DNA of 63,952 nucleotides, filler included, from Albugo candida (lineage: Eukaryota), in NCBI GenBank assembly GCA_040437565.1. It is 32 parts of 32 records of this genome, joined end to end, with 100 filler letters (N's around TTAATTAATTAA, not from the genome) between each part and the next. Parts side by side here need not be neighbours in the genome. Positions count along the whole stretch, not along the records: positions 16,369 to 18,293 come from JBDOQK010000377.1; 31 more parts are not named here. One strand, written 5' to 3'. A program made the position numbers and the translations under genes. This document shows positions 1 through 63,952 of this stretch, piece by piece. How positions within the stretch are numbered: the first letter of the stretch is position 1; the number at the start of each line of letters is the position of its first letter. The notes beneath the pieces were generated by a model. That model saw only the letters and a list, made by a program, of their open reading frames with translations. It was not told the DNA's origin and did not search any database.

Positions 1-216
1 GCAGTGACATCACTTCCAAATATAGACAGAGGGCTGATTTCGTAACTTTTTTTTTTCTTTTTTTTTTCAACTGTTATCTTTACTCTTTTACAGCTTTTCA
101 AACACAATGTGTACTGCAAATGTGAATAACAAGAAGCAGCTTATTAATATCAAAGACATATTTTAGATGGGTCCTGTCAGTAATAGATTTATTTTTTTAT
201 TTTTTTATTAAAATTA

Positions 217-1323
217 TTAATAACCATGTTTAATACTCCAGGAAGGTAACTTTGATCTCTTCAAAGTAGGAAGAGCAGGATCTACAGATCTAAACGATCT
301 TGGTTTGCGCAAAATTTGTTGCCTGCATCTTTGAGTGTGCAACAAGTCAAGATTTTCATAGAACTTATTCAACTGTAAATGTAAAAGAAAAATAAGCATC
401 TAATTTTTGAATATTAAATATTTTCTTACTTGTTCAGATCTCCACAAAGGCTTCAAAACAACGAATGAACTACAGTGTTCACCATCCATCACCACATCGT
501 CTTCCTCATCAGACATTAACGACTTGTCCATCACCGCATCACACTCTTCTTTCGTTCCAAAGCCTGTTATAGCTCTAGATTCAAACTCTTTGAATGCTCT
601 GAATCTTCTCTTGAATTTCTAAAAGAAGAAAGACCGAATATTAGTAAGTGTAAACCATACTTGGTTTATTGTAAAACTTACAGTGTGAAGTCTTCTGTAA
701 TATGCTTTGTTGAGCCTTTTTTGTTCTTTGACTTCCTCAGACAGCTTTTTCTCTCTCTCGACTCTTTGTAAATACTCAAAATGGTTTCGAATCACTTGGT
801 GGGCATTTTTTTTAAGTCCGGCTTTATACTTTGTTTGTTGTATAGGATCCACCATGTATTTTTTGAAGTAAGGCGTGTCAAAAGCAAGTTGTTCTACCTT
901 TTCGAAAATTCTCTTGTTATCACCTTTCAACATGGAAATTTTCAAGTCCCACACCTCGCCGCTGGATTCATAGGTTTCTCTTAATACTTTCTAAAAAATA
1001 ATTGTCGAGTGAATATGAAGCTATGCAAAGGACTACAATGTAACACTTACTGCTAAACCTGCATTTCTGTGAGTATTAGTAGGGTCCATGTGTCTACGGA
1101 CTCGTAATTCTCTTAAAATCTCTTGAAGTGTTTCGTCAACAGTTGCAAACTTTGCATCATAGGTTTTAGTGACATCGGCCAGCATTGCTTGTTGTTGGGA
1201 GGTGATATTATTAACGGAAGGGATGAAGCGTTGATTGTTTAATGTTTCTTGGGTGCTGGCAGAAGAAGTAGAGTTGTTATTACTAGGTGTGTTTATAGGA
1301 GTTCCTCTATTGTTGTTAGGCAT
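217..1323 (-). CDS. Four-exon fungal protein with MSDEE...PLWRS motif, probable transposon accessory gene
   Basis: GT-AG introns at about 991-1050, 619-681 and 373-429 join the listed ORFs into one frame (...DAVMDKSLMSDEEDD...VLKPLWRSEQ|LNKFYENLD...LPSWSIK). The transposon association is inferred from family resemblance. Confidence 0.7.
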
Positions 1324-1978
1324 ATTTATGAATTATAATAAAAAATGGATGGACTTGAAGTTTAAAAAGATGTTTGAAGGATTAACAATTGATGTTTGGG
1401 TACTGCGTTTATATAATAATTATATTGTACTGACGTTGGTAAGAATTTAATAATAAAAAAAATTGAAAGGATGTAATAGAAAGGGATTAAGGGGTTAGTG
1501 ATAAAATAATACCGGCTATTATACATACATTACACAGTATAGATCATTGCAATAGATATAAATATTAATGGATCAACTAGAGATAATGATTTTATACCAT
1601 CTACTTGTCGTAAATTCTACTTGTTTTAAAATAAGGGTCATGATATTTCTCCAACAACTATTATTCCAGAAAGAAAAAAAAGGATAATTCTCTTATTTAT
1701 TAGTTAATAAGTGTGGTTTGTGCACTACATGTATATGTACCTGAAATTAAAATTAAATTCCATACGCTAACAAAGCTAAACAGAGAAGCACATACATAAT
1801 GAAATGAAATTACTTGTTGGACCTAAAATTCAAATATATTAAATAATAACTAACTTTTGTAACTGACAATAAATAAAGAAATTAATGGTAAAATCAACTA
1901 AACAGAGTTTCTAGTCATATCTATTAATTATAACTGTTAAAGAACGTACCATTTAAAAAAAATAAAAATGAAAAAAAA

Positions 1979-2078
1979 NNNNNNNNNNNNNNNNNNNNNN
2001 NNNNNNNNNNNNNNNNNNNNNNTTAATTAATTAANNNNNNNNNNNNNNNNNNNNNNNNNNNNNNNNNNNNNNNNNNNN
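1979..2078. other. Artificial contig-joining spacer N44-TTAATTAATTAA-N44 (first of 31 copies; last at 62008-62107)
   Basis: The same 100-bp unit recurs about every 2 kb and carries stops in all six frames. Flanked contigs shrink monotonically (e.g. 1965, 1963, 1941 ... 1845 bp). Confidence 0.98.
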
Positions 2079-3385
2079 TAGAGAACGAAATATGTGATAT
2101 TTGTTGAGTCGTTAAGTCATTACAAAATAAATTGCTGTATTATGTTTGGTGAAAAAAAAATCCGGAACGCGACACAAGATCCTCCTGCTAAGATAGATAG
2201 CATGCATAAATCTTACTCTCTTTTCCAAAGACCTAAATTGGAATTCTTCGCGAGAGCGAATGAGGCATTCTTTCGAAACCGTTCAATAAAAGACATCCTT
2301 TGTGACACGTTAAGGAAAGGCATCCTTTCCGAAACTTAGCAACGTAAAAAAACTTTAGGACATGACAAATTTGTCGCAATACAGGATACATTCTCACAGT
2401 TTTCTCGCGTTGTCATCGTTCAACAACTCAATACAGCGCTCTTCAAAGGTGTTGTCTTCGCGTTCAAAATTATTACCTTTTTTTATAATAACTTATTTGA
2501 CAACAAAGAAATGACTTCAAAGCCCTATGGCACTCCATTTCATCAATCTTCTTTCTTCGAAAATGAGAATCATGTGCCGAAGCGACATTTTTTGCTAATA
2601 AACATTGATATAATGTTAAATTTTTGCTCTTGTCTTTTGTCATGTGTTTTTAAGTAAACCACCAGAATTGTTCCGATAAACCGAAACTTAAAGTGTTTTA
2701 CTAATCACATTATGTATCACTATACTACAAGTAGCGTATCAATAAATCAGAGACCTGTTTCGTAAACTAGATGCTTTTGCAACGTAAAAACTGAAATTGT
2801 TGTGAACCGTAAATTTGAAGTTTTTACTGGTTAAAATCTAGGCTCGTGTGCTACCGACTCATTTATACCGTGGAACAAGTATATTTTGTGAACAGCTTCC
2901 AATTTATTTATCTTAATAAAAACTATCGTTCATCTACTTTAATTTTATTTGTAATATTGAATGTAAAAGGTACATGATAGGTGACTTTCGTGTCTCTTGG
3001 AATTTCCTTTCTATTTAAACATTCACCTAATATAATCCAACCAAATAAAATACTAGCAACAAAAAAATTAATCAACTTGAAGCAGAAAATTTTGTATTTA
3101 GGAAGACTATTGGTAACTGTTAATCAAGAGTAAAGCTTTGTTTTTCGGAAATTTGAGTGAGGCCAAGCAGGCTTAACAGATATCTCCAGTACATCCACGC
3201 TAAAAATCGTTCTCTGGTTATTACTGTTGAATTTTCACTATCGTACACCAAATTAAACTAAACCAAATGCACTCGTATAAAAATCGATGTCAAAAAAAAC
3301 AGTGCAGAGATGGACCACAGTGATAACAAAAACTTAAAAATCTGTTTAGAATCCGCTATTTTTTTTTTCAAGATTAATTCAATGA

Positions 3386-4043
3386 CCGTTTACACTTGAA
3401 AAAAATCCAGTGAGGAGTGAAACCACACAATATCAATAAACATAAAAATAATTCAAACTCAGATTTTTTTTTCATCCTTAAAAATAGTGTATTTCAGTCG
3501 TTGTTTACACTTAAAAAAAATACTTTTGAGAAAACCCCAGTGAGGAGCAAAAACATACGATGGCAATATATATACCTATAATACAAACTCAGATTATTTT
3601 TTGAAAGCCTTAAAAATAGTGTAATTCAGACGACATTTACAATCGTCGTTTACACTTAAAAAAATCGCTTTTCAAGAAAATCCAGTGAGGGGTGAAAACA
3701 AACAATATCAATAAACATAAAAATAATTCAAACTCAGATTTTTTTTTTCATCCTTAAAAATAGTGTATTTCAGTCGTTGTTTACACTTAAAAAAAATACT
3801 TTTGAGAAAACCCCAGTGAGGAGCAAAAACATACGATGGCAATATATATACCTATAATACAAACTCAGATTATTTTTTGAAAGCCTTAAAAATAGTGTAA
3901 TTCAGACGACATTTACAATCGTCGTTTACACTTAAAAAAATCGCTTTTCAAGAAAATCCAGTGAGGGGTGAAAACAAACAATATCAATAAACATAAAAAT
4001 AATTCAAACTCAGATTTTTTTTTTCATCCTTAAAAATAGTGTA
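3386..4043. repeat. Tandem repeat, ~276-bp unit made of two related ~130-150-bp subunits, truncated by contig end
   Basis: CCCCAGTGAGGAGC occurs at 3535 and 3811. Each subunit carries GTTTACACTT, CCAGTGAGG, AAACTCAGATT and CCTTAAAAATAGTGTA. Confidence 0.92.
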
Positions 4044-6206
4044 NNNNNNNNNNNNNNNNNNNNNNNNNNNNNNNNNNNNNNNNNNNNTTAATTAATTAAN
4101 NNNNNNNNNNNNNNNNNNNNNNNNNNNNNNNNNNNNNNNNNNNACGCAACAAGTAGTCACACTTCCTCAACCTTGTAAGAGTATCAGTACAATCATTTCA
4201 CCAACTCTCCATCAATTCCATCACTTAATTACGCGCGTATCAACAACTTGCAATGGGAGGATAGGCACTAAACCGACCAAATACCTCCAAGATATACTAC
4301 TGTCGCGTACATTCCGTCTTGAAGTCAATGCATGCCGCATCCGTTGAACATTTTTGCTAGCAGTATCGATCCAGACGCCACTTGCCTTCTCAATCTCCTA
4401 ACTGAACATTAATCGCAATTCCAAGACCACAAACGAATTCTATTTTTAGAAATAGCAAACAAAAAAATCCTTTTAACCAAATCACATTACACCAACGAAA
4501 AATGACTCGGACACCGAACCGAGATATCTTATGTGCCATCGCGTTTCCAAGGCTGGGCGATAAACATGAGATTGGTGGCCACTTGCATTCTCTCTGAGAT
4601 CCATAGAGCGATGACGGGGTCGAACGTCCCTTCCACGAATAGAAAATTGATCATCACTTTGGGGTACATATCATCCAACAGCGCGAGCATAACCTAAAAA
4701 CTTGTGCTGTGCTTGATAGGTTAAGCACCCCGCAATTACTTCCATTTATCTCTAGTTATTTGCGACCCAACACGCTTTATAATATTCCAAAAAAGTTACA
4801 TCTTCAAGCACATGTCTTTACTCATTTGGAAACGATTTCGTGTTGGCAATCACTACAAGGAATGGCGTAGTGGGAGAAGGACAAAAGGAGCGAGCCTTAT
4901 GGCAGTAAACATCCGGTAGGAGACTACATTTCAATTGATTCTCGAGCTCAAGTAGTGATAACTGTACTTTCTTTTCATCGACGATAGGTTAAATTCGGCC
5001 AGAAGCACCTTCTCATAAGTTCTGCTATGCATACATTTAAATGGCTGCAGGTATATGCTATAATTCGGTTTGCTCTATGGCATACAATAGCGACATGTGG
5101 CATGACGGGTTTGAAGAAATGCTATAGCATGCGCCGCAGAAATATTTTGTAGCATTCACTGAGAGCGAGTCAAAAAGGCTTCACACATCTGAACGCTTTG
5201 ATTATAATGCTACTTATCTCGCCGATATTGAAGCATCTGGATTACCCATGACTGACTAGAAGTTTGAATTGACAAAGAAGTCTTGGAAAGAAGCAAGCGA
5301 CACCGAAGTCGTAGTCAGAACGTGGTAAATAATTGAATAGGTACAATGCTAACATCTCAAGATCAAAAATGGTCATCGTGACGCCTCATATGACACATGC
5401 GAAATCACTGTCAGAGTGAAAATTCATCATCCGAATTCCGTGCATTGCTAAAATATCTTGTTCTAGGCTCCAAGACTTGCGGCAACGACCAAACCTCTAC
5501 TTTAACTAAAACGACATAGAATTTTATTCATTATCCAATAGGATTACAAGGCGGTGCGTTTGTACAGATAATTACCCTAATTTCATAATTACTCTGTGTT
5601 TCAATTGATTATCCACATTGCTTTTTGCTAAACTTTCGTTGGGACGAAAGTCGGGGCATCACAAAGAGAAACCTCACATACAAGCAGAATCTTCTCAGTG
5701 CCAGCAATTATTTCCACCCAAGTCATTGATTAGCGGTAGTTTTGCGAGCTGTTGGAAATGCCACTGTATCTATGTCAGCTATCGTTTCAGATATGCACTT
5801 ATTCTGACGTGATGACCTTTTCGTCTGCGTGATCCTTGACAAAATCTAGTCGAAGTCGATATATAGCCTTGATTTAAGTTTCTTCATTGACTACTCATCC
5901 ACATTTCGGTGACTCATTCACATTAATCCTATTCATTGAAACAGATGTAATGCTCCTAGTACTCTCTGACTGTTTATGGATGTTACAAATAATGCCATAT
6001 AATATACAGTTGCACGCTTTTCTGTTTCTTGAATAAACATTTAATCGTCATTTCATTTTCTAAAAATTCAATGTCTATGATATTCACTCTCGTTGCACGA
6101 TCGGCTNNNNNNNNNNNNNNNNNNNNNNNNNNNNNNNNNNNNNNNNNNNNTTAATTAATTAANNNNNNNNNNNNNNNNNNNNNNNNNNNNNNNNNNNNNN
6201 NNNNNN

Positions 6207-6752
6207 AGATTGGAAGTAATAAAAATAATGATACAAAAGATCTCTCAGATGGGTACTATAAGATGCCAATTGTAATGAAAGATATGTTGGATGATATTGT
6301 TGGAAAATACACTGAATTAAGAAATGATGTCAATATCATTGGCTACAATATTCAAAGTAAATATATATAACAATATAACAAATAGTCACTAAAATTACTT
6401 ACACACTTCTTTAGATAATAACCTTTCTTATATGAATATGGATATACCCGCTGGGTACGTTACTCGAATCAGGCGTTTGAAAAAGTTACCTTACCCCACT
6501 TCCAACGATGATTATATTACTAGAATGCCTGCATTACTCAAAATCGCGTACTATGGTTATAAAACCATGAACCATACATTGTTAAAAATTCGGTCATCCA
6601 AAAGCCAAATTGCTCCTGTCATTCTTCCTGAAGACAACTTCAAACTTCCACCAACTATAAAGTCAAGTCCAATTTCATCATCAAAATCGACAAGCTCAAG
6701 CTTGCAATCAAAATCATCAAGCCCAACAACAGCATCCTCATCCTCATCTTGA
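6207..6752 (+). CDS. 3' part of a Mucorales-type PD-(D/E)XK/REase-like family protein (5' truncated)
   Basis: Open from contig start: DTKDLSDGYYKMPIVMKDMLDDI...IIGYNIQ, then a GT-AG intron at ~6357-6414, then MNMDIPAGYVTRIRR...PYP and a Ser-rich tail. Confidence 0.6.
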
Positions 6753-8045
6753 AAGACTATGTACAGATAGTTTAAATTTTATAGGGTGCGTCATTTTCCA
6801 AAACTCATACAGATTTTTTATTCATTTCAAATAACTTACTAGAACAAAATCATTTACTTCGTTGTATCTCTTTGCTTTTACATACTACGTGTTTATAATG
6901 ATACAACTACCAATCTTTCATGACATACATAATAATCATACCCACACTCATCATAATTTTAATACCAATTTTCAAGTAAGCAACAATCTCAATGTTCAAG
7001 TGAAATCACAGATAGCTAACTTATGTTGAAAATAAAAATAGCCAAAATCAAAGAATGATACAAAATATCTAAGCGATGATTGATACACGGTACTTCATTT
7101 TATACAACAATACTTAAAAAGATCAGTAAAAAAAATACCCATGTATATACAAGAACCAAATAACAAAAACTTATTAATAAAACATTACTCGTTTCCCATT
7201 GTTCTAGCTTAAGATAAATCAATTTTCACTAATTTTGCTCTCTTCATGAAGAAACACAGAATATATGCAATTGGAAAGATATAAGGGGGGCAGAAAAGTT
7301 CAATCACATTATTTTTTCATCAGGGTTTTCATTTTAATTCTTTCTGAACCGAGGCGTATAAGCTTACTAATAAGCTATTGGATATACAATTGAGTGGTAT
7401 TATGCGATAAATATTAGATATGAGATTAAAGCCTTATTTAAACATAATATAGCTGAAAGGTTTGAGATATGCTCGGGTCTTCTAACAATCTTTCCCGACT
7501 CACAATTTGTTGTAAACTAAGCAATAAGACTTTACGACCGACAATCGTGTAAAGAAGAGTGCGCAAAATGGTTGCCCTTTTCAGGAGGTAAACCCTCATA
7601 GACCTATCATTCAAACTCATAATATAATTGTAATATTGAAGTATCAAATATTAAAAGAATATAGCAATTCAGTCAAATAGCAAAACGGGCCCGAACTTTA
7701 TTATGTGATATTTGTGTGCTTTATCATTAAACCAGATCAATTATTACTGTTTCTTGTCAGTTTATTTAGAGACGGGGGCAAAATGATTAATCTTGTAGTT
7801 GCACAGTTGGATATGGCAATAGTCAAACTTTTAATGTTAAAGTGTGGGTATCACTTGCGAGCAAACTAAAATATAAAATTGGGACAGTATAAGGAAAATG
7901 ATCGATTGGAAAAGATCAGTACAAGTAGATTGTCTAGTAACTCAAATAAATGAATTCTGCACCTACAAAATTTACATCATATCTTTTAAATCGAATGAAA
8001 GAGAGAGAGATAGGAGGGAGGGATATAGCACAAATTGCAATGCAG

Positions 8046-8147
8046 CACCCGTGAGAGGAACATCTCACCCATAGAAATCGATGAGGCCATCTGATGCTAC
8101 AAAGCAAGCAATACACACCCATGAGAGGAACATCTCAACCATAGAAA
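8046..8147. repeat. Two copies of a 32-bp direct repeat, 70-bp period, at contig end
   Basis: CACCC(G/A)TGAGAGGAACATCTCA(C/A)CCATAGAAA at 8046 and 8116. Confidence 0.8.
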
Positions 8148-8444
8148 NNNNNNNNNNNNNNNNNNNNNNNNNNNNNNNNNNNNNNNNNNNNTTAATTAAT
8201 TAANNNNNNNNNNNNNNNNNNNNNNNNNNNNNNNNNNNNNNNNNNNNTAGACAATGTAGATTCAGGTTGAAATAATAACATCGGCACGGTATATTGAGGC
8301 AGTACATTTATTCGGGAATCAGAAATATCGTAGTTGTTGGTTTGAGCTCTCACCGTTTATGCGGGGCATCCATTCGATGCCTTCTAAATTGAACATGGAC
8401 CCGCTCTATTTTGCCTCCCTCTTTGAAATCTTTTGCCAACTTTA

Positions 8445-9588
8445 TTAAGGCTGGATCAAACGGTAATCTCTGCTGAATAAGCGCAAATCCACCTTTTCTG
8501 AGACATAATTGAACATCTCATCAACATTCCATGGCATCCCTGTAGCAAAGACGGCTATACAATGATCCAATCTAGCAGAAAGAGTTTGCTTTTTGTCTTT
8601 GCCGCGATTGCCTCGACTTTTCCCGCGAAGTATAGCAGCAAGAGACTTCTTTTTGTCTTTACCGCGGTTTCCTTGACTTTTCCCTTCAAGTATAGCAGCT
8701 TCGAGATCTTTGATTAGTCCAAATACATAGTCAGGAAAAGAATCTCTCACATGAGCTGGGTTGATCCCAAGCTGAAGATGATCCGTTAGGATATCCAGAT
8801 ATAGCTGTGGCGTAGTGCTGATCACGTACGTAACCACGCTTCTCTCAACCAATGCGGCGATAAGCGCCTGCCGTTCTTTGTAGACAATCAGAGAAATCTC
8901 AGATAACGTACGATTATCATCGTTCGAAAAATGCAACTCCGATCATATTGAATATAGACGCTTTCGAGAACGTGAAGGCATTCCATGAAGCGGTCTATGC
9001 TCGATAGTAGATGCCACCAAACGACACTTTTCGTTGCGTTTAGGATTGCTCATGAAATGATATTCTACTTGGTGCCATAGGTGAGCGTAAGTTTTGAATT
9101 CTTGTTTGACTTCGTATGGAGGATTTAAAGGATCTCCGTTACGATAAGTTTTAAAAACGCTTTCGATCTTCGCCAAGAGTATTTCGAAGGTTATAGGCGT
9201 TCCGCTTTCTAACATCCCACCTGTTGTGGGGTAACACTCGAGGGGCCTTCCTGAACCCAAAACCTTCCTGGACTTGTTCGTAGCCGAAAGAGAAGATAAA
9301 ATCTCGAACTTGCTGGTCAAAAACGGGGCTCAACAATCTAGGATTTACGATAGAACTAAACAAATCGAATATTGCACACTTTGTTTGACCAATAGCATCG
9401 TCTTCGCCAATTTCTTTAAGAGATTCTTGAAAAAAGCTTTCGGAACCAGAATCTTCGATCGTTTGGTGAAGCTTATCCCCATTAAAAACTCCGGAAGAAG
9501 TACTCTTGATCTCTTGGTCATACTCTTCTCCATTGCTTCTCGTACAAACGAACAAAACCAAACCAAAGATGAAGTACTTGATAGCCAT
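8445..9588 (-). pseudogene. Disrupted secreted (effector-like) protein gene, probably oomycete
   Basis: ATG at 9588 gives signal-peptide-like MAIKYFIFGLVLFVCTRSNG. There is a frameshift between overlapping ORFs 9151-9660 and 8943-9320 and an in-frame TGA at 8943-8945 before ORF 8445-8936. An internal 60-bp duplication encodes AAILxGKSxGNRGKDKK twice. Confidence 0.55.
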
Positions 9589-11734
9589 TCTACCAGTTTT
9601 TAAATGAATGGGAATACTGTGACTGAACTGAACCCAAATAAATCGCGGAGGGAAGGCCAATCCACTACACGAAGTCGCACATAAATGCCAATGTGGGATA
9701 CCGGTATGACCTGATCAGACAATGTATTACGTTTGTACGTAGAAATCAGGAGAAAGTAGATCCCCACGATACAATATCCCTATCTCGTTACATTCGTATA
9801 AAAAATGAGCATGCTGTTCAATCCCTCGTCAATCTAGCTTTTCGAGGAGATAGATATCCTTGCACTATAAGCTTGAAGTTGACAAAAAACAGTTAATAGT
9901 AACGAGTAGCGCAAGCACGTTATACTCAGACAGCAATCAATTTAAATTCTAAGAGAATTTTATGAAACTGAGATGTAGCATGCATCAAATACAAAGCATA
10001 ATACGTCGAAAGAAAATTGCTCGAATCATCTTACTACGATAACAGTGCCACGCGATCTCTTACGACAATGTCTCATCTGCGATGATGCCATGAATATGAA
10101 ACATGCGAAGAGATCGACGCTAGATAGCGTGACACTTAGCGTTAGGACTGAACTTATTGCAAGTAATGTGATTCAGAACTTTTCNNNNNNNNNNNNNNNN
10201 NNNNNNNNNNNNNNNNNNNNNNNNNNNNTTAATTAATTAANNNNNNNNNNNNNNNNNNNNNNNNNNNNNNNNNNNNNNNNNNNNAAAATCGTAAGGGTAT
10301 CACCCATGGATTTTGAAGAAAAATGCCAAACTTTTTTTTCGTTAAAGAATGATTGAAATAGATAGTTAAACTAATTCCAAGCAATATTCACTTATAAACC
10401 TTGGTTCCAAAAGCTTTTTTTCTCATGGAATAGCATCAAACAAGATGAGTTTTTTAGGCTTGGAGAACACCTTTGATGCCAAATTTTACTATGACAAAGG
10501 TCATGTTTTGTATGTAATAGCTTAATAGGATATGTTCAGCTAAAAATTCGACTATAGTAAAGTATAATTTTTATCAGTACTTTGTTATGCAGTTTTTCAA
10601 CTTTACTATGTACCATGTGTCAAGAGGTTTACCGCTGTAATAGGGCTTATAAGCGGGGATTTGAAGTGGAAAAACGATAGCTCTATGACAAATCTGTTAG
10701 GAACGCATTTTAAAGATATGGTTTCTAAGTGAATATAATGTAAAATTGCACTCTGCATTTTTTTTACCATAGCAAGTGTACATGTTGCCTTATTGGTTTA
10801 AAAAGTTGTTATAAGGATGAGCATCAAAGAAAAGGAGACATGTCTTTTTCATCACTTAATGAGCAAACTTGGATTTAAAAGTTTTTTTATGTTTTACACT
10901 TCTAGATATACTTTCATAACTGGGGCTTTCACCCAAAAGAAAAAAACATGCTGCTTAATTATATAAAACTGAATGTTACAAGGCCTTTTTTATCACAACA
11001 AGTCTCATTTTTTCATATTTTCGCTTCTCATTTAGAATCACAATTAGCGATGTGCGCACGCATCAGACACTGCCATGTGAATCAGCGGCTGCGAATTGAC
11101 ATGATGGCTTCCTTTTTTACATTAATTGAGATTTGACACCAAAACTCCTAAAACTATTTCTTGACGAAAAAAATTGAGGATGGTGGATTTGAAAGGGGTT
11201 CTAAAAAATTTCAAGCTAGCCAAATTCTGCTTGATACAAATTGTTCTTCATGCATAACTTTATGATAGAAATTGAAAAAGTTATGTCGATATCTTTGCTC
11301 AATCATTTTCTATGCAATGTTGAATTCTGCTCCCAGCCAAATTAAGCTGGAGAGAAACTTTGGTGGATATTTTCAATATAAAAAAGGTTGTTTCCAGGAC
11401 GCAATAGCTTAATAGGATGTGTTTAGATAAAAATTCTATTATAAGAAAGTGCAATTTTCAAAATTACTTTCTTATTCAAGATTTTGACTTTGCTATGTAC
11501 AATAATTCATGACTATGTAACAGAGCCATTTTAAGCTGTGCTACCAGCCAAATAGCTATGAGTGGGTAGCTCAAAGGTAGCTCATCTACTACTAAAGCAA
11601 CGTATTTGATTGGACGTATTAGCTTGCTGGTCGTATTTTGTGCGCTGGGAGAATACGACATATCGCTGAGGAATACAGCATTTACTATAGTCTCGATGGA
11701 ATACCTTGGTATAGCTCCTTGAGCGACCCACCCT

Positions 11735-11832
11735 TACAGTGGCTACAGTGCCTATACAGTGGCTACAGTGCCTATACAGTGCCTTACAGTGCCTATACAG
11801 TGGCTACAGTGCCCACAGTGCTTACAGTGCTT
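11735..11832. repeat. Minisatellite of TACAGTG(G/C)C(TA) units (9-12 bp)
   Basis: About nine TACAGTG-like cores in tandem. Confidence 0.9.
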
Positions 11833-12024
11833 AGCTTTTACTGTGAGAAGGTTTTCGCTTATTGCGTTTTACTCGTGACTTTCCTTTATGACTTGATGAG
11901 CTCTCATCACAAATGACCATGGCTTTCACGTAAGAATCCTTTTCATTATAACCACATTGCTTCAAATGAGCTCCTTTACCATGATAATGGCATGGTTACA
12001 CAAGCTAACAAAGCATAGACGCGC

Positions 12025-12190
12025 CCACAGCCATTAGGCTGGCGCTCACAGCTATTTGGCTGGCACTCACAGCCATTTAGCTGGCACTCACAGCCATTTA
12101 GCTGGCACTCACAGCATTCACAGCTATTTGGCTGGCACCCACAGCTATTGGCTGACAACAGTCAGTGCTATTTAGCTGGCGCTCAGTGCT
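12025..12190. repeat. 21-bp minisatellite CACAGC(C/T)ATTT(A/G)GCTGGCACT
   Basis: About seven tandem, slightly diverged copies. They explain the spurious Cys-rich ORF 11976-12158. Confidence 0.9.
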
Positions 12191-12491
12191 GACATCACCA
12201 AAGAAGTGTTTCAANNNNNNNNNNNNNNNNNNNNNNNNNNNNNNNNNNNNNNNNNNNNTTAATTAATTAANNNNNNNNNNNNNNNNNNNNNNNNNNNNNN
12301 NNNNNNNNNNNNNNGATATAGGATTTACTATGAGGTCGATTGTAGATTTGGTCCATACGTAATAAATAGAACTGTGATGGACTCATGCGCCAGCATCCAA
12401 GAACAGTTTGATATAGGATTTACTGCGAAATCAAACTTTTCAAATTGCTCATTTTCGAATTCGCTTTGTCTCGATCAGTCGCACCCAAAGG

Positions 12492-13268
12492 ATGAATATT
12501 GTACGAAGTCGCTTCCACCTGTTTGTGCACTTAATGTGCTTCATCCTCAAGTCAGAAGCTGAATCTGAATTGAACCTCAATTTCGAGTGGAAGTGCACCC
12601 CATATACTAATACGTTTGATGATGAACAGCCCGCATGTATTTATTTAGGTATGTCGGCAATGAGTAAAGCACAATGCAGTAAAGTAATCCCGCGAAAGTC
12701 TGATCATTCTAGTGGCCCTGGTAATGACCTGCTCCGTGAGAAATTGTATAACGAAAATATCAAATTAATTCTAAAACCGGGCACGGCCTTAGAAGTATAT
12801 CGAAGTCTCCACATATATATCAAAGAAAATGCGATACATCTGGTACCAAAGGACCCTCCAACCGGGTCTTTTATCGACATTGATAACGTGTTTGATGAGA
12901 ACACGGGCTGGAGCTCTGAGGTTCAGTCATTGACGATAAACGGCGAGACGCTCTTAAAGACGCATGTAAACTTTGATATAGGCCATACAGGAATAGCTGT
13001 ACCTGAAGTATGGTTTCGCACAAGTCAGCGGACCAACAATCTCAACCTTGTAATGGAATTACGTCTCGAAGATCATAAGACGAAAACGGTATCCATCGTG
13101 TCCGGACCTGGAGCGACTCGAACAAACGGAAAGTTCGTGTCAATTGGGAGAGACTTGATGGAGGAAGCTGGGATTGAACTATTTAAGAAGGGCGGCAAAT
13201 ATATGGTAAGGTATCCCGGCGATCACGTTGATGGCCAGACTTCCCAAACCACCGAATATTCCCTCTAG
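12492..13268 (+). CDS. Intronless 258-aa putative secreted protein of unknown function
   Basis: Complete ATG-to-TAG ORF. Hydrophobic N-terminus ending SEA (signal-peptide-like), three Cys in the mature N-terminus, no recognised domain. Confidence 0.65.
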   Translation: MNIVRSRFHLFVHLMCFILKSEAESELNLNFEWKCTPYTNTFDDEQPACIYLGMSAMSKAQCSKVIPRKSDHSSGPGNDLLREKLYNENIKLILKPGTALEVYRSLHIYIKENAIHLVPKDPPTGSFIDIDNVFDENTGWSSEVQSLTINGETLLKTHVNFDIGHTGIAVPEVWFRTSQRTNNLNLVMELRLEDHKTKTVSIVSGPGATRTNGKFVSIGRDLMEEAGIELFKKGGKYMVRYPGDHVDGQTSQTTEYSL

Positions 13269-14343
13269 CGATCAAAGAGTTGGCTTCGCACTGCTAGAAT
13301 CGTTGGGGTTGAATGCATGGTAAATATGCCCAATATATGATGATTTCCATCTATTCTTTTCTGTTATCTTCGCAATACAATTGCAGTACACTCCTTTCGC
13401 CATCTTCATACCATGATATGCCGTTTCCCGAGTCAGACTCTTAATCTCACTTATGCGTAAAAAACTTTCATCAACATAATTCTGCTAGCGTTTGTCAATG
13501 AAGCAAGCCACCGGGAAAACGATTTTCGAGTTGTAAATACCCTTGCTTGTATTTGAATCGCTTAAATGGCAAAGCAATCATCTTCAAGGCAACCAGACTA
13601 TAACTCCTTCTCCTCTCGTGAAATTCTAAATCAGCAATGGTTGCGTGTCCAGTTTCTACTTAGTAATTGGCTTGATCCACTTCACACCCCTTTCCCAATC
13701 CGCACACCGTGAAAGCCTGCATTCATCTATATGCCGATTCTTCTCTCAATGAATTCTTTGAGACCGTCCAGTGGGTGGTGCTGCACATTTTGACGGCTCT
13801 TCTAACTGGACGCATGATCTCTTGGTTGTACCTTTTAGTAAGTGTTAGGCAATAGCAAAAAAAGAACTCGCCTGTCATCATAATGTGGAAGAAAAAGGCT
13901 CCAACGATGGAATGGATCAGCCTGACAGAGAGCATAACATCATAAAGGATAGGCACCAATTGCTGAGACCCATGAAGCATATGTCTTACCAAGCTGGTAC
14001 ATATGAAGGTGTTCGGAGAAAGCCACTTCAAGGGTACAAAATTGCGAAATTCTACAACCGTCAACCAGTCATAAGCGCCTCTATTCGATTGAAGCAAATC
14101 ACACCATCTGAAATCAGAGTGGCATCTGTCGACGTGAGCTTTCTCGTCCAGCTCATTGTTCCTTCCAAACGATATCTAACTCCCAGGCGAATGATAAACT
14201 CACTGATACAGAATCATCAATAAATTGCAACCAGCATCCGCTCNNNNNNNNNNNNNNNNNNNNNNNNNNNNNNNNNNNNNNNNNNNNTTAATTAATTAAN
14301 NNNNNNNNNNNNNNNNNNNNNNNNNNNNNNNNNNNNNNNNNNN

Positions 14344-14497
14344 CCCAAACCCTAGTTAATACACAATTCATTTAAATAGACAACACAGCTCATTTTAATA
14401 AAGAATTGATCATCTTTTTACACTCTGGTTAATCCAACTGTCTATTTTGATTTTTATTTTTTTATATTTTGTTTTATTTTTATCTTCGGATTCCTCA
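14344..14497 (+). mobile_element. 3' part of the 5' LTR of a Ty3/Gypsy retrotransposon
   Basis: Contains AATAAA (~14397) and a T-rich U5, ends in CA at 14496-14497, and is followed by a T-tract and gag. Same layout as the element at 25.6 kb. Confidence 0.6.
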
Positions 14498-14527
14498 TTT
14501 TTTTTAACCAGCGTGTACTTTGTTAAT

Positions 14528-16268
14528 ATGGCTGTTTCTCGTAATCGTAATCGTAATCAAGACTTACCTGATAATCTCAATAGTGGTGGTTCTTCGCCTT
14601 CCTCATCTTTATCTAGTCAAGCTTCTTTGTCGCCTGCTGTAGGTCAGAATGGTGATGGCAACACAGTTAGTAATGAACAAGTTGCTGGTTCTACTAGGAT
14701 GGAGGTCGATTCTGCTACAGAAGAGACTCGTGCAGCACCTATTACCTCAATTTCTACTACTTCATCTACCACTGATTCTATTGCTATGTTGGAGAACTCT
14801 ATTATGTTGGTAAGAACAAGTATTGCTGAACTTTCCTCTTACATTTCTGCTGCTCCTCATGGTACCGATGAACAGAATGCTCGCACTTTATTGTCTAATA
14901 AGATGAAAGATCTTTCAATGTTTACTAAAAGTCTCAGACTTTTACAAGGGAATAATGTTACTACTTCACCTGCTTCTGTTGTTAAAACTCCTCGTACCTC
15001 ATCTGTTGTGCCTCGTGGTCTAGCTGCCTTTCAGTGGGATGGTCAAGTTGTCGATCGTTCTTTGGGTCAAGTATTTACTGATGTCAAGTTATGTATCCAA
15101 CATTTTCAAGATGTTATGAACAGTTACAATTTGGATCTCGATTCAAATTTTCTACGTGTATTAATATTACCACCTTTACTTCACTCTTATTCTATGCGTG
15201 CTTGGTATGGAGACTTTCTTACTACATTTAAAGAAAAATATCAACGCAACCCTACTTGGAATGAATTCACTACTGCTATTATCGATCGTTATGGCAAGAA
15301 TATACATGAAGAACGTGCTGCTTGCGCTAGGGAATTAAATGAAATAAGAATGAACTCTGGTGAATCTATTGAAGCATTTAATGACAGATTCAACAATCTT
15401 TGCCGTAGAGCTGTGGATCAAATCTTACCTAGTTCAGTTCTTCTTGATGTATATGGAAAGGCTCTTCCTGCTGGTCTTTACCGCGAAGTTGCTCTTGCTA
15501 CTGCCACACTTCCTGAAGCTGAAAAGAATGATATCAATATTATTAGTTCTGCTACTCGTCAATTGTATAACAAATTCAAAAGTCACTATAAATCTACTTC
15601 TTCTTCTAAACGTACTGGTAATGAATCTTCTGGTACTGAATCTTCTACATCTGGGACATCTTCTGTATCTGGATCATCTTCAACTTCTTCTACTCACAAG
15701 AAGCGTCACAGAGAAGAAAACTCTGAAAAATCACACTCATCAAATAAGAAATCTACTTCAAGCAAGAAGGACAAGGGTAAAGGTCGTGCCGACTCAAACA
15801 AGTGGTGTTCGCATCATAAGGTATCTACGCATAATACTGAAGACTGCCGGGCTATTTCTAAAAAGGATTCTGACGATGATGAGTCATCTACCAAGAAATG
15901 TTTCAAATGTGGTGAAGCTAACTGGACTCCTGGTCATAAATGTAAAACCACTGCCCACCGTTCTAATGCTGATACTCGTACTTTTGCTGCCTTGGAATTC
16001 ACTTCTCGTAAGCCTGCTGACTCTGCTCCAGCACTTGCTGAACCTTCTTCTCAAGCTCTTGTGGTTTCGACCATGGACAATCATCCTTCTACTTCATCTA
16101 CTGTTGCTTGGAACAATTTTGCTGTTTCTAATCAAGCCAACACTTCTTCTACTGGTACCTCTACCACTGCTATTACTAATGGTTCATCTTTATCTTCTGA
16201 AGATATGGAAATTGATACTGAACTTGACGAAGCTACTGCTGCTACTATTGCTGAACAAGCTCAAAACT
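14528..16268 (+). CDS. gag: Ty3/Gypsy Gag polyprotein (3' truncated)
   Basis: Retrotrans_gag-like core (PTWNEFTTAIIDRYG...MNSGESIEAFNDRFNNL) with knuckles WCSHHKVSTHNTEDC and CFKCGEANWTPGHKC. Likely ATG at 14528. Confidence 0.88.
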
Positions 16269-16368
16269 NNNNNNNNNNNNNNNNNNNNNNNNNNNNNNNN
16301 NNNNNNNNNNNNTTAATTAATTAANNNNNNNNNNNNNNNNNNNNNNNNNNNNNNNNNNNNNNNNNNNN

Positions 16369-17106
16369 GTTTTCCATTGATCAAGATCATACATAGTTTT
16401 GCTTTCTTTTTTAATAAACTGTTTTTTTATTCCTTTAAAATCATTTGTAAATATAGTATCAATAAAATCAAGCATTTTTTTATTATTGGTCGCAATAACT
16501 ATGTTATGCCCCTTTTTAAGTGAATTTATCATTTCATCTATATACTTGTTTTTTATTGTGAATAGTATATTCATTAATTATATATGATATTTTTCTATTA
16601 AAATGACTTATATAATCTATATAACCCGAGTTTAAAAGAGCATCCATAATAATTATGTTATTCTTTTCATACATTATTTGTAAGAATGCATCATGGCATC
16701 TTTTTTTCTCTTTAATTGAAGACACTAAATGATTCATAGTATATGTCATTTCATCGAAAATGACTAGATCGTATTTTCCTCTAATTCTTTTTATAGAGTC
16801 CATTTGGCAGATAACATATGGGTGCATATCCGGTGTAATAATTCGACCAGTAATTTTATCGTATATCTCGAATAAATTAAGTTCTTGTTCGTATTTTTTA
16901 CATAAAGTTTTTCTAAACGATAGAATTAAACAGTTTTTATACTTTGTACCTAAATTGTATTTAAAAAAATCATAAAGAGTATTTGTTTTTCCCATACCTA
17001 GGGTAGCTTGTATACATAACGTGTCATATTGATTAAATTCATAGAAAGGCATTGTTTGTTGGCATAAAATTGTGGTATTAATAGGTGTTTGGTTATTTTG
17101 AGTCAT
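16369..17106 (-). pseudogene. UL9/Herpes_ori_bp-like replication origin-binding SF2 helicase, frameshifted near 16545 and 3' truncated
   Basis: Ordered motifs ATLGMGKT (I), ILSFRKTL (Ia), VICQMDSI (Ib), YDLVIFDE (II), IIMDALL (III), then KGHNIVIATNNKK (IV) in a second frame. Intronless and very AT-rich. Confidence 0.8.
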
Positions 17107-18121
17107 ATTGTCTTCGGTAGTATAGTGCAGAGTCAATAAGTATTATTTATTAAATATATTTGTTCTTCCTTTTAGGGTATCTTTTAAATTTATAATTAAA
17201 TTCAATTTTGATGATTTTTATATGCATAAATAAATTCTAAAAAACATTTTTGTTCTATAAAAAATTGAAATAACTACAATACAAGAACAGACTCCATTGT
17301 TGTTAATGAATTATTAAAAAAAAAAAACGTTACTTTATTTAAAAAGTAAAAGAGGTTGATTTTGTTTCAGAATTACAAAAAAGTGAAATTCGAAGCTAAT
17401 GTTCACAACATAACTTAACAAAGTAAATTAAGAAGATGAGAAGAAAATATGAATGTCAACTAAAAAAGCTTTGCCTAAAGTTGTTGAAAAATAGTTGTAC
17501 TTACAATTCAGCCTTGTATTTAACTACTTTCATTCATTGGCAAGAGGAAAAATGTGGGGTTCTCTACAAGTACATTTAGACTCTTAAAATATTTGAATGA
17601 CTCTTTATTTCAAATGCGTAGACAAAATGACTCAAAATGACTCCTTATTCAATGGTAACTAATGCTAAATTAGCATCAACTGCAGAGTCTTTATAAAGTT
17701 TTTACTCGACCAGCACATTGTTTGTTTTTAGTATGCACGTATTTTTGAGCTTTCCTCCTTAATTATTGCTATTCAATTGAAAATAGTTCTTAATTCAACA
17801 ATAAAACTTAAAAATCTGTATAATTAATATTTACTTGAAAACGTTGTTGTAAGACTCACTTGACAACTTATTGTGGCCCATATTTATTATGCTGGGAACA
17901 TTATTATTTCTTTTTCATTCCGTTTAAGCGCTAAAAGCTATAGAAATTCATAGAAGCCTTTCTCGGTTTTTCATTGGCTGCTTTTCCAATTTTTTTTTTG
18001 TAGATGTAGATGTGATTGGTTTTTTCGGTCTTTGGATAATTCTTTTAAAAAATTATAAAAAAGGGCCAAAAAAAAATTTCCGTTTTTTTTTTTCTTTTCT
18101 TTTTCTTTACACCTTTAGCAT

Positions 18122-18293
18122 TTGGACAATTTTTAGTGGATAAACGATTACGATGAACGATTACAATTGGACGATTACGATTGGACGATTAAGATAGAAC
18201 GATTACGATTACGATTGGACGATAAACGATTGAAAAATTACGATGGACGATGGATGACGAATACGATAGGACGATGAATGACGAATACGATAG
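18122..18293. repeat. Degenerate short tandem repeat (GGACGATTACGAT-like), running off contig end
   Basis: Repeated ACGAT/GGACGA cores. Confidence 0.85.
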
Positions 18294-18582
18294 NNNNNNN
18301 NNNNNNNNNNNNNNNNNNNNNNNNNNNNNNNNNNNNNTTAATTAATTAANNNNNNNNNNNNNNNNNNNNNNNNNNNNNNNNNNNNNNNNNNNNCGTCGAA
18401 AATGTGCTTAGTCATCACCACACGTACTTGGAGCTTCGTTGTGGCAAAAGAAAAGTTTCCAACCGCAATTGTCATTTAATGACCCTTCTTTGAGTTATCT
18501 TTCCGTATTAGAGCTCTGGAAACCATTTACTCGTTGCCAAAACGTAGCGTCTTCCGCTCGACGTTTAACACTAGCCATAATC

Positions 18583-19504
18583 TTAGACACTTGGCGACGG
18601 TCTGCAAATTTGAGAGTGGTGAGATTGGGGATGACTTATGCATTTGCTCATAAATCCACAAAAATCCAATGAAAATTGCGCAAGTAGCGCTACTTCTTCA
18701 CGAATTTGGAGGAATTGCGTGATGTTCAGATTTGGCTTGGTGCAGTTACAGCATGAGATTTCGTGGTCGACACGCAGTTTCTTTGAATGACGATCCCGGG
18801 CTCTATTTCTCAAGCAGATTCTTGGAAAGTCGGAAGTGTTTGCATCGCAATTGTATTTCTTTTTCGTTGTGTTAGTCGCTTTCCAAACATTCACTGACTT
18901 CGCATTCGCTCTCACTCCAAAAAGGACACACTTGGCCATGCTGATTCACTACAGCTGAATGATCCCATTTTCGTGTCTCGTACCGCTCTATTTCTTCTTT
19001 AAGCGTTAGTAATCGTTGCTTTCTTATTGACGTGCTATCAATCACTTGTACACCGCCTGATGTCGATTCTTCTCTCAGTAATTTCCTTTGGTTTTTGTTG
19101 ATGGACATGTGCGATTCTGTGCAAAGGCTTATGTCCTCTTGGCTTGTCATCCACTGATTGTCGCTCGTACTGCTTCGATTGATCGCACTTTGTGATAGAA
19201 TATCTTTGCTGACTGGACACGAGTGAAGGTGAGGAATTTGTTATCGATGCCACTAGAGCGGCAGTGCGCTTCACCGCTAGCGACTCTCACAATGTCGAGG
19301 TAGAATTGATTGCTGACGGGAATCGTTATTCGATAATTGTACGTCGTCGGCTACAAGATGGAACGTTTCAAGCAGACGTTGTAAATCTGGTTGACATTTT
19401 TGTAGTTCTTCGTTTCCGAGAGGAAGAAGACTATAACTGACCTCGTACACTCGAGCGGAGAACGTGATCAGCTCGAGCCTCTCGCCACTAAGCAAATCTT
19501 CCAA
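18583..19504 (-). pseudogene. Probable decayed gene of unknown product
   Basis: A chain of abutting or overlapping same-strand ORFs in different frames starting at an ATG. No recognisable domain. Confidence 0.3.
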
Positions 19505-20414
19505 CGTGAAGTGTCATTTTTCCTGTACAAATCAGTACTATAGTCACAATTTCCAAACTTCAAGCAGCTTCCAACCTTTCACATTGCCCATACCATTTAC
19601 GCACGTGATCGCGATATTGCATGAGCAGTATTACGCTCCATCACAAAGCCGTGAACGGGAGTATTTATTGACGCGTAATAGCTTATTTCTTGCATATCAG
19701 CTTTGTATTCTGCTGCCGTCGTATTGCTTATCCTTTGCTTTCCGAACAAGACTCAATTTCGCATAATCCCTTACAATACGTTTTTTTCAATACATCGTCC
19801 TTCAAACTTCGAGATTTAGCGTTTTTTCACATCGTGGTAGTGTTGTAAGGACTCGTTTCTTTGATGGCTAAGCGTTTTCTTCTGGCTACCGTCATAGTTG
19901 CAACCCACCAAATCTCTTATGTATCGCATTCTGTAAAGGTCTCTTCGTCACTTGCATATACGAGTCGATATGACCTGTTCTGACTGCATTGTTGATAGCA
20001 AAAGAATGTAAGTCTTGATGATTCGTCTTTGCTTTCCACGTGTACATAGAATCCACTCCTCCAAATTTGCGACGGTTACCACTATCCATTATCCATCTTT
20101 CAACATCGCTATTCTCATTATCGGAGTCGCTATTCATATACAAATACATCCATCATCTATGTAACTGGAATTTTTATAGCGTTGCAAAAAAAGCTTTTAC
20201 ATTACACAATAGTATGCTCTTTTTGTAGCATGTAAAGGAGGCTTCTATTTAGGTTATTACGCTACTCTGATCTTGCACCAGAGAAGTGATTGTATAAAAT
20301 TGCGCTTTGAAACANNNNNNNNNNNNNNNNNNNNNNNNNNNNNNNNNNNNNNNNNNNNTTAATTAATTAANNNNNNNNNNNNNNNNNNNNNNNNNNNNNN
20401 NNNNNNNNNNNNNN

Positions 20415-20968
20415 ACCATTTTCTCCATCTTTTCCAATTCCATTCCTAACTTTTTTTCCACAGGGTGTACTAGCAGGTTATTTCCAAACTCTTGAAGTTT
20501 TAATAATTCTTCTGCGGTGAATATTTCTTCTAAAGTCGTGTCCCCTAAATCAACAACAAACGAATGTATAGGGCTATACAAAGAAATCTTTATATTAGTT
20601 GTATATCATTTACATTCATGTCAATTGTAATAATAATCATATTAGGAAAACTCACTGAAGATAGTTGCATTTTACACCATAGTTAAATAATTTTTCTTCA
20701 ACTGATAATATTTGATTGCCTGCTGTTGATTTAGTTTCAGTAAGATACCAAAAATGTTGTTTGTCAAGCTCGTTAAAATTTGAAATAAATTGCTCTTTTA
20801 AAGCTTCAGTTAATGGTTCTTTCAAAGAATATTTCTTTGCTGTTGTAGTAGTAGCTGTTGTTCTTGCCACTGTGGTTGTAGTAGTTGTTGTTGTTGCTGA
20901 TACAGAATTTGCAGTGTTTAAATCAGATATTTTTCTTTTGATTGCCTTAAACGAGTGGCTTCCTTCTG
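20415..20968 (-). CDS. N-terminal part of a Mucorales REase-like family protein (multi-exon, truncated)
   Basis: FWYL...SVEEKLFNYGVKCNYL, an intron at ~20576-20655, then PIHSFVVDLGD...IFTAEEL. This matches the W-x-L...VE...C..HPxHSFxxD pattern recalled for this family. A further intron lies at ~20970-21020. Confidence 0.55.
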
Positions 20969-21850
20969 TCTAAAAAAAAGTTTAGTCCACTGAGATTTGG
21001 TAATTCTTGATTAAACCTACTTAGCAATATCAACTTTAATAATTGCGCACAAATTTCTATTCTGTTCAACCAATCCCTTTTAAAATCGGCAAAGTTTTTT
21101 CCAGGGGGATAACTTTCTACTATGACATCTCCAGTTCCAAGATTACATTGATCAGATCAATAGTGCCATTGTTGTTGATGCGTATAAGTACAGGGCCCAT
21201 AACTACAATGTTGCGCAGCATGATGAGTAAATGTTTGGAAAGTGAAGGAAAAAAAAAGTTGCCAAAATAGCAGGCAAGAAGGAAGAAAAAAATAACCTAC
21301 TTTCTTTATACTCAGGGTTTGTGTCACTTGAGTGCCAGCCAAATATCTGTGAGAGACATGTTTGTAGTCATGATTATTATTGTAATGGCAAACGAAGTCA
21401 TACGGAAGGGATGGACTTTTTTACGTGGTTGCTATACGAATTGCAATACCAGTAAAAAATACCAGATCAAATATTATTTTCCACAAATTTATAAACAAAT
21501 GATTTCTCTGCCTTTGCTTCTTGAAAGTTCAAATTGAACATCTTGTTTTTTTGGTTCAAGATGGCTTTTCCTTCGAGTAGTACATTGGCTTGGTCCTCTT
21601 GAATAAGCGAAAGATGTCTAAGGGTGACAAAGAACCAACTCACGGCAATTCTTTTGAGCCGGTTAATAGCAACTCAGAAAGTCACGGGTGGCGGGACCGA
21701 CTAAGGATATCCAGCTGTTTCCTTAAAACTCTGTGTTTTTATATCATACAGTTCTCCTTCAGGCTTGTAGCAGAGCCTCAACCAAAGTTGCTCTAAGGGT
21801 TATATACCAGCTTAATAATACATTACTAATATGTAATTCTGTATAATTAG

Positions 21851-22333
21851 GTAAGATTGATAGATGACAGTGATCATATCGAAGTACTTGGCCATAGAGA
21901 CTCGTTGATGAAAATGGTTAGAAGTTGTGGTTTTGAACTTTTCCAAAAAGGTTCTACAAAAGAACTTAATACATTAGAACAATATCAAGCAAGGTAAGTA
22001 CAGTTATGATTGCTCAGAAGTGGGTTTTTAACCAACACATTTAATTTATAGTCTCTTTCTCAATTCTATTATTGCTTTGGATGACAAACAATGTACAAAT
22101 GTTTTAAATATTAACCAAGGAGCTTTGTCTTTATTACTTGAAAAATACAAGGCAAAAAACAATCTTGAATCACCTTCTCAAGAAACAAACCTCAAAGTGA
22201 TTTACAATAAAGACAACAACAAGGTAAGAATGATTTAAGGAATTTGACATATAATTGACGTATATTAATAAAAATACTGTAGGCTGATACCAAGCAAAAA
22301 TATCAATACTATATGACTCAGTCATTCAATCAT
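21851..22333 (+). CDS. Multi-exon fungal gene fragment of unknown function, divergent from the previous gene
   Basis: GT-AG introns at ~21994-22051 and ~22224-22282 join an open frame VRLIDDSDHIEV...QASLFLNSIIALDD...YYMTQSFNH that runs to the contig end. Confidence 0.55.
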
Positions 22334-24448
22334 NNNNNNNNNNNNNNNNNNNNNNNNNNNNNNNNNNNNNNNNNNNNTTAATTAATTAANNNNNNNNNNN
22401 NNNNNNNNNNNNNNNNNNNNNNNNNNNNNNNNNAGAAAAAGCTGCATCAATGGATCTTGATAAAGATTATAGAACTATTTCAAGTGAATAAACATCTACT
22501 TATGTGCGAGCCAACGCCGCTATTAAAGGTCCGTCAACGTATGAAGAGGTTCATCAGGATACGGAAAGAAATCATTAGAAAGATGCTATCCAACAGAGCT
22601 AAATGCTTTGCTTGTAATGGAATGATAGAATTTTTTCGAGTAACCCATTGAGAATACCATATTTGGATGTAAATGGGTATTCAGCATTAGAAAAATGAGC
22701 ACGGCGAAATTTTGTGATACAAAGCTCGAGTTGCTGTTCAGAGGTTTCGACAAATGCTAGAAGCTAATTAATCGAGAGCAAATCACCTGTAGCCACCAAG
22801 AGCTCCATTAGGCTCTTTTTATCACAAAGTTGCAATCTTGAATTGAAAAAAAAAGCACGATTTGAACACAGCCTTTCGAACCGATAACTTTGAACTAGAC
22901 ATATACATGTGGCCTCTACGGTTTACCAAAACCAGAGTTGGACAAGTTTGCAAGTTGGAAAAAAAGCATATATGCTGTTAAAACAAGCAATAGCAGTATG
23001 GTTAAAACCATCACAACAGCATTTGTCGACTCGGAGCCTCACCCAGAGTGTGACGGATTCGTGGATACTCATGCGAATCGATTGTATTGGTCTTGTGCTC
23101 CTCGCGATATACGTAAAAGATATGCACATGTTAGCGAAAAAAGTTAAAACGTCTCTGTCGATACAATTCAGACCAAACTGTCAGAAATTTTTGTGGTATC
23201 ACATATTCAAAGATACTATTTCTTTAAGGTCCTGAGTTCAAAAAAGATAGTTCAAGGCAAAAACACAATTCTCTAAATTCCTATCTATACTTTTAGTAAC
23301 CTTTTTCTTATCTCAACCTCCCTCCTTATTTATGATCTGATCCTATCCGAATTTCCTATGAACTTATCCTATTGTCTTCAACACATACAAGCTTAGAATC
23401 ACAGTATCCCGCATAGATTGGACGGGAAACAAAAAACACTTTTTCTATGAAACATCCGAAAAGGCCATAATGTCTCAACAAAAGAGAATTTGGATCTCAA
23501 CGGAGAAAAAAAGTCCAGGAGTACTATGTGGCAAAATTTACCAGAATTTAGGCCCCAAATCTGTGTATCTCTTTCAACTTCATTCGATGAGAACATCTAA
23601 ATACTTACCTTATCAAAATGTACTTCTAAAAGCTTATATTGCTGAAAACTCCAATATTATCATTTGATCTTGGTTAAGCGTTAGTCCAGCACAGAAAGCA
23701 ACTTGACTGCTCTTGGCAGGAATTAACAAAATGTATTTTGATCTTGACTAGAATTTTCGTGGTTTGATCACAGCAGTGCACAAACATTCCCAAACGGAGA
23801 GATTGAACTTGATATTTCAGTAGTCCTTAAGAGTTTACTTATAAGAAAACATTTGTTGTTTTCCGATTTTGCCGGTCTGATGAATAAACTGTGACAAAAA
23901 ATTCTTTCTACGAAGACTGATGCTAAAAATTTAGTTAGATTTGTTTTTCTGACCATTCTAAGGTTTTATGAAGGTTGAAAAAATTGATGAATGAAATGAT
24001 GAAACTGTTCACTGGCATATATACTGGGGTTTCAGCTGTTTTTGCTTGTCTTCACCCTGGCCTTCGTTTACTTTTCATCTGACAGGATACAGAACGCAAC
24101 ATTCAATTTCTCGGATTCATTTTGTTGACCTTGGCTACGGATCTTCGATGGGGTGGACCGACACGTCGTCGAGAGTTGACTCAAAAAATGCGTTGAGCAA
24201 TATCAGAATACTCGCACACGCACTTCCTGAATGCTCAGATATTATCTGGTATCGCTCATGCAAAAAGTCGATGTGGATTATGTGTCTACATACGGCTAAG
24301 GTTTTGTGGCAGACAAATCTGCCGCTAAGATGCAGATTACCTGATGATNNNNNNNNNNNNNNNNNNNNNNNNNNNNNNNNNNNNNNNNNNNNTTAATTAA
24401 TTAANNNNNNNNNNNNNNNNNNNNNNNNNNNNNNNNNNNNNNNNNNNN

Positions 24449-25589
24449 ATCCAGAGTTACGATGGTTACCAGGAGCATACTTGGACTTATGAGAGGAAGG
24501 ATAATTGTCTCTATTATCTTCACTATACTCATAATGGGGGCGCTTGGGAGCACGAGGAGCAGCAGACGACTTCATGTTCTTAAAAGACCGGAACATATCC
24601 TTGGCAGCATTCATCATATACTCAACATTAGTCCGTTTAGCTTCGGGGACAAAAGACGAACCAGAAACAAGAGAGTTTTGAACATTGTCAGGCATAGCAG
24701 AACAAAAATGCTCAATTAGAACAGAATCATGCATCACCCGGTCACCAGCCTTACGACGCAAGAGATTAAAACGACTGATGAAAGCTTCAATCGACTCATT
24801 ACGATGCATAGAGATCTCACCTAATTCCAAGACAGCCTTACTTCTTTCTTGGTAGATATTAAGCCCGTATTGATCCTTGATGGCTCTAGAGAATTCCTCA
24901 AAGGTGGGTTCACGTTGATAAGCAGCACGATGAGAAGACAAAAAAGCCTTAAACCAAGATTTGACGGTGTAACCAAACAAAGGAGGTAAAAGCCTAGCAA
25001 AATCTTGATCGATGTTCATACCATAACTACCTAATATGTCAGTGAAATTAGAGAGACACTCATCAAGGTCAACAGCAACAGGAGCACGAGAGTCATGAAC
25101 CTGACCTTCCCACTGGAAGGGTTGAAGATTACGTGGAACAATTACAGCAGCAGGTCTTGAGATCACAGTAGCGGCATCACCACCAGAAGCAGCAGCGGAA
25201 GAAGAAGCAGGATTAGTAGTATCAAGAGCCTGTTTAAGAGTGCGGCGGATAGCACTTAAGTCTTGTTGCTTTTCAGCTAACAAGTTTCGCAACCTAGCAG
25301 AATCAGCACCAGGAGGAGTAGTAGCCAAATAGACTGCCCTTTCAGTAGTTTCAGCAACCAAAAGTTCAATGCACCACTTAAGTTGCGCAACTCTTCCAAC
25401 AGGTCGAGCACTTGGAGAAGGATCTTCCATAGTGGCATCTACCGCAGGAGCAACGTTGGGCACAACAGGGACAGTAGGAGCAGCATCAGAAGCAATAGGA
25501 GCAGTACCTTGACCATTATTAGCAGTAGCAGCAGCAGCAGAACCAACAGATTGTTGATTGGCAGGTGTTTCAGAACGAGTAGCAACCAT
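24449..25589 (-). CDS. gag: Ty3/Gypsy Gag (3' truncated), homologous to 14528-16268
   Basis: IVPRNLQPFQWEGQVHD aligns by eye to VVPRGLAAFQWDGQVVD. Gag core EPTFEEFSRAIKDQYG...MHRNESIEAFISRFNLLRRKA. Confidence 0.88.
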
Positions 25590-25688
25590 TGGATTAAAAA
25601 TTTTCTTGCGAAAAAAAATTAAGGTAAGAGCAAATAGAAATAGAGAGATAGAAATAAAGAGATAGAAAAACCGCTTGATTTAAAAAAA

Positions 25689-26351
25689 TGTTGTAATTTG
25701 CCGTTAGGTGAATTACAAAAATAAAAAAATAAAAAAGCGATAAAGAACTGTGAAGTAAATCAGCACGCAAAAATATTCTAATTGTCTTTATTAATAAAAA
25801 TATCTTCTCTTATATACAAATGCTGGGTATTAAATTATAATGTTCTTATTGTTCTGTCAAAGTAATCTAAGAGGCGACATGATTGTTATCTATTGTCAGG
25901 TACCAGTAACATAACTAGGGGTGCTCGCGAGCTTTGATTTGCGGTTAACGAGCTCAAAAAAAGGCCGCGAGCCTAGATTTTAAGCAGTAAAAACCTTAAA
26001 TTTACGGTTCACGAGCTCAAAAAAAATGCCACGAGCCGGCTCGTGAGCACCCCTAGTCCCTGTGTTGTTTTCTGACGTTGAAGACATGGAAGACGTAGTT
26101 GCTACTGAAGCCCAGCGCTGTAAGTATAATGAATTTTGTTGTAATTTGCCGTTAGGTGAATTACAAAAATAAAAATAAAAAACTGTGAAGTAAATCAGCA
26201 CGCAAAAATATTCTAATTGTCTTTATTAATAAAAATATCTTCTCTTATATACAAATGCTGGGTATTAAATTATAATGTTCTTATTGTTCTGTCAAAGTAA
26301 TCTAAGAGGCGACATGATTGTTATCTATTGTCAGGTACCAGTAACATAACT
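25689..26351 (-). mobile_element. Tandemly duplicated LTR segment (25689-25916 and 26137-26351) upstream of gag
   Basis: Near-identical ~215-228-bp copies differing by a short indel. Both end in CAACA on the minus strand; AATAAA present. Confidence 0.8.
25916..26055. mobile_element. 140-bp hAT-like MITE
   Basis: TIRs TAGGGGTGCTCGCGAGC / GCTCGTGAGCACCCCTA and an internal ~32-bp direct repeat. No clear 8-bp TSD. Confidence 0.7.
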
Positions 26352-26660
26352 NNNNNNNNNNNNNNNNNNNNNNNNNNNNNNNNNNNNNNNNNNNNTTAAT
26401 TAATTAANNNNNNNNNNNNNNNNNNNNNNNNNNNNNNNNNNNNNNNNNNNNGTCATTATAGGCGCCCCCTTTTTTATTACATTTTTGTTTTGAATTCAAA
26501 CTACATCATGCCTAATTGAATTTTTACTCTCACAGCTTTTTGTTTAATGAATAAAGGGTACTGATATCCCAAAACTTTTTATTAATTACATTTTTAAATC
26601 TAAACTACATCATGCTTATTTGAATTATTACTCCCTTAACTTTTTGGTTGAATAATCAAA

Positions 26661-27900
26661 GGGAGCCGTTAGTATTTACTCACCCTCTTGATAGTATTCA
26701 CTCACCCCTCCTAATTCATTGACTAAAATTCATCAGTAATCATTACTCATCACTCAGCCAGACCAATACCCATCACGCACGGTGACTCACTTCTAAGTAC
26801 ACCTCAGCACAGCAGGATTAATGAAATGTATAAAATTGAACTCAGCTTAACAATCCTACACACTCAGGACATACACCAAGAAATTTGCTTCAATATGTAT
26901 ATTACCAAAAGTTGCTTATATGTAGAACGTAAAAATCCTGCAGTTATAAACACAACTTTCTATAAATATAAAAGGAAATTGCTGCGGACACACCCCTAAA
27001 ATAGAAATTACAAACATACCCCTGCTTTCTTACCGCCATGTCCGCTGCTCTCAAGTCCACTTTCAGTGGTGTCAGTAACACCATAAGAAAAGCTGGAGTT
27101 ATTGTAAGCAAAGTAAAAGTAGCCTAGCAGGCAGGCATTTCAGAAAAGAAGAAAAATCCAGCCACCATTGCCTTCTACTAATTTGCGCCCTTTGCTGATT
27201 CTAGCTGTGTAAAGCCTGCATTTTACACAGCATATTGGCTCGAAAAACATGAGCTGGTAGTGTACCTCCACCAATATCCCTCCCTTGCGCAGCTCCACAA
27301 AAGAAGTAAGATGTAGAAATGCCACAGGAATTACCATCGACTTGCTTTGTGCAATTTTTTCAGGCGTGTAGGTACGCAAAAATGACAGCAATGGCTGATC
27401 ATTTAGCCACATGTTCTAGTCAAGAAATGGCTGTATAGCTTCGCGTAGGTCTCAATTCTTCTCAACAACATAGGAAAGTAGGGGGTATGTTTGTAATTTC
27501 TATTTTCGAGGATAGATAGACTCCTTAATTTACTTGATTGACAATACGAAAGTAGGGGTATGTTTGTAATTTTTATTTTTAGGGATGTGTGCGTAGCAAA
27601 AACTGGGTGCGTCCGGAGCAATTCCCATATAAAAATTCTATTTTTAATCAAAAAATAACAACCTTAACTTTTTCTTTGTGAGTATTCGCGATATAAGAGA
27701 TTGACTGATGATCTAGAGAGCTGAGAATGTGCATTTTTTTCCTTTCGAGTGAATCGACTAGTAGTGAGTTGAGTGGTCATAGTTATTACAAGTGAGTGAG
27801 TAATGATCTCCGTCTAACGTCAATTTGAGTGGATTTTAGCCAATAATATAGGAAGGTGAGTGAATACTATCCAGACGGTGAGTAAAAACTAACGGCTCCC
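26661..27900. mobile_element. Non-autonomous long-TIR (Mutator-like) element with a nested inverted-repeat pair
   Basis: ~70-bp imperfect TIRs GGGAGCCGTTAGT.TTTACTCACC... / ...GGTGAGTAAAAACTAACGGCTCCC. Inner IR ~26975-27030 pairs with ~27475-27506 and ~27548-27600. No coding capacity. Confidence 0.75.
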
Positions 27901-28454
27901 TAAGTAAAAAGGGTGTTGATATCCTCACAGCTTTATTTTTAATTGCAATTTTATTTCAAATTCAAATTACATCATGGCCACTTGAATTATGGGAATTGCT
28001 ATTTCCACCCAGCTTTTTGCTATTTCCACCCACCAATGTACTTTTTTGACCAATCAGATTACGACGTTATTACCACACCAATGTGACTTTCTGACCAATC
28101 AGATTACGGCGTTATTTCCACCCAACTTTTTACTATTTCCACCCACCTTTATCGATGTCCTATTTCATCAATTGCAACCAATCTTTTGCCACTCGTTTTG
28201 ATCTCATTGAACACGTTCGCCACGTGTGTCGTGGGTCTGGCTATGGGGTGTCGATAAAACGTTAAGATGGAGACAGGCGAGTTTTGCTTGCTTGTGATCT
28301 TGGTGGGGAGTATAGGAGACGCTCTGCTGGAAACGTTGAGGGAAAGACACGAAANNNNNNNNNNNNNNNNNNNNNNNNNNNNNNNNNNNNNNNNNNNNTT
28401 AATTAATTAANNNNNNNNNNNNNNNNNNNNNNNNNNNNNNNNNNNNNNNNNNNN

Positions 28455-29674
28455 CATTTTGTATTTGGCCTCGTTGTTGGCTTTGCCAGAAAATGAGATA
28501 ACCTGGTCGGATTGTCTTTCGACTTCACCAACAGGATACCTCAAACAAGCGTTAACTTTTCTGACATCGTCAATTCCAAGTTTTCCAATCGACTTGTATT
28601 CAACGTCAGCAGGCCATCCCTTCATTCTCAAAGCATTAGGGAACATGGTTGAATCAAGTTCCCTGTCAAACTTTAACTGCTCCCAAGGAACAATACTTCT
28701 CTCGGGCTTGACATCCATGTCTAAAAAAAAAAGAGATAAAAATCTAAGGCATCATAATGCATAAATTAATTTTCAACTTACTGAATGATTTCAAGAAGCT
28801 TTCATTAACTTGTTTCTTGAAATCGTTTTGTTTTGCGGTGGATTCGGGAATACCAGTAACAATTTTCTTTTCTTGACCTAAAAAGCAAACAAGTCAACAA
28901 TATTGGATATTATGGTAAGGTTGGATAATAATAGCTACCTGTTGCTGTATCTTTCAACCCACAAGTACGAAGAAAGGTGAGCTTCAAGTTCTTGTTGGCA
29001 ACGTTGTTCTTGAATTCCTCCCCATATCCTGAAAATCGTTTCAAAACTTTTTAGATAAAAAGAATGGTTGGCAACATTTTAAGCCTTTCAAAACTATACC
29101 TTTAGAGGAGCTATCAAAGCTCTTGTAATGCACACCGTTTTGTGCATCATAGGTGAATACACAAACAGTGTACACATGAACACCTAAATGTTCGCATTGA
29201 TTCTGAAACCTACGAATAAGGCTTTTAACCTTCTTCGAACGATCAAAGCGAAGAACTTCCGTTCTTTTTTCTTCTGTTTGTCTCTTGGCTTCTACCTCAA
29301 GCTCTTTCTTCTCATCTTCAGAAATTTGCTTGAACATTTCTGCCATCTTCTTCAAGCGCAAACCTGACCATATTTAATTAGTTAGTATATAACAAAAATA
29401 AAATCCAGCAAATTTCAAAATTACCTTTATCAAGCTTACCCATTGCTTGAAGTGGATTGCTCCTCATGTATACATGGAAAGGAGTTACTGCAGAATTATT
29501 TCTGGGAATATAATCCTGCAAGCTGTCTTTGACATCATTTACGGAGCAATTTAACTTCTTGGACATCTCTTTGTAGTGTCTTTCGTAGTAAACACTCATC
29601 TCGTCTTCAAATTTGAGGTGTTCAGCCCATAACTCGGAGGACCATTGGATAGGATTGTTTTCAGATCTAGGCAT
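28455..29674 (-). CDS. Five-exon HMG-box-like protein with C-terminal VPW...GWP domain (3' truncated)
   Basis: GT-AG introns (29364-29424, 29029-29099, two more near 28.9 and 28.75 kb) give AVTPFHVYMRSN...KG|LRLKKMAEMFKQISEDEKKELE and IVPWEQL...MKGWPADVEY. Confidence 0.7.
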
Positions 29675-31050
29675 TTTTATTATTTAAAGATTTATAAAGT
29701 AGAGTAAAAAAATGAGTGCAAGTATATATGGTACCTGTAACAAAAAAAAATAAGAAATTTTAAACTCCCTCACACATGTAAAAATAGAAAACTTTTGGTA
29801 TTCTCATTATTATTACTATTCTTTCAATCGAATTTTGAATGATTAATTACAGTTACGTTTGCTCTTTCTTCTTCGAGTTGATCAACCAAAAGTACGTTTA
29901 TACGAGGAAATATAGAGCATAAAAGCTATCTGGATCACTATTGGTCTATTGTTGAAACTCCACAAATAGTAACTTGGTGACGTAAACATATAATACAAGC
30001 CCTATTATTTTCATATTACAATTTTAGGATAAATCTATCATTAAAATTCTCTCAAATTTCAACGACAGGTTGATAAAATTGTCTTGTATTGTTATATTAC
30101 TAATGTGGGGTACAAGAGCCAATATTTGTTTTATTATTCAATTGCTTACGTCACACGCTTAAAGATGCATATAGATATATATACTTTCATACTTATTTTA
30201 TTGGAATTTTGCAAACAATTGTCAGTGGTCACAAATTGGAGTTTTTCAATTTCAGTAAAATATTAAAGATCAGTAGGTGCACACTTATATTTTCGAAGTG
30301 CCAGCTTAACTCTTTCGAAGTCATACTTATTTCTATTTTCAAAGTTCACGCTTAAANNNNNNNNNNNNNNNNNNNNNNNNNNNNNNNNNNNNNNNNNNNN
30401 TTAATTAATTAANNNNNNNNNNNNNNNNNNNNNNNNNNNNNNNNNNNNNNNNNNNNGATCATTCAAAAATTTTAAAGAGCCATAACTTTTGTTAATTCTA
30501 CCTATGTACAAGTAACACAATTACTGCAGCATACTTTTATACTATCTTTACAATATATTTACAGTTCTTACTACGTCTACTTGACAGACTACAGTGTTTT
30601 CAACAGTATACGACGCTGGACTACAGAGAAAAAAAAATAAAAAAAAGTGGGGGAAATAAAAAAAAATGGCGTTGACCCTGTAATCTTACTCTGAAGTTGA
30701 AATCTGTTTCCACAGGATGGAACAGGTTCCGAAGTTTCACGAGTAAATAAATAAACATTTCAAGAGAGTTCTGGGTTCCACTGAATTGGGGGGAATAAAA
30801 AATATAAAAAGAAAAACTGTGTAATGTTATACCATTTTTTTTTAAACTTTTTATTACGGGGGTTCACGTAACCAACGATCGCTAGTAGCGGGCTACTAGC
30901 GATCGCCGGATTAGTTTTTTTTTTTTTACTAATTAGGATTTACAAAATTAGTAATAGGAGTGACGTCGTCCTGCTATTTTTGAATTTTTCTAAAATGACC
31001 CGAGCTTTTATGCTGAATTTATTTACCCCTTTTTTAATTTTTAAAATAAA

Positions 31051-32357
31051 ATGACCATTATTAACAACGAAGAAAATGCGCTCATCATGTTCAATCATGT
31101 TCAACAATCTAGCTCTAGATTACAAGAAGAATTTATGTTGAGAGATGAGGAATATGACAATTGCATTGAAGAGGATGAATTAAGAGAAAAGGAAAAGAAG
31201 AGAGCAGAAAAAAAAAGAGAGAGAAAGATTATTAAAAAGCAAATCAAAAAAGAAAAAGTGTTGAAGTTGATTGCAGTCATTCAACAAGTTCAAACTTCCC
31301 ATGTGTTAAACACCCTTATGCTCGTCAACAAAGATGTCTTTTACATTATTTACATTGGTGGTCTTCACCTTTTGGAAGCAAGAGTTGTAACAAGAAGAGA
31401 ACCTGGAGGAAGAAGTTCTGAATGGTGGCAATTGGAACACCCTAATCTTGTAGATCAACCCGAGAATGGAGCACCTGTTGATCGCAGACTTATCTTCAAG
31501 AACCATTATCGTATTACCTTGAGGACATTTGAAAGATTAGTCAATCGATTGATGCAGAGTAGAGCTTATGCTGGTTGTGTTGCTAAACCTTCATCATGGG
31601 CCGTTTACAAACAAGTAGCAATTGTGTTATGGCGTTTTTCTAACACTAGTTATGGATATCGCTTGGCACTATCCAAGTTCAAGGTTGGTGAGGGCAGCTA
31701 CAACGAATTCACAAACAGGTTTGTTAAGGCTATGGTAGAAGAAATTCAACCAGAAGTCATTCAATGGCCTTCAACTTCTGAAGAATTTACTGAAATTGCT
31801 AGAGGAATGGCAAGAACGGCGGATGTAAGGAAGCCTCGACTGGAAAATGTTTGTGGTGCTACTGATGGTAAGCTTGTTGCTATTGCCGCTCCTAAGAAGT
31901 CTGACGATCCTGAGAGATACCGGGATTATAAGAACCGCATCAGTATGAGCCTCCAAGCGGTTTGCGATCATAGAATGCGTTTTAGATCAATCTTGACTGG
32001 CCTTCCTGGAAGTTTCCACGATTCTAGATGTTTCAAATTAAGTCCCTTATATAGGGATCTTATTAATCATCCTGAAACTACTTGTATGAATAATACATTC
32101 ATTATCGGTGACGCTGCTTACCCTTTGTTACCAAAGTTGTTCGTACCTTACGTGGTTAACAGAGGAAGACCTGCTGCTGGAGGACAAAGAAGAGTTACTT
32201 CTCATATGCAAAAGAGGTTTAACAAGCGTTTGTCTTCAACTCGCATGAAGATCGAGAAATGCTTTGCTCTTTTTGTTAGCCGCTGGAGATTTATGTTCAA
32301 GCACTTGTATTTAAAAGATGTGACAAGAATGGCTTATGTCATTACGACCTGCTGTGT
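31051..32357 (+). mobile_element. PIF/Harbinger DDE transposase (DDE_Tnp_4-like), 3' truncated
   Basis: FKNHYRIT..TFERL, GATDGKLVAI, LQAVCDHRMRF, PGSFHDSRCF, IIGDAAYPL, FNKRLSSTRMKIEKCFALFVSRWR. Confidence 0.93.
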
Positions 32358-33472
32358 NNNNNNNNNNNNNNNNNNNNNNNNNNNNNNNNNNNNNNNNNNN
32401 NTTAATTAATTAANNNNNNNNNNNNNNNNNNNNNNNNNNNNNNNNNNNNNNNNNNNNAATCATTTCTTCAACGCAAACTTCTTTGTTGTTTTCCAAGACA
32501 TCCGCGAGCCTGCACAGGACATTCACGGTAGTGTCCTATCCCATGCATCAGTTGAAGACGATCATTCCATATTTAATTCGTTCACATGAGGCCAGTTTCT
32601 GTTTCTCTGTTTGTAAGTAAGACTCGACCATGCCGCGAAGAACACGAGCGTCTTTAGTCTCAAACTGCTTTTGCCACTCTCAAGTACAAGTGGCTGATCT
32701 GGGTGATTCTTCCTTGTGCGAACAGTACAGTAAATGTGTGTTAATTCGCTTCCCGCAGTAAAGCTCCGATGCAAACGATGAGCTGTAAACGGACCGCGTG
32801 CTTTCAACTTGAAGCTTTGTTGGACGATAATTCTGTCCCATTGAATAAAAGTCTCCGTTTCACAAGTATGCAACATGCAAGCACGTACTTTGCAATAAGT
32901 GTTCGATAGGATGATCTTCTTTGGTGACATTTGCCTGATATTTGCGTCAACCCGGACTGATAGCATAACCTCTGAGTGAGAAAAGGGAGGAACGGATAGA
33001 GCGGAATTCGTTACCTTTGTCATTTGAGTAAAGACTTCTCATCTCGAATATGATGGAGAACAGAACCAGCTGGACTGCTTGATTATCAATCATCTGATGA
33101 AACCTGTTGCTTATTCTTCAGTGTTGCATGAATGGAATCAAATGCTTCCTCTTCTCATTTCTGCCATAATTTCTGCCGGTTTCTCAACGTTATACGATTG
33201 CAGAGAGCAAGATAGTTCGTGGAACGCGTTTCAGTGCGTAGGAAACGTGCTTTGGGCGGCTGTTCCTTCTTCTGATATGATGCATTTTTACGTCATTTGA
33301 GTGATGAAATCGATGATGTAGTGCCGTCTCTTTGTACATTGCTATTGCTTCTGCGTCGATTTTGCTCTAATTCGTCAAAATTGAGAGAATCAGCTCAAAG
33401 ATGGAACCATTCGACTCGCTGCATCGAGTACAATTGTGATTCGCTAAAATCGCCGCTCCTTTCAATTTGCAA

Positions 33473-34357
33473 ATGCTGCTGGCGGTATATTTGGATCGAA
33501 TTGGGCATGCAATTGTATCCAAATCCGGGCACGAAGTGGCAGCATTCATTAGTCTAGCATCAGTTCATGTGCAAGTCGAATTGGAATCGCTCTCTTTGGA
33601 GCAAATCGACCAAATTTGTAGGTCAAAACTCGCGCGCTTGGAAACGTTTGGCGATATTATTTGCAACATTGTCAAAGCTCGAAAACACTTGACAAATCAA
33701 CAAACGATCGAAGCGTATGAATGCGAGATCGCAGCGCTTGTGTACGTGCCTCTCTTCATCAAATCTTCTCATTTTCATTGCTTTCATCGGGGTCTTTTAT
33801 TGCAGCAAACTTATGGGAATTTTTCGTGAAGAGAGCAATTGGGTTCTCTCTTTTCTCCATGTGTTGATACTGGACACTCGATTGATTGCTTCAAGTGTAT
33901 GAGTACTGCTTCGAAATCAAATTGGCATTGAAAAGCTGTCTTTAAGGCCGACCAACAAGCTGCACGAAAAGCAGGAGAGGAAATTCATGACAATCTTCGA
34001 AATGCCGAACAACATCTCAAGAAAATGTTTGCAATGGCTGCGAATGATCGAGCGCCATTAGAACAAAGCAAGAAATTGGGATCTTTGCACATTGTCGATC
34101 AGCTATTTAAGATTTAGTTCAAGGTGAGCCCTATTTCTAAACCGCTTTTGATGTGCGGTAAACTCGTTCTGTGCAGCTCAATACGATTCATTTGTGTCGA
34201 AATTTGATACGAGCCGTTGAAGGTCCGGCATTCCCGGCTTTTGAGCGATTCAGCAGAGCCGATAAAGTCACGTATCAGTATTACGTTGGACGTATCTCAA
34301 TGTTTGAAGATCAGTATCACAAAGCGGAGAAATGCTTGGATTATGCTTGGGAACATT
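33473..34357 (+). pseudogene. PCI-domain protein PCID2/CSN12 homologue (oomycete-like) with an in-frame stop; 3' truncated
   Basis: Introns 33742-33805, ~33896-33946 and 34124-34176. Protein NDRAPLEQSKKLGSLHIVDQLFKI*FK|LNTIHLCRNLIRAV...DKVTYQYYVGRISMF. TAG at 34115-34117 replaces the conserved Tyr of KIYFK. Confidence 0.85.
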
Positions 34358-35487
34358 NNNNNNNNNNNNNNNNNNNNNNNNNNNNNNNNNNNNNNNNNNN
34401 NTTAATTAATTAANNNNNNNNNNNNNNNNNNNNNNNNNNNNNNNNNNNNNNNNNNNNCTGGCACTTTGTACAGTGACCAAGACTTCGGAATGCTCGCAAG
34501 ATAGTGTTGGGACCACCTTCACATTAGACCGCATCGAAGCATCATTTTAATGGAGCTGCTTGCTTCAACCACATACTTACCGATAGACAAGATGACCTGA
34601 AGTAGTAAGAATGATTGCTCAACCATCTTCTCGCGTCGTACGATAGCAAAAGTCGCCATAATCATCAATGCAGGCGGTATCAAGCACAAGTGACGTGTTG
34701 ATGATTGGAGCGTTCTTTCGCCGCTAAGATCACATTGTGAGTAAGTCTACAAATTGACAGGAACGGGAACGTGAGGTAGGTAAAGCTGGCTTGAGCTAGC
34801 CTGCAATACACCTTGTAACGAGGTGATAGCTCGGACAATATCAATACAATAGTATCTGCATCACGCGGTGGTATAGTTAATAGTGAAAAATTATAGACAG
34901 CTGCCAAAGGTTGTAATGAATCAAAACTTCCTAGAACCTTCTCAACCTTTTCTACGTTGAATGGATGATAATATTCTACGTTTACTAACGTATAATAAGC
35001 GATAAAAATTAATAAAGATGAAAAATAATGTGAATGAAGAGATTTCTTAGCATACAAAGCTATTAATAAAAAAAATAGTTCCTGTAATTTGTATATTTTG
35101 TTGGAGCTACTCAATATTTTTGTTTGCGTGAAGCACTGATCGAGTCTATGGTGAGTGAAAGTACATTATGTGACACTTGAGCTCATGCGAATATTAAAAC
35201 AAGCTCAGGTTCAGGTAGAATTAGTTAATTACATTGTACAGTTCCAGATATTCATTATATGTAGTGCGAGACACCTATAACCATCAGCTCCTGATTTCTC
35301 GCGGCCAAATTCGAAATTTTAATTTTATGCAGCCTATACTCTTGACCTGACAAAAAGTTTTTTTTTCAGCCAATCATGATTAGTGTAGATCAGAATGTCG
35401 AAAAAATTATGTATAATATATTTCTTGGTTATTTTCTTTTCCGCGTTCACCTTACATTTATCATTGCACCCCGTCGCTACCACCACA

Positions 35488-36354
35488 ATGGCACCACCCA
35501 CAAAACATTCACAGCAGCTGAAATTGGACAAGGCATCGAAAAAAGTTTGAATTGAGGCTGTCAGAACGATATGCGACCCTAGCAATTTTGATAGAAAACT
35601 TGGCCAGCCTCCCATTCTCAATAAGCCAATGTTTTGGCCTGCTGATATGGAGGTGTAAGTGGACGAAGATTCAGAGCTTGAGGTCGAAGAGGCTGAGGGT
35701 TATACTGATAATGAAGCAGACTCTGCCGCACTGAAATTACACTATATTTCGAACCGTCCGGGTCGGTACATTTGGAACTTGAGCCGTTCTCAACGACGAA
35801 AACGTGTAGAAAACCGCAATGCTGCACTTGGTTCTCGTCGACTCGAGACATACTTCCATTTTTATCACTCAGAATGCACAATCTGGTTCAGACAATGAGA
35901 ACGAAAGCAGACAAACTGATGACGAGGATGAGGATGATCACAAAATTGATGACAAAACCGAGGGACACCTGGCCGCTGGAATGTTGAAACTTGACCAGAA
36001 GGCCAAACAGACAACCAACAAAGCTCAACGTGCACGACTGGCTGCTATCGCATCTTAATTTCGTCTCCTTTAAAGGGCTATCCTGTAAGTTGAGGTTGTT
36101 AATTTTTTGTATTGACATTTCATTAGTTTAATGATGCTTCATTTGTTCAGAAGGCTCAAGCTTCGGGAGTCGTTTCCCAGGCAGTCGGTAAAGGATCATG
36201 TTTTTGTCGATTGCTTCGCACATGGGGAGCCATGTATCTTGCCACTGCTGATCTTCCGAACAGCAAGCAAGGCCAACATGTCAAGTCACGCAGCCTTTGA
36301 TGGATGAAGATGTTCTTGCTAGGGTTCGATTGTATCTCCGTCAAAACAAGTTCA
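35488..36354 (+). pseudogene. Decayed N-terminal part of an IS630/Tc1-mariner-related transposase
   Basis: RTWGAMYLATADLPNSKQGQHVKSRSL(frameshift)MDEDVLARVRLYLRQNK at ~36217-36354 resembles the W...LP.S..G.H.K..SL..DED....YLR motif of fungal/oomycete elements. The 5' boundary is uncertain. Confidence 0.5.
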
Positions 36355-62107: not shown

Positions 62108-62785
62108 ACAAACGAAAGATGTCCTTGAATACCAAGTGTCTACTAGATATTTAAATTCATTACTTCAAGTACTTTTTGATGAAGGAGATATGATGTTCAA
62201 ATGGTCAAATGAAGCTTGCATCCAAGATGCTGATGGTAAACTTCTTCCCGATCGTCCTGATGGATGCATTGAGGATGATAATTTTACCATTGGCTACTTG
62301 GAGGCTAAGCCAATTAGTAAATCAAAAGACCACAAGAAGATCAACAAGGATATATACCGTTTGGCAGTCTTCTCCAAGTCAGCCTCAGCAAAGCACAAGC
62401 TTAAATATTTCTTTCAAATCATGACAGTTGGTAAACTTTACTATAGATATTGGCGTACCAGGATCAATTTGTATACTAAATCTTATTATTAGGCACAAAT
62501 GTACAATTTCATATAAGTGAATCAAGCCATCGTATGTTGACTATGGTAGAATTGGATAGCTTCCGTTTTCCTTTATCTATGGATGAACTACCTCAAGTTC
62601 TTCCATATTTAAATCGTATATATAATGTAATTTCAACTATTTATAGCACCTGCTATAATCAACAGCAAACCGTTAATAGTAATTCATTATCCAGTAGTCC
62701 TTTAGACCCTCGTGCTCTTAAGGCCATTACTGTAAAATCGTGCGATAGAGCGCGTAAAAATTATTTTTATCATCCTTATCATTAG
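62108..62785 (+). CDS. PD-(D/E)XK (REase-fold) family protein, 3' part, two exons
   Basis: FKWSNE...RPDG...IGYLEAKP...KDIYRLAVFSK...FQIMTVG, intron ~62431-62492, then LTMVELDSFRFP...L. Confidence 0.75.
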
Positions 62786-62901
62786 TTAATTTATGAATAA
62801 TAAAAGTTATATATATAGTAGTACTTAATATTGTGATCTAAAAAATTACAGTTTGAATTATATAATAGTTACCAAAAGCTAATTATTTGAATTTGAGATA
62901 A

Positions 62902-63484
62902 GGGAATTGCTATTTGTCCCCTCATTTTTACTATTTGTCCCCCATAAATACACAAGTAATCAATTGAGTATGTGAATCAGTTTGCGAAGAGGCGTCACTT
63001 TGTAACCGTTATAAGAAAAACAGGCTAAACACAAAGCTGTAAACAGCCACTTTTGTAGAAGATTTTTCATTTATAAAAGAGGTGGCTTACCTGCAAAAAT
63101 AATGACATTTAGAAGAACACTTCTACTTCCCAAAGGTGTGGATGCAAATTTGAATAAGCAACACCAACTTCGAAGTCCAATCTTAAAAACTGGTTCATTA
63201 CAATGGAAAAAACCCGTGATAATGATCATTCATAAGTCCATAAACTTACTCAAGAGCAGCATAAGATGGTGGTTAAAATGCTTATAACATCTAATGAACC
63301 TTCAGATACGATTATTAATTTACATTATGTTTTTCTTGTTTCAAATCGTTCCCACAAGAAGAGCTTTTATAAGAATATTATTCATAATGAAAATGAGGGG
63401 ACAAATAGTAAAAGTCGGGGGACAAATAGTAAATTTAAATTATGGGGACAAATAGTAAAAATGAGGGGGCAAATAGCAATTCCC
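62902..63484. mobile_element. 583-bp Mutator-like MITE
   Basis: ~45-bp TIRs GGGAATTGCTATTTGTCCCCTCATTTTTACTATTTGTCCCC / GGGGACAAATAGTAAAAATGAGGGGGCAAATAGCAATTCCC, with extra subterminal GGGACAAATAGTAAA copies. Flanks TTTGAGATAA / TTTCAAATAT may be a decayed TSD (7/10). Confidence 0.85.
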
Positions 63485-63952
63485 TTTCAAATATGTCTCT
63501 TTTGCTTTGAGCAACTAGGTATAAAATACCCTCTGCTTATCAAAGACAATAAATCAACAAAAACCCAACAAAGGGTAGTCTAATGTGTGTGAATTTAAAT
63601 TTTGTCTTTGTAAAGTATGGTAGATCAACGAAATCTTTCTTCTTTCTTCAGTGCTCTTCTTTTATCTATTGCTTTCAGTTTATCAGACCTCATTTCATGT
63701 GTATTACGAATGCCTATTCCTCAATTCACTTTAATTAGAATCAGTCAATCCGAAACTAGGAACAGCTAACTGCGAAACAATTATGGAATAACTCTTTTTT
63801 AATTTAATTTTGAACTTTTGTGACTTTATAACTGGTCAAGTAATTCAGTGTTATTTCACACTCACTTCTTCCTCGTTTTGGACAATTTAAGCTTTTTTTA
63901 TTTCAATTTAATATTTTTTTTTCTTGGTATTTTTGATATAAAATAGTTCAAG

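Follow-up and report, generated by a model that had tools for sequence, protein, structure and literature searches.

Does the UL9-type helicase gene that lies on an AT-rich contig of this assembly belong to an endogenous DNA virus, to a self-replicating element or to a cell, and is it still a working gene? The window, i.e. the whole stretch of 63,952 nt that we analysed, consists of 32 unlinked contigs, each 1845–1978 bp in length, separated by N44-TTAATTAATTAA-N44 spacers, and the helicase finding corresponds to exactly one of them, the 1925-bp contig at 16369–18293. With a GC content of 26.9%, the lowest of all 32 (31.1–45.3% in the others), this contig is indeed the AT-richest, as a previous, sequence-only reading had reported; the neighbouring genes with which that reading compared it, however, are not physical neighbours, since the stretch is made of separate contigs joined by spacers. 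No gene other than the helicase gene was seen on the contig. Across the 32-contig window we found neither tRNA genes nor matches to Rfam families, and the search for promoters and terminators returned no terminators and 11 sigma-70-like promoters, which is at or below the shuffle level (13.8).

The disrupted helicase gene

The features of the gene are the following:

16369–17106, minus strand: disrupted gene for a short-form SF2 helicase of the UL9/CyRepA-like type, of which the 5′ part, about 246 codons, is present before the contig end cuts it off (PF02399, family profile, tblastn of the relative P0003)
16534–17106, minus strand: first reading frame (P0001), 190 codons plus TGA by translation, holding Walker A and motif II
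16369–16559, minus strand: second reading frame (P0002 region), in which the helicase core goes on to the contig end (family profile, E 3.3e-20)
16984–16998, minus strand: Walker A (motif I), G37-M-G-K-T41; the equivalents G21 and K22 of P0003 are invariant in 23/23 relatives
16750–16755, minus strand: motif II, D118-E119 followed by M-T; the equivalents D100 and E101 of P0003 are invariant in 23/23
16539–16542, minus strand: deletion junction, with about 29 nt missing (nine codons, NYGTNKTAF of P0003, plus 2 nt) by comparison with P0003

The gene starts with the ATG at 17106 and meets a stop codon at 16536–16534, after 190 codons; beyond the stop, the reading resumes in a different frame up to the contig end at 16369. 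The assignment to the UL9 type, already proposed from the sequence, agrees with the match of P0001 to Pfam PF02399 (Herpes_ori_bp), which has an E-value of 4.9e-19 and a score of 68.4 bits (residues 29–181 on profile positions 51–215 of 820), well above the curated gathering cut-off of 20 bits. Full-length relatives reach 75–98 bits, and the ResIII score of P0001 is 27.4 bits only. Two more statements of the earlier reading held: there is no N-terminal primase-like region, the Walker A motif being already at residues 37–41, and no introns are required across the 738 nt present. The family profile matched at 17106–16522 (E 6.5e-89) and at 16553–16371, with no further match on either strand. The single Trp codon of the gene is TGG, which says little on the compartment.

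The frame is broken, as had been noticed, but the cause is a deletion of about 29 nt and not a single-base change. Precisely, in comparison with P0003, a 97%-identical relative, the residues NYGTNKTAF are absent and the frame is moved by 2 nt, which places the loss at about 16541/16540. The tblastn search with P0003 aligned its residues 1–171 at 97.1% identity and its residues 175–238 at 89%, and at the junction the two alignments share 20 nt and leave out 3 residues. In a second assembly of run X1, the probable source run, the same sequence is found, with 0 differences over 16369–17852. P0001 keeps every family-invariant residue within its stretch. Judging from the sequence, this copy was probably inactivated recently, because over 171 residues its identity to P0003 is 97% and the invariant residues have been kept, and yet it carries a frame-breaking deletion. 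Being defective and cut off by the contig end, it does not constitute an active element; taken alone it is a pseudogene fragment, whose worth is as a lead to its family.

Intact relatives and the order of their units

The intact relatives are proteins of 643–759 aa, up to 97% identical to the contig copy. For all 41 proteins of the clade, the longest contig is 2044–3007 nt in length (median 2335) and is filled by one ORF, with a remainder of 70–991 nt (median 217) and no room for a second gene; this one-gene unit size is the same for clusters that span 34–97% identity. The sizes also recur in separate assemblies (2243/2243/2247, 2473/2452/2474, 2334/2333 and 2069/2067 nt). One member is a 2257-nt scaffold in the genome record of Sporodiniella umbellata (Mucorales), a cultured fungus. 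Longer contigs were seen for a few clade-related proteins (L001, on 5189 nt together with a transposase gene) and, outside the clade, for P0091 (5694 nt) and P0115 (16162 nt).

In 23 of 23 relatives (31–83% identity) the Walker A G-K, the motif II D-E and the motif VI Q-Q-x-x-R-x-R are invariant, which argues for functional constraint on the protein. The family proteins combine a UL9-like helicase core with a predicted UL9-like domain at the C-terminal side, often with a terminal zinc ribbon, and have no primase domain. In the domain search, P0003 and eight other short-form proteins matched PF02399 only, without the AEP/Prim-Pol and PriCT-2 domains of the giant-virus fusions; P0025 matched no family, and P0024 and P0027 have Prim-Pol and PriCT_2 domains. 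The DNA polymerase, RNA polymerase or reverse transcriptase by which a fungal mitochondrial plasmid is recognised was not found either, PF02399 being the sole domain family.

The protein-guided metagenome scan gave L001 as its best locus, at 34% identity only, and of the 21 loci in the viral contig scan none passed 30% identity across more than 200 residues; L100 has 35%, but over a 60-residue piece. The protein-guided scan of 185,579 prokaryotic species genomes confirmed 0 of 51 candidate stretches. No fragment-length relatives of P0001 were found, and no RNA runs were present among the listed sequencing runs holding the family, the DNA label of these runs being a guess. A literature search, with most subscription journals outside its coverage, returned no account of fungal 2-kb elements with a helicase as their only gene.

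Upstream of the gene, the contig carries the following features:

17107–17146, minus strand: leader from the conserved block to the ATG, about 96% identical to a 518-nt contig of run X18
17147–17209, minus strand: conserved non-coding block, a candidate promoter/origin region, at least 90% identical to related elements in other runs
17202–17209, minus strand (gene strand): exact AAAATTGA octamer, 95 nt before the ATG, a lead only
17210–18138, no strand: AT-rich DNA of 929 nt (GC about 26%), free of ORFs of at least 60 aa and of helicase-family similarity
18139–18293, no strand: degenerate tandem array (periods 14 and 24, ACGAT cores) that extends to the contig end

One match to the block in other runs spans 63 nt with 2 other letters and 3 gaps, and in the relatives the block comes directly after the helicase stop codon. 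We found no iterons in it; its best hairpin is not significant (z -0.29, with 73 of 200 shuffles folding as well), and its exact pattern has 0 matches both in the viral contig collection and in the 185,579 prokaryotic species genomes.

The ACGAT repeat that had been placed about 1 kb upstream is real: the array begins 1033 nt before the helicase ATG, has 4.9 copies of period 14 (83% matches) and 2.3 copies of period 24 (93% matches), and has 16 ACGAT cores within its 155 nt, whereas each of the other contigs, taken whole, has 0–6. The k-mer depth in run X1 goes up at the last bin, over the array. The suggestion that this repeat is the origin or terminus of the element, instead, finds no tie between the two: the conserved block lies 930 nt from the array, and the contigs of intact relatives leave only the short remainder given above outside the ORF. 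The 929-nt AT-rich stretch, too, is probably outside the canonical unit. In total, about 1.08 kb of unrelated DNA is joined to the gene at the same depth as the gene (9–12.5), so this copy, at least, is not a 2.2-kb circle.

A degraded helicase copy further upstream, as a tandem layout would have it, was sought with the family profile in all six frames, and the best E-values (0.87–6) amount to nothing; of the C-terminal 30-residue peptides of 12 relatives compared with the contig, 11 stayed below the 95% shuffle level. By eye, and allowing for a 3-nt insertion, 17249–17234 resembles the K-C-L-E coding stretch that precedes the block in a relative, a resemblance on which we do not rely. A 44-nt inverted repeat (17092–17135 and 17598–17641, 73% complementary, sharing a 12-mer around the ATG) was set aside as compatible with chance in AT-rich DNA.

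The order of the parts in a unit is given by contigs from other runs, in which the 3′ end of the gene is followed by the conserved block of about 63 nt and then by the gene start. A 2243-nt contig of runs X4 and X18, of the same size as the contig of the relative P0186, terminates in the block found upstream of the contig-copy gene (17208–17174), followed by 15 more letters. The letters that precede the block there decode to KKCLTCKFKL, the C-terminus of P0186, and the stop codon aligns with 17204–17202. By arithmetic, the non-coding part of this contig is 43 + 52 = 95 nt, equal to the gap between that stop position and the ATG at 17106. From the stop, block, start order it follows that the units are head-to-tail or circular; on this reading of the sequences they may be circles, in an indirect argument that combines two different members of the family. 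Short reads would look no different if the units formed a chromosomal tandem array. Gene-sized chromosomes of the ciliate type were rejected, as they do not fit this order or the standard stop and Gln codons. The k-mer depths of the family contigs are 33, 16 and 7.9 in X4 and 15, 7.7 and 5.9 in X18, values per contig that are not copy numbers and have no single-copy baseline; since they differ within one run, we argue that the family contigs are not equal-copy parts of one genome.

We favour, with moderate confidence, an explanation in which one-gene DNA units of about 2.2 kb, found with Mucorales-type fungi and probably plasmid-like, make up an undescribed family, and in which the contig preserves one copy of their initiator gene that was recently inactivated. 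As far as sequence alone can tell, the units are most likely small plasmid-like episomes, circular or head-to-tail. The sequence-only reading had left the choice between an endogenous DNA virus and an undescribed self-replicating element; the second fits better, as 41/41 members are alone on contigs of 2.0–3.0 kb and no other gene is present here.

First among the alternatives, though unlikely, is that the units belong to the nuclear genome of the fungus, either as a tandem array in a chromosome or as a gene family with many dispersed copies, with our contig as a decayed edge member beside satellite DNA. Short-read graphs collapse such an array to a unit-length contig of raised depth, which would account for the fixed sizes and for the stop, block, start order; the contig copy is flanked by non-element DNA and a satellite-like array at equal depth, and in both assemblies the contig stops at 16369, within a conserved stretch, as shared sequence among several copies would predict. 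An independent selfish unit, however, fits better with 41 clade clusters of such different identity that have one unit size and strictly kept catalytic residues; moreover, no clade member except L001 was seen on a long contig, and the differing depths within one run also speak against an array.

Fold, phylogeny and known systems

In a search of the PDB with a profile of the relatives, four distinct sequences of the herpes simplex virus (HSV) origin-binding protein were found (E about 1e-25), and nothing else at E <= 0.01. The AF2 model of P0003 (pLDDT 87.2) had 9hgi as its best Foldseek match, with an E-value of 4e-21, followed by an unrelated helicase at 1.3e-10. In VIA-align the model was superposed on 9hgj_A with a Z-score of 27.9 over 520 aligned residues, model residues 1–642 on chain residues 63–843, while other helicases had Z <= 19.9 and covered only residues 1 to about 409, which leaves the HSV entries 8 Z units above. 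The predicted C-terminal domain would thus be UL9-like as well, because the HSV match runs over residues 1–642 and the other helicases stop at about 409. An ordinary cellular SF2 helicase, the outcome against which the earlier reading had set its proposal, agrees neither with these scores nor with HSV origin-binding protein as the only PDB match.

As in HSV-1 UL9 (PDB 9hgi, 9hgj, 9zgf, 9vjh; PF02399), an SF2 core and a C-terminal domain, predicted to be UL9-like, are in one primase-less polypeptide. The two differ in that identity is 14–15%, that the family protein is about 150 residues shorter and in many members ends in a zinc ribbon, and that its gene is alone on a unit of about 2.2 kb and not in a 150-kb herpesvirus genome. 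According to the available part of PMC13483431, the herpesvirus "UL9-like" SF2 subfamily has DEVM/DEIM as motif II, a "bridge" motif between RecA1 and RecA2, and a UL9-type C-terminal domain with a dimerisation core and a SAP subdomain, by which its members form homodimers. The contig copy instead reads D118-E119-M-T, and its relatives have D-E followed by M/V/F/Y and then by T/S.

The short-form proteins are one clade, with a support of 100 in FastTree (178 rows) and an SH-aLRT of 99 in IQ-TREE (57 rows). In both trees the clade nests among PrimPol-PriCT2-helicase fusions, including loci of giant-virus MAGs, and bacterial CyRepA1 is outside, on a separate branch. The phylogeny that had been suggested as a check thus places the family, by two methods, among primase-helicases of the giant-virus type. 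The range given for this protein family (herpesviruses, Nucleocytoviricota and early-diverging fungi) gains support from the Mucorales member of the clade, but the CyRepA1 of bacterial plasmids was missing from it.

Closest outside the clade are the PrimPol-PriCT2-UL9-like helicases of giant viruses (Marseillevirus, mimivirus relatives, Bodo saltans virus), at 35–40% identity in the N-terminal lobe. Viral proteins named "replication origin-binding protein" or "helicase-primase" give the best viral fold matches, and it is among them that the clade nests. These fusions, however, are proteins of 1000–1250 aa with an AEP primase and a PriCT-2 domain in front, encoded in large genomes, whereas the family has neither domain and is on one-gene contigs.

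Small episomes of this viral world are also similar to the units. In the accessible portion of PMC11788076, transpovirons are linear, about 7 kb in length, with terminal inverted repeats and several genes, and the 2-kb episome (PLE) of pacmanvirus lostcity is described as coding for three small proteins without known function, none of them a UL9-like helicase. From the available parts of PMC5294985 and PMC11788076, AAAATTGA is the early promoter of mimiviruses, of pacmanvirus, of the helicase gene of its transpoviron and of its 2-kb episome. Like the units, these are small AT-rich episomes, with a helicase gene (transpovirons) or with a size of about 2 kb (PLE), and, as far as those portions of the sources go, they have AAAATTGA before genes, as the conserved block of the family does. 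In size and gene number transpovirons differ from the family, for which 41 of 41 contigs are of 2044–3007 nt with one ORF each.

We considered it quite unlikely that the contig belongs to the giant-virus world, as an endogenous Nucleocytoviricota fragment or as a helicase-only satellite episome run by the machinery of a giant virus, although several observations would suit such an origin. These are the nesting of the clade among PrimPol-PriCT2-helicases, some of them from giant-virus MAG loci; the best viral fold matches, with E-values from 4e-41 to 3e-35 and TM 0.61–0.73, including a "helicase origin-binding-protein" of Marseillevirus; a GC content of 25–27%, which resembles giant viruses; and the exact AAAATTGA within the conserved block, the word being the mimivirus/pacmanvirus early promoter in the parts of the two sources just cited. 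In L001, the closest member with a longer context, AAAATTGA is present 6 times (2.25 expected; 6 or more in 5 of 200 shuffles), always in the orientation of the coding strand, and three copies are just upstream of its two ATGs. Across the window, on the other hand, the 12 matches to AAAATTGA are at the chance level (11.5 expected). Capsid, polymerase, packaging and other viral genes are absent from the contig and from the 41 family contigs, no close relative was found in the viral contig collection, and the sole named host record is the genome assembly of a cultured fungus. We know of no giant virus of Mucorales.

As for bacterial CyRepA1, the NCBIfam profile NF042913 matched P0003 with an E-value of 1.5e-47, residues 13–601 on profile positions 6–582 of 595, but P0003, P0186, P0019 and P0174 score 149.8–165.3 bits (P0003, 162.8) and P0001 68.5 bits, below the curated cut-off of 200 bits. 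In the available part of PMC10079941, CyRepA proteins drive autonomous plasmid replication. CyRepA1 and CyRepA2 are homologous to the family over nearly the whole length and are initiators of plasmid replication, small plasmids included, which makes them the best functional analogy for a helicase-only replicon. The bacterial CyRepA1 proteins are longer, about 980–1130 aa with about 280–390 residues before the helicase, and the N-terminal DUF3854/Toprim-like domain that the same portion of PMC10079941 assigns to CyRepA1 is missing in the family.

One-gene plasmids of 2 kb are common in bacteria. That the contig is a bacterial contaminant or an endosymbiont plasmid of the CyRepA type is nevertheless very improbable: although CyRepA1 is the strongest curated whole-length family match and small plasmids with a CyRepA-type gene exist (e.g. 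the 5.2-kb Acinetobacter pARA7), the 62 matches in 72,556 plasmid records are all below 60% identity (25 of the 62 are listed, at 21–26%), the prokaryotic species genomes gave nothing (stretches or exact block matches), CyRepA1 is outside the eukaryote/virus-type group in both trees, the score is under its cut-off and the Toprim-like domain is absent, and 1.08 kb of non-coding DNA is upstream of the gene. The unrelated bacterial contaminant against which the earlier reading had cautioned is likewise made improbable by the low identity of the listed bacterial relatives and by their separate branch.

How the units would replicate

In the favoured explanation, that of plasmid-like one-gene units, an intact unit would be filled by its ORF, and the little non-coding DNA behind the stop codon, 95 nt in the single unit measured, would lead back to the gene start. 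By analogy with HSV UL9 and CyRepA, the C-terminal domain would recognise a site within the conserved intergenic block or close to it, the SF2 motor would open the DNA, and the replisome of the host or of a helper would do the priming and the synthesis; both origin binding and dependence on a helper are drawn from these analogues. In the contig copy, about 29 nt have been lost with a shift of frame after codon 190, and the upstream side meets unrelated AT-rich DNA and a satellite-like array. From the deletion and from the junction with unrelated DNA, we infer a dead copy, integrated or rearranged, and not a working element; integration would be the fate of this copy, and an extrachromosomal state that of the units.

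A broader form of this explanation, which we put forward only tentatively, is that Mucorales, and perhaps other eukaryotes, carry diverse and overlooked circular plasmids of about 2.2 kb. Their sole gene, a UL9-like helicase, would derive from giant-virus primase-helicases by loss of the primase, their replisome would be hijacked from the host, the mitochondrion or a helper virus, and dead copies would occasionally be left in genomes.

If the units are true episomes, they would be a minimal eukaryotic DNA replicon, with one initiator gene and roughly 100–200 nt of non-coding DNA, and would rank with the smallest known autonomous DNA replicons of eukaryotes that code for a protein. One architecture would then link origin binding in herpesviruses, the primase-helicases of giant viruses and the CyRepA plasmids of bacteria, in a simple system for studies of origin choice and opening by a UL9-type protein; the units could also provide Mucorales, for which good plasmids are lacking, with a natural vector backbone. 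It seems that fungal assemblies routinely discard such elements or annotate them wrongly, because the clade proteins with a listed source are Logan, ENA or JGI entries with no informative names, and the single NCBI record among the clade proteins is a mis-spliced "hypothetical protein, partial".

The interrupted helicase gene

The 63,952-base window was made up of 32 contigs of 1845-1978 bp each, sorted from longest to shortest and separated by N44-TTAATTAATTAA-N44 spacers, and coordinates 16369-18293 corresponded precisely to one of them (1925 bp). On this contig we considered the two following reading frames:

17106 (ATG) to 16536-16534 (stop), minus strand: first-frame ORF, 190 codons
After the first-frame stop up to the contig end, minus strand: second reading frame, as a translation

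The first-frame translation, P0001, matched Pfam PF02399 (Herpes_ori_bp) with E 4.9e-19 and 68.4 bits (cut-off 20) at profile positions 51-215 of 820, so that the gene belongs to this family, as a sequence-only reading had held in calling it a UL9-type helicase. It does not carry the form of motif II that is specific to the herpes 'UL9-like' subfamily. Walker A (GMGKT) occupied residues 37-41 of P0001 and motif II (DE) residues 118-119; hence no primase region lies N-terminal to Walker A, again in agreement with that reading. The 'one frameshift' it reported had instead to be corrected. Precisely, the gene was 97% identical across 171 residues to a relative (P0003, 696 aa), with respect to which nine residues (NYGTNKTAF) were absent and the frame changed by 2 bases, which amounts to a deletion of ~29 nt at ~16541/16540 and not to a one-base slip. 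A separate assembly of X1, the probable source run, was identical to the contig across 16369-17852, therefore the gap is present in the reads. Since the surviving part kept every family-invariant residue, the inactivation looks recent; the feature is a pseudogene fragment of the helicase family.

With 26.9% GC this contig was the most AT-rich of the 32 (31.1-45.3% in the remaining ones). A higher AT content than in neighbouring genes had been noticed, but the window contigs are unlinked, hence the comparison with 'neighbouring' genes was one between unlinked contigs and any cross-contig 'synteny' is meaningless. The following features were found on other contigs:

14344-16268 and 24393-25589: two Ty3-type gag ORFs
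52311-54161: RT-RNaseH-integrase pol fragment
31051-32357: DDE_Tnp_4 transposase
48376-50091: Transposase_21 (tnp2) fragment
38468-39304: peroxiredoxin ORF (AhpC-TSA, E 1.4e-35) on its own contig, the sole ordinary housekeeping gene identified

Poly-A ends were absent from the other window contigs, and the assembly has the appearance of genomic DNA, in fragments, from a eukaryote rich in transposons or repeats.

Unit-sized contigs and their order

For all 41 of the 41 proteins of the clade to which the gene belongs (short-form helicases without a primase domain), the longest contig measured 2044-3007 nt (median 2335) and was filled by the ORF, with a remainder of 70-991 nt (median 217). Sizes recurred within clusters (2243/2243/2247, 2473/2452/2474, 2334/2333, 2069/2067 and 2236/2230/2230/2205 nt), as those of random genome fragments would not. 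One member, KAI9243162.1 (P0028, 'hypothetical protein, partial'), is encoded on a 2257-nt scaffold of the Mucorales fungus Sporodiniella umbellata, hence at least that unit is represented as DNA among the scaffolds of a fungal genome project. The public gene model (229 aa) mis-splices a clade gene and matches residues 49-317 and 475-522 of the relative P0016; the gene behind it looks like an intronless helicase of about 650-700 aa, and gene callers for eukaryotes seem to handle these ~2.2-kb units badly.

Contigs from four sequencing runs were aligned to the window contig, X1 being possibly its source and hence not independent. In both X4 (labelled as a food fermentation metagenome) and X18 (labelled as a soil metagenome) there was a 2243-nt contig, the same size as that of the relative P0186, whose last 50 nt aligned to 17208-17161, upstream of the window gene. 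The letters directly before this alignment encode KKCLTCKFKL, the C-terminus of P0186, and the stop codon falls on 17204-17202. Judging from the length of P0186, the 2243-nt contig would have 52 nt before the ATG and 43 nt after the stop, that is 95 nt, and exactly 95 nt separate the aligned stop position from the ATG of the window gene. A 518-nt contig of X18, ~96% identical to the window gene, ran from within the ORF up into a conserved non-coding block (17147-17209), which was bridged in both X4 and X18 by contigs of only 97 and 47 nt. By these alignments, elements with far more diverged coding parts have the block in common at 90% or more. The order read from them (ORF end, block, leader, ORF start) is the one expected of a tandem array as well as of a circle or concatemer; it combines different family members and does not amount to proof. 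The k-mer depths of family contigs, which are given without a baseline and are not copy numbers, were 33, 16 and 7.9 in X4, 15, 7.7 and 5.9 in X18, and 819 for a 2248-nt contig of X2 of the size of P0174's (a further relative).

In the window contig the helicase 3′ end does not follow upstream of the block, which, together with the ~29-nt deletion, indicates a copy that is dead, rearranged or integrated. We lean towards the view that the contig carries an inactivated copy of a plasmid-like unit of ~2.2 kb with a single gene. That the units are a chromosomal tandem family, which would also give the head-to-tail order, seems to us unlikely.

Several family contigs of unit size (P0201, P0182, P0183, P0170 and P0185) had shortened ORFs, one being a frameshift variant ending in KKKFFTEYF and others having their start at a Met inside the sequence, close to or past Walker A; they may be defective variants or circular permutations. 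In P0198 (178 aa, on a 1371-nt Logan contig) the C-terminal part of a clade helicase came after ~20 residues of coding sequence that looked GC-rich (MWRCAHAHARHPPDHGATHP...), which may reflect a chimeric assembly or a junction to foreign DNA.

Relatives, fold and placement of the helicase

When longer relatives were sought, 16 and then 38 proteins of full or nearly full length were obtained (455-759 aa, 34-100% identity to P0003), nearly all matching PF02399 alone, some with a weaker overlapping ResIII match, and none with an informative name. A profile of 23 relatives, run against 177,635 distinct PDB sequences, matched the HSV origin-binding protein four times (E ~1e-25) and nothing else there at E ≤ 0.01. 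AlphaFold gave a confident model of P0003 (pLDDT 87.2, pTM 0.83); Foldseek placed HSV-1 OBP first (E 4e-21, next helicase 1.3e-10), and VIA-align gave Z 27.9 against 9hgj_A, with 520 residues aligned and model residues 1-642 on chain residues 63-843, versus Z ≤ 19.9 for all the other helicases, which spanned only about residues 1-409. As the 9hgj_A match extends past the motor, the predicted region behind the motor would be UL9-like too.

An exhaustive HMMER search returned 423 representatives (E ≤ 0.001), which fall into two groups: short proteins with an N-terminal helicase, as here, and proteins of 1000-1250 aa with the helicase after residue 370-550, in two of which (P0024 and P0027) the N-terminal part was Prim-Pol plus PriCT-2. 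The trees did not include proteins < 600 aa, long forms matching < 350 profile positions or ten near-duplicates; three bacterial CyRepA1 proteins served as outgroup, the root being our choice. The short proteins formed one clade with support of 100 (FastTree, 178 rows) and SH-aLRT of 99 (IQ-TREE, LG+C20 PMSF, 57 rows picked from the 178). The clade lay among long primase-helicase forms that include IMG/VR giant-virus MAG loci; support for its sister group was only 80-86.

The best fold matches to P0003 among viral models were also giant-virus proteins (E 4e-41 to 3e-35, TM 0.61-0.73), including a Marseillevirus 'helicase origin-binding-protein', and the block holds an exact AAAATTGA, described in the available text of PMC5294985 and PMC11788076 as the early-promoter word of mimiviruses and of pacmanvirus, as well as of the latter's transpoviron helicase gene and 2-kb episome. 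We considered in this respect the metagenome locus L001 (5189 nt), which may be a larger relation of the 2.2-kb units:

608-1969: DDE_Tnp_4-like ORF
2268-4748: clade helicase, 826 aa, after the DDE_Tnp_4-like ORF; the closest member with a longer context
4935-5189: 38-nt tandem array reaching the contig end

Most of L001 has 19-25% GC, a AAAAATTGAATTTT box is repeated ahead of both ORFs, and AAAATTGA was counted 6 times, in every case on the coding strand, versus 2.25 expected, three copies being just upstream of the transposase-like and helicase ORFs. Across the whole window the word was at chance level, so this giant-virus pointer is a lead only. The primase domains that the giant-virus fusions carry are absent from the family, and the units differ from transpovirons in size and gene content; a giant-virus fragment or satellite is a still less probable origin for the window gene.

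The NCBIfam model CyRepA1, a bacterial plasmid initiator, matched P0003 with E 1.5e-47 at profile positions 6-582 of 595, and the best PLSDB matches of the family were CyRepA-type genes (21-26% identity), one on a 5.2-kb Acinetobacter plasmid; the P0003 score of 162.8 bits was under the cut-off of 200 and the N-terminal domain of CyRepA1 is missing, and we consider a bacterial plasmid very improbable. Nor do the units carry the polymerase or RT genes that are known from mitochondrial plasmids of fungi. No description of helicase-only 2-kb fungal elements was found in a literature coverage short of most subscription journals and of supplements. We rated the family as a probable replicon defined by its initiator helicase, a known kind in a new form. 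What the sequence-only reading had observed was confirmed, and its interpretation (endogenous DNA virus or undescribed self-replicating element) supported in part.

Proposed replication and upstream DNA

CyRepA proteins combine a Toprim-like domain with a DEXDc helicase and provide autonomous replication of cyanobacterial plasmids, according to the available text of PMC10079941. By analogy with them and with UL9 (PMC13483431, likewise in its available text), the family would most resemble, in its action, the origin-binding initiators of plasmids or viruses. The helicase would bind, via its C-terminal domain, to a site within or close to the intergenic block, the SF2 motor would then open the DNA and, having no primase or polymerase of its own, it would depend on the replisome of the host compartment or of a helper. 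Since the block contained neither a significant hairpin (z -0.29) nor iterons, the origin may be partly within the ORF.

The short tandem array reported at the contig end was found at 18139-18293, with periods of 14 and 24 and 16 ACGAT cores within 155 nt (0-6 per whole contig elsewhere in the window); the suggestion that it is an origin or terminus found nothing in its favour. It sits 930 nt past the block and, given the small non-ORF space of intact units, probably represents satellite or flanking DNA and is probably the reason for the contig ending there. The interval 17210-18138 had the same k-mer depth as the window gene; it contained no ORF ≥ 60 aa, the family profile found nothing in it and C-terminal peptides gave no significant hit. 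At 17623-17643, 500 nt upstream of the gene, there was a 10-nt tandem duplication (CAAAATGACT x2.1), which, inverted, matches 12 bases around the ATG of the gene (inverted repeat 17092-17135 / 17598-17641), an arrangement compatible with chance.
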